Shown: positions 1 to 64,000 of the stretch, piece after piece
How positions within the stretch are numbered: position 1 is the stretch's first letter
Layout: each line of letters opens with the position of its first letter
Source of the DNA: Ginglymostoma cirratum
Taxonomy: Eukaryota
DNA: 64,000 nt
Assembly: GCA_024137785.1 (NCBI GenBank)
Contig: JAHRHZ010000013.1
Location: 45,065,674 to 45,129,673, forward strand
Direction: 5' to 3'
Program-made: the position numbers and the translations under genes
Notes under the pieces: generated by a model
What the model was told of the DNA's origin: nothing
Databases searched by the model: none
The model's input: the letters and a program-made list of their open reading frames with translations, nothing else

Positions 1-68
1 TCTACCTGTACCGCGCGTAAACAAGGCTCTTCACTGTATTTCAGTACACGTGATAATAAATCAAATCA
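1..68 (+). mobile_element. 3' tail of a non-LTR element (possibly Rex/Babar-like)
   Basis: ttcactgtatttcagtacacgtgataataaatcaaatca: polyadenylation signal followed by a short tandem tail. Confidence 0.45.
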
Positions 69-165
69 GTTCTGAGGGAGGGTCATTGGACCCGAACATT
101 ACGTTTGATTTCTCTCCACAGGTGCTGCCAGACTGGTTGGGCTTTTCCAGTAAATTGTTTCTGTT
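69..165 (+). mobile_element. Short PLE-terminus element (family B) with degenerate hammerhead
   Basis: ttCTGAGGGagggtcattggacccGAACatt...ctctccacaggtgctgccagac; homologous to 63051-63154. Confidence 0.7.
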
Positions 166-329
166 AGCTGAAAATTATATGACTGGAAGGACAAAAAATG
201 GTTTTGTGAAGGGGCAATAAATGTATGTTGACAATGAGGATTCTGCAATGGTAATTCTACTAAACATTAAGGAGAGCAGGTTAGAGCCTCTCTTCTTTTA
301 AACCAGGCGTGGACGTTGTCTAGGCTTTG

Positions 330-620
330 TTACAAATGGGCAAGGACTGCTTCAGCATCAGAGGACTTGCAAATGGCCCTGAACATTATGCAATCATCAG
401 CAAATATCAACACTCTGACCTTACGATAAAGGGAAGCTATTGACAAAACAGCTGATGATGTTTGAGCCCAGGACATTATCCAAAGAAAGTACTGCAGTGT
501 TGACCTGCAGTTGAGATAATTGACCACCAATAACCACAACAAATCTTTCTTGTGCCAGGTCAACTTCACATAGTGGAAAATTAGATTCCCATTGAGTCAA
601 TTTTTGCTCCTTGATGCCAT
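330..620 (-). mobile_element. Degraded LINE reverse transcriptase fragment
   Basis: VVVIGGQLSQLQ...VLGSNIISCFVNSFP and IFADD resemble the RT GVPQGSVLGP / FADD region; homologous to 44370-44530. Confidence 0.7.
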
Positions 621-2487
621 ACTCCGTCAACTGCTGCCACACACACACACATACAGCTCAGAGCAGGCTATGTTGTCATGAATTGTTGGAGCTCGAGAAG
701 GTCTCTGGTTTTAATTTATCTTGGATTTGGTGTACAAGTTAGTGCAGTTTGGACCAAATGTGATTTGCATCTCATTAGCTCAGCAAAGTAAGTGATACGG
801 CACACAAAGCTGCACTGCTTGCACGGTAAAAGAAAAACAGACTTCAGTAACTGTCAAAGGCAACGGAAGTCAAATTTCTATTTTAACTTTTTGAGGAAAT
901 AGAAGCTGGAAGCTTGCCTAGTTTGAAACTACTAGGAGAATCTACAGCAGGGATCAGGGCTTTATTGCAAAATAAATTAATCTGCTGAATTTGTCGGCAA
1001 ATATTGAAAATGTAACCAGAACAATGGCTTGAGGCTTTTCTAGCCTAGAGAGGGATGATAAATGAAAGTATCTCTGTGAATTGCTGGAGTTAAGAAGAAT
1101 TCTCCTGAAGATTGTAGCATACATGTGTCTTTCCATATAGCAGTAAATAACTGCTAGAATTATGTATCTAAGTAACTGTTTTAGTACAGAACTTGAACAT
1201 TGCCTAAAAAAGTGACATGAAGGTTAACTGTTTCTTCTTGCACTTGTCATGACTGAAATGCAAAAAGATAAAAATGGCAGAACAAGAAGAACAATTTATA
1301 CAGCATGAGAAGATACTAATTCATTGAAATTTGGTTGGCCTGGAGATAACTTGAAACTAACAGTTTCTATTGTAACTGATTAAATGCAAAGCTGGCAGGT
1401 TAACTCTGAGACAGGACACTACCATAGCAATGTAGCAGGGACTGGCTGTGTCCAATGCACTTTTTCACTGAGTAAAGGGACAAGTCTCAGTATATGCATT
1501 TTGTCCACGAAGGGCAGGTTCACGTAAATAATTATTGCACATAATAGAAGCTAATGACATAGCACTGCAGCCTGACTGGACTATTTAAATTAGGATTACC
1601 AGTGTAATTCATTGCACAGTGTTCTGATTCCAGCTTCCCAAATGATTGTACGACTGAACAAGTCAGATACCATAATTAATTCTGGCTTGATAGATTTTTT
1701 TTAGTTTTACTCAATGTGGTGCTCATGCACTAAAACAGTTAAATGAGGCTGCAGATTTACTTGAGCAACAGAAGTTATACAAAAGGCAAGAAAGAAAATC
1801 TGGGTATATAAACAGTGTGAAAGATGTTAAAGTACACAGCAAAGCAAAGTTGCATCCTGGTTCCCAACGCTATCTGTAACATAACTCAAATTCAGAGAAA
1901 TTATCCCTCCATCAAATCTTTAATTTCAATTTGACTGATTTCTCTCCAGTTCTTTTTGTGAACTATGACGCCTTCTCACTCAGGAGAGACAGCTTAGTAA
2001 CCTGCAGATTTCTAATTAATCACTCATGACTTGGAAGTTTTGCGACCTAAACTATTACATGAGGCAATGTGCTTCCCTGAGCTGTTCCGTTATCTAGAAC
2101 GGCAACTATACTGCTTTCTGACTACAGTCAGGTTTCCATTGAACTGCCCCAAAAGCTTTCCATCTTTGGGTTTCCTAAGCTACAATCAATCCTCAATTAC
2201 CCTGAACTAAAAACAAGCTAATGGCCTTCAATGTTTACACCCACCTGTTGTAAACCACTACAGTATAAACACACTCCCATCAATACTCTTGGGGATCACT
2301 GCCCTCTGATACATTCTGGGTTCTAGCACAGATTTCAGAATGACTGTCTGACCTAGCTATTTTTAAATCTTTCCAAAAAGCTAACAAATCCTATACACCA
2401 CTATTTTAAAATCCAAACTCTAATAATGATGTTTAGAAATCTTTCATGACAACAGTCAGTATTGTGTAGTAAACGTTTAATTTTTTC

Positions 2488-2782
2488 TTAGATTTAGATT
2501 TGGAATCCCTACAGTGTGGAAACAGGCCCTTCGGCCCAACAAGTCCACACTGCCCCCCCAAGAGCATCTACCCAGTCCCGTCCCCCTAACCTACACATCC
2601 CTGAACGCTACAGGCAATTTAGCACGGCCAATCCACCTAGCCTGCACATATTTTGGACTGTGGGAGGAAACCGGAGCACCCGGAGGAAACTCACGCAGAC
2701 ACGGGGAGAATGTGCAAACTCCATACAATCACCCAAGGGTGGAATCAAACCTGGGTCCCTGGCACAGAAAGGCAGCAGCGCT
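2488..2782 (-). mobile_element. HE1-like (V-SINE) shark SINE
   Basis: tRNA-like head, V-domain ggtgctccggtttcctcccacagtccaaa and CR1-like tail; similar to 24911-25227 and 59930-60218. Confidence 0.85.
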
Positions 2783-3835
2783 GTTGTCCAATAGCAGAAC
2801 AAAATCTAAGTTCGGACATTGTGTTCAGAGACTTACAAACACAGACTGGTTCAGCAGTTAGTATGCTGCTCAGTGTGGCCTACGACATATTACTTGATAT
2901 GGTCTGCCAATCATTGGAAATCACAGCCTACGTAACTAGCCATTATATCTAATCTTTTTTTTTTTTAAAAAACGTGGAACCTGTGATGCACTTTTAAACA
3001 AGGTACTCGGATTTCTTTTCAAGTAGAAACAGTCCCTGATCAATCATAATGCGGGGCTTTTTCAAGCCAGTGGGTCATACCTAATGGTGGGATATCTAGC
3101 ATCACCATTGACCATTCTCATGTGCACTACCTTGAAAATTCTCTAGTGAAAGACCACGGAAGAAAGCCATACCAAATGCAAGGATCAGTACTGGGCTCAG
3201 CTATTTTCAATCCACCTGAACAAATTACACCTAGGGACTGAGTGTAACGTATCCAAGTTTGCTGAGGGGACAATAAGCTTGAGGAGTACATAAAAAGATT
3301 CTAAAAGGACATTGCAAAGGAATGGGTAATTTCTTTCCCCCCAGAATCTAATCAATTTAGTTCATCGAGTGTTCAAAAGGATCCCCGGTTGATGAGATGA
3401 CTCCAGTAGTGAATTTTGTTAACAGGTTGCAAGTCAGACTATGATTGAATCTGAAGTTTGAAGCATGATATTTCCTTCATGTTCCAAATCCACCCAGGCT
3501 GGAATTGCCTCTGAATGAAAAGATCACTTCAAATAATAAATAAATTGAGAAGCAGATTGTTATGCAGAAAGGTTTCTGACCTGTTGAAAGAGAATTTGAG
3601 AAACCGAGATGACTCGTTGAGATGAGAAAGCAGCAAGATTAAATTGACGTTCCTTATTTGGATCAAATATTTTTCGGAGTCGATTGCAAAATTCTCAAAC
3701 ATTATTCTAACATTCAAGATTCTACATACATGGTTAGGTGAAAAAATATATTATAATCTTATAACGGATGGCTTTCTCCTTGTTTAAACTAACAGTTAAT
3801 TTTGTACCGTTTAATGAAACTCTTAAATAACATAC

Positions 3836-4018
3836 CAGCTGTGCGATGCATGCTTTGGATAGGCCTCCTTATCCTTTTTATTCTCAAAAGCTGGAACGTT
3901 TGCCTTGTAGTTATAAAACACTTCTTCACTCTCTGTGATATATGCCATCTCAGTGGCAAGGTTATCTACAGAAGAATGTCTTGGCTTTTGAGCATCATGT
4001 CTCAATCTTGGACTTGGC
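3836..4018 (-). CDS. PTPN3: PTPN3 coding exon 13 ([60 protein letters not shown])
   Basis: 183 nt, caatAG / GTATGT; matches PTPN3 [25 protein letters not shown] as recalled. The 3' boundary is slightly less certain. Confidence 0.9.
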
Positions 4019-5829
4019 CTATTGGTAAAACAAAGGAGTGAAGTCTTTATTAGATCAATTGATCATTTGACAGCACATTTGAGTAAAGTATTAAATTTAT
4101 GCCAAGTACTTAGAAGATTTCTGAAACGTTTAGATGAAAAAATAAACTTGTAACAAAATTTCCTGTATCTATGTCAGCAGGAACAGAATCAGTGGTCGGT
4201 GCACTGCCAAACAGTGGCTGTGAGAATCTCCTAAGAGGACAAGCTAAGACCCATGATTTTTGGGAGTTATTCTTTAAAGTCAGTCTTATAGGAAGGAGTG
4301 GGGGTGAGGGGGGAGGAAGTGGAGGATAGCACCTAAATGTTGCTCAGGACGGAGTGATACTCAAACTCTTTTGACTACCCACTCCTAGCTAGACTTTCTC
4401 TTCCTTCTTCTAGACCTCTGACAGCTTGTTCAGATAGCCACAGAAATGTAAGGCACCACTCTGGCGTCTTTGCATGGAGAATTAACACCACAGTCTAGTC
4501 CATTGCCTTAGCAATTCAAGATTACCTCTAATCTATTTTCACAAAAATTCTAGACTTTGAGGTTTTTAGTGGATGTCCCTGGTACACGCATTTTTTCTAT
4601 ATACTGAGACGCATTCCATTTTAATGGAAGCAAAATATGTTTCATGAATTGGTACTGTAACAACAACTGCATGAAATAGCTACATACAGTACATTTCAAA
4701 CATTTATTTGAATAAACAATTGAGACCAAGTGCACCTTGAACAATCACTATCACAAGTGCATTGAAATATAACAACTAACAATCCTGAGAGGCAGGTTCC
4801 CAGTAACTTTGCCCCACCTAGTGGTATATCTGCAGAAACAGATCACTTGGGTGGGGGGACTCGCATGTCAAGTCGTTATAAATGCATACAAATTAATTCC
4901 GAGAAATGCCACAGATATTTATTTGAATAGCCGGGTCTATCCTATTAACCACCCAGTGAATATTTGGGAACTTGCAAGTCAATCAGAAATTGCATGGTAA
5001 TTGCAATAAAAGAGTGCAATGTGAGATACAACTATCTTATAATGAAAAAGTGGAATGGGTATGCAATCCACTGTGAGATTTCAGCAGTTGAACTAAAGTT
5101 AGACATTCCTTTTATGTCAATCTCTACAAATACTGTGCCTCTCTAAACGTGGTACACAGGTCAAGCTGCACCCTTGACAACATTGATAAAATGGGGCTGT
5201 AGAACAATTAGAAAAAAAAACATTTTGAGCGAAGATTGTCACTTTCAAAATTGTTGCAATTGTTTGATTACATTGGTGAATGAGTCCATTTTTGGACCCA
5301 TCCTGTTCAAAGGAATATCACACCACTGTGCAGATTTGAGAAGACAGATGTTATACAAATACAAAAATAAACTGTCAGAGTTATAACTCTGTGCCAGCTA
5401 CATTTCTTGTTATTCTTCCAAAAAGCAAAAGTTAAAATTATTTTCCACCAACACTCCATCCACAAAGGGTGATGGGTAGAATATGTTATTAATCTTACCG
5501 AGTTAATTTAATATGATAATACAAATCTAGTCAGATACTACATCAGAATTTACTGTTCTATACTTGTCGAACGCACTTGTTCCCTATTTGCTTGGGGCAT
5601 CTCAATGTGATAATTTCTAGTTAATTGCCCGCATCTTCGTGGGTGCATAATTGTGGAATTTGAGCTTCTAATCTTCATGTGGGCTTGGGTCCAAATACAG
5701 ACTCCTACAAGCAATATGCTCAGGGCCACAGCTTCTATATTCAAACTTGTTTAAATAATTTGTCAGTGAAAGCAAATGTTCTACATTTTTTCTTAATTTC
5801 CCTCTTGTACTTCGCTGAGCTGTGAGAGT

Positions 5830-6030
5830 GGGCTCTTGTGGTAGAATTGTAACTGCTGAGCCGGGAGACCTGCAATCAATCCCACCTTCTCCAGAATAAC
5901 AGATTGCTTAAAAGTATCTATCCTAGCTGAGAAGGCACAGTGGTACTGTCCCAACTCTGGGTTTGTAGGTCTGGGTTCAAATGCCCTTAAAGTGTGCTTC
6001 AACATGTCTGAACAGTTTGATTAAAAACTG
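5830..6030 (+). mobile_element. Two tandem tRNA-derived SINE heads
   Basis: A-box-like ggcacagtggta and B-box-like gggttcaaatgcc followed by aacatgtctgaaca; same family as 39768, 41930-42200 and 46140-46385. Confidence 0.55.
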
Positions 6031-6319
6031 AGGGGGAAGACAGCTGACTGGTTATTAGGACATAAGCAGTGTGACTTTACAGCCGCATTTGGGGAGCTAT
6101 GTATTGGTTGAATGGGAAAATATCACCTCTGGCATTTTATTTCAGGAAAATGTGGATGTTTAGGCACATACCCCAATGAAATTGGTATCCATCAAGTGTT
6201 CTGTTGCTCTTGTAGAGCATATTAGAACGCCTGTCGTGTTGTTGCCTTTATTTCAGTTGCAAACATTAAATATGTTAGTTTGCTATTGTGGGATAAAATA
6301 TTTTTATTAAGTTATTTAC

Positions 6320-6454
6320 CAATCAGGTGTAGATGGTGGAGAGCGCGAAGGTAGACTTCTGGTTTCCAGCTGTTCAAGTGATACAGACTTTCTTAACCTC
6401 GGATTCCAGACCATGCCACCAATGACACGATGACAGAATTGATTGTTAATAGCC
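6320..6454 (-). CDS. PTPN3: PTPN3 coding exon 12 ([45 protein letters not shown])
   Basis: 135 nt, catAG / GTAAAT; VIGGMVWNP is diagnostic of PTPN3 rather than PTPN4. Confidence 0.95.
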
Positions 6455-6579
6455 CTATGGGCAAACAAAGATAAAAACAAATGCTGGAGAATCAAAACTT
6501 ATTCCCTCTTTTTTAAATAACAAGTTTAGTGTAAAGCCATCACAACCTCATCACAAAAAACCTTGACTCCTCTCCTTTC

Positions 6580-7960
6580 ACAAACTCCAAGTCCTATTTA
6601 CAATTTCTAATTCCTGTCCAAAGTCCTTGGATATTTCTTTTTTTAAACAGAACCCAAGCATGTTCCCTTCATTACAGAACTTCATGTGTATATCCCTCAA
6701 TCAGGTTTCTTATTCTGTCACAGTACCAAAACAGCTGACACTTGATATGACTGTGATGAAGGAAAACTATCCCTCCTTGTTTTGCTTGTAACTTTTGACA
6801 TAGTTAATCACATAACCCTCTTCTGCAAAAACCTCTCTGCCATTGTCTAGCTAAGTGTGACTGCATTTGTCCTTCTAAACATCAAGAGAGAATCACCTGC
6901 AATGCCTTTTCATCCCGCACACAACTTTTACTTCTGGTGTTCCAAAGGAACCATCTTAACCTCCCAAATTTGCATCTAAATGCTAGCTCTTCAGACTTCG
7001 TCTGAAAACACAGCAGTTTCCATATATGTGCTGATCAAACCAACTCTGTCTATGTCAGTTGGCCCCTCTAAATCATCAGACTACCTGTCCAATATAAAGT
7101 GCAGGAGCAGAAATTCACTTTAATTAAATATTATTAATTCATCACTCTTGGTCATCACCACAAACTCTGCTCCATAGCCACTGACTCTGTAACACCTCCT
7201 GTAAATTGGAGGTTTATCCAGGGTGTTCACAAGTCGAGGGTTGAATTTCTAACCACAACTTCATGCAGGTCACCAATTTCCACATCTCTAACATTGTTTT
7301 ACCTTGTATCTTAGGAAGGTTGGGATATTGGCCTTAGAGGGAGTACAATGTAGGCTTGCAAAGAATCATACCTGGCTTTCAGGGGTTATGTAATGAGATA
7401 AGATTATATAAATTAGGCCTGTCTTCTCTAGAATTTAGAAAGCTAAGGGGGATCTGATCAAAGTCTTCAAGATATTAACAGGAAAAGACAGGGTAGATAA
7501 AAATACACTATTTCCACTGGTCAGGGATTCTAGAACTAGGGGGACTATTAAAAAAAAACTAGGGTCAGGGTACTCAGGAGATGTTAGGAGCTCTTTTCCA
7601 GAAATGTCAGTTGATGCTACATCAGTTGTCAGTTTTAAATTTAAGATAGGTGAATTTTTGTTACGTTAAAAGGTATTAAGAGATATGGGCCAAAGGCAGG
7701 TATATGTAGTTAGGCCAGAGATCAGCCATGATCTCACTGAATGGCGTTAACAGGCCCAAGAGGATGAACGGACAATACCCATTCCTGTGTTCTCTGCCTC
7801 ACCTCCCTCTTTCTGAAACTCTTGCTTCACGCTTTTGCCGTCTCTGGATATGATCACTCTGATGTAATTCAAGCCAGCATACTTCATTCTACCATCAATA
7901 AACTTGGTTAAAGCACTGCTTCCACATCTGAACTAAATATCTCTGCCCTTATGTTTCTTT
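6580..7960 (+). mobile_element. Old L2 LINE RT remnant with nested CR1 3' fragment (7305-7792)
   Basis: Decayed FDTVDH, SGVPQG and YADDTQLY-like motifs; CR1 3' end (LEFRKLRGDLIKVFKIL, ...attcctgtgttc). Confidence 0.65.
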
Positions 7961-8451
7961 TCATGTATTTTATGTCTCCACAAATTTGCCGTGAACTAAA
8001 ACACAAATGTACTTGAAATGAAATAATTTGAACAATAAATTTATTAATATCCAAGTATATCTACATCGAAAACCTGTTTAAAAAATACCGCAGGGGTAAA
8101 TCTTTGTTTAAGTCTTAATTTTGCATTTTGTTGCTGTGCAATCAGGAAGAATGCATGAACTAGGACCAAAAAGTTACTGAAAATAGGGGAAAGATTACAA
8201 GTATTAGTCGTCAGTGTTTCTTCCTTTCCCGTGTGTTAGCTAAAGTCCATTCACACTCGACAATATCCAGAATGGACTGTGCTCCATATATAAAGGGTGA
8301 TCATGTGAGTTAAGAAGTCCACTAATTCTAAAACAGTTTAACAAATTCAGCTTTGTATGTCACAGCAGATACAGAATGCTAGATGGATAAATGCACATCT
8401 CTGCAAACAGTTAAAGATCAATTCTTATAAAAATTATGAATGCAAACAAAC

Positions 8452-8624
8452 CTGTTCTGGTTTCTGTGGCCTAGTGTAAAATAGTTTGAGAGTATTTTTT
8501 TCTCTCGAGGTAGTGGCTTCTTTGCTTGAAAGAACGTGTGATGCTCTACACATGATTTCCAAAGAATTTTACATGCTCTATAATTAAGCATATTAAATCC
8601 AATAACACTCTCTTGAGATTCGTT
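8452..8624 (-). CDS. PTPN3: PTPN3 coding exon 11 ([58 protein letters not shown])
   Basis: 173 nt, gacAG / GTTTGT; [11 protein letters not shown] marks the FERM C-terminus. Confidence 0.95.
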
Positions 8625-9600
8625 CTGTCAATTTAATGAATAGATTAGCAAAGTTAGACATCTTCAATTATGGTTGCAGAAAGTTGTGTTGAACCAAAAA
8701 TATTGCTAAAAGCACATCTCAACCACCTTTCTCTTGTTAGAATTCACACAATTTTCCACATGTGACACACATGGGATTATCTTGTACTACATTAAGTTTG
8801 GATAATTGTCTGGCTATGGATTATGTTCTTAAAATTCAGGTTACCTTTTCGTAGAAATCTGGAACCAGTCATGAATCGCTGAAGGCAACTAACATCTTAC
8901 CATTTCTAAGAAACGATCATTAAACAGTAAACAATGTTTGCAGAGATAAAGAGACTGGATATGACAACTGCCCCACCTAATATTCAGTTTCCTCCCCCTT
9001 CACTTAAAAATTCCAGCTATCCACCAGTGAGTGAAAAGTTAATCCCGCCCTAGTGCTACAAAATGTCAGGACTGTTTTGTCACATTGTGGTCATATGTTT
9101 ATTTCACCTCCCAATGTTGCACTGTTACAGTAGATCTTTCCCATGATGGTACACTCCAGCATGCTTAGGTTGTGAAAGCCTCAAATCATTCAGCACTAGC
9201 AAAGTGCATGCTGTTAAACCTACCCCTACCAAGCAGTACTGATTACCATATATCAATCTCTTAAATGGCATAACTGCTGCATATTTTCAGTTTTACAAAT
9301 CAGAAAGGGTAAAGTATTTAAGGGTAATTATATGGGAATATATATTTTCTATATATTAAATAAAAGCTTCACATTTATTATACAAAAGCACCAGCAAAAA
9401 TTGTCAAATGCCAACATATATAAATGTAAGCTGGCATTCACTCACTGCAATTGCTGATCCTGTTATGGTTACCTATATGGTATGAACATCCCAAATACTA
9501 TAAAGCAGTATACAGTCCAATTTGCACTGTACATGAGATCTGCTACATAACTGCATCTATTGATTACAATATAAATGCCTTTTCAGCATAGAATACTTAC

Positions 9601-9664
9601 AGATTTTTCCCTTAACTGAATGAAGAAACGTTTCCTCTTGAAAGAAATCTTTGTTATATTTACC
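9601..9664 (-). CDS. PTPN3: PTPN3 coding exon 10 (VNITKISFKRKRFFIQLREKS)
   Basis: 64 nt, tctttcAG / GTAAGT; KISFKRK.FFI motif. Confidence 0.96.
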
Positions 9665-9959
9665 CTGAAAGAAGAACATTCTAAATATACCGCTACTAAA
9701 AAAAACTGGAGCTGTGCATTATTAAAACTAACGATTTCAGGGGCAAAACTGCATAAAGCATACAACAAAATGTTTAGAACACTTCAGGGGAAAAGTTTTT
9801 AATAGGGTCAATCTTGACTTCATGCAAATGTGTAAAAAGAATGACATTGAGTCACGAGTGATCAGTCGATATTACCACCCTCTTTTATTGTGCAATAATT
9901 TCACTAAAAATATTCAGGAAAAATAAAAATCTGACAACGGCTATAAGATTTACCCTATT

Positions 9960-11200
9960 GACAATTTTATAACAGGTCTGAGAAATCTATTGTTTGGGGA
10001 GGTAACAAGCAATGTAGATAAAAGGGAACTAGTACATACAATACATTTTGATTTCCAAGGTGCATTTGATAAGATACTACACAAGGCTCCTCAATAAGTG
10101 ATGAGCCATAGTGCTGGGGACAGTGCATTAGCATAGACAGAAGATTGGCTAACTAATAGAAGACAGGGATAGTAGGAACTGCAGATGCTGGAGAATCTGA
10201 GAAAACAAGGTGCAGAGCTGGATGAACACAGCAGGCCAAGCAGCATTGGATAAGGAAGCATTTTCACAACAACAACTTGTAATGAATGGTGTGCCACATG
10301 GATCAGTGCTGTGGCCACAATTTTTTACAATATATATTAGTGACGCAAGAAAATATACTCTAGCCATTTTGCAGATGTCAAAAAGAACAGACAGAAAAGC
10401 AAATACGGAGGATGACATAATCAACAGAGGATTATAAACGGATGAAAGGAGTGGGCAAAAGCATGGTAGATGGAAGATAATGGAATAGTAGGAAAATGTG
10501 AGATTGTGCACTGGGGCAGGAAGAATAGGACAGTGATTATTTAAGGAGGGAGACACAGACACAGTGAGAGAGAGAGTGCGCGAGACACACAGCGAGAGAG
10601 AGAGCGAGAGAGAGAGACAGAGACAGAGAGAATGAGAGCGAGAGAGAGAGAGACACACACACGCANNNNNNNNNNNNNNNNNNNNNNNNNNNNNNNNNNN
10701 NNNNNNNNNNNNNNNNNNNNNNNNNNNNNNNNNNNNNNNNNNNNNNNNNNNNNNNNNNNNNNNNNNNNNNNNNNNNNNNNNNNNNNNNNNNNNNNNNNNN
10801 NNNNNNNNNNNNNNNNNGAAACCTGCACAGAATGATTTGGTGTTCCTCGTGCATAAGGAGTTGGCATCCCAGTTCAGCATATAATAGCAAAGGCAAATTG
10901 AAGTAAAGGCCGATATTTGAAGGGAATGGAGCATAAAAGTAGCAATGTCTTTCGAAAGCTACAGAAGGCACTAAATCGGACCACACCTAAATTACAGTGA
11001 ATAGTTTTGGTTCCCTCATCTATGATAAGGTAAATTGGCTTTGGAGGCAGTCTAAAGAAGTCAGTAGAAGATCCAAAGTATGAGGCGATTTGCTTATGAA
11101 GTGAGATTGAGTAGATTGGAGGTTTAGTTAAATGAGACGCACTGTTATTGAAATATGTAACAGTCTCAAGATTCAGCAACAAAAATTGGGTATGGCATTT
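9960..11200 (+). mobile_element. CR1 LINE RT remnant with a PLE-terminus fragment (10165-10247, minus), microsatellite and gap
   Basis: DFQGAFDK.. and GVPHGSVLWP motifs; inserted gatagtaggaactgcagatgctggagaatc...gcagcat. Confidence 0.75.
10548..10665. repeat. (GA)n/(CA)n compound microsatellite next to assembly gap 10666-10817
   Basis: Directly visible. Confidence 0.95.
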
Positions 11201-11550
11201 ACATGGGAACGGGAGAGGCCAGTTGTTGCACCAATTCATTTTGGAGCATACTTGAGGAAGCGATTTGCAATAGGTTTTTTTAAGACCAGACGTTTTCCTC
11301 CCGCGTGAGAAATATCACTATTAAATGGAAAATAAATGCTTTTAAATGCAAAAGCCAACTGTCTGCAGGTCTCTTCTCCCCCACCACCCTCTCACAAAGC
11401 AAAGATATTGTACATTCTCTTAGAGTGGCCTGAAAATACGCCTTTCAAGAAAGTACTGTATGCAGAAGAATAAATAAATGTCTGAAACTTTAGGAATATG
11501 CATACCATACCGTGTCAAGTAACACAAGCCAAATAACTCAGAATCATTAC

Positions 11551-11639
11551 CAGGGATAAAAACTGATTCGAGCCATATTTCGATAGACACGTAGTCCTTC
11601 AGAGGATATCCCAATCTTTATCTCTAAATTGCCTTGATC
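11551..11639 (-). CDS. PTPN3: PTPN3 coding exon 9 (DQGNLEIKIGISSEGLRVYRNMARISFYPW)
   Basis: 89 nt, tattttAG / GTAATG; FERM F3. Confidence 0.94.
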
Positions 11640-12119
11640 CTAAAATAAATAAATCAGTAACTCACAACAGTATGCCCAGGTCTGTAAGGAAGGCAAATGA
11701 AGACAATATATTGAGTAGATACATCAATAAGAATTGAAAAGATTTGAGCGCAGCATACCGTTTTCATGAGGAAGTCAATTTCTTTGACAGGATCACACTT
11801 GACAAGGCCGTTTGCTTTAAATTGGTTCAGGACTTTTTAAAGTAATAACGGGGATAGGAGAGTGTAATTTGGTGTGAGCCAGGATACAGTAGAACAAAAT
11901 TGGATAAATTAGAGATTATAGAGGGTGAAGGATGGAAGATTAGTCAGGAGAGCATTGGAATAGTCATGTCTGATGGTGACAAAGTTATGAATGAATGCTT
12001 CAGCAGATGGGTTGAAAAAAGGCAATTATGGCTAATATCACAGAGGTCAAATTAGATAGTCATTAAGAACAAACACAACTGATCGATAACAGCATACATA
12101 ATGCTCATCTGTGCAATAA

Positions 12120-12930
12120 GTAACCTCGTTAATACCAATCAGCAAAGATAGAGCAGCGGGAGATAAGCCTAGTCAATTTCCAAGAAAGTGATAACCCAAA
12201 TGGGATGGGACAATGCTATGGTCTGGTTTACTTGGTTGATAACTGTCTTTTGATAAAGTCCTACACGAGAAGCTGTTAATTTATCCCAACACTCTGTGGA
12301 TTCAGGTTAAACCATGGAAATTGATAAGGTAGTGGTAAAGCAGTAGGAAATAAGGTATGATTCCAGTGTAGCAACAAAAAGTGGGAGGAAATACTGAATC
12401 AGGTGGCTCAGTACTGATACAATTACTGTTTCTGATGTACATATAAATTACTTGCATTCATTAACACAGTGCCAGGTAGCTATATTTGCAGATGATACTA
12501 TACTAGGAAGGTTGGTGCAATCAGAGGAGAAAGTTCAGAAATTAAAGAATGGTTTGGACAAATGTTAATTCTGTAGAATAATGGCAGATAAAATTTGATG
12601 TTGCCAAGTATAAAAATAAGAACGATAAATAGATTACATACAACCCAAGTGTTAAGATAGCTACGAAGCTAAAGCAAACTTAGGATATTCAACATTCATA
12701 ATTAATGTGGAGAACCAATCAGCAAGCAATAACAAGATATTGAATTAAACAGCTACAATGGTAAATTCCAAATCACAAGAGGTAACAATCAAAATACTGT
12801 GATCAACTCACGTCTTAAAAATTGTATCCAGTTCTGATAGTCAAGAACTGAGAGAGATAGTCAAGCTTCTAGGATGTGTAGACAAAATCAAGTGACCTGA
12901 GATATGAACAATCACTGGTGAATCTAGGAC
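12120..12930 (+). mobile_element. Old CR1 RT remnant
   Basis: FDKVLHEKLL and FADDTILG-like motifs. Confidence 0.65.
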
Positions 12931-13454
12931 TCTAGATTACTTCAAAGATGACCATGGTAATTTACCACTGTATTCGTCATCCTCCTCTGAATCACCTACA
13001 GGTGGATTCTCTCAAGATAGATATTCTCAAGCAGGTCAAGGGATCGCTACCGTCTACAGGGCTCTATTTTCCTTGATAAGTACAGGAGTACATTTCCTGG
13101 TTCTCTCAAGTCAACTAAACATACTGAATGCAGAATAGAGAAGCTTTCTGTTTTTTCTAACTTTTAAAATTCATCATCTTCATGAACAAAATATCAAATA
13201 GTTTTGTAAAAAGATGGTAGAACTAAATCAAACCACTCTTCTTCCACAATTTGGATTTGCAGGAAACACAGTCTCTTTATTAGCTTTAAAGATAAAGGAC
13301 CAAATCTAATTATGCATTTTGTTTTAAGGTTTTGTGATGCCAGACTGCTGCAAAGAATGATGAACATAAAATTGAGGGCTCATCCCAAAAAGCAGCATCC
13401 ATACCGTGGACGTTACCTAAATGAGAAGAAAACTACCTTTAGGATCGATGTCAA

Positions 13455-13690
13455 TGCAAAGTGCTGGCCATGTTCGGCACGTCTAACAGCACCTGAGGAA
13501 AGAGAAACAGAGTTAACATTTTGAGTCTGAAATGGCTTTTCTTTGGAACTGGAGTAAGTTTCCGAAGAAAAGACATATTGAACTCGAAATGTTAACTCTG
13601 CTTCCCTCTTCACAGGTGCTTCCAGACCTGCTAAGCTTTTTCCCAATGCTTCATTTTATTTGAGATCGCCAATATTTTGCTTTTACTTTT
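13455..13690. mobile_element. Inverted head-to-head pair of family-B PLE termini
   Basis: cagagttaacattttgagtc (minus copy) then aactcgaaatgttaactctg (plus copy). Confidence 0.7.
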
Positions 13691-14307
13691 GACGTCATTT
13701 ATTACAGATCAAATATGGAAACAGGCAAGCTTTATGCACAACTTCATTGCTGAAATTGAATTTAATCCTCCTTTTGGTGAAATATTGCATTTATAATATT
13801 AGTCAGTCCCACCATTCATACAGGGAATAAGTCTCCTTCTAAACAATATCATCAAACTTACACTGTTGGATCTCCTAACGTAATGTTGAAGTATGGTTGC
13901 CTTGTTATTAATTTCATCCATATCTTTAAGGTTACTGGTCTAAGTAAGCAAAAGGTATTCCGGCATGATTTTAAAACAAAAAAAATTTCCAGAAGACACA
14001 ACAAACCACAACAGAACAATACCTCACAAATTGACAAATAACAGGCTAATTCTTCGGTCTAATGCCGGTGAAACATTGTGTAGGGAAATGAGACAGATCT
14101 AGCAACAAGATGGGAAACTCAAAACTGCATTCTAATTAAGCTCTGTAACATGGCTTCAGGTTTATTTGTGAAGACGCCAGAAATTGAAAGCTAAGATATG
14201 TGCAATCGTCAGCTGGAAAGCTGCAAAACTGCCCCCAAATAATTTTAAACAATCAAATTGAAATAAATATCAATTACAAAATTGATTATTTGCAGTGACA
14301 GGCTTAC

Positions 14308-14395
14308 CCTTGCATTGTGCAATTCCACGCCATAAAATTCAAGGGTTTTTGCTCTACTTAGGTAACCAAGTTCTGCTTCTGATTGTTTAAGACCT
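14308..14395 (-). CDS. PTPN3: PTPN3 coding exon 8 (GLKQSEAELGYLSRAKTLEFYGVELHNAR)
   Basis: 88 nt, ttttctAG / GTAAGC; FERM L.FYGV motif. Confidence 0.96.
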
Positions 14396-14862
14396 CTAGA
14401 AAATTAATTTTAAAAAAAACAAGTTTGCCATGGGAACAATAGAGAAGAAATGCACTATTGTTCTAAAATGTCGCAGCATTTTACATAATACAAAATTAAA
14501 TTTACTGTGTCAAAGATTTATATGCAGAACTATGTTAAGCAGGTTAATGAACTAAGACCCAGGCTGCAAATAGATCTCAACAGCAACACAGAAAACTTTC
14601 CAAGAACTTTTTACTGAGTTTCAGTTGATTAATTACTAAACACAATTTGAGAAGATTATATCCAACAACTCTTAAACCACGGAAGACATTAAATGGAAGT
14701 GCTGACATTACTGTAACAAATGAACAGATAAAATGGATGCAAAATAAAATTAAGTAATTATTGAGTTACAACTGCATAAAATTCTTAAATAAACAAAAAC
14801 TAATTAGAAAGCAGCTAGTTTATTTTTACTTTAGTCCCTTAATGAAAGCACTTTGGTTCTAC

Positions 14863-14983
14863 CTGTGTTGTTTGTGCAAGGACATCACAGTGGTTTGAAA
14901 TTCCTGGTTTTTATCAAGTACAAAATGGAAGTTTTCAATATAGCCAGGATGATGCTCAGAAGGATTGTATTCTCCAAGTTCAG
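14863..14983 (-). CDS. PTPN3: PTPN3 coding exon 7 (ELGEYNPSEHHPGYIENFHFVLDKNQEFQTTVMSLHKQHR)
   Basis: 121 nt, cttacAG / GTAGAA; in frame. Confidence 0.95.
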
Positions 14984-15419
14984 CTGTAAGATTTAATTCA
15001 TCATTAATATGCATGCTAATAGTTACCATTCCATCACTCCCTTCATTTTTTAAGCAAACAGTCTAGGTTTTGTTGACATACTTCATTCATGTTAAGTGAC
15101 TATTGCAACTGGAAAATTGAAGCCGAAAGTCACCTTTACCAGGATTTTTCACAGTTTCAATAGTACCTTTGCTTTTATGAATTATATTCAGTTTGCACTA
15201 TGCAATTTTGCATTAAACTGTAAATAATATTTAGCTTCAGACAAAATCATATTCACCAAAAAAATCTGTGATGTCACTTTTTTAAAAATGAAATTTTTCT
15301 TGATTTTTCTTAATGTATTGCTATTCCTATCCTAATACAACAGAAATTCTATTGATCTTGCCTGACACCTTCCAAATTTGTTTATTAAATTATGGCTCTA
15401 ATATTAGTACTTTCTAAAG

Positions 15420-17150
15420 TTATGTAAATATAGGAAAAGTAGATCATTCAGCCCCTTGAACCTGCTCAGCCATTTCTAGATCAGAGCCAATCATCTTCCT
15501 CAAAACCATTTTCATGTGCCATCCCTTGATGCCATTAGTACTTCAAAATCTATCAATCTCCATCTTGAACATAATTACTGTTTGAGCTTTCACAAGACCA
15601 TAAAACACAAGCATAGAAACAGGCCATTCAGGCCGTCAAGTCTGCTCTGCTATTCAGTGATATCATAGCTGGTCTGATAATTTTCAACTCCACTTTCCTT
15701 TTTTTTGTATTAACTTTTAATTCCCTTACTGATTAAAAATTTGGCTATCTCAGCCTTGAATATACTTAAATGGCCCATGTGCAACAGGCCCCTGCTGTAA
15801 ATAATTCCTCAAATTCATTATTTATAGATAAGAAACTCCTTCCCAACTCAATCTTAAATGAGGCAACCCTACATTCGGAAATTATGTCCTCTGGTCTTGG
15901 ACACTACCTCAAGGGGAAACACCCTTTCCACATCTATCCACAAGTCCCCTAAGAATCTTGTATGATTCAATAAAGTTGCCTTTCATTCTTCTTTTTCCGA
16001 TGAGTACATGCCCAATCTACACAAATTCTCCTCTTAAGACTATTCCTCCGTACCTGGTATCAGCCAAGTAAACCTTCTCTGGACTGCCTCCAATACCAGT
16101 GTATCTTTCCTTGAATAAGGGAGCCAAAACTGTTCATAGTATTCAGCCATGGTCTGACTAGTGCCTTGAGTAGTTTTAGCAAAGATTTTACATGCCATTC
16201 CTATTGAAGTAAAGGCTAACACTTCATTTGTCTCCCTATTACCAACTGAACCTGGATGCTAACTTCTTGTGATTCATAAACAAAGATTTCCAAATACTTC
16301 TGTTCTATAGCTTGCTGCAGTTTTTATCCATTTAAATAATATTCAGCTATAGTCTTCCAACCAGACTGCATAATCTCACATTCCTCCACATCATTCTTCC
16401 TGCCAAGCTTTTACCCACTTGCCGAACATGTCGATATCCCTGTGCAGATTTTGTTATCCTTACTGCTTGCTTTCCCACCAATTTTTGTGTCATCCACAAT
16501 CTTGACTATAGTATCTTCATTTTCCACATCCAATACACAATTCAGAAGTTTTACTTCACCTGAAGTGAAGGAAGTTCCCCTCTTTTCAGTCCTAAATAGT
16601 TTTGACCCTTATCCCGAGACTGTGTCCCTGAAATCAGGACAAATGTGCTTTCCGCAACTATGCTATCTAACACTAAAAATATTTTAAGTGTCAATGGAGA
16701 TCAATTTTCATTCTTCTAAACTCTGGAGAATACAGGGCACCTCCTCAATCTCTCTTCAAAAGGCAGTTCTGTCATCCGTGAATTAGTGTGATGAAGCTCC
16801 ACTGCACTGCTTCATAGAAATTATGCCCTTTCTTAGGGAAGTTGCATACAATACTTCAAATTAGGTTTCACCAAGGTTCTATGCAATTGAAGCAAGACAG
16901 TCTTGTTCCTCTACTAAACACCTCTTTCAATGGAAGGCCAAAGTACCATTAGTCTTCCTAACTGCTTGCTGAACCCTGCACACTAGCTCTCAGTGACTTA
17001 TACATAAGGACACAGGTTCTTTTGGACATGAACACATCCTACTAAAATTTCTCACACCATTTAAACAATATTCTGTAACTCTGTTCCTCCTGTTAAAGGA
17101 AATAACTTCACACCTAGCCACACTATATTTCATCTGCCATGTTTTCTAAT
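15420..17150 (-). mobile_element. Composite CR1 LINE remnants
   Basis: EYYEQFWLPYSRKDTLVLEAVQRRFTWLIPG (ORF 16040..16222) and CR1 3' UTR ends. Confidence 0.8.
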
Positions 17151-17945
17151 GCATTTAGTATCCATGTTCTTACATGTTTGGCTAAATCATTGGTTTGCTT
17201 TATTTTTCACAGCACTGTCAATGCACTGGTGATCAGACTACTCGCATTTCCCCTTTAGCACACTGCTGAACATTTTGGTGAATTATCTGCCACTGCACAT
17301 TCTTTAGTATCTGCCCTATGCACTGCCAAATTACTACTAAACTCCCATCAACATTGTGCCTATCTAATTTTTCTTATTATCATTGTGACACAGTTGTTGG
17401 CTCATTTTCTGATGAAGATATATCTGACTCAAGGATTCACCAGAACTATTTCCTCTCATCAACTGGTGCTTACTTAATGAACATTTCCAATCATTTGAAT
17501 ATATCCAGGTCTTAACTGAATTTTGTTCTACTTTGGTCAAATTCTTGTAGCATTCATAACTCCCAATTCTTCTGTAATATTTTGGAGCCCATCTTAATTT
17601 CTGATTATTTCAAATGGACAACATGCATACAAATGGTTGCTGAAAGGTACAACTTTTTTTGAAATCAGAAGGTCTGTTTTAAATGGATAAGCATGAGCTA
17701 AGTATTTGCACAATATACGCTGCTAGCCATTCTACCCGGGGACTGTTTTAGGGTATGACAATGGCAGTTTTGTTCCAAAAAAAGTTTATAATTTACAGAT
17801 TTGAAAGTTCAAGGAAGCTCTTGACAAATAATTAAAACTGGCATATTGAAACAATTTGAAGAAAACATGACTTATATTGATAATCAAGTCCCAAAACCAT
17901 AGTGAAGCTATTGAAAATACTATACATTATATTTTCACAACTTAC

Positions 17946-17998
17946 ACTGAACTACATAGGAAGCAAGTAAGGCTGCTTTATTGTGAGGACAAGGTAAC
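17946..17998 (-). CDS. PTPN3: PTPN3 coding exon 6 (LPCPHNKAALLASYVVQS)
   Basis: 53 nt, ttttccAG / GTAAGT. Confidence 0.95.
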
Positions 17999-18309
17999 CT
18001 GGAAAACACAAACTTGGAGATTATATTGTCAGAGTAATGTGATAACCTATAGTTAAACAAAAATGTATTAAATATGAATTGTGAAATACACCACACTAAT
18101 CAAGTTTGTAATAGATTCTTAACAAGTACTTTTCATTATTATGTAGTTGCACTGTTACACACTCAAGCAAATCTTTTGCAACATCCTTGTGCATCTGTAC
18201 ATTTTTCAAATTAATTGAAATAAAGGAAATTGTAATTACAGGACTTTATGCAAAAAATATTCTTAAGCTGTTCATCAATAAAAGCTTCAGAAAAATCATT
18301 CATCAGAAA

Positions 18310-18642
18310 ATGATCAGAGGATTAGATAGGGTGGACAGTGAGAGTCTTTTTCCTAGGATGATGACGTTGGCTAGTACGAGGGGGCATAGCTGCAAATTGA
18401 AGGGTGATAGATTTAAGACAGATGTCAGAGGCAGGTTCTTTACTCAGAGAGTGGTAAGGGCGTGGAATGCCCTGCCTGCCAATGTAGTTAACTCAGCCAC
18501 ATTAGGGGCATTTAAACAGTCCTTGGATAAGCATATGGATGATGATGGGATAGTGTAGGGGGATGGGCTTAGATTAGTTCACAGGTCGGCGCAACATCGA
18601 GGGCTGAAGGGCCTGTTCTGCGCTGTATTGTTCCATGTTCTG
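18310..18642 (+). mobile_element. Young CR1 3' end
   Basis: MIRGLDRVDSESLFPRM..TRGHSCKLKGDRFKTDVRGRFFTQRVVRAWNALP..FKQSLDKHM followed by a gttc(t/c)atgttc tail. Confidence 0.9.
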
Positions 18643-19019
18643 TGAAGTTACTTCAAAAACCAACAATATCTGCATCTGTCAGTCGCCTAATCAAGCTTAC
18701 CCCTGGGCCTTAAGCCTGGAAGTTGAAGAAACTGAAAACCCCATGATGGCACAATAAGAAAGGATATAGAATTTTTCCTCTGTTTTAGGCTCAACACCTG
18801 GCATTTAGGCTCAGTGCAAGGAGTCACTGACTTAAACATAAGGACTGGTACAAGCAAGGTATACTGCAATCAAGTAGCTGAATCAAAGCTCATGCTACAA
18901 GGTTCTGCCACACAAATATTGTACCACAGGTAGTTTCAAAATGATTTGGGAGAGCTGGGAACCTCCAATCATAAATACTGTCTGTCTCTAGGATACCTGA
19001 CCAACACAGGGGTTAGAGG

Positions 19020-19770
19020 ATCCCAACATACGAACACACAATCAGAAGAAATAAGGAGTTGGAAGAGACTATTTAATTCTGATAATGCTCCATTGATCAA
19101 GATCATTGCTGATTGTTACTTCAACACGATCTCCATTTCCATTAGCACCCAAACATCCACTGCCTTCTATTTTTAATATACTCAAGGACTAACAACATTC
19201 TCAGCTCTCAGGGTAGACAATTCCGAAGTTTCACAGCCCTTTCAGTTAATTTGAATTCTCAGTCCTAAATTATCAACCCCTTGTTCTGAAACTGTGACCC
19301 CATACTCGACTCCCCAGCAAGGGAATCGTTTTCTCATCAATTTTTGGAATACTGTGTGCAGTTCTGGTCACCCTGCTCTAGGAAGGATGTTGATTTACAA
19401 GGACATTGCTAGGTTTGGAGGGTTTGAGCTACAGAGATAGGTTGAATAGGCTGGGGCTATTTTCCCTGGAGCATCGAAGGTTGAGGGGTGACCTTATAAA
19501 GATTTGCAAAGTCATGAGGGGCAAGGATAGGGTGAATAGACAACGACTTTTCCCCGGGTTGACGGAGTCCAAATCTCGAGGGCATAGGTTAAAGTGAGAA
19601 GGGAAAGATTTAAAAGGGACCTAAGGGGCAACATAGAAGGGGAGTCATAATGGACTCAAAATGTTAATTCTGAGTCTCTCTTCACAGATGTCACCAGATC
19701 TGCTGAGTTTCTCTAGCATTCTTTGTGCTTGTTTTACATTTCCAGCATTTATAGTAGTTTGTTTTTACAT
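19020..19770. mobile_element. CR1 fragments (minus then plus) followed by a family-B PLE terminus (19635-19770, plus)
   Basis: GLEGLSYRDRLNRLGLFSLEHRRLRGDLIKI; ggactcaaaatgttaattctg. Confidence 0.8.
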
Positions 19771-20189
19771 GATGCTTGATCAGTAGGAATGAGGTGCAGT
19801 AAAAGATTAATCCCGATAGTGTATTGTGAAAAATAATTAGCAAGACAGTAAATCAAGTCTACTTACACCTTCTGCAAATATTCATCTGCATTATGGCTCC
19901 TACCTTTTGGAACTAACACTGACCCTAACCCTACCTCAATCTCACATAACACTGTCGAATTTTTTAAACTCGAATCTCTGGTGTTTGATGTCATATCAAT
20001 GGGAGATCATATGTACTTAATATACATTTTATAGATTTTACAAATAAAAAATACATGAATAAACTTGGAAGCACTATTTGCATGATGATGTTACCGGTAT
20101 AGAATGAACTATAAACTTTTTGATGATATCTTATATAACGAATCAGAAAAAGATTACACACTTCATGTTCTGATATAATTGACCCCGAA

Positions 20190-21760
20190 ACCACACTAAC
20201 TGACGTAAGATCAGTGTGCGCAGGAGACAATTTCAAGGTTTGTGGATGACAAAACTCGGAAGCATTATAAACTGCAAGGAGGATGTGTAGAACTTCGAAA
20301 GGACACTGACATGTCGGCAGATGAAGTTCAATGCAGGGAAGTATGAGGTGATGCACTTTGGTACATAGAACATGGAGAGACAGCATAAAATAAAGACTAC
20401 CATTCTAAAGTATGTGCAGGAGCAGACAAACGTGGGTATTTACATATTTAAGTAATTAAAGGTAGCAGGACCAGTAAAGAGAGCTGTTAAGAAAGCATTC
20501 AGTATTCTTGACTCTACAATCATGGACACAGACTACCACAGCAGGGAGGTTACGATGAACTTCTTTATGACACTTTTTACACCACAGTTGAAATATTGTA
20601 TGTAGTTTGGTGACATGCTATAGAAAGGATGTGATTTCATTGGAGAGAGCCTGGAAGAGGTTTACAAGAATGGTTTAGGGATGAGACTCCAGTTATGAGG
20701 AAAGATTGGAGAATTTAGGGGCATTTAAACGGCTATTAGATAGGCATATGGATGATAGTATAAGGTAGGGGTGGAGGTCAGATAGACCTTAGGATTAGGG
20801 TAAAAGTTTGGCACAACATCGTGGGCCGAAGGGCCTGTACTGTGCTGTACTGTTCTATGTTCTATTAACATGAGATTGTATTCCTGGAAGAGGAGGCGGG
20901 TAAAAAAAGATCAGAGAGAAGTATTCAAAATCACAATGGTTTGGACAGCGTGGATAGGGAGAAACTGTTCTCACTCATCAGATTAAAACTGTGTCCTCTG
21001 GTCCTCAAAAGAACCAAAATGCAAGATGAGAAGAAGTTTTTTCACACAATGAGTAATTAGCATACAGAATGTACTGCTTGGAACTATGGTGCAGGCAGGT
21101 TCAATTTAGGCATTCAATAAGGCATTGGATAATTAATTAAATAGAAATAATATGCTGCATTAAGTGGGAAAGGCAGAAAATTGGGAAAAAGTTGAAATAC
21201 TCAGAGCCACTGCAGATATGATGGACTGAATGATTTCCTTCTGCACCATAACATTTCTATGATTCTGTGAATTCAGAAAAATTGCAATCACTAAGAAAAT
21301 AGTACTGAGGAAATTGTTAGAGCTATAAGCTGAGATGACCTCGAGCCCTGGGCGATCTTCATTGTGGGATCCTTAAAAAAGTAGTTAGTGAGATAGTTGG
21401 CCCATTAGTTTATTTTTCCAGAAATCCCTAAATTTGAGAAGGTTCCATTAGATTAGAAGATAGAAAACACCAATCATTTAGTGAAAAAGGGTCTTGAATC
21501 TTTGGAATTCTATATCCCAGAGGACTATGGATGCTCAGTCATTGAGTATGTTTAGAGGTTGACAGATATTTATTTACCAGTGATGTAAAGGGATATGGAG
21601 ACATGAGAGAAAAGTGCATTGAAGTGAATGATCTGCCATGATTGTACTAAATAACAAAGCAAGCTCAATGGATTACTCTTGCTCTTATGTGCCAAAGGTC
21701 TTATTGTACTGTGAAGCAGGCTTGAGGGGCCATGTCTTCTCCTGCTCCAATACACAGAGA
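20190..21760 (+). mobile_element. CR1 remnants with a nested young CR1 tail (20715-20865)
   Basis: KFNAGKYEVMHFG motif; nested tail ends gtactgttctatgttctat. Confidence 0.8.
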
Positions 21761-22055
21761 AGCATGAATAATTAAGACAGAGAACCTTCCCGGGGAACTG
21801 AAGCAAAAGTCAAGATATTGACAGTCTTAGACTTCATAAGATTAAAATGGGTTATGGGAAAAGCAGCATGTGTGAAGAAACAAGAAACCTTTTTGAAGGT
21901 AGTTTTCGCAATATATTTGAAACCAGCAGAAATACTGATGCCAGAAAACATCAATGTCTCCCAGTGGTCACATAACTTGTTAAATAAGAATTAGTTCACA
22001 GGTTTGAAACCTCCTTTAGAAATTTCAGTACAACAATTAGGCTGACATTTTTAAA

Positions 22056-22418
22056 AATTCATTCACAGGGCATGGACATCACTTCCCTGGCGAGTATTTA
22101 TTACCCATTGATTGCCCATCCTTAATTGCCCAGAGGGCAGTTAAGAGTCAACCACATTGCTGTGGGTCTGGAGTCACATGCAGGCCAGACCAGGTCAGGA
22201 TGGCAGTTTCCTTCCCCAAAAGACATTATTGAACCAGATGGGTTTTTGCAACAATCAACAATGGTTTCATCTTCATCGTTGGACTCTTAATTCCAGATTT
22301 TTATTCGATTTAGATTCCACCATCTGTTGTGGCAGGGTTCGCACCTGGGTCCCCTGGACAATACCTGGGTCTCTGGATTAACAGTCCAGTGATAATACCA
22401 TTAGGACATTGCCTCCCA
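22056..22418 (-). mobile_element. tRNA-derived SINE with LINE-shared tail
   Basis: Reverse complement of the element at 45565-45890 (tggtattatc..taatccagag..ggttcgaa..gggatgggcaataaatgctg). Confidence 0.75.
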
Positions 22419-22640
22419 CCGTTTCAATACAGCATTATGAAGGGTGCTGCAGTGTTAACGATGCCATTTTTCCCCCAATAATATATTAAAAAATGCCTAC
22501 CAGCTTGTTCACATCACCAAAGAGGATATCGTAGCACAACTCAGGATAGAGAAATTCTCATGAACTAACCAACATATTTTCCTTAACCACTATTATCATA
22601 ATGGAGTAATTTCCTCACAGCTACATATGGCAGTTTGTGT

Positions 22641-22785
22641 ACGGGGAGGTGATGTCCTAGTGGTATTATCACCGGACTGTTAATCCAGAGACCCAGGTAT
22701 TGCTCTGGCAACCCGAGTGCGAATTCTTCCACAACAGATGGTGGAATCTAAATCGAATAAAAATCTGGCATTAAGAGTCCAACAA
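22641..22785 (+). mobile_element. 5' part of the same SINE family
   Basis: ggggaggtgatgtcctagtggtattatcaccggactgttaatccagagacccagg. Confidence 0.7.
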
Positions 22786-23663
22786 TGAAGATGTTTGCAA
22801 TTTGTGTGGCACATGAAGCAGCGCTGCATTTACCCCTTGCAACACAGTCACTCCTACCACACTCCTGCCCACCCTCCCAGATCTAGGGCATTTCCTCTTT
22901 TTTATTCTTTTATTAAAAAATGCACAAAATAGTTGCGTTTTTGTACTGTTTCCCAATATGGGTGATTAGAGCTGCAATTTAGTAACATGTATGCACAAGT
23001 AAACTTTTATAGAAATCTCTTTTGCCAATCATGTAAATATGCTATTCTGGGTTTTTTTGTTCTTTCATCGGATGTTGACATTGCAAGCATTTGTTGTCCA
23101 TCTCTAACTATTCTTGAATGAGCGATTGCCAGATCACTTCAGATGGCAGTTATGAATCGACCACAGATTGCTTTGGATCTAAAGTCACATTAGACCAAAT
23201 CAGGTAAGACGGCAGACTTCCTGGATGTTAGTCTGGTTAGACTAGCTTTAGTATCAAAATTATTGATTTCCTTCCTTACAGCATATTAGTGTGGTTAGAT
23301 TAGCTTTAATACCAGAAATGTTAATTGAAGTTAAATTCAACCAGGTGTGACGATGGGATTTAAAACCTTTTCCAGAGCTTCTTAATTACTGCTTCAGTGG
23401 CATTACTACTGGACCACCATCTGCTCGGTACAATGAATAGAATCAGGATTTAAGATCATATTCAAGCTAACAACTTCTTCACTCATAATAGATGTACCAA
23501 TCAATAACATGCAATCAAACTATTCTTGCTTATTATTGAAAATAGAAATTTTATTGAAAGGAATCAACGCAGGTCAAAACTTATAATTACCTATTATCTC
23601 TAAAACTTATAATCTGTTCATTATAGATAAAAGAATGCATGCTGCACACAAAACAATATTTAC

Positions 23664-23708
23664 CTTCCATCAATAAAGTCTTTCTTCAGTTGTAAAAAAT
23701 ATAAGTGT
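23664..23708 (-). CDS. PTPN3: PTPN3 coding exon 5 (HLYFLQLKKDFIDGR)
   Basis: 45 nt, tttttcAG / GTAAAT; start of FERM F2. Confidence 0.95.
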
Positions 23709-24519
23709 CTGAAAAATAGATAATAATGTTAAATATCAGCGCATAATCTAATTATAGGTGTTGCTTGAAAACAGAGGATTCCAACGTGTATCAGCATTCA
23801 GATCTACAAGTTTGAATGGGATACTTTGCAAGAACATCATTCTGGAACAGATTTACTAACAGTCACAAGCATATAGAGTTCTGAACTTATATTGCATTTC
23901 ATCTAAAACTTTGTGGCCTCTTAGGCCACAAATGACTGAAACAAATGATTTAGAAGCAGTTTCTATTTGCTAAAGTGATGTAAATGACTGCAATTTTTAT
24001 CCCAACATTTTCAGTTGGACCAATAATGCTCCTACTAACAATAATTCAGTTAAGAACTCAATCTATGACACATCTTGTTCCATCATAAAAGATCAGATCA
24101 GAGCTCAGGTTTTCCAATTTAAAGGCCAGAGTCTGTTTTCATTTCACACAGTAATTGGATCTTAGAAACATATCAACATATTTTCTAAGAGTCAAACTCT
24201 TGTGGCATTGTTCACAGGGAGGTAACACCAAGAATCAGACAAAAGTCCCAAGTAAGTTCTTCAAAGAAACAAATGAATGGACATTGCATGGACAAAGCTC
24301 AGGACATATCAGATCATTCCAGGGAAAAGCACAAAACCAAATCCTGAGAAATCTGACAAGAGTTAGATGACTGAGCACCAAAGCCAGTATGTCTCTAGGT
24401 GGAAATGGGTATAAGTATGGGTGATCTTAATTTTCTTTTCCAGGTATCTTTATAGGATTTCTGTGATCCAAACTGTATTTCAGTGTCTCAATAAAAGTGC
24501 TTTTGGATTGTAAGTGGAA

Positions 24520-24838
24520 TGATGAACTTTTTCCTAGGGTAGGGGAGTCCAAAACTAGGCGGCCCAGGTTTAAGGTGAGAGGGGAAAGATTTAGAAGGAA
24601 CCCAAGGAGCAACTTTTTAATGGAGAGGCTGGTGCATGTTTGGAATGAGCTGCCAGAGGTGATGGAGGACATGGACACAACTACAAGGCATCTGGATGGT
24701 ACACGTATAGGAAGGATTGAGGGGCCTATGGGCCAAATGCTGACAAATGGGACTAGATCAGTTTAGGAAATCTGGCTGGCACAGTGGAGTTGGACTAAAG
24801 GGTCCATTTCAGTGCTAATATAACTTTATGACTCTATA
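24520..24838 (+). mobile_element. CR1 3' end
   Basis: FPRVGESKTRRPRFKVRGERFRRNPRSNFLMERLVHVWNELPE. Confidence 0.88.
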
Positions 24839-24910
24839 ACTGAAAGAAAAGTCAAGACATTTGATTGCTGTATTTTTGCTTAATTTTCTGTATTATTTTG
24901 CTGTATAAAT

Positions 24911-25227
24911 GGGCAGCACAGTGGTTAGCACTGCTAACTCTCATTGTCAGAGAGCCAGGTTCAATCCCGTCTTGGATGCCTGTGGAATTTGCATCTTCTC
25001 CCTGTATATGCACGGGTTTCCGCTGGGTGCTCCGGTTTCTGCCCACAGTCCAAAGATATGCAGGTTAAGTAGATTGGTCATGTTGAACTACCCTGTAGTG
25101 TTCAGGGATGTGCAGGCTAGGTGGATTAGCCATAATAAATGTGAAGTTACGCGGATAGGGTGTGGCCTCTGGTTTGGGTGGAATGCCTGATTGGCCTGTT
25201 TTAGAACTGCAGGGATTGTATGATTCT
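24911..25227 (+). mobile_element. HE1-like SINE
   Basis: gggcagcacagtggttagcactgct...ggttcaatccc...gggtgctccggtttctgcccacagtccaaagat. Confidence 0.85.
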
Positions 25228-25663
25228 TCAGAATGCAAATGGCGATCTGCACGTAACAGGCCGAAACCGCAACAGTTGAAGAAAGGTGCTGACAGCAGGA
25301 GAGAACAAAACCTGGTCGGCATCTTTTAGGAGTCAAAGGCAAGTCAGCTATCCCCCATTTTCATACCACTACTAGTGTAGTATTTCTCAAAAAGAAACCT
25401 CTGTGGAAAAATCCTCCAGTCTGTAGCCATGATTTTGCCATTTTTAAAATCATGTAGATAACTACACCATGGAATGTGTTAGATGCAAGGCTTTGAATTA
25501 CACATTTGAGTCTAAAATTTGAAATGGAATTTCAATACATCAAAATTCTGTGCATTAAGCAATAGCCAATTGACTAAATATCACTATTTGCACTTCTTGG
25601 TTCTGCACATGCACAATACGGAAGTATTTTGCCAGATATTGTACTTACATGCACATAGCCTAC

Positions 25664-25733
25664 CTTGTCTGTTCTTGCTGCAGAGCATTTGGGTCTGTTA
25701 CAAAAAATCTCACTCGGAAATTTACTACACCTC
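25664..25733 (-). CDS. PTPN3: PTPN3 coding exon 4 (GVVNFRVRFFVTDPNALQQEQTR)
   Basis: 70 nt, tttcAG / GTAGGC; keeps frame; FRVRFF..DP..LQQEQTR motif. Confidence 0.94.
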
Positions 25734-27360
25734 CTGAAATATTTTGGGTAAAAAAAGACACATTTAAATTGTTGAACCTTTTTTTTTTAAAAAGAAGTTG
25801 TGCGCGCCAATGTTTGGGCTTCTTGCATCTCAAACGCCTAGCATCTGCATCATGTACTCTTCCAGTCAAGTATAGCAAAGCCAGGCATATAATAAATCTC
25901 TCTACACTGCTGCAAAAACATGCTTTATCTGTAATCTCAGAGCAACAAAATGTACTTAATGTAGTAACATGTCCCAAGGTATTCTGCTGGAGTTTTAAAT
26001 TATAAAATTTGGTACCATTCCACTAAGGTTAGGGCAGATGATCAGAAGTTTGGATAAAGAAATATCCAAAATGTGGAATGCATTAAAATGTGAAAAAGGT
26101 GGAGAAATAGAGGAATTTCCATGAACTAGTGCCTTAACAGCTGAAAGCTAATGGTGGAATTATTAAAATTGGAGATGCTCAAGAGGCCAGGACTAGACAA
26201 GTGCTGATATCTTGGAGATATATCGAAGAATTGTTGAAGTGGAACATCCATGAGATCAGCCTTTGAGAACACTGTCTCAACCCACACTTGCTGGAAAAGG
26301 GATTAATACTGATTTTCTACTAAACTCCCACAGTCAGCAGCTTAGGAAGATTACATTCTATTTTCCACAGCATTTCTTGTAGAGAACATCTAATGTTATT
26401 TCAGTCACTATAGAGTAGACCTTTTTCTCCTCCCAGCAAGTGTCTCAGGCTTGAGAATTCAGTGGTGAAATAGGAGAACGTAGTGGCATTGCTACATGAC
26501 ATACTTAATGACATAAAAACCTGATCCCAATAATTAAATGACTCTTTCTCCAGAATTTGGAGAAGGTTACAAACATCTACAAGACAGTTAGATAGAAGTT
26601 CTATTTCTAGTGGTACAGTAACACTACTGGACTTCTTTTATTCTTATGCAATAAACTGCCCAAAGTGAACAGTATCACCTTATAGGCTAAATACTACATC
26701 CACGTGTTTTTGATTAATACCACAGTTTGTGTTATAGTACAGGAAGCTCCTTGGTTTAGTAACTGGCCTGTTCTCAGCTTTATGTCATTTGGGCCACACG
26801 AATTGTTTTCAGCAATCCTGTCAAGAGTTTCATTGTTAGTCAGTCACTCCTTTTAAGTCCCCAAGTAGATACTGAATAAAAGCAAGAACTCAACCGTGAC
26901 ATGTGTAAATATTCCAACACTCAACAGTTCAGGCTCATAGTTAAACAGCCATATGTTAGAAATGGCAGAGAGAAACCAAACAATATTTTCGGGCATAGAA
27001 AGAAAATCTTTTATTTTGAACAAATATTGTAAGGTGCAGCCAAGGTTGTGATAGTATGGAGCTAACTTGAAACTATCAGCAAAGCTAATTACTGGGGCAT
27101 CAAGCACTCTCTCAAAACACATTAGGAGAGAAACACTGCAATTAAGAAAACATGTTTTGTGGAAACTGAAATATCATTGCCTGTTTCCTAAAGCACATAA
27201 CTTGTTCATATTTACCTACATCTTTAGTCCAGGCATAAAAGGTTAGTTGCATAACTTCTCTTTGAAGAAATAAATTAAAACTGAAATAAAGGCCAAATGA
27301 TTCAACTGAAGAGCTTTGGAAGGTTAATAATATTTAGTTATAGTAAGTCACTAGGCTTAC

Positions 27361-27403
27361 CTTTAAACTGTTTCCTGATAGGTTTGCTAGGTTCAAGCCA
27401 CCT
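27361..27403 (-). CDS. PTPN3: PTPN3 coding exon 3 (RWLEPSKPIRKQFKG)
   Basis: 43 nt, cacAG / GTAAGC; FERM WL..K.IRKQ motif; 110-nt intron upstream. Confidence 0.95.
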
Positions 27404-27513
27404 CTGTGCATGAAATATTAGTAAATCCAGGTTAGATTTTAATGTTCAAGTTAGTATCAAAAGGCATGCATCGAAGAAATAATGTTTAAACTTTAAAAAT
27501 AAAATGTACTTAC

Positions 27514-27621
27514 AGGACACTCTATTGAGTCATCTATAAATTGTAAACCAAAATAGTCTTTCTCAATCAAGTCCAGGTGTTTATAGACCATATCCAACAG
27601 AACTTGACCGACATCTTGTTT
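27514..27621 (-). CDS. PTPN3: PTPN3 coding exon 2, FERM F1 ([36 protein letters not shown])
   Basis: 108 nt, ttttacAG / GTAAGT boundaries; FERM YFGL motif; overlaps ORF 27493..27678. Confidence 0.96.
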
Positions 27622-27859
27622 CTGTAAAATGAAACATGTTTTTTGATAGCAACAGCAAAGCATCCTGGGACTGTACAACCTGGGTACTTGGTTCCCACAG
27701 TTGGTCTAACTGAATATCAGAAATAAAAACAGAAAATGCTGAAAATATTCAGGTCATACTGCAACTGCAGAGAGAAAAACAAAAGTTAGCATTTCAGGTC
27801 AATAAACTTGATTAGATTTCAATTTCAAGAATCTGGGTAAATAAACAAACATATACTTT

Positions 27860-29480
27860 ACACCTGTCTTCACATAGGAAGTGGATGATGTGATAATTAC
27901 ATCGAAGGTGAAGGGAATTTATGGCCATAATCATAAGAGAAAAGTATAACAATAAAAGACGAAAGTTTCCAAATCCTCTAAATGCTGAATTAAGATAGAG
28001 TGCAACTTAGTTTGCAGAAAAAAAGGCAGAAATAGCTGGAGTACTTATCACAACTTTCCAATCCTCATTAGATACATGGATCCCATAGACAAACTGGAGA
28101 GTTACGTATCAGCATTCAAAAAAAAAGGAAGAGGATAAACTAGGAATTTACAGGTCAGTCAGCCTAACATCAGTGGAGGAAAAGTTACTAAAAACCACCA
28201 AGGACAAAATAAATCTTTATTTTCAAAGGCATCAGTTAATCAAGGAGAACCAGCACAAATATGTGTTAGAGACAAATCATTTATGAATAATTTGACTAAA
28301 TTCGTTGATGAAGTAACAAAGAAGACTGATCAAGTTAGTGCAGTATGTTTTATATATGTGGACTTCCAGAAAACATTCAATAATGTGCCTCACACAAGCC
28401 TTATTCTGAAACTGAAAGCCCATGTAGTTGAGGACAGAATGGATGCATGGCTACAATATTGGTTCAGTGTCAAGAAACAAGTATGGTAGTGGACAGATAT
28501 TTTTCAGACTGGGAGGTGAGCAATGGTCAGTTTTGGGTTCATTTGCCTTCACAATTTTTGTACGCAACTTTGACCTGGGTGTAGAGAGCAGTATTATAAA
28601 ATTCGCCAACTTCTTCCATATCTGCAAAGTAGTAGAGTGTATAGTGGAGAGGGCAATTGTATACTTCAGGATGACAGACTGGTTGTGAAACGAGCAGAGC
28701 CGAAGACAATAAAATGGAAAAAATATGAAGTGACCCACTTTGTGAAGACTAATAAGGAAATACAGTACATTATAAATAACAATATTTTATAAAGCATAAG
28801 TGAGCAGAAATGTTGGTGTTCAAATGCAAATATCATGAAAGGTAGCAGACAAGTTAATTAGATGGCTCAAAACATATGGATTACTTGGACGAGTACGAAT
28901 AGCAGAATATAACAAAGAAATCATGAGACAACTCCACAAATCACGTGTTAGACTTCCAGCTGGTCTACTGTACAATTCTGGGCACCGCACTTCAAAAAAG
29001 ATGTAATGGTATTTAGAAAATGAGTATATAGGAGATTTAACACCATTTTAGCAGAGATGGGGCACTTCAGTTAGGAAGTTGGAAGAGTTAGACTGTTCTC
29101 CTTGGAACCAGAAAAGGTGAAATGGTAACCTAAAAGAGACATTCAAGTTGCAGAAAGATTTTAATAAGAGTAACTAAAGAAAAATTATACTCACTGACAC
29201 ACAATTTAATAACCACAGGTCATAAATTTGAAATAATTGGGAGACAATCTAGTCAGGAGGTTAAAAAATTCACTTAGTCAGTGCAATTTGGAGCACTCTA
29301 CTTGAAAACGTGAAAACATGAAAACATGATTCTCAAGTTATTTTGAAAGGGAACTGGGCAGATATTTGAGGAAGAGCCTAATGTTGAAAAAAAAGTGAAG
29401 ATGTGAGGATAAGTATGACTCTCCCCAAAGAGCCAGCAGTGACATTTGGGCCAAAGGCTGTAAGTCTCCGTCTGCAGATC
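27860..29480 (+). mobile_element. Old CR1 ORF2 remnant
   Basis: NLTKFVDEVTKKTDQVSAVCFIYVDFQKTFNNVPH (RT DFQKAFDKVPH motif) and a GNxRxVSLTS-like segment. Confidence 0.8.
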
Positions 29481-29636
29481 AACAAAAGGGCATATTTTCT
29501 CTACAACCCCTCTACCCCAAATATGCACGGTAGGTCTCACAGTAGATTTATTTCCGACCGGAACATACTAACAAATAAAAAGAAAAAGCAAGAACCAAAT
29601 AAATTTGAGATATGAACACAAAAGCAACTCACAAAC

Positions 29637-30276
29637 AGATAACAAGATGTGGAGCTGGATGAACACAGCAGGCCAAGCAGCATCATAGGCGCAGGAAAGC
29701 TTGACGTTTCGGGCCTAGACCCTTCATCAGAAATGGGGGAGGGGAAGAGGGTTCTGAAATAAATAGGGAGAGAGGGGGAGGCGGATAGAAGATGGGTAGA
29801 GGAGAGGATAGGTGGAGAGGAGGCAGACAAGTCAAAGAAGCGGGGATGGAGCCAGTAAAGGTGAGTGTAGGTGGGGGTGTAGGGAGGAAATAGGTCAGTC
29901 CAGGGAGGACAGACAGGACAAGGGGGCGGGATGAGGTTAGTAGATAGGAGATGGGGGTGGGGCTTGAGGTGGGGGGAGGGGATAGGAGAGAGGAAGGACA
30001 GGTTAGGGAAGCAGGGATGACATGGTCAAGCAGTTTCAAGGCCAAAGAGATTATAAGAGAGTTGCAGTGGGAGAGAGATCCCCTGAGGATTGTCCGGAGG
30101 GAGGAGGGTAACTTCTTCAGGGTAGGCATCCTTAGAAGAGGCTTCGCAGTGGGGTTAAAATTGTATCAGAGATAATAGATACTGCAGATGCTGGAGAATC
30201 CGAGATAACAAGGTGTGGAGCTGGATGAACACAGCAGGCCAAGCAGCATCATAGGAGCAGGAAAGCTTGACGTTTC
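29637..30276 (-). mobile_element. Internally deleted non-autonomous Penelope-like element (family A) with direct terminal repeats
   Basis: A ~75-nt block (gataacaag.tgtggagctggatgaacacagcaggccaagcagcatcatagg..caggaaagcttgacgtttc) is repeated at 29637-29710 and 30203-30276; the 3' part matches 36155-36380. Confidence 0.8.
29703..29730 (-). ncRNA. Minimal type I hammerhead ribozyme core (intact)
   Basis: Minus strand reads CUGAUGA-AGGGUCUAGGCCC-GAAA-CGUC; all conserved core nucleotides present, GUC cleavage triplet. Confidence 0.8.
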
Positions 30277-31499
30277 AAGAGTGAGACCATGTTATTCAAC
30301 ATGTCACAATCACCATTCAGGAGACATGTTACATGTTAAACTAGTTAACTATGGCAAATTTGATTTTTTTAAAAAATCTAAGTACTTGCAGTCTGTCAGT
30401 CCTTAAAGTAGCACTGTGATAGGGATTTTCAATGCCAAATGTGTCACACTGTGTGCACACATTACTTCATTCATCATGTGAGTCTATCAACTTTCACAGT
30501 TGCAGAATCTGGCCAGAGCTCCCATAAGACACTGAAAAAATAGTGATCATATCCCCCCTTTGCACTTTACCTTATTAAAAAGTTCACAACACTCATTTCT
30601 ACCCAAATAAAAGTCGATCAGCATCCTGTTGTAGACCTTAATTTGCATATTTAAACTACCTTAGAGTTATCCATTTACAAGCCCACAAGAATATTTCAAT
30701 AACAAGGCATAAAGTGCCCAAGATAGTGGTCATGTGCTGACTCCCTTGCTGCTACCCACCCTTATGATTTTTCATTGCTGATATACTGTTCTTCATGTGA
30801 CAAATGAGAGGTTGGCAGATGAAAATCATTTCATATCAATGTCTGATTTTTACCAAAAATAATGGTTGAATTTTCAAAAGATAATTGATGATGCTTTCCA
30901 CCTGTAAAATGGATCCCACCTCTTGACATTCAGAAGCACTAAGTAAAAGACGCAAAGACAAGGGTGTCTAGAATGCCACTCTACTGTTAAATAAGCAGAA
31001 GATGAGAATGCGAGTTTTATTGGTCTTTGACCCCTTATCTCGTTTGCTGGTCCTCAAACATTGTTACTGCATGCCCATAGTTTTGGGAGTCTTTACAGAA
31101 GTGTGGGTAGCACAACTTGAGCCAACAGGGAGCTATGCCCACAATGGGGAGGCTGAGACAGAACAGGTGGCAGGTGCGCATCAAGTGGAGATGAAGGGAA
31201 TGGCGGAGGGATGGCAAGGGCACTGGAGGGCACAAAGGAGGATGCATGTACTGGAGGGGAGGTGGGTGGGGATGTGTGGTATTAGTAACAAGGACAGGAT
31301 GGCACTGGAGGACTGGAATGGAGGATGGATATTGCATAGAATAAAAGAATGAAATGTGGTTGATAGGAGGGATGAAAAGAAGGGAAGAGTATAGAATGGA
31401 GAGTGATATCAGGGAAAGGATGGAAAGGCACTCGATGGGGATTTAGAGAAGTACTATTCCCATAAGACATATAATTTCCTTTATCACAAATAAAGAACC

Positions 31500-31946
31500 A
31501 TCCTTTGTGTGAAAATATTTGCCTCCTCAGGTCCCTTTTAACTCTTTCTCCTCTCACCTTAAAAATATGCACCCTAGTTTTGAACTCTCCCACCCTAGGG
31601 AAAAGATCTTTGTTATTCACCTTATCTATGCCCTTCATGATTTTATAAACCTCTATAAAGTCACTCCTCAACCTTCTATACTGCAATGAAAAAGTCCTAG
31701 CCTATTCAGCCTCTCCTTATAAGTCAAACCCTCCAGTCCCAAAACATCCAGGTAAATCTGTTTTGAACCCTCTCCAATTTAATAATATCCTACCCATAAC
31801 AGGGTGACCAGAACTGTACACGGAGATAGTAGGAACTGCAGATGCTGGATCATCTGAGACAACAAGGTGTAGAGCTGGATGAACACACCAGGCCAAGCAG
31901 CAGAGGAGCAGGAAGGCTGACGTTTCAGGCCTAGACCCTTCTTCAC
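31500..31946 (-). mobile_element. CR1 fragment (31500-31822) abutting a family-A PLE terminus (31823-31946) with a near-complete hammerhead
   Basis: RRLRSDFIEVYKIMKGIDKV..LFPRVGEFKTR; minus strand gUGAAGA-agggucuaggccu-GAAA-CGUC. Confidence 0.8.
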
Positions 31947-33769
31947 GGTAAATGAAATTTACCAACTTAAAAAATTGGATCATTCAATCCTCATGAAATT
32001 ACTGTTTATTCCATGCATTGATCACTCTTTGTATTAAAAAAAACTTCCTTACACAAGTTCTAAATTCACCTTTTGCACTCGCTACAGATCAGCAATTAAA
32101 TTCAACTATGCCATCTATAGGTAATTTGTCCGGTTGTAACACTTCCCATACATTATGTCTTTGAAATCCAGATAACAATGAGTAGTCAAAATATTTATAT
32201 TTTCATAAACCTTACCCAAAAATAGTGAGACAGTGCATTTCAGCACAGAAATAAATTTACTGGTAACAGGATTTACAAATCACAATATCATGAATTCAGA
32301 AGGGGGAGGATAAAACGGTCACTGATGGACGCCAACTTTCAATGGAAAATGATTCTAGAGTTTTCTTTACCTCCAGTCAGTGTAATAGGCTCAGTCCAAC
32401 ATTATATTGGAATTGACTAGCACAGTACAAAATATTTGATTCAACAGCAACACAATTTTCTTCAACCATCAATTAGAGGATGCAACATCTAGATCGCTGA
32501 ATAGACTTATCTGTTCCAATAGTATTTTCCCCAAACACAGATGAGTATACAAAGAATAGGTACAAAAATTATTAAAACTATTTCCTTTTTCTACTTTTCT
32601 TGAAGTGCATGCAGGAAATTTGACAATATTTGGCTAAACAACTGTAATAGAAAAGTAGGGGACTATGAAATTAATCATGGTCTCCTAAGCATACCATCTG
32701 AATGACTTAAAGTAGTATAACTTTGAACATTTCTTTGAGGCCTCGATATCCAGGATAGGACACAATGTTTCCCATTTTGGCGGAAATGAAAAATAGTGAA
32801 TAAAATGTATCCTTATCCTTATCTGTTATTTCCCAAATCACTGTACACAACTGCAACTAGTTTATTATTATCTAGAAAATCATAACTAAAGGTCACTCAG
32901 AAGCTGAAAGCAGGCGAGCCGACTTCTTGATGATCTCCCAGAGGCATTCAGCTGTTAAGGTCCTCATCCAAATGTCTGAAGACCAGATGACCATTCTCAG
33001 GATCATGGAATCTTGGTTTTATGCCAACCAGGGGTAAGAGAACACAGCTGCTTATGTCAGATAAGATCTAAGCTGAAGGAAAGCTTTTAAATAAGTACCT
33101 TGTGTACTCAAGCCAAATTTAAAATAATATGCTTGAGAATACTAGAATTTGATACGCTTGCAAAGGCAGGAAAAAAAACAATGTTTCTGCTTTTAGTGAA
33201 GATAATACAAAAGCAGGAGGATTCTGATGCTTTCTATCAAATCTAGGTCTATAATGAGGTCCTACTTGCTCAACAAAAATGTTTTCCACTGAAGAGTCAA
33301 TTGCTACACGCCCCGTGAAAAGCCTGAGTAAAGAAACAAGGAGGCGAAGCAAATCCTTACATCAAGCGAGCCCGTTGCGTCTGCTGTTGAGGCAAAGCCT
33401 TGACCAACAGAAAAAAAAAATCAGTGTTTCAATCACATGGTATTGGAATACCTGTTGATAAAGAGTTACACCCAGTGGCAGGGAGCAAATTTGAGGTGCA
33501 CAGCCCGACCTGGCAGCAGTGAATCAGTCAATGCAAGCAGGGGTGCATAAAACCTTGGTGCAATGGTCAATAAATCAAACCTAGTCACAAAACTTTCACA
33601 GATATTGGGAGTAAAAAGTTAGAAGACCATTGCAGTACGTTCTAGCATGCTGAGCATGGCTTGAGAATAGGGAAAAAGACCATTAGGGATCAGAAAACAA
33701 AACAAACCGCTAACTTTTTCAAAAAAAATTATATTGTATGTTACCTATTATTAAGAAGTTACCAGGCTT

Positions 33770-34570
33770 TAGAATCAGAGCTGTACAGCATGGTAACAGA
33801 CCCTTTGGCCCAACTTGTCCATGCTGACTAGTTTTCCAAAATTAATCTAGTCCCACTTTCCAGCATTTGGCACATATCCCTCTAAACCCTTCCTATTCAA
33901 AAACCCATCCAGCTGCTTTTTAAATGTTGTAATTGTACCAGCCTCCACCAGTTCCTCTGGTAGCTCATTCCACACGCGGGGAAAAAGTTGCCTCTTAGGT
34001 CCCCTTTAAATCTTTCCCCTCTCACCTTAAACTTCTAGTTTTGGACTCCTCTACCCCAGGGAAAAGACCTCGTCTATATACCCTTTCCATGCCCCTCATG
34101 ATTTTATAAACTTCTACAAGGTCACCTCTCAGCCTCCGATGCTCCAGGGAATTTAGCCCCAGCCCATTCAGCCTCTCCCAATTGCTCAAGCCCTCCAGCC
34201 CTGCCAACATCCTTGTGAATCTTTTCTGAACCCTTTCAAGTTTCACAACATCCTTCCTATAGCAAGGAGACGAGAATTGCACGCAGTATTCCAAAAGTGG
34301 CCTAACTAATTCCTGTGCAGCTGCAATATGACCTCCTAATGCCTACACTCAATGCACTGAGCAATAAAGGCAAGCATACGAAACACCTTCTTCAAAATCC
34401 TGCCCACATGGGACTCTGCTTTCAAGGAACTACAAACCTGCACCCCAAGGTCTCTTTGTTCAGAGACACTCCCCGAGACCTTACCATTAAGTGCATAAGT
34501 CCTACCCTGATTTCCCTTTCCAAAATGCAGCATCTCACATTTATCTAAATTAAACTCCATCTGCCACTCA
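33770..34570 (-). mobile_element. CR1 LINE 3' ~800 nt
   Basis: MEFNLDKCEMLHFG..., EYCVQFSSPCYRKDVVKLERVQKRFTRM..., CR1 3' UTR. Confidence 0.92.
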
Positions 34571-35211
34571 ATGTTTAAATTTGTTCGCAGGCCTGAAAAC
34601 TCCCAGAGGGAGGGAATACTTGATTTCTGTTTAATAGCTATGATGTAATGAAGTCAACTGTTAGTATCAGCTGTTGGGTTGTTACACTCAAAACATCAAA
34701 TAGCGCCACACCTAAAGCAAGTAAAATTAATGGTCACAGCCAGATTAATAGCTCTTTAGTTAGATGCTTTGGGAAGAAGCAGGAATATAAATTATAGTTT
34801 GTCATGGTAAATGTGACTACTATCCTAGAGGATTTGGATTTCTCTCAAAACAGATGAGTATGCTAGTACTGTTACGAATGCAAATACATTCATATCAATC
34901 TCAAGAATTACAGAATTGTTACTGCACAAAAGGAAGCATTTGGCCTGTCATGTCTGCGCTAGCTTTCTGAAAGAGCAAATCACTAACCTGCTTTTCACCC
35001 TTAAGTCTGCAATTGTTATGATTTTTAGTTCATGATACAGATACAACCACATATTAGAAACAAGCAAGGTCTCAGAAGCTAAGTGTTATTCCATCAAAGA
35101 CGAGTTTCTCGCACACTGCCCAACAAATATGTTTACAAGAGCTGGGCTTAGCAGAAATCTCATTGACAAGATCATCTATCTGAGCATCCACAGTGTTATT
35201 AAAACTGAACA

Positions 35212-36380
35212 CAAGGACCGCAACTTCCCCCCCACAGTGGTCGAGAACGCCCTCGACCGTGTCTCCCGCATTTCCCGGAACACATCCCTCACGCCCCGTC
35301 CCCGCAACAATAACCAAAAAAGAATCCCCCTCGTCCTCACATACCACCCCACCAACCTCCGGATCCAACGCATCATCCTCCGACACTCCACCATCTGCCA
35401 CACCACACCACCACCAAAGACATTTTTCCCTCCCCACCCTTATCTGCCTTCCGGAGGGACCACTCCCTCCGCGACTCCCTTGTCCGCTCCACACTCCCCT
35501 CCAGCCCCACCACACCCGGCACTTTTCCTTGTAACCGCAGGAAGTGCTACACCTGCCCCCACACCTCCTCCCTCACCCCAATCCCAGGCCCCAAGAAGAC
35601 TTTCCACATCAGGCAGAGGTTCACCTGCACATCTGCCAATGTGGTATACTGCATCCGCTGTACCCGTTGTGGCTTCCTCTACATCGGGGAAACCAAGCGG
35701 AGGCTTGGGGACCGCTTTGCAGAACACCTGCGCTCAGTTCGCAACAAACAACTGCACCTCCCAGTCGCGAACCATTTCAACTCCCCCTCCCATTCCTCAG
35801 ATGACATGTCCATCCTTGGCCTCCTGCAATGCCACAGTGATGCCACCCGAAGGCTGCAGGAACAGCAAATCATATTCAGCCTGGGAACCCTGCAGCCCAA
35901 TGGCATCAATGTGGATTTCACAAGCTTCAAAATCTCCCCTCCCCCAACCGCATCCCAAAACCAGCCCAGCTCATCTCCACTTCCCTAACCTGTTTTTCCT
36001 CTCACCCCAAGCCACACCCCCATCTCCTATCTACTAACATCATCCCGCCCCCTTNNNNNNNNNNNNNNNNNNNNNNNNNNNNNNNNNNNNNNNNNNNNNN
36101 NNNNNNNNNNNNNNNNNNNNNNNNNNNNNNNNNNNNNNNNNNNNNNNNNNNNNNCTACCTACACTCACCTTTACTGGCTCCATCCCCACCTCTTCGACTT
36201 GTCTGCCTCCTCTCCACCTATCATCTCCTCTATCCGCCTCCCCCCTCTCCCTATTTATTTCAGAACCCTCTTCCCCTCCCCCATTTCTGAAGAAGGGTTT
36301 AGGCCCGAAACGTCAAGTTTTCCTGCTCCTATGATGCTGCTTGACCTGCTGTGTTCATCCAGCCCCGTGCTTGTTATCTC
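35212..36380 (+). mobile_element. Young 5'-truncated Penelope-like element: RT C-terminus/linker, GIY-YIG endonuclease, terminal repeat with hammerhead
   Basis: RIPLVLTYHP; Cys-rich linker PCNRRKCYTCP (Neptune-like); VVYCIRCTRCGFLYIGETKRRLGDRFAEH..VANHF..LGTLQPNGIN; frameshift near 35385; gap 36055-36154. Confidence 0.9.
36287..36314 (+). ncRNA. Minimal type I hammerhead ribozyme core (intact)
   Basis: CUGAAGA-AGGGUUUAGGCCC-GAAA-CGUC at the 3' terminus of the PLE. Confidence 0.78.
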
Positions 36381-37019
36381 TACAACTATGCAAGTTGCCA
36401 TGTCTAAGTTTAAAGATATTGATTCATGTGAAGGTGGCAGGTCCAGATCACCAAGACATCATCTTGCAGCCTAAATGTCTATGCATTGCTTCAGTGGTAC
36501 TTTGGAAATTAGGTCAGCAGTATCAAACATTTTGTGGAACAATTCAGAGATAACAGAGTGTAAAAGGGCATGACTTTCACGTGCCTCGGCAGCTCATGCA
36601 TACATAGTTGGAATGAGCTGTGAGGATGAACTTTACCATTAACCAGCAGCAACCAGAGCCATTGCTCATGTACGAATTCAGCAAACAATTTTTCAGGTTG
36701 CTTTCATGCAAGGCTGTCTGATCATACTGGATGACAGGTAATGGATATAAATTTGGTGAAAGTGTTTTAGCAATGCAATCAACATCAACAATAACCAGGT
36801 AATAAACTCTGTGTTCTCTCTGAAAGCATGGAGGGTCATTTCTGGTACGTTTTCATTGCACAACAAATGGGAAGAGGTATTGCTGACTTTGAATTGCTCT
36901 ACCGCTCCACTATCCTGTCAAAAGCCAGTGACCACTGAAGACATGGCAATGTGCCTGCCTGAAGTAGTGCATATATACTGTGGGAGTCTGAACTATTAGG
37001 CCCATTTCCCCACACAACA

Positions 37020-38205
37020 TGAATATCTGGCTGTATCGAGCAGTCTTAAGGCCAACTTGGACATACATATCAGTAAACCTGACAAAGGAGCCAGAATAGG
37101 CATCCTCAACCAGCATAACTGGGTCAATAAAATGGACACCATTCTTCATTACCTTTGCTGGTCTTGTGCAAGGTGGTATATACGACAGGGTTCATTGCAT
37201 CCACATACATACAGACTTCCCAAGACATAGAAGTGATATCCCTTTATTCTTTACCTTATCTATAAGTAGCACTGTACAACATAGACTGGCCAAATGATTG
37301 GGTGAATTACTGCAACCAGTTATGAGTAACTTTTCCACACACATGGCAAAGGATTCTTTCATGTTTACAAAGACCATAATAAGATGTGCATATTGATAAT
37401 AATAGTGCTCACATATACATATGGCATGGTTAGACTATTCATCAGTCTGCCACTCAAGGAGGCCATAGACATTTTCACTACAGCATTACACCATGATGGT
37501 CCAGGCCTGCCACCATTACGTGGAGCGATTTGCATTAAAATTCTGAATTCACCAACTCCTGTAGTTGAGTTTGGTTTTAAAAATACCATGTTTGTCCAAA
37601 TGGATGGTGTTTTTATGTGATCCCCGCCAAGGTCAGCTTTCACAAATATCTTTGTTAGGTTAGATGAGAAGCATGCCTTCGAAGGAACGACAAAACCTCC
37701 CAAACCTTGCATATTTTTAATGTTTGTTCTGTTTGAATTGATGGCTGCAGGCAAGGATTTCTTTATACGTCTTAATGGGCTCCATCCTGTGCTTAAATTC
37801 ACCTTTGAAATGGTGCTCTCAAGTAAGCTTCTTATAATTAATGCCCTCGTTGAGAAACGAGTTAGGGGTTCTCCACTACTGTCTACTACAAAACCATCTT
37901 CACTGGATAAGATACGTGTTGGGATTCCTGTAGTTCCATGTGCTGCAAGATTGGGCTCATCAGCTGTTTCAACTCAACAAAGTAAGTTTCAGCTCGTCTC
38001 TGGCCCATTTTACAGGGTAACATGTTCAGCAATCGGTCAACCTGCCTAGTTTAAAATGTAAACAAAGCTTGACAGTTAAGTATCAGGTATCATTAACTGG
38101 TGCATTCTCCAGGGCCATACTTCCATAGAGTCCATTTGCCAATCAGCACTGTCCTCTCATTGGATATAATGTTCTTTTCCCTTTATTTTGGCATTTCTTG
38201 CAAAT
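37020..38205 (+). mobile_element. Old Penelope-like RT pseudo-ORF (possibly Poseidon-type)
   Basis: KPDKGARIGIL, LPKT..DIPL, RLFISLPLKEAIDI, EFGFKNTMFVQMDGVFM*SP, LNGLHPVLKFTFE: PLE RT motifs with stops and frameshifts. Confidence 0.75.
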
Positions 38206-38210
38206 TCTCC

Positions 38211-38655
38211 TTATTAAGATTGAGTAGATTGGAACTATACTCATTGGAATTTAGAGGAATGAGGGAGGGATCTTATAGTAACATAAAATTATGAAGGGAA
38301 TAGATAAGATAGAAGCAGGGAGATTGTTTCGACTGGCGGGTGAAACTAGAACTGGGGGCGTAGCCTCAAAATAAGGGGGAGCAGATTTTGGACTGAGTTG
38401 AGGAGGAACCACTTCACCCAAACGACTGTGAATCTGAGGAATTCCCTGCCCAGTGAAGCAGTTCAGGCTGCCTCATTAAATGCTTTTAAGGCAAGGATAG
38501 ATAGATTTTTGAACAGTAAAAGAAATAAAGGGTTATGGTGAGCAGGTGAATAAGTGGAGCTGAGCCCATGAAAAGATCAGCTATGATCTTACTGAATGAT
38601 GGAACAGGCTCGACTGGCCAGATGGCCTACTCCTGTTCCTATTTCTTATGTCCTT
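38211..38655 (+). mobile_element. CR1 3' end
   Basis: LSRLELYSLEFRGMR...; tail cctactcctgttcctatttcttatg. Confidence 0.88.
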
Positions 38656-38687
38656 ATGAGTGGGGAAAAAAAAAATGCATTGACAAG

Positions 38688-38815
38688 ATTTTCTGAAGAA
38701 GGATCCTGACCAGAAATGTTACCCTCCCTGCTCCTCTGATTCTGCCTGGCCTGCTGGGCTCCTCCAGCTCCACACTGTTATCTCTGACTCCACCATCGGC
38801 AGTTCTTACTATTGC
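38688..38815 (+). mobile_element. Family-A PLE terminus with degenerate hammerhead (core 38693-38720)
   Basis: CUGAAGA-aggauccugacca-GAAA-UGUU followed by ccctgctcctctgattctgcctggcctgctg. Confidence 0.7.
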
Positions 38816-39856
38816 TGAGTGAGCATTGAGAAGATGTCATTCCTTTCAGCAATACATTTTCAAAAGTTTCTCCAATTCAAAGGAGGTGAGAGTCAACGCA
38901 TTTCAGAGGGAAAAATAAGGCAAGAGAACAAACAATAAATAATAGTGAGGTTTAGGGTTAAGGAAATATGTGGGATTCTTTTCCTTAACAATTGAGACTT
39001 TGAAACAAAAGAACCAATGGAAAGTTAAAGACTTGAAACTTTAACTGTCCTTGTTTTATGCCAGATTTCTAGCTCTGAAGATTTTTGCTTTCGAATTGGT
39101 TTACTCTAGAACCATATAAAACACTAGTCTGACAACAACTAGTGTCTGGTCACCACAATGTGCAAAGGATGTGAATATAATAGAGGGAGTATAGAGGAGA
39201 TTTGTTAAGGTGTTGTTAGGAATGGATTTTTTTATGTAGGTATGAGGAAAGATTGGATAATTTTTGTTGAATCAAAGAAAGTTGAGGGGATTATTGGGCT
39301 ATAAAATTATGAGGGTCTTCGAAAGAATGGATAGCAAGGACCAAATTTCCTTTAGCAGAGACAGCTCAACACCAAATGGGAATATATTTCAAGTATTTTT
39401 CAAAGGGATTAGAACGCAATTGTTAAGAAAACTTTTCATCGAGGCTGCATCAACAAGATTGGAACGCACTGCCTGTGAAAAGGCTGGCAGAGGCAGAAAT
39501 CCTCATTACTTCATGCCCTTGAAGTGATATAACCTACTGGGCTATAGACCAAGGGCTAGAAAGTGGGATTAGATTGTATCAAACAGCCCGAGCATAAGGA
39601 GACTGCTTCAGTTAAGGCTCTGGTCAATGTTAGCCTTCAGGCTGTCAAAGGTTCAATGAGTTAAATCTCTAACATGTTGGGTAATCCAATAAATCATGCA
39701 TGCTTCACTGCAGGCCACTACTGATCAATTCACCTGTTTGTTCAATAATGCAAACTGGAAGGGAGAGACTCTTGTGGCACAGTGATAGTGTTTTTACCTC
39801 CGAATCAGTACATTGGGTTCAAGTCCCACCTGCTGTAGTGGTGTGTGATAGCATCA

Positions 39857-40530
39857 GAGATAGTAGGAACTGCCGATGCTGGAGTCTGAGATAACAAGGT
39901 GTGGAGCTGGATGAACACAGCAGGCCAGGCAGCATCAAAGGAGCAGGAAAGCCGATGTTTTGGGTCTGGACCCTTCATCAGAGATGGGGGAGGGGAAGGG
40001 GGCTCTGAAATAAATAGAGAGAGGGGGAGGCGATGATAGAAGGTGGATAGTGGAGCAGATAGGTGGAGAAAAGATGGACAGGTCAAGGAGGCAAGGATGA
40101 AGCTAGTAAAGGTGAGTGTAGGGAGGGAGTTGGGATGGGGGTTGGTCAGTGAGGTGGGAGGAGCAGATAGGTGGGAGAGAAGACAGACAGGTCAAGAAGG
40201 CGGGGACTGGTCTTGGGATGAGGTCGAGGGTGGGGACATTTTGAAGCTTGTAAAGCCCACATTGAGACCATTGGGTTGTAGGTTTCCAAGGTGGAATAGG
40301 AAGTGCTGTTCCTCCAGTTTCCGGGTGGCATCGTTGTGACACTGGAGGCAGCCCAGGATGGACATGTCACCCAAGGAGTGGGAGGGGGAGTTGAAGTGGT
40401 TCGCGACTGGGAGGTGCAGTCGTTTGTCCCAAACCAAGCGTAGATGCTCCACAAAGCGGTCTCCAAGCCTCCGCTTGGTCTCCCTTACGTAGATGAGGCC
40501 ACACCGGGAACAGCGGACACAATAGACACA
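39857..40530 (-). mobile_element. 5'-truncated Penelope-like element with GIY-YIG fragment and mutated hammerhead (39954-39981)
   Basis: VYCVRCSRCGLIYVRETKRRLGDRFVEHLR..VANHF..LGNLQPNGLN; CUGAUGA-aggguccagaccc-AAAA-CAUC. Confidence 0.88.
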
Positions 40531-41272
40531 ATAACATGTCTGAACATCTTGATTTAAATAACTACAAACTAGAGGGGCATGCATTTCATTCTGGGTTGGT
40601 GTTGCTCAAGCTGTGCCACAGATATGTAGCTCCTCGTAATCCTGAGAATCTAAAGTTCGAATAGTATGCACAGTCCCAGCTGAAAGCTGCTGATAAATTA
40701 GGCAAAGCAATTCAGCCATTTCAATGTCATCAAAATGAATAAACATACATGGATGTCCTCATTTCTTCCTTTGGACTTTTTGGACTTAAGTGGAATTTAT
40801 TGTGTGGGAAGACATTAGCACTCAGTCTGTGGAACTAAAATCCCTGCAAGTGGCTCTAAATTTTCACCATCCAGCTTCCCTCCCGAACACATCTCGGAAT
40901 ACTCCCTTGATGGAAATTGTTGGTAGGGATTGGGCTGGATTCAAACGGACACGTGCCAATTGGACTCTTCAGTAGCCACTGAAAGGGAAGCTTCCATTAA
41001 AATTGGGTGAGGAAATCCAGGTACTGTTCCTCTTGGAACTTCAACATCCAAGCTGGGGCAAAACAAAACCAGATATTCTGCTAGAATGTCGCTGACCTGA
41101 AATATTAACTCTGTTTTTCTGTCTTCCCACAGACGCAGTCTTCACCCAATGACTATTTCTGGCATTTTAGCTTTTATTTTGTTCAGGAATGATTCCGAGA
41201 GGAATTTCTTCACACTAATGGTAGTGAATATTCTGAACTCTCCTCTGCAAGAATCTGTTCATGCTAATCAAT

Positions 41273-41421
41273 NNNNNNNNNNNNNNNNNNNNNNNNNNNN
41301 NNNNNNNNNNNNNNNNNNNNNNNNNNNNNNNNNNNNNNNNNNNNNNNNNNNNNNNNNNNNNNNNNNNNNNNNNNNNNNNNNNNNNNNNNNNNNNNNNNNN
41401 NNNNNNNNNNNNNNNNNNNNN
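41273..41421. other. Assembly gap (others at 10666-10817, 36055-36154, 63911-63920)
   Basis: Runs of N. Confidence 1.
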
Positions 41422-41929
41422 TTTATGGAATGAAAATGAGGGAGCTCTTTGAGAAACAGATCTATCATTTAACTCAGCTGAGGAAAAGACTGAATGGCCT
41501 TCTCTTGCTTCTGTGGTCTCTCTCATTTACCACAAAAATCAGCAGCACTTTCTTAGTTGTTGGCACTAACTATTATGGCTCTGATGTTCTGCCATATCAT
41601 GAGCGGTATGTACAAAACACCACAACACTTTGCAAATGGGTTGACTTTGTTTACATTTCCTTATTTCATGGGATGTGGCTATGACTGGCAAGGTCAACAC
41701 TGGTTACCCATGTCTTGTGAGTCATCCCTTCATAAATTTTTATGACAATTGATGATTGTTTCACAGATATTACTACCATGGATTAGCTTTCAATTCTAGA
41801 TTATTTTTCTAATTAATTGAATTTAAATGCTACAAACAATGATGGTTGCAACTGAACTTCTACAACTTGTCTTAGCCTCTGGATTATTACTCCAGTAATG
41901 TTACCATTAAATACTTTCTAAATCAACAT

Positions 41930-42600
41930 GTTCAGAGATGTTACTGCACATTTTTGGAGGAGGCAGGACTTGAACCTGGGCTTCCTGGCTCAGAAAGGAC
42001 ACTAACACTGCCCACAAGATCCCTCAAAAAGGTACCTTCAGTGTGTGGTTGCCTGGTTTGCTGACAATTCAGTGAATTCTACAACACTGAAGAGGTTATA
42101 GTTTTTTTTTAAAATCAACTGTTCAGATCCACTGGAGCAGGTGGGACTTGAACCCAGGCTCAGAAGTAGGGACACTAACACTATGCCACAAAAGTCCTTG
42201 CCATGAGGACTGTATCATAATCTTCTATTCCCACTAGCTGGTGCAATTAGTTCAGTTCTGGAACATTGCACTTGAACACATACACACCAATTTATCAACA
42301 AAATGTGGCAAATGTGGCTAGGAGTATAGTAATCAGCTGATCTCAACTTTCCTGAATTTAACCTTCTTTGAAAAGAGAATAACATTGCACAATTATGGCT
42401 GCACACATCCTCTATCTTTATTATGCAAAATGCATTAAAAATTTATGTTCAGCTACATTCTGTTCCTAGGTTCCCATTACCAAGTACGCTTTATTATGAG
42501 GACCTTGTAACTCAGTGGTAGTGTCCCTACCTCTTTACAAGGAGGACTGAGTTCAGGTCCTTCCTGCCCTACAGGTGTATCATTTCAGGATGATTAAAAA
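41930..42600. mobile_element. Cluster of tRNA-derived SINE heads (minus 41930-42025 and 42120-42200; plus 42499-42600)
   Basis: Repeated ggacttgaacc..ggctcaga..ggacactaacact..ccacaa. Confidence 0.6.
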
Positions 42601-43139
42601 TAATTCACAACTTCATAGCTTTATCCACAGAAAGACAATTCAAAGTGGTTGAGCATATGACAGTAGCAATAGAGCACAGCATATTGGATTCTGTGACATC
42701 ATGCCATTACGAAGTATGTAAACTGAACTAAGATAACACCAGTCCTAGACAATGACATCTTTTGGTAAAGAGGTGCAAGACAAGGCAGTGTTGGTAAAGT
42801 AGCAAGGCTGAAGGTAATTCCAATTTGGTGGCTGCATATTATGATATTTGCACTGTTTATTTTCTACAAAATTAATGAATTTGCCATGTACATTTTAGGA
42901 TGACATTGGGTGTTGTGAATTGAGGCAGCAGAATAGGAATACTCATAATCAATACACATATGTTAAGATTACATACTAATATAAACGAAATATGTCAAAG
43001 GCTTGCTTGTCATTCTCTGCATGTCACAAATTTAACATGGCTTAGTCAAGATAAGGCATTTAAGTTTTCACTCAGTTACAATATTCTAAGAATAAATCAA
43101 CAGACCCAGCAGTTACAAATATAAAGCATATCAACTTAC

Positions 43140-43277
43140 ATTAACTTTGAAGCTCTGCAAATTTCCATCAAGGAACTGGACATTACAGATGATCTCTGAC
43201 CGATGCTTGTCTCTTGGTATTTCAAAAGCACGTGTGTGGTTTGTTCTCCCACCCAGCACACGAAATCGTGATGTCAT
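43140..43277 (-). CDS. PTPN3: PTPN3 first coding exon ([46 protein letters not shown])
   Basis: ATG at 43277; 138 nt; donor GTAAGT follows; acceptor ttttatttAG 17 nt upstream of the ATG (exon starts 43294). Resembles the human PTPN3 N-terminus [38 protein letters not shown] as recalled. Confidence 0.95.
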
Positions 43278-43689
43278 CACTATCCTTCCAACACCTAAAT
43301 AAAAATATTAAGAGTAAAGCCAAAAGGTGCAAGTGAAATAAATTCCAATCAAGTTATCAACGCTGAATTAACTTCCTTTAGGTCATAACTTCATTTGTAC
43401 TGAATAGACATCAGATATCTGAAGCTATGCAATCAATAATACTATCCCATTGAACGTATAAATGAACGCTGAGCTGTTAAATGAGGTTTTGCCTAACCTT
43501 TGAAGGTACTTAGTAATTGTAGCACAGCCAATTCAAATTATGATAATTGATACACTCCCACACCCCAACTGCTTGTAATACCATGTTAGGGAAGTTAACA
43601 TGTAGTTTTCAGGTTGGGTTGTGGGTGGGGGTGGTATGTTTGGATAGGAGAATCATTGAATCAAGGCACATAGATATCATTTGGGGTAA

Positions 43690-45890
43690 AAACGCATTAA
43701 TGGTAAATGTCACTAGGCTAGTAATCCAGGGCCTAGGCAAATGCTTCAGGAACATGGGTACAATTCTCACCTTGGCAGCTGATTGAATTTAAAATTCAAA
43801 CTTAAAAAGTCTGATGTTGAAAGCTAGTTCCAGTAGTTACCACTATCAAATATCATTTATTATTTTAAGTACTTATCCGATTCACAAATTAGGGAAGGAA
43901 ATCAGTCATCCTTACCTGGTCTCACCAACATATGACTCTAGATCCACAGCAACATGGTTGAACTACAACACCCGTACCCAACTGGCAATACAGAAAGCCA
44001 GCCAGGTATGCTCTGTCCATAAAAAGCATTACAAATCCTATCTGGCCAATTGCTGTCCCAACAGTCCAAACTCAATCAGCAGCAGAGTGATAGAAGGGGT
44101 CCTGAACAGTGCTATAAAACAGTAGTTACTTTGTAATAGCTTGCTCACTGATGCACAGGTTGGATTCTGCTAGGCCACTCTGCTCCGAACCTCATTACAG
44201 CTTTGGTCTAACCATGAGCAAAAGAGCTGAATTCCAGAGGTGAAGTGAGAGTGACAGCCTTTGACTCAAGGCAGCACTTGACCAAGTATAACTTTAAGGA
44301 ACGTTAGCAAAACTGGAATCAATGAGAATTGGAGGAAACTCTTGACTGGTTGGAATCATATCCAGCATAAAAGACAATGGTTGTAGTTCCTGGAGGTCAG
44401 TCACTTCAGCTCAGGGACATCTCTGCAGGGTAGCTCAGCATAGTTTTCTAGGCCCAACAATCTTCAGCTGTTTCATTGACCTTATGATGGATGCAAGGTT
44501 GTTAAAGGGGAGATATTTGCTGAGGAGTGCATAATGTTCAGCACCATTCGAGATACTTCAGACACGGAAGCAGTCCATTTCAAATGCAGAATGACCTGGG
44601 TAATATGCAAGCTTTGGTTGACCAGCGGCAAATGGCAAGTAACATTTGCATCACACAAGTACCAGGCAATGATCTTCTCCAATAAGAGACAATTTAAGCA
44701 GCTTGACATTCAATGGCATTATCATTGCTGAGTCTCCCACCATCAACATTATGGGATTACCACTGACTCTAGACTTAACTTGCTGATGCAAACAGTGGCC
44801 AGAAGAACAGGTCCAAGGCTAGGAATTTGGCAGTGAGTAACAAGGCATAAGTTAGAAGGATGATGAAATACTCTGTTCGTTTGGATGAGAGCAGTTCCAA
44901 CAATGTTCTAGAAGCTCAACACTACCCAGGCCAGAGTAGTGTGCTTGTTTAGCAGACCAAGCATGACCTCAATCATTTATACCTTCCACCACCAGCATAC
45001 AGTGGCAGATGTGTGTATTGTATACAAATGCACTACAGCAACTCAACAAGATTCCTTTATCTTCACCTTCTAAACTCAAGACTGGAAGCACCTTGAAGGA
45101 CAAGGGCAACAGATGAACGGGAACATGAACACCTGCAAATTCCTCTCCAAGCCAAACCATTCTGTCTTAGAATTGCATCTGCATTTCTCATGGGCACTGT
45201 ATAGAAATCTTAAAATTACCTTCCTAACACCACCTTAGATTTTATTACACTACATGAATTGCAACAGCTCAGAAAGGCTGTTCACTCCTACCATCTCCAG
45301 GACACTTTCAAGGGCAATTAGGAGTACACAACAAATACTGGCCATGCTCATGATGCCCATGTTCTATGATGAAATTAAAAAATTCTTAATTGTCCTCTAA
45401 ACTGGCCTACTAAGCCACTTAGCTTAAAGGTAATTAGGGACAAACAACAATTGCTGACCTTGCTAACGATGTCCTAATCCCAAAAGGAATAATGTCTTTA
45501 AAAAGGTTTTTAAATCATCCATTCTATCATCAAAAAACTCTGTTGGTCTTGACTCTGTAGTATATAAGGGGTATTATCGCTAGACCATTAACCCAGAAAC
45601 TGATGTTCTGGGGACTTGGGTTTGAATCTGCCATGGCAGATGGTGGAATTTGTATTGGAATTAAGAATCTGATGACCATAAAACCATGGTTTTTCTGACA
45701 ACTGACAATCTGGTTCACTAATGCCTTTCAGGGAAGGAAATCTGCCACTCTCACCTGGTCTGGCCTATATGCAACTCCAGACCCCCGGCAATGTGGTTGA
45801 TTCTCAACTGTCCTCTAGTCAGTTGGGATGGGCAATAAATGCTGACCTAGCCAGCAACGCCCTCATCTTGTGAATGAACGGACAAAAATC
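43690..45890 (+). mobile_element. SINE fragment, LINE RT remnant (43980-45380) and SINE (45565-45890) sharing a 3' tail
   Basis: ALDSKAALDQV-like and IFAEEC.MFSTI RT motifs; shared tail gggcaataaatgctg..ctagccagc. Confidence 0.7.
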
Positions 45891-48659
45891 AAGAAAACTT
45901 GTGTTTAGAAATATAGAGACCATATAATGCAAAGGAATAATTGAAAGAGGGAAAATTGGGCTACAGAAAGAAAGACAGCATGCTCTCTCAAATTGGATGT
46001 CAGGTTTCCTGCATTACAATATTCACCCCCACCACAGGCCAGTCAAGGAGGCAAGTCCTGAATCCATCCCAGATCGATTCACATTAGCAGTCCAAGGAAT
46101 ACAAGTTGCTTATAAAAAGTGTATGCTGTTAGAGCATGTTATAGTCTGGAGCTAAGAAGTAGAGGCTCCAAGTTCTTTCCGTCAACTGGTTGACTAGGAC
46201 TTGCTCCTGCTTTTAGTGCCTGACATTGACATGTACTTGAAGGGCCTACATGTTGACATTCAACCTGTTTGACTGCATTGTCAAAACATTTTTGTTGGAT
46301 ATCAATTGCTGGCGTGGGATTTGAACCTGGTGTTTCTGGTTCAGAGACAGGAATGCTACCTGTTGTTTGACAAGAGCTCCTCAAAACAAAGACAACTTGA
46401 AAATATTTTATTGAATATAAAATGCTTTGGAACATCCTAGATCATGGAAAGCACAAAGTAAACAGTAATCTTTCCCCCCCTCCCCCAGTACTCCACTCTC
46501 ATAATTCTAATTAGACATTTCACATTACAGTCAAAGCAGATACCCAAAATTTTGTTACTTAGTGCTGTTTTTGACAGTGAAGTTGCTTCCTAATTCCCAG
46601 CCGCTAATATTTATGAACAACCACCACAGAAACACCTGCAATGAAATAACCAGAGACCAAAGTCTAGCATCGATCTTGAAAATAATTCCATCTACAGAAA
46701 TGAAGCTAAGATTTTATCTGCAAATGAGTATAATAGTACATGAGGAACTGGGCCAATGCTCTGGAGATAAACATTAGAGATCCTAGCAGGTTGTAATTAG
46801 AGGTTAAAAGCAATGCATGAGCATACAAGTTCAACCAGGCAGGTTAATGGAATTAAAGCTAAAAGTTTGTAGGTACAAATGGGAGCCAAATAGAATAGGT
46901 GCTTCCTCTTCCTGTTGCTAGGTTCCAAACAGCTAACTCATCCAAGTTCTGACATCATGCAGACAAGCAGTCCTTGAATAAATGATGTTGGCAGACAAAA
47001 ACAGCACATGGAAGTTGACTTACCGATGATGCTTCCGTGGAGATAAACAGAAAAGAGAACCATTACTGGAGATATTGAGCATATGAAGGTGATTATGCAA
47101 CACAGGTACAGAAAATCAAACTGTCCAACAAAGCTTTAAAAAAAGCATACAAAAATGTAAAGTTAAAAGCATAGATCCTGGTGAATGAGAAAGATACAAA
47201 AAGCAGCAAAAGGTGACAAAAAACTAATAACTTGAGTTGAGTTATAGAAAGAACTTGAGTTATAGAAAGGAAGTATGAAAAGAAACTAGCAAGGAACATC
47301 AAAAATTATCACAAAACATTTTTAAAACAACATTAGGGAAAAGAGGATGGACAGAAAAAATGTGAATGCCTTAAAATGATAATGGTGAGGTTGTCAATCA
47401 AAATAAGGAATAACAAACATGTTGAATAATTACTTTCTGTCAGTATTTACAGTAGAGGACAGTATGCCAGACATCACAAGGAAACTATTAATGAATCAAG
47501 GACAGGGACTCCAAAAAAATGTAAATAATATAACAGCAATGAAGTAATTCATGGGAATAAAAATGGCAAACACCCAGGACCAGATGGTTTCCATCCTACA
47601 GTTTTAAAAGGTGAGAACATTGAAAGAATATCATTAGTGTCTGCAAATTTAATTGAACTTAAGGATTATTAAAGTGTAAAAATAGTTCATTTCCAATGAA
47701 AATAGTTCATTTTAACTGCTACACTTTAGTTTTCAGGGGCTTTTTCCTTAGTCCTCCTGTGGACTGTTGAGGTCACAGCTAATGCATTTTTGTTGTGTAC
47801 GCACAAAGCAATAAGATTTCAAGCAGTTTTTGCACCATTCACTGTATTAAGACAGAAGGAGGATACACAAAAAGATTCCTTGGACATACCTAGTCTAGTT
47901 TTTCAAGAAAGTTTTCATTACAAAATAGGTCAACACCAAGACCACTATTTCACCATTAATTACAACATACTGCGCAATGACCCAACAAAGTGGCTAAGAA
48001 GTTTTCTGAAAAAGAGGGACTATCAGGTTTTGAAGGAGACCAAAACTTATGTAATTTAACAGTCAGCAGCAGATGGAGGACACACGGAATCTTATTTCCC
48101 AAACCCTACAGTCTTTGTCTCTCATTGCCTTGAAAATTCTACCGCTTCCTCACTACCAACCTTAACTGGTCCGGACTCCAGACACAGTAATTTGGTTGAC
48201 TGTAAATGCACTCAAATTACTCAGTTGTATCAAACTGTTAAGAGTTTTCAAAAACAAAAGGGAATGAATGGATGGTCAACCAAGGACACAGTGTTAAAGT
48301 TCTCATCAGGTTCTGGGAGGCAAGTCTCACAATCAAGACAGCTATCTCACAGACTAGCCAAGTAACAGCTTCACAAAATCATACCCTACAGACAATATCT
48401 CAGATAAGACCACCAATGACCCTGGGAATGATCTGTCCCAATGGTAGAACAGACCCAGCACAGGCTCCTGTCCACATTCAGGACAGAGTTGCCCTGATAG
48501 TCTTCAGCATTGACTCCAGCTCCCATGCTTCCAAATCCAGTCAAACACTGGCAAAGAAATCTGCTGACAAACAGCAAGTAATGTTCACAGCACTTAAGTG
48601 CTAGGCCATGATCATTTTCAATGAGGGAATCTAATCGCGACCCTATGATATTCAATAGC

Positions 48660-50025
48660 ATAATCATCTCTAAATGCCACTGGGTCAAAATCCTGGAATA
48701 CTCTTTCTAAGGGAATTAGGGAATTGTGGGTCAACCTACAGCATTATGCAGTGGCTTAAGGTGGTAGTTCACCACCACCTTCTCAAGGGCAACTAGGGAC
48801 CAACAATAAATACTTGCCAGCCAGTGACGTCCAAGTCCCATTAATGAAGAAAAATAAAATCCTCCACTGCCAACATCCTACAGGTTACCCTTGACCAGAA
48901 ACCAAACTGGACTAGCCATATTATTGTTAATATAGCAGGTCAGAGGTTAGGAATCCTCCAATGGGTAATGTGTCTCCTGATTCACCACAGCCTGTCTAGC
49001 ATCTACAAGGCACAAATCATGCATATGATAGAATACTTCCCACTTGCCTGGATGGCAGAACATTAACAACAGTCAAGAAGCTTGACACCATCCAGGACAA
49101 ACAACTCTCCTGATTAGTATCACATCCACAAACATTCATTCACTCCACCATTGAAACTCAGTAGCAGCAGTGTAATGCTGTGAAACTTGAAAAGGCTTAG
49201 AAAGGATTTACAAGGATGTTGCCAGGGTTGGAGGGTTTGAGCTATGGGGAGAGGCTGAATAGACTGGGGCTATTTTCCCTGGAGCAGCAGAAGCGGACAT
49301 TGTAGAAGTTTATAAAATCATGAGGAGCATGGATAGGGTAAATAGACAAGGTCTTTTCCCCGGGAATGGACTAGGGGTGGAGGGGGGTCCAAAACTGGAC
49401 AGCATACATTTAAGGAGAGAGGGGAAAAATTTAACAGGGACCTGATGGGCAACTTTTTCACAGAGGGTGGTGCCTGTATGGAACGAGCTGCCAGAGGAAG
49501 TGGTGGAAGCTGGTACAATTACAACATTTATAAGGCATCTGGATGGGTATACGAGTAAGAAGGATTTAAAGGGATATAGGCCAAATGCTGGCAAGTGGGG
49601 TTAGATTTAATTCGGCTATATGGTTGGCATGGACAAGTTGGTCCTAAGGATCTGTTTCAGTGCTGTACATCTCTAAGACTATCTACACAGCAGAAATTCA
49701 CCTACACTGCTTAGACAGATCCTTCCAAACCTATGACCTCTATCCACCTAGAAGTACAAGAACAGCAGATATATGGGAACACCGTCACCTGCAAGTTCCC
49801 CTCCACGTTAGTCATCATTCTGACCTAGAAATACATCACCCTTCCTTCAAACTTGTTGGGTTAAAACTGTGGAACTCTCTCCCAAACAACATTGTGGGGC
49901 ATCTATACCAAATGCACTCTAGCAGTTCAACAAGACAGCCCACCACCACCTTCTCAAAGGCAACTAGAGATGGGTAATAAATGCTGGTCTAGCCGGCAGC
50001 ACACACGCCACATGAATGAAGAAAA
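48660..50025 (+). mobile_element. LINE 3' region with nested CR1 (49170-49680)
   Basis: The host LINE resumes after the CR1 3' end (GLEGLSYGERLNRLGLFSLE..WNELPEEVVEAGT). Confidence 0.75.
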
Positions 50026-50049
50026 ATTAGTCCAATATCTGTTCTCGTC

Positions 50050-53000
50050 AAGCAGCTGAAATTTATAATTAAATATAGAGTGCCAGAACACCTGAAAAAC
50101 TTTCAGCTGATAAGAGACAGCATGAATTTTCAAAGGGTAGGGAAGGCTTGATGAATTTGATTACATGTTCTGAAGAGGGGACCCAAAAAAAGTGGACAGA
50201 AAAATGTCTATGAATGTTATTTGTGAATTTCCAGAAGAATTTGATAATTTCCGTCAAAGACAATTAAAGTTAAACTTCATGGAGTTGAATGCAAATAATC
50301 AACATGATTGGGAATCTGGCTACATGGAAGAATGCAAAGGTATAACTGGCAAGTACTCTGATTGGCATGGTGTGATTAGTGGTGTCCCGTAAGGTTCCAT
50401 ATTCAGGTCTCAACTACTTATTATACTCGTTAATGGCTTACATAATAGAACACAAAACCCACATAACCAATTTTAACAATGACACTAAGACAGACAGTAT
50501 TGCAAGCAATGTAGACAGAAGCAAAACGTTACGAAGAAATACTGATGGGTTTAATTAAATGGAAAAAACTACATCAAATGTATTTCAATGTACACAAACT
50601 AGAAGTCATTCTTTGATGAACAAACAGAATAAGTTAATTTCCAAATGGTGAAAAGCTAGAAACAGTGAAAGTTCCAAGACACTTAGCAATCTAGATACAC
50701 AGATCGTTTAAGTTATATGATTTGCAACAAAAAGTATTCAGAAGGGTAGATGGAATGCTAGCTGTTACATTCTAGACAACTAGAATACAAGAGATAGGAG
50801 TCATGGTTCCAATATATAAAGATCTGGTTAGACCACACCTGCGTACTGTAAACAGGTCTGGGCTGGTAGATTACTAAAATGGTAGCTGGACTCTAAGGGT
50901 TAAGCTATAAAGGGAGGTTACATAAACTGGGACTCCAATTTCTGGAATATAAAAAGTTAAAGGGGTGATTTCTTCAAGATATTAGCCAGAACAGTTTACA
51001 GAATCACGGAATTATTACAGTGCAGGAAGTGGCCATTTGGCCCATCATGTATGCACTAGTTCTATTATCTAATGCCAATCCCCAACCTTTACCCCATATT
51101 CCTGCACACCTTACAAACTTTTAAAAAATCCTCGAATGCCTCAATTCAACCTGCTTCCACCACATTTCCAGGTAGTGTAATCAATATCCTATCTTTGTGA
51201 GAAAGTGTTTTTTCCTCACATCACTTGTTTCATTTGCATGTCACTTTAAATCTGGGCCCTCTCATTCTTGTTTCTTTTATGAGCAGAAACAACTTCATCC
51301 TATCTACTTTGTCCAGTGCTGTCATGATTTTTAAGACCTCAATCTGATCTCCATTCAAATTCCCACCAGGGAGAACAGTCTCAACCTCTTCAATCTATCC
51401 TTAAGGCTGAAATGTCTCACACCTTGAACCATACTAGTAAATCACTTCTGCACTCCACTGCATTCACATATTTCCTATAATGTGGCATCCACACTGCACT
51501 CAAAACTCCAGTTGTGGTCTAACAAGTGTCTTGTTCAAATATAACACCATCTCCTTGTTCTAGCACTCTGTCTCTAATAAAGCCAAGAGTGCTACATTTT
51601 ATTTACGGCTCTCTCCACCTGTTCTGCCACTTAATGATCTGTGCACATATACACCAGGTCCTCCTGCTCCTGCACATCTTTTGGAATTATACCCTCTATT
51701 TTATTATTTTAATAGTCTTCTAACCAGTGCATCACTTCCATTTCTCTGCATTCAGCCTCATCTGCCACCTATTCGCTCATTCAATCAACTTGTCGATGAT
51801 CTTTTGGAGTTCCACACCATCCTCCTCAGTGTTTACAATTCTTCCAAATTTACTGACATCTGTGAACTTGGAAATTGTCCTCTGCACACCAAGACCCAGA
51901 TCATTAACATACATCAGGAAATGTAAGGGTCTCAGTACTGACCCCTGTGGAACTCCACTACAAACTTTTCTCTATCCTGAAAAATGCCCATTGACCATTA
52001 ATCTCGTGTTATATCATTCAACCAATCCCATAACCACATTGCCACTGTCCCTTTCATACCATGACCTACAAATTTGATCAAGTCTACTGTGAAGCACTGT
52101 ATCAAATGCTTTCTGGAAATTCATCTTTACCATGTTTTAAACTGTTACACATTTTGTTACATCTTTCGAAAACTGTAACATTTTAGTAAAATATGATTTC
52201 ATCTTTGCTAAGGCTTCCTAATCAACCCATCTTTTTTGACATGACCACTGATTCTATCCAGAGTAATTGTTTTCATAAGTTTCTCCGCTACCAAAATTAA
52301 ACTAACTGGTTTGTAATTGCTGGGATTAGTTTTACAAATTATTTTGAACACTGTATAACTTTGGTAATTTTCTAGCCTTCTGGAACCTCCCTAGAGTCCA
52401 GGGAATACTAAAATGTCATGGCCAGTGCCTCAATTTCCACTTCCTTCAAAATCCTGGGATGCCTCTCATCCAGTCTCAGTGCCTTGTTAACTTTAAGTGC
52501 CAAAGTCTATTCAAGACCTCTTCTTGACTAATTTTGAACTCTTCTCATGACAAGATTTCTTCCCCTTTCACCATTGCCTTGGCAGCATCCTCCTCTTTCA
52601 CAAAGAGGGATATAAACATTTACTATTTCATACATGACCCCTACCTCTGGCAGAAAATCCTCTTTTTGACCTCTGATCGGCCCCTTCTCCTCCTTTAACC
52701 ACTTTTACTGTTTATATGCCAATTACAGCAGACTAACACAAACTATTTCTGCTAGTCAGGGAATCCAGGGCTACGTGGCATAGTCAAAACATTGCAGCCC
52801 AGACCTTTCAGGCATGAAACTGGGAAATACTTTCTTCCACAGAATGGTGTATGCTTGGAACTCTCTTCTGAAAATAATGATCGGTGTTAAAACAATTGTG
52901 AATTTTAGAACTAAAATACATAGAATTTTGTTGGCCAAATATATTTTAAAAGATATGGGGCAATGACAGTATGGAATTTCACCACCGATTAGTTATGGTC

Positions 53001-53770
53001 TCTTTGAATAAGGGTGTATGCTAAAGGAACTAAATGCTTCACTGTTCATTTGAAAATATGGGGAGGTGGTCATCCACTGAGAAACAGTCACCATTGAAAT
53101 AGCTTACAACCACATAGATGATCCAATGTAAGACCAGTGCTCAAAAGTAAGAGTTCAGTATAAAAGTTATAAAACCACATTCTAAATATTCATCAAAAGC
53201 ACTATTAATATTTGACACAACTTGAAAGAACTCTAAACTGCAAGGGCAGTGCAGAACTCTAGAATGACAGACAAATTGGAGGAGTGGGCAATAGGTGGCA
53301 AATGCGTTGTACTTGAACTTGTATAAATTGTTTGGTAGATCTCAGCTGGATGACTGGTTATAGTTCTGGACGTCACATTGTAGGAAGAATGTGAATGTAC
53401 TGCAGAAGCAATTCCACAAAATGGTTCCATAGATGAAGTTATGAGGATAGATTGAAGAAGTTGAGACTGCTCTCCTTGGAGAGAAGGTTAAGACAACATT
53501 TGATGTGGGCTTTAGACTTCACAAGCAGGCTGAATAGAATAGATAGAAGCTGTGCCTACTCATGAAAGGAACAAAAATAAAAAGGGCATAGATTTGAAAG
53601 TGATCTGCAGGAGAAGCAAAGGTGTAGTGAGGAAAATTTTTTTCACTCAGCGAGTAGTTAGGGTATGGAACGATGGGGAAAAAGGAGACTGGCGTTAGGT
53701 AACAATACCTGTTTAATGAGCTGATGCAGATGGGCCAAATGGCTCCTTCTGCTTAATAACTTTGCTGTGA
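50050..53770. mobile_element. CR1 (plus) interrupted by an inverted CR1 (51000-52720, minus), then a further CR1 fragment
   Basis: WHGVISGVP; minus-strand SGVPQGSVLRP; the plus element resumes at ~52730. Confidence 0.75.
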
Positions 53771-56374
53771 TTCCAAGAGTTCCCACGTTCTTGCTTCATG
53801 GGACAAATGGAGTAAATACATTTCAAATTTGTTCATATTGCATGATGAAGAAGCATGAATCTGCCAGTAAAATAACACTTTTGCATTTAAATACAAGGTT
53901 GAATTATTAGTTCTTCTACCTCTCCCTGGCCCAACCGTGAAACAGTCAAACAGAATACCTAACCTTTTAAAGTAATGCAAAAAAAAAAGTAGGATCTAAA
54001 AGATGTATACAAAGTTTCCAGCATGAGAGCATGAGGAAAATTTCTAAAGATTTACTGTGGTTCTAACTCACCCAGTTTTATCCTGTGACCAGTAACTGTT
54101 GAGTAAGAATGGCCTTGTGGAAAGAAATACATAGACATACATGCATTGCATAATCTCAAGACTGCACTAAAAAACTGAAATTGCATGCTACCACTTGCCT
54201 TGCCTTAAAAGAAAACGCGTAAAGATAAGACAAAATATGTCAACGGAAAGATCAATTATGAGCACATATTTTAATTAACAATTTATAGAGCTCCACACCA
54301 CAGATTTGTCTTAGTGAACCTAACATTTTGTGCATGTGATTAAATTGGATTGCGACAAACCTGTTCTCTGAAAGAAATGCAGCCAGGCTTAATGTGAATC
54401 ACAAACAAGGCAAGAGATCAAGTATCTTTCTGACGACGCCACAGTTTAGCACATACTTTCACATTCTCCTGATTTCCTGTCCACATGACTAAAAAGATAG
54501 CTTTATGGTAGGTACACAAACTTGATATTTTACAGCCACTGCCAGATGGATCAAATCCAATTATGATGTAGACAGCGTACAAATACCTTGTAGCAACACC
54601 TACTTTTACTTGTTGATCCTTCACCTGCAACTCTGGAAACCAGTCTCTGGTGGAGATTTTAGGAACCAGAAAAAGAAAACAAATTCAATGAACCCATATA
54701 ATTAACTTTCTAGCAATTAACACTGAAAATCAATATGAAAAATGTATCAGAATCAAAATAGTCATACAATTCCACAAGTTGAAATCTAGAGGTATTTCTA
54801 TATATACAGTATTTCAGTACATCAGCATTTTAGATCTTCAGATTGCAAAAAGTATCAATATGGTTTTTGATAGGTAAATGACAGAGCCATTAAAAATCTA
54901 AAAGTGTGCTAGGCATGGAAATGGTAGAACAGGAGGTCTGTTAGAAGATAAATTAAGTAAAACAATTACAGGAGATCAGAATATGGCAGAGATTTTGAAC
55001 ACATTCATCATCTCTATATGTATTCAAGAGGAATATAGATGAATGAAATGGGTGAGACACATTAAATTTACTAAAATGTTGGGCAGTAAATGAAAGGACT
55101 AACTACCCGTAAGGCTTCTAGATATGACAGAACATATTATGGAATCATAACAAAACAAAAATGCTGAATTTAGTAATGCTTTGGCTGAGAGTTTGTACAG
55201 TTCCATCATTGGTTTGGAGAATTGGAGACAAACAAATACACAATAATTTTAAACTGAGTTCAATAAAACCCTGGAGAAAATGCTCAAAAACAAACAAACA
55301 TTCTAGAAATGCCAGAAATGAACATTTGCCAATGCACAGGTGTCAAATGACTTAGCTAATGCAGTACAAGAATAGGCCATACCTTAAAGAATCTACTAGA
55401 ATTCTTCGAAGTAATTAATTCAATAGTGAAATAGCTTAAATCAGAAAATGTGGGTTGTATAGTTATTACAGAATAGAAACGGGGCATTAGGTCCAACTGG
55501 TTTAGTTGACACACTACTATTTATACGCCATGAAAATCTCCTCCCAATTTAATTACATATTTCCACCCAGGTCTTGATCCATATATTTTCTCTGTTATGC
55601 GTCAAGCCTTCTCTTAAATGTATCTATACCACTTCAATCACTGTACATGCCAATTAGTTCCACATTCTCATATAAAAGAAATCTGCCTAGAATTATTTAT
55701 CTTTATGCCCCTTTGCTCTGGGCTCAACCACGAGTGGGAATAGTTTAACACCACACTTATTTTTAATCTCCTTCTTAATTTTGAAGATTTCGCCAGTTCT
55801 CCATAGTCTATTTTTCCAAGGTAAAATAGTCCTTATCAGCTCAAGCATTCACATAATTTAACAGCCTCGCAAACATTCTACACAGCTGCACCAATGCTTC
55901 AACATTCTGTTTGTAGAAAAGCTGTGAAAGAACTTTGTAGATTTTGTCTGAAGCAGAATACATAAAGCAGTCAATCTAAAGTTCTAGACAAACTTAACAT
56001 CAAATCTGATTTCCAAAGGTTTTCAGGCCCTTATGAAAGTAATAAGGAATATAATGTATAAACGAATTGATGACAAATCAACTTAGCAGAAGAAAACTGA
56101 GAGCAGTGAAACAGAAAAGTGTCACCTTTGGTTCAGCAGTAATACACTTGTTTGAGTCAGAAGATAATAGGTTCAAGTCCCATTCCAGAGATTTGGCATG
56201 TAATCTAGGCTGGCATTTTAAATGAATGTTGAGGAAATGCTACAAGCACAAAGGTGCCACCTTTCGAAAAGACATTAAACCTCGGCTCAGTTAACCTTCT
56301 CAAGTGTACTTAAAATATCCCACAGTACTATTTGAAAGGGGGTCAACACATTAACAGATGACTTGATTGTTTAA

Positions 56375-56470
56375 CAAGGCGTGGGGCTGGATGAACACAG
56401 CAGGCCAAGCAGCACCATAGGAGCAGGAAAACTTGACGTTTCGGGCCTAGACCCTGCAGTACCTTTTATC
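56375..56470 (-). mobile_element. ~96-nt family-A PLE mini-insertion with a 14-bp target-site duplication
   Basis: Flanked by acttgattgtttaa at 56361-56374 and 56471-56484. Confidence 0.8.
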
Positions 56471-57289
56471 ACTTGATTGTTTAATTGGTTTTTGTGGGAG
56501 CTAGCTGTGCACAGATTGGCTACTATTTTGGTCTGTGACAAAATGAAAATGTTCCTGCACCTGGGCTAAAAATTCCAGATTCAAGTCCTATACCAGGGCT
56601 TGTGGACCCGAATGTCTTTGACACAGTTAAAGACACTGATAGCTAGCCTGGGAATCCTTCTACATCCTCTCACCATTGTACAAAGGACAAAAAAAATGCG
56701 AAGATATACCAAAAATAATGACAACAACAACTACGCATCAAAAACAAACTACCTGACAGGATGCAAAGTCCTTTGGGTTTTCCTGAGGTGCTATTTTCCC
56801 AGAGTCCAGTTATTTTGCTTTTTTCCCTTTTTGAGTAGGTATCTAGCTCTTTGTAGATATTTAATTTTGATTTTGTTTTTATTTTAAGGTTAGCATTCCA
56901 GATCATCACATCTCACTGCACAAAAACCCTCATCCTTCCTGTGATTGGAGAAATAGTCATCTTAAATTTGCATCTCTCCCAAGACAAAAGTATATTCTGA
57001 ACAGATTCTGAATTCGCCCTCTCAAAACCTTCATGGTTTCAAACATCTCCATTAAATGTCATCGTAGCAGTCTCTGCTCTAAAGGAGAACAGAGGCAACT
57101 TCGCTAGCCCACCAACATACCCGAAATCTCACAGCCTTGGTGCCATTCTGTTAAGTTTGCTCTGCACTCTCTCCAAAGGACTTGATATCTTTCCTAAAGT
57201 TTGATGCCCATTGTTGGTCATAATATCCAACTGATGCCTCTCTTTACAAAGTCTAGGATCCCCCATGCTTTATAATACCCTTTGAAGCC

Positions 57290-59180
57290 TCAATAGTTTC
57301 CTGGGATGATAAAGTTGTTCCACTAGGAGAGATTGAGTTGAATAGGTCTTTGCTCACTGGGGTTAAGAAGAATGAGAAGTAATCGCGTTGATACATATAA
57401 AATTCTTAGAGAGTTTTACAGGGTAGCAGCTGAAAGCCTCTTTCATATAGAAAAGGTTTAGAACTGGGTGGTGGTCAGAGATTCAGGATAAGGGGTCGCC
57501 ATTTAGGACTGAAATGAGGAGAAATTTCTTCATGCTGATGGTTTGGAATCTTTGGAATTCATTGCTCAGAGAGTAATGGCACTCATTCCATGAATACATT
57601 TGAGACAGAGTTCACTAGATGTTGGACACTACAGGAATAATGGCATGTGGAGTTGACATAGAAGTTAGCAATGATCCGACTGAATGGTAAAACACGTTCA
57701 ACAGTCCCTATGGCTTTCAATTACTTCTTAAATAAAAACTGAAAGAACTGTGGATGCTGTAAATCATAAACAAAAACAAAAACAGTTATGAGGAAGGGTC
57801 ACTTAACCTGAACCGCTAACTCGGATTTCTCTCCACTGACGCTGTGAGACCTGCTGAGTTTTTCCATCAATTTCTTTTTTACGTTCTGGATTGGTTCGGC
57901 CAATAATTCCAAGGTGTGAACCATAAGGTTAGTTCTTGCAACACACTTTAAATTGTACCAAATTAATTTGTATGGTGTCCCCTCATCATTCCTTCTAAAA
58001 TGCATCAGCTCACACACTACTCTATATTACATTTCTTCTTTTAAATTGGACAAAAATACAAGTATAAGAGACTCATTGTTGATTACATGAAAACATCTAT
58101 TCTGTAAATTAAATACTGGGATATATTCAAAGAAGGAGACCAAAGGAAGGAAAGTGAAAGAAAGAAAAAATGCTTGAGGGAAGGAGTATATGAGAGTGTG
58201 GGCACAACGATGAGTGGGACAAAAAGTGGGCCACAAAAAAACCCAAATTAAAACAGAGTGAAGTAACACAGAATATAGAACACAAAAACAGGCTGTTCAG
58301 CTCAACTGGATTATGAAAACTTTTGTGCTCCACATAAGCCTCCTCTAAACAATATTTTATCTCATCTTATAACTATAATGGACTCTACCAACAAAAATAG
58401 CTTGCTGCAGCAACTCAGCAGTGTCTCTCTCTCTCTCTCTCTATAAATGCGTTCAGACCTGCGGAGTTTCTCTCATAATTTCTGCTTTTGTTTCAGATTT
58501 CTGGCATCTGCAATTCTTCATTTTATTTTGTGGTCTATTCCAAGCTTCTTCTATTTATCGAGTTTCTCCTTAAATGCATCTTAAGTGCATGTAGCAGCCA
58601 GATCTACATACTTGCCACTTTTGGGTAAAGAAGTTTCTTCTGAATTGATATTATTAATAACCATCTTATATTCATATCCCCAGTTTTGATCTCCCCTAGG
58701 TGTAGTTCAGAGAAGGTTTACTAGAATGCTCCACAGAATGGACGGATTATTTTGTGAGCAAAGATTTGGAATCTACTCATTGCAGTTTAGAAGAATGAGA
58801 GGTGATCTCATTGAAACATACAAGATTCTTGAGGGGGTTAAATGCTGAGAAAATGTTTACCCTCATGGAAGGGTCTAGGACCACAGGGCACAGTCTCTGC
58901 ATAAAGGGGCACCAAATTAAGTCTGAGAGAAAGATGAATTTCTCCTCTCAGAGGTCGAGAGCCTTTGGTACTCCTTGCCACAAAGAGTTGTGGGGCACAG
59001 TCTTTGTGTGTACTTAAAGCTAAGACAGATAGATTCTTAATCAGTGGGGGAAATCAAGGGCTATGGGGAAAGGGCTGGGAAGTGAACGTGAGGAATGTTG
59101 GGTCAGCCATGTTCCTACTGAGTGCTGGAGCAGGCTCAATGAACCAAACAGCCTACTCCTATTCCTATTTATGGTCTAAT
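57290..59180. mobile_element. CR1 3' fragments interspersed with family-B PLE termini (57735-57890, 58390-58530)
   Basis: LRRMRSNRVDTYKILR and FRRMRGDLIETYKILEG; atgaggaagggtcacttaacctgaacc. Confidence 0.7.
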
Positions 59181-59929
59181 AATATTAAATCATTTCTCTA
59201 TATCTACCTTAGTTAAACCCTCCATATTGCTGAAGGCACCCATCATGTCACTCCTAACCTTCTTTTAGAAAACAAAGTCCCATCCCATTTTATCCTTGCC
59301 TGTTAAGTATAATTACTCATCCTCAGGAATCATTTTTTGCACCTCTGCCAGTGCCTCTATATTTCTTTTATAGCATAGTAACCAGAGCCGAGCACCAGGT
59401 TGCTCCAAGCAGTTACATATATTTTACCAGAAATAACTGAAGGTGGGATTAGCTTCTACAACTCTGCTATTCCTATATGGCGTGTTTCAAAATGTCTAAG
59501 CAATCTCTATACGGAAAACTGAATGTTTTAGTAACATACAAAATCTGCCAGAAAGCAGCTGACTTACCAATTTCCATGATAGGTACAAAAGCTTATACTA
59601 AGTTTCTCTGGACTTAAGAGGATTTTCATTCAGGGTACATTCGGGTTGGCAGGGAACCATCCACACTACTCAATGCTGGAGATAATCAGTTAAGGTACTA
59701 GCTTCGTATATTAACTCATACACCGACATGAACATAGGTGGCAGGTTCGGGATCTTTCACAGCACGCAGCTTTATTACAACTAATGAGAAGCAGAAATCA
59801 TACGTTGGTGATATTTGAACAAAATAAGGAAGCATAAGGCAGCGTGTCTTTCTGGCAATATCTTAACCAAGAGGATATGATTTGGTTTGATATTTTACTG
59901 TGATGTTTGTTTAGAATTAGTTGTCTTAG

Positions 59930-60218
59930 TCAGTGGTTAGCACTGTTGCCTCGCAGTGCCAGGGACCTGGGTTTGATTCCAGCCTCTGGCGACTGTCTGA
60001 ACAGAGTTTGCACATTGTCCCTGTGCGTTTACATGGGTTTCCTCCCACAGTCCAAAGATGTGCATGGTAGGTAGATTGGCTATGCTAAACTGCCCAGTGT
60101 CTAGGGCGGGAAATGCAGGAATAGGGTAGGGGGTGGGTCTGGGTGGGATGCTCTTCGGATGGTCGGTGTGGACTCAATGGGCTGAATGGCCTGCTTCCAC
60201 ACTGTAAGGATTCTATGA
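59930..60218 (+). mobile_element. HE1-like SINE
   Basis: cagtggttagcactgttgcctcgcagtgccagggacctgggtttgattcc...cccacagtccaaagatg...gattctatga. Confidence 0.85.
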
Positions 60219-60729
60219 CATGTCATTATAAGCAACTGATAGCACAAGTTGGATTTTGTTTTACCAGATATGGATATAAACACAACTTGAGCCTAAACAT
60301 TTACTGATGTTAGCTCAAAATTATAGAACACAAAAAATTAACTATATGATGAGTCCAATTTCAATTTACCACTCCACCATGTTTTCAATGAAGAATTGAA
60401 AACTGTGCATTCCCCTTCAATGGTCCTTTGGCAGCAAAGGGATTGTAAACTCAAGTGCTCACTTAGTGATCGGAGCTTCTCTGGCAAACAAAACCTCTGT
60501 TCTAACTGCACTGATAGCTTGACTGCTACATTTGCATGTGTCCAGAGCGATGCCTTTCCATACCAAGTAAGTTTGCAACGAAAATTTGATTGCTGATTGT
60601 TTTGTAAATACAGGCATAAAATATGGGTCTAGCAATAAAAATCATGAAAATAACATGTGCAGCATTTATAAGTCAGTACTTGGTTTCACACCCACAGATT
60701 CATGGAGCATTTAAACTAAAATAGATATG

Positions 60730-60950
60730 CTGAAACAAAAACAGAAATTGCCTGAGAAACTCAGCAGATCTGGCAGCATCTGTGCTGAGAAAACAGAGCT
60801 GACCTTTGAATCTGGTGACTCTTAGATCAAAAACGACTGGAAACGTTAACTGCTTTGTCCCCATAGAAACTGACAGACTTGCTGTGCTTCTCCAGTAATT
60901 TCTGTTTTTGTTTTGGATCTCCAAGCATCCAAACTTCTTTGTTTTATTTT
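60730..60950. mobile_element. Inverted pair of family-B PLE termini
   Basis: aaacaaaaacagaaattgc...(minus) and gaaacgttaactg...aatttctgtttttgtttt (plus). Confidence 0.7.
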
Positions 60951-61139
60951 AGATATTCTGGAAGATGGTTTGTTTTAAAAATGCAGAAACAATCAACAGT
61001 TAATATTACATTTAAAGGGAGAGTTTTAGGCAATGATAATGACCCATAAATTATTAAGTAATCATAAAATGCAAAAGCGTAGAAGAGTGATTGATGCAGA
61101 TGCACAAAAGACAATCTTTCCTCCATTATAAGATTAGAA

Positions 61140-62680
61140 ATGGCTGTGTTCACTGACCATTATACAATGTTTAGCAGCATCAATGATTTCTCAGATATTG
61201 AAGCAATGTACATCAGAATTGCCACCTCCAAGGGAGAATCTAGTCAGTTCCCCTTTATGTTCAATTGGATTACCAATGTTGAATCCCCAACTATTCACGT
61301 ACTGCACATTACCACTAACCAGAAATTGAACTGGGCGAGCTACGTGGGTTCAAGAGCAGGTCTTAGATGACAATTCCTGTGGTGAATAACACCTTCTGCC
61401 TGCCCAGTCTGTTCACCACCCAAAAAAAATCAACAGTGGGATGGAATACTCTCGAATGGGTGCATCTGTGAGGTTATGCGCTTTGTTAGGAAGGAGAGCG
61501 CTGTGGACTATATTCTAAACAGAGAAAGGCTTCAGAAATCTGAAACACAGTGATTTCGGAGGCCTAGTTCAGGATTCTCTGAAGATTAACACGCAGGTTC
61601 GGTTAGCAGTGACGAAGGCAAATTTAAGTTGAGCACTCAATTGAAGAGGGCTAGAATACAAGAGCAGAAAGGTATTGCTGAGGCTATAAAAGGTTCTGGT
61701 CAGACTGTATTTGGAATATTAGGAGTAGTTTTGGGCTACATATCTAAGGAAGGATATTCTGGCATTGGAGGGAGCCCAGAGGAGGTTTACAGGAATGATC
61801 TTGAGGACGAAGGGCTTGCCATATGAGGAGCGGTTGAGGATTCTGGGTCTGTGCTCAATGGAGTTTAGAAGGATGAGGGGATCTGATTGAAACTTACAGA
61901 ATATGGAGAGGCTTGGATAGAGTGGACATGGACATATTTCCACTAGTAAGAGAGACTAAAGCCCGAAGACACAGCATCAGTGTGAAGGGATGACCCTTGA
62001 GATCTGCAATGAGGAGGAATTACTTCAGCAAGAAGGTAGTGAACAGAAGGAACTCATTGTCACACAGGGCTGTGGAGGCAATGTCATACAGCGCATTTAA
62101 GACAGAGAGAGATAGGTTCTTGATTGGTAACAGGGTCAAGGGTTACAGGAAGAAGGCAGGAGAATGGGGTTGAGAAACATGAGCCATGATCAGATAGTGG
62201 AGTATACCTAAAGTGCCAAATGGTCTAATTCTGCTCCGCTATCTTATGTTTTTATGATCTCCAACAACACTCAATGCTTGACATCATCCGAGACAAGGCA
62301 GCCCACTTAACTGGCACCCCACCCACCACCTTCAACACTCACCCTCCTCATTACAATTGCAATAATTCAACAAGGCTTCTTCACCAGCACATTCTAAACC
62401 TATGCCTTCTACCACCAGGAAGGCCAAGGCCAGCGGATGCATGGCAACACCATCATCTGCAGATTGTCCTCCAGGCCACGTACTAAACTAACTTGGAACT
62501 AAACTGTCATCCTTTCACTGTCGTCCATTCAAAACCTAACAGTCCTGTGGTGTCCCTTTATTCCAAGGTCTGTGGCAGTTCAAGAAGGCAGCTCATCACC
62601 ACGTTCTCAAAGGCAGTTAGGGATGGGCAAATAAATGCTGGCCTAGCCAGCAAAGACCATATCCTCTGAATAAATAAGAA
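61140..62680 (+). mobile_element. LINE remnant with nested CR1 (61470-62255)
   Basis: VFTDHYTMFSSI RT remnant; CR1 FRRMRGSD..; host tail gggatgggcaaataaatgctggcctagccagc. Confidence 0.7.
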
Positions 62681-63050
62681 TTCTTCTCCCGAAACAGATT
62701 TGTTCACTGCTTATGTGATTGCTCCCAAAAATGTCTAATTACTGACACAATTTCAGTTGTTATCAAAGTTAACAGCTGAACAGCAAGCTGCCGCTGAATT
62801 TCTTCAAACCTTCTCTGCCATATCAAGCAAATACTCTCCATTGTACCAACTATCAAGCACTGCCAGGGCTTCTTTTTAACGATCACCTTTCCACAGCTTA
62901 CAGCTCCACTCCTTGGGACTTTTCCTAATTCCTCACTGCCTGAAGTATGCTTACAGCTGCAACTAGTCTCCCCGGAGCCACTACTTCTGCTACAGCACTC
63001 AGCCAGCTGCGAACTGAACTAACTGAGCCCAGCAAACAGGCAACTAGATA

Positions 63051-63154
63051 CAAAAACAAAGTTGCTGGAAAAGATCAGCAGGTCTGGCAGCATCTGTGAA
63101 GGAGAAAACAGAGTTAACGTTTTGGGTCCAGTGACCCTTCCTCAGAACGGGTGA
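63051..63154 (-). mobile_element. ~104-nt family-B hammerhead-bearing mini element with an 11-bp target-site duplication
   Basis: gcaactagata at 63040-63050 and 63155-63165; minus core CUGAGGA-agggucacuggaccc-AAAA-CGUU (63116-63145). Confidence 0.8.
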
Positions 63155-64000
63155 GCAACTAGATAAACTGAAGATAAAGGGCATCTCATTAAAATTCACC
63201 TATCTCCATGAAGACATTGTCTGCTCCGAGCTATTCTTAATCAGACTTTGAAGTATCTCTTATTTACAACTTATTTCTTGACTTCATGAAGGGGGTTTAT
63301 AGTCTTTCAGCATTTACAGAATGCTTCCAACTAGTTTAGCAATAAAAACAAACAAACAATCTTACAGGACTATCATTCTTGCAATGAGAGCAGATACCAA
63401 TTGTACAGTTCAGCTAGTCCATTTGCTGCTTCTGATCTTACTTTGTAAGCTGTTAACATCTTAAAAGCAAACGTCCACAACCTTTGAAGTATACCAGACT
63501 TCAAGGTGTTTATTCAATGTTCTACAGTTTAAATATTAATGCTCAAACTAAACATCATATACTAAAACACATGAGCAATGATACATCTAATAATATTTGA
63601 AGAAACTGAACTGAATTAGGTTTATTGTTGCATGAACTCACGAGTCATTAGAAGTTTACAAGTCGCTATTTACAGTGCCATCTTAGGTACAAAGGCACCA
63701 TCTTGGTACAAAGCAGCAAGATAAAGAAAGTGAAGTTAAAAAGTTAGAAATTACAGTCCTTCTTACTAAAAGTAGAAACACAAACAAACAGAGTTAACAG
63801 TTCAACATCATAGCCCATAAGCGCCTGACCACGCTCGGCTCACACTTCTCACAAGGTCTCGACCTCACCCCCGCCGGCCCCCTCGGGCTGCCTGCTCCCA
63901 TTCGCCCCGCNNNNNNNNNNTCGGGCTGCCTCCAACTCTGCAGCAGCTGTCTCCTCTCACCACCGGTTGCATGTTCCTGCTTTCATAGTCACTCGGGATG

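Follow-up and report, generated by a model that had tools for sequence, protein, structure and literature searches.

Hammerhead ribozymes in the pseudo-LTRs of Penelope-like elements (PLEs) have already been published, as have non-autonomous PLEs and PLE-derived retrozymes, and pseudo-LTR formation in PLEs is itself described (PMC8969392; PMC6765202). The minimal type I hammerheads described in metazoan PLEs (Cervera and De la Pena, 2014; PMC4209133) carry the CUGANGA box, an extra nucleotide after A9, a G10.1-C11.1 pair and a palindromic ACGU instead of helix III. As reported there, a single minimal motif does not cleave and dimers cleave at low levels; circular templates giving insertions longer than one unit were proposed in the same paper. 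Frangieh et al. (PMC11167929) tied two start sites, set apart by a tail of 30-40 nt, to internal initiation of reverse transcription, and in the in vitro insertion described there protein was needed while hammerhead cleavage was not. Finally, PLE-derived retrozymes were described in vertebrates, one chondrichthyan included, with cleavage in 1/9 dimers (Li, Clavereau and Pollet, 2026; 10.64898/2026.07.22.740005).

The locus examined here lies on the minus strand (30276-29637) of a 64-kb window, the whole stretch of DNA that was analysed, and is a 640-nt internally deleted PLE copy whose middle coding part is gone (Table 1). Like the truncated or internally deleted EN+ PLE copies described in PMC3846280, PMC8557442 and PMC11167929, it is a partial tandem that yields a direct terminal repeat, has two preferred 3' ends about 35 nt apart and an ORF start just past the hammerhead, shows a deletion at microhomology, and derives from a parent with a CX2-5CxxC linker and, at the C-terminus, a GIY-YIG domain. 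Unlike those copies, it has a very short pseudo-LTR (74 nt) and has lost nearly the whole ORF.

Non-LTR retrozymes (PMC7229834; 10.64898/2026.07.22.740005) are likewise short, non-coding PLE terminal units with a type I hammerhead; the shark unit falls within the 51-972 bp given for them, extends over more than one unit, and contains neither RT nor EN. In contrast to their two or more complete units, the shark locus has 1.13 units and one core, its hammerhead is minimal rather than canonical, and it includes the ORF start. The two consecutive complete units that define a retrozyme in 10.64898/2026.07.22.740005 are absent at 1.13 units, and the GC content of 52.5% lies marginally above the limit of 50% in PMC7229834. 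We read the locus as an internally deleted PLE copy that, on its unit count, does not qualify as a retrozyme. It also shares with the Chlamydomonas non-autonomous PLE MRC1 (PMC8557442) the lack of coding sequence, the formation of a pseudo-LTR and a 3' end common with the autonomous family; derivatives of the MRC1 type are described as active multi-copy families, whereas the shark copy is known from one locus. Because it retains the parts likely to act in cis, 29637-30276 would behave like the template of a non-autonomous PLE. No description of the shark family was recognised among the titles covered, a coverage that excludes most subscription papers and Repbase.

Structure of the insertion and its parent element

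Table 1. Coordinates of the insertion, its parts, related fragments and flanking exons (window numbering).
Feature	Position	Strand	Remark
Whole insertion	29637..30276	-	Internally deleted PLE; 1.13 units of 566 nt
Upstream terminal repeat (pseudo-LTR stump)	30203..30276	-	Half hammerhead plus 66-nt tail; 97% to downstream copy
Half hammerhead GAAACGUC	30269..30276	-	Without CUGANGA or helix II
Optional tail extension	30168..30202	-	Between main 3' end (30202-30204) and second 3' ends (30168-30181)
PLE ORF, first 37 codons	30019..30129	-	ATG at 30129; matches PLE N-termini
Predicted pairing partner of the cleavage-site region (30271-30265 or 29705-29699)	30025..30031	-	Ends 5 nt before the junction
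Deletion junction	30019..30020	-	Microhomology of 2 nt (TC); RT, GIY-YIG and thus the bulk of the ORF lost
Pyrimidine-rich PLE 3' region	29731..30018	-	84-89% to copies at 36157-36379 and 40150-39889
Sole complete minimal type I hammerhead	29700..29733	-	Core 29730-29703
Downstream terminal repeat	29637..29710	-	End at 29637 is the PLE family's main 3' end
5'-truncated relative of the parent element	35213..36380	+	CX4CxxC linker and GIY-YIG (Pfam E 8.6e-6); shows the deleted part
Other family fragments	10164-10258, 31823-31945, ~35213-36380, 38690-38818, 39853-40520, 56372-56458		
PTPN3 first coding exon, upstream of insertion	43140..43294	-	Human PTPN3 is its best PDB match (E 4e-12)
Next PTPN3 exon, downstream of insertion	~27514..27621	-	Best PDB match human PTPN3, E 8e-10; limits approximate

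Read along the element, the parts follow in the order tail, ORF start, deletion, 3' region, hammerhead, tail. The initial annotation of this DNA had described a half hammerhead at 30276-30269, a terminal repeat, a second copy of that repeat and two GUC sites 566 nt apart; all of these coordinates and the spacing proved correct. The repeat is direct and 74 nt long (30276-30203 and 29710-29637), its copies are 97% identical and lie 566 nt apart, and GAAACGTC on the minus strand opens the upstream one at 30276-30269. No target-site duplication of 4 nt or more was found at the insertion ends.

To place the ends, contigs of four public runs were compared with 29711-30460, a stretch outside which the downstream repeat and the 3' flank lie. 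Loose ends with mixed sequence pile up at 30202-30204 in 4/4 runs (169, 226, 987 and 1710 records with loose ends at 30202), and further loose ends occur at 30181 (three runs) and at 30168-30169 (one run among those listed). These positions are the preferred 3' ends of the PLE family, and 29637 is the main one in the downstream repeat. Three of the seven window copies end at the main 3' end or within 4 nt of it, and the family has the pseudo-LTR plus optional tail of 30-40 nt that marks EN+ PLEs. In folding predictions, the tail (30250-30178, minus strand) forms a long hairpin; the main 3' end lies close to the tip of this hairpin, the second 3' ends close to its base.

On the 5' side, 3/4 short window copies begin inside the hammerhead motif (equivalents of 29726-29733), so a stop at this place is nothing unusual. 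In organism B, a 3192-nt contig (depth 9.74) matches the flank as far as 30274, beyond which it continues for 1919 unlike letters. We read this contig as an empty site, in which the relative appears to be without the insertion; since the alignment reaches 30274, the first three letters of GAAACGTC (30276-30274) may be common with the target. A 151-nt contig of run X1 (organism A) matches the flank without difference, so organism A is probably the species of the window.

The proposed PLE origin and non-coding state of the unit were borne out by N-terminus matches, by alignment of the 3' region and by the absence of RT and EN. The 37 codons match N-termini of zebra, whale, epaulette and bamboo sharks, with 78% identity over 41 aa to the carpet-shark protein P0001 (further matches P0019 and P0020). 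The matching carpet-shark proteins continue with KQTRY where the window element jumps. Past 30019, the sequence aligns with what follows the GIY-YIG ORF in two other copies (~35213-36380 and 40520-39853). The jump lands about 45 nt beyond the end of the ORF-derived region, with TC common to both sides. The ORF start is therefore joined to the PLE 3' region without RT or GIY-YIG, as had been claimed: 37 codons, then the TC junction. From the sizes of related ORF pieces, we infer that the lost middle measured about 2.5 kb or more. An open frame across the junction (147 codons / 160 aa) was considered as a protein and rejected: it holds no Pfam family, and none of its protein matches (1 in one search, 3 in another) extends past residue 39-41.

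What was lost can be seen in the 5'-truncated relative, where the linker CNRRKCYTC (in 35314-35988) precedes the endonuclease and which is 92% identical over 197 aa to whale-shark protein P0005. P0005 carries RVT_1 (E 9e-5, below the curated cut-off) followed by GIY-YIG. Judged by these domains, the parent is an EN+ PLE with RT and, at the C-terminus, GIY-YIG. According to PMC8557442, the CX2-5CxxC linker is common to Neptune, Nematis and Naiad and marks Neptune and Nematis among elements with a C-terminal EN; the putative Neptune label of the parent rests on linker, domain order and host group rather than on RT phylogeny.

The window holds seven fragments of the family, the 640-nt copy plus six others, and 0/6 of the others are full length. 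The anatomy described for 29637-30276 is real and not due to chance, but it is not special. One short copy (56372-56475, minus strand) has an inverted tail piece at its 5' end, an inverted pseudo-LTR form, and is apparently flanked by a target-site duplication (AAACAATCAAGT core) some 13 nt long. In whale shark, the acid phosphatase gene model P0002 ends in about 120 residues of the N-terminus of this PLE, either through exonisation or through a gene-prediction error. Elsewhere in the window, a 155-nt stretch (13477-13631) is 74% like its own reverse complement.

The insertion had been placed in sense orientation within a PTPN3 intron, and this stands, because PTPN3 exons flank it on the same strand (43294-43140 and ~27621-27514, minus). 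Judging from this position, the element would be transcribed within the PTPN3 pre-mRNA. Intronic PLE expansion is described for the whale shark (10.1101/443036). The pyrimidine tract of the element ends in TTTCAG 24 nt before the hammerhead core, and in the 3' flank GTGAGT lies 4 nt past the element; together they would delimit a possible 121-nt frameshifting cryptic exon in PTPN3 (29753-29633, minus strand).

The hammerhead and its predicted folding

The downstream core, described at the outset as intact, was confirmed on the minus strand. It reads CTGATGA-A-GGGT-CTAG-GCCC-GAAACGTC (29730-29703), with a 4-bp helix II, an extra A after A9, the palindromic ACGU and a 3-bp helix I (UUU/AAG). Every sequence mark of a minimal, dimer-type PLE hammerhead (CUGANGA, extra nucleotide after A9, G10.1-C11.1, GAAA, palindromic helix III, short helix I) is present at 29733-29700, in agreement with the earlier assignment, and the set is incomplete at the upstream half site. 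The shark motif, known from sequence, shares its features with the metazoan PLE hammerheads of PMC4209133 and differs in being at their short end, with 4 bp in helix II and 3 bp in helix I (helix I range 2-5 bp). Rfam gave no hammerhead in the window at the gathering score and none among the 5 matches at E up to 10; hammerhead patterns had 0 matches in the metagenome, viral and prokaryote collections. Across eight window rows, two of which are flank at these columns, helix II is 86% paired, with no excess over shuffles. After the cut site (equivalents of 29702-29699 and 36299-36296), subfamilies differ as AG vs AAG and AAGC vs AAGU, giving a helix I of 2 to 4 bp; the variant that allows 4 bp occurs in two window copies, and the AAG form prevails in the runs of organism A.

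Of the two hammerhead cleavage sites originally proposed, both GUC triplets exist, but they belong to one full hammerhead plus an 8-nt half and not to two ribozymes. With only one catalytic core, no more than one site could be cut by the locus on its own. The two ACGU segments, which had been suggested to pair in cis, can formally do so in a nested arrangement, but only 30269 then enters the active site; in this model the downstream GUC (29703) would need a second core in trans, from another molecule. Release of a 566-nt monomer by two cuts is accordingly unsupported, there being a single core. Another GAAACGUC, the third, lies at 31926 in the same intron, so the pair within the element is not singled out. 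The predicted cost of the hammerhead fold is 12-15 kcal/mol for the local and 23 kcal/mol for the cis arrangement (energies without a core tertiary term), and the active fold is predicted to be disfavoured. Folded as a circle, the 566-mer did no better than 40 shuffles (z -0.7, 36% paired).

In our models, a 7-bp helix between 30025-30031 and the cleavage-site region closes the 258-nt 5' part (30276-30019) into one domain (pair probability 0.99 in 30276-30019, and 0.91 with the downstream copy in a longer fold). An equally good duplex anywhere was found in 3.5% of 200 shuffles. A predicted helix that closes 5 nt before the junction is a mild pointer to an RNA-level event, noticed post hoc and without covariation support.

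Copies of the junction and origin of the insertion

A retrozyme-like family, the central proposal of the initial annotation, would be expected to share its junction, and here the proposal found no support. The junction is absent from the other window fragments (0/6), from the predicted carpet-shark proteins among the matches, none of which reads across it, and from the listed contig pieces, where 0/32 (of 243,926 in four runs) bridge it with 31 letters on each side. These 32 pieces show not even the locus's own junction, and a low-copy family, or tens to hundreds of older copies, would be compatible with them. Eight of the 32 start at 30019-30030, and four of those carry 31-269 unlike letters beyond, looking as full-length copies would. 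In 4/4 runs the junction bin has the lowest contig depth, at 0.10-0.69 of that in the bin to its left and 0.29-0.46 of that in the bin to its right; such depth is no copy number and does not rank the parts, and it carries no weight here.

The copy also has letters of its own. At 9 of the positions listed (40 rows of 101), at least 89% of the depth in all four runs belongs to a different letter; in run X1, the letters of this locus at 30089, 29974 and 29889 reach a depth of 0-13 vs 6.6 on the flank. These private changes argue against a burst of near-identical copies; an older family would not share them. A joint that 'goes back 566' was rejected as evidence for a circle. It is ordinary continuation through the hammerhead and arose because the stretch compared ended at 29711.

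Among the 15 joints listed of 384, seven link 30049-30080 to 29777-29906. All seven occur in organism C, one of them also in B and none in A; their ORF-side breakpoints fall mostly at 30049-30059 and would give units of about 270-420 nt. Each is weakly supported, by sides of 22-27 letters at a likeness of 85, and sides below 30 at such likeness are often repeat-derived. Their ORF-side 24-mers match the window 3' regions at only 12-15/24, so simple look-alikeness does not explain them. The seven joints suggest that short-circuited copies, running from the ORF start to the 3' region, recur and may amplify.

We hold, with moderate confidence, that an abundant carpet-shark PLE of Neptune type gave rise to this internally deleted copy with one complete minimal hammerhead, probably in a single insertion event and probably as a dead end; that the copy founded a new circular-RNA family is less likely. 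The structure, the canonical 3' end, the single core and the microhomology are seen in the sequence, and we infer the remaining steps as follows. A PLE RT supplied in trans would have started at the main start site, which lies 66 nt beyond the cut site of the hammerhead, and copied 382 nt back through the ribozyme and the 3' region. Aided by the 2-nt microhomology, it would then have jumped to a position 250 nt beyond the cut site, bypassing the ORF. The ORF start and tail would have been copied next, with a stop in the hammerhead motif and joining to the target through the 3-nt match. The product would be a 566-nt unit copied for 1.13 turns, with its true seam at the junction and not at the ribozyme site. 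In the PTPN3 pre-mRNA, such an element would undergo weak cleavage at most and would release no circle by itself. The 3' end of the insertion at the family's main 3' end is a tail signature that favours an internal RT start, as described in PMC11167929.

The TC microhomology agrees just as well with a deletion that took place later in the genome. The PLE may have inserted at full length, with a short pseudo-LTR, and only afterwards lost its middle by a microhomology-mediated event, with the same outcome, a dead one-off copy. PLEs in their standard form consist of a full-length element and, in tandem, a 5'-truncated copy (PMC8969392), internal deletions at microhomology are on record for PLE copies (PMC3846280), and both the microhomology at 30020-30019 and the lack of a bridging piece among the 32 listed would be expected. 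This course nevertheless takes two uncommon events in a window where 0/6 other fragments are full length, and it leaves the breakpoint adjoining a predicted domain boundary; we consider it possible, though rather unlikely.

More doubtful is a non-autonomous, retrozyme-like family, in which PLE enzymes would copy the 566-nt unit from short or circular RNA, cleaved by trans dimers or with protein help. The likely cis parts (tail, ORF start and hammerhead) are indeed kept, and in the Anolis element the initial 172 nt of the ORF are required (PMC11167929). More than unit length is expected from a circular template (PMC4209133), vertebrate PLE-derived retrozymes span the size range cited above, with a mean of 363 bp in one chondrichthyan (10.64898/2026.07.22.740005), and the seven other joints are not simple look-alikes. 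Yet the locus has one core instead of two, is not tandem and has a helix I of 3 bp; the circle is no more structured than shuffles; the copy has private mutations and no common junction in the window, the proteins or the listed contig pieces; and even with two cores, 8/9 Xenopus dimers did not cleave in vitro (10.64898/2026.07.22.740005). A misjoining of the two ends of a longer element during assembly is very improbable, since the element contains no N, the 2-nt microhomology is clean and no common repeat is long enough to mislead an assembler, even though the window has four N runs (one inside a related copy, at 36055-36154) and none of the 32 listed contig pieces confirms the junction.

As a single dead copy, the internally deleted PLE carries little weight, PLE hammerhead relics occurring about once per 9 kb in the window. 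A step from PLEs to retrozymes has been proposed, but not worked out, in 10.64898/2026.07.22.740005. Tentatively, and as an unlikely rather than an expected outcome, the carpet-shark Neptune RT may repeatedly short-circuit from the 3' region to the end of the folded ORF-start domain. This would produce mini-elements of 270-570 nt that keep the RT-binding region, tail and hammerhead, some of them amplifying to tens of copies; the locus would be an intermediate in the birth of retrozymes from PLEs, and any circle would have its seam at the jump site and not at the ribozyme cut. If short-circuited units with clustered breakpoints do recur and amplify, sharks would hold a large natural record of how retrozyme-like elements originate from PLEs.
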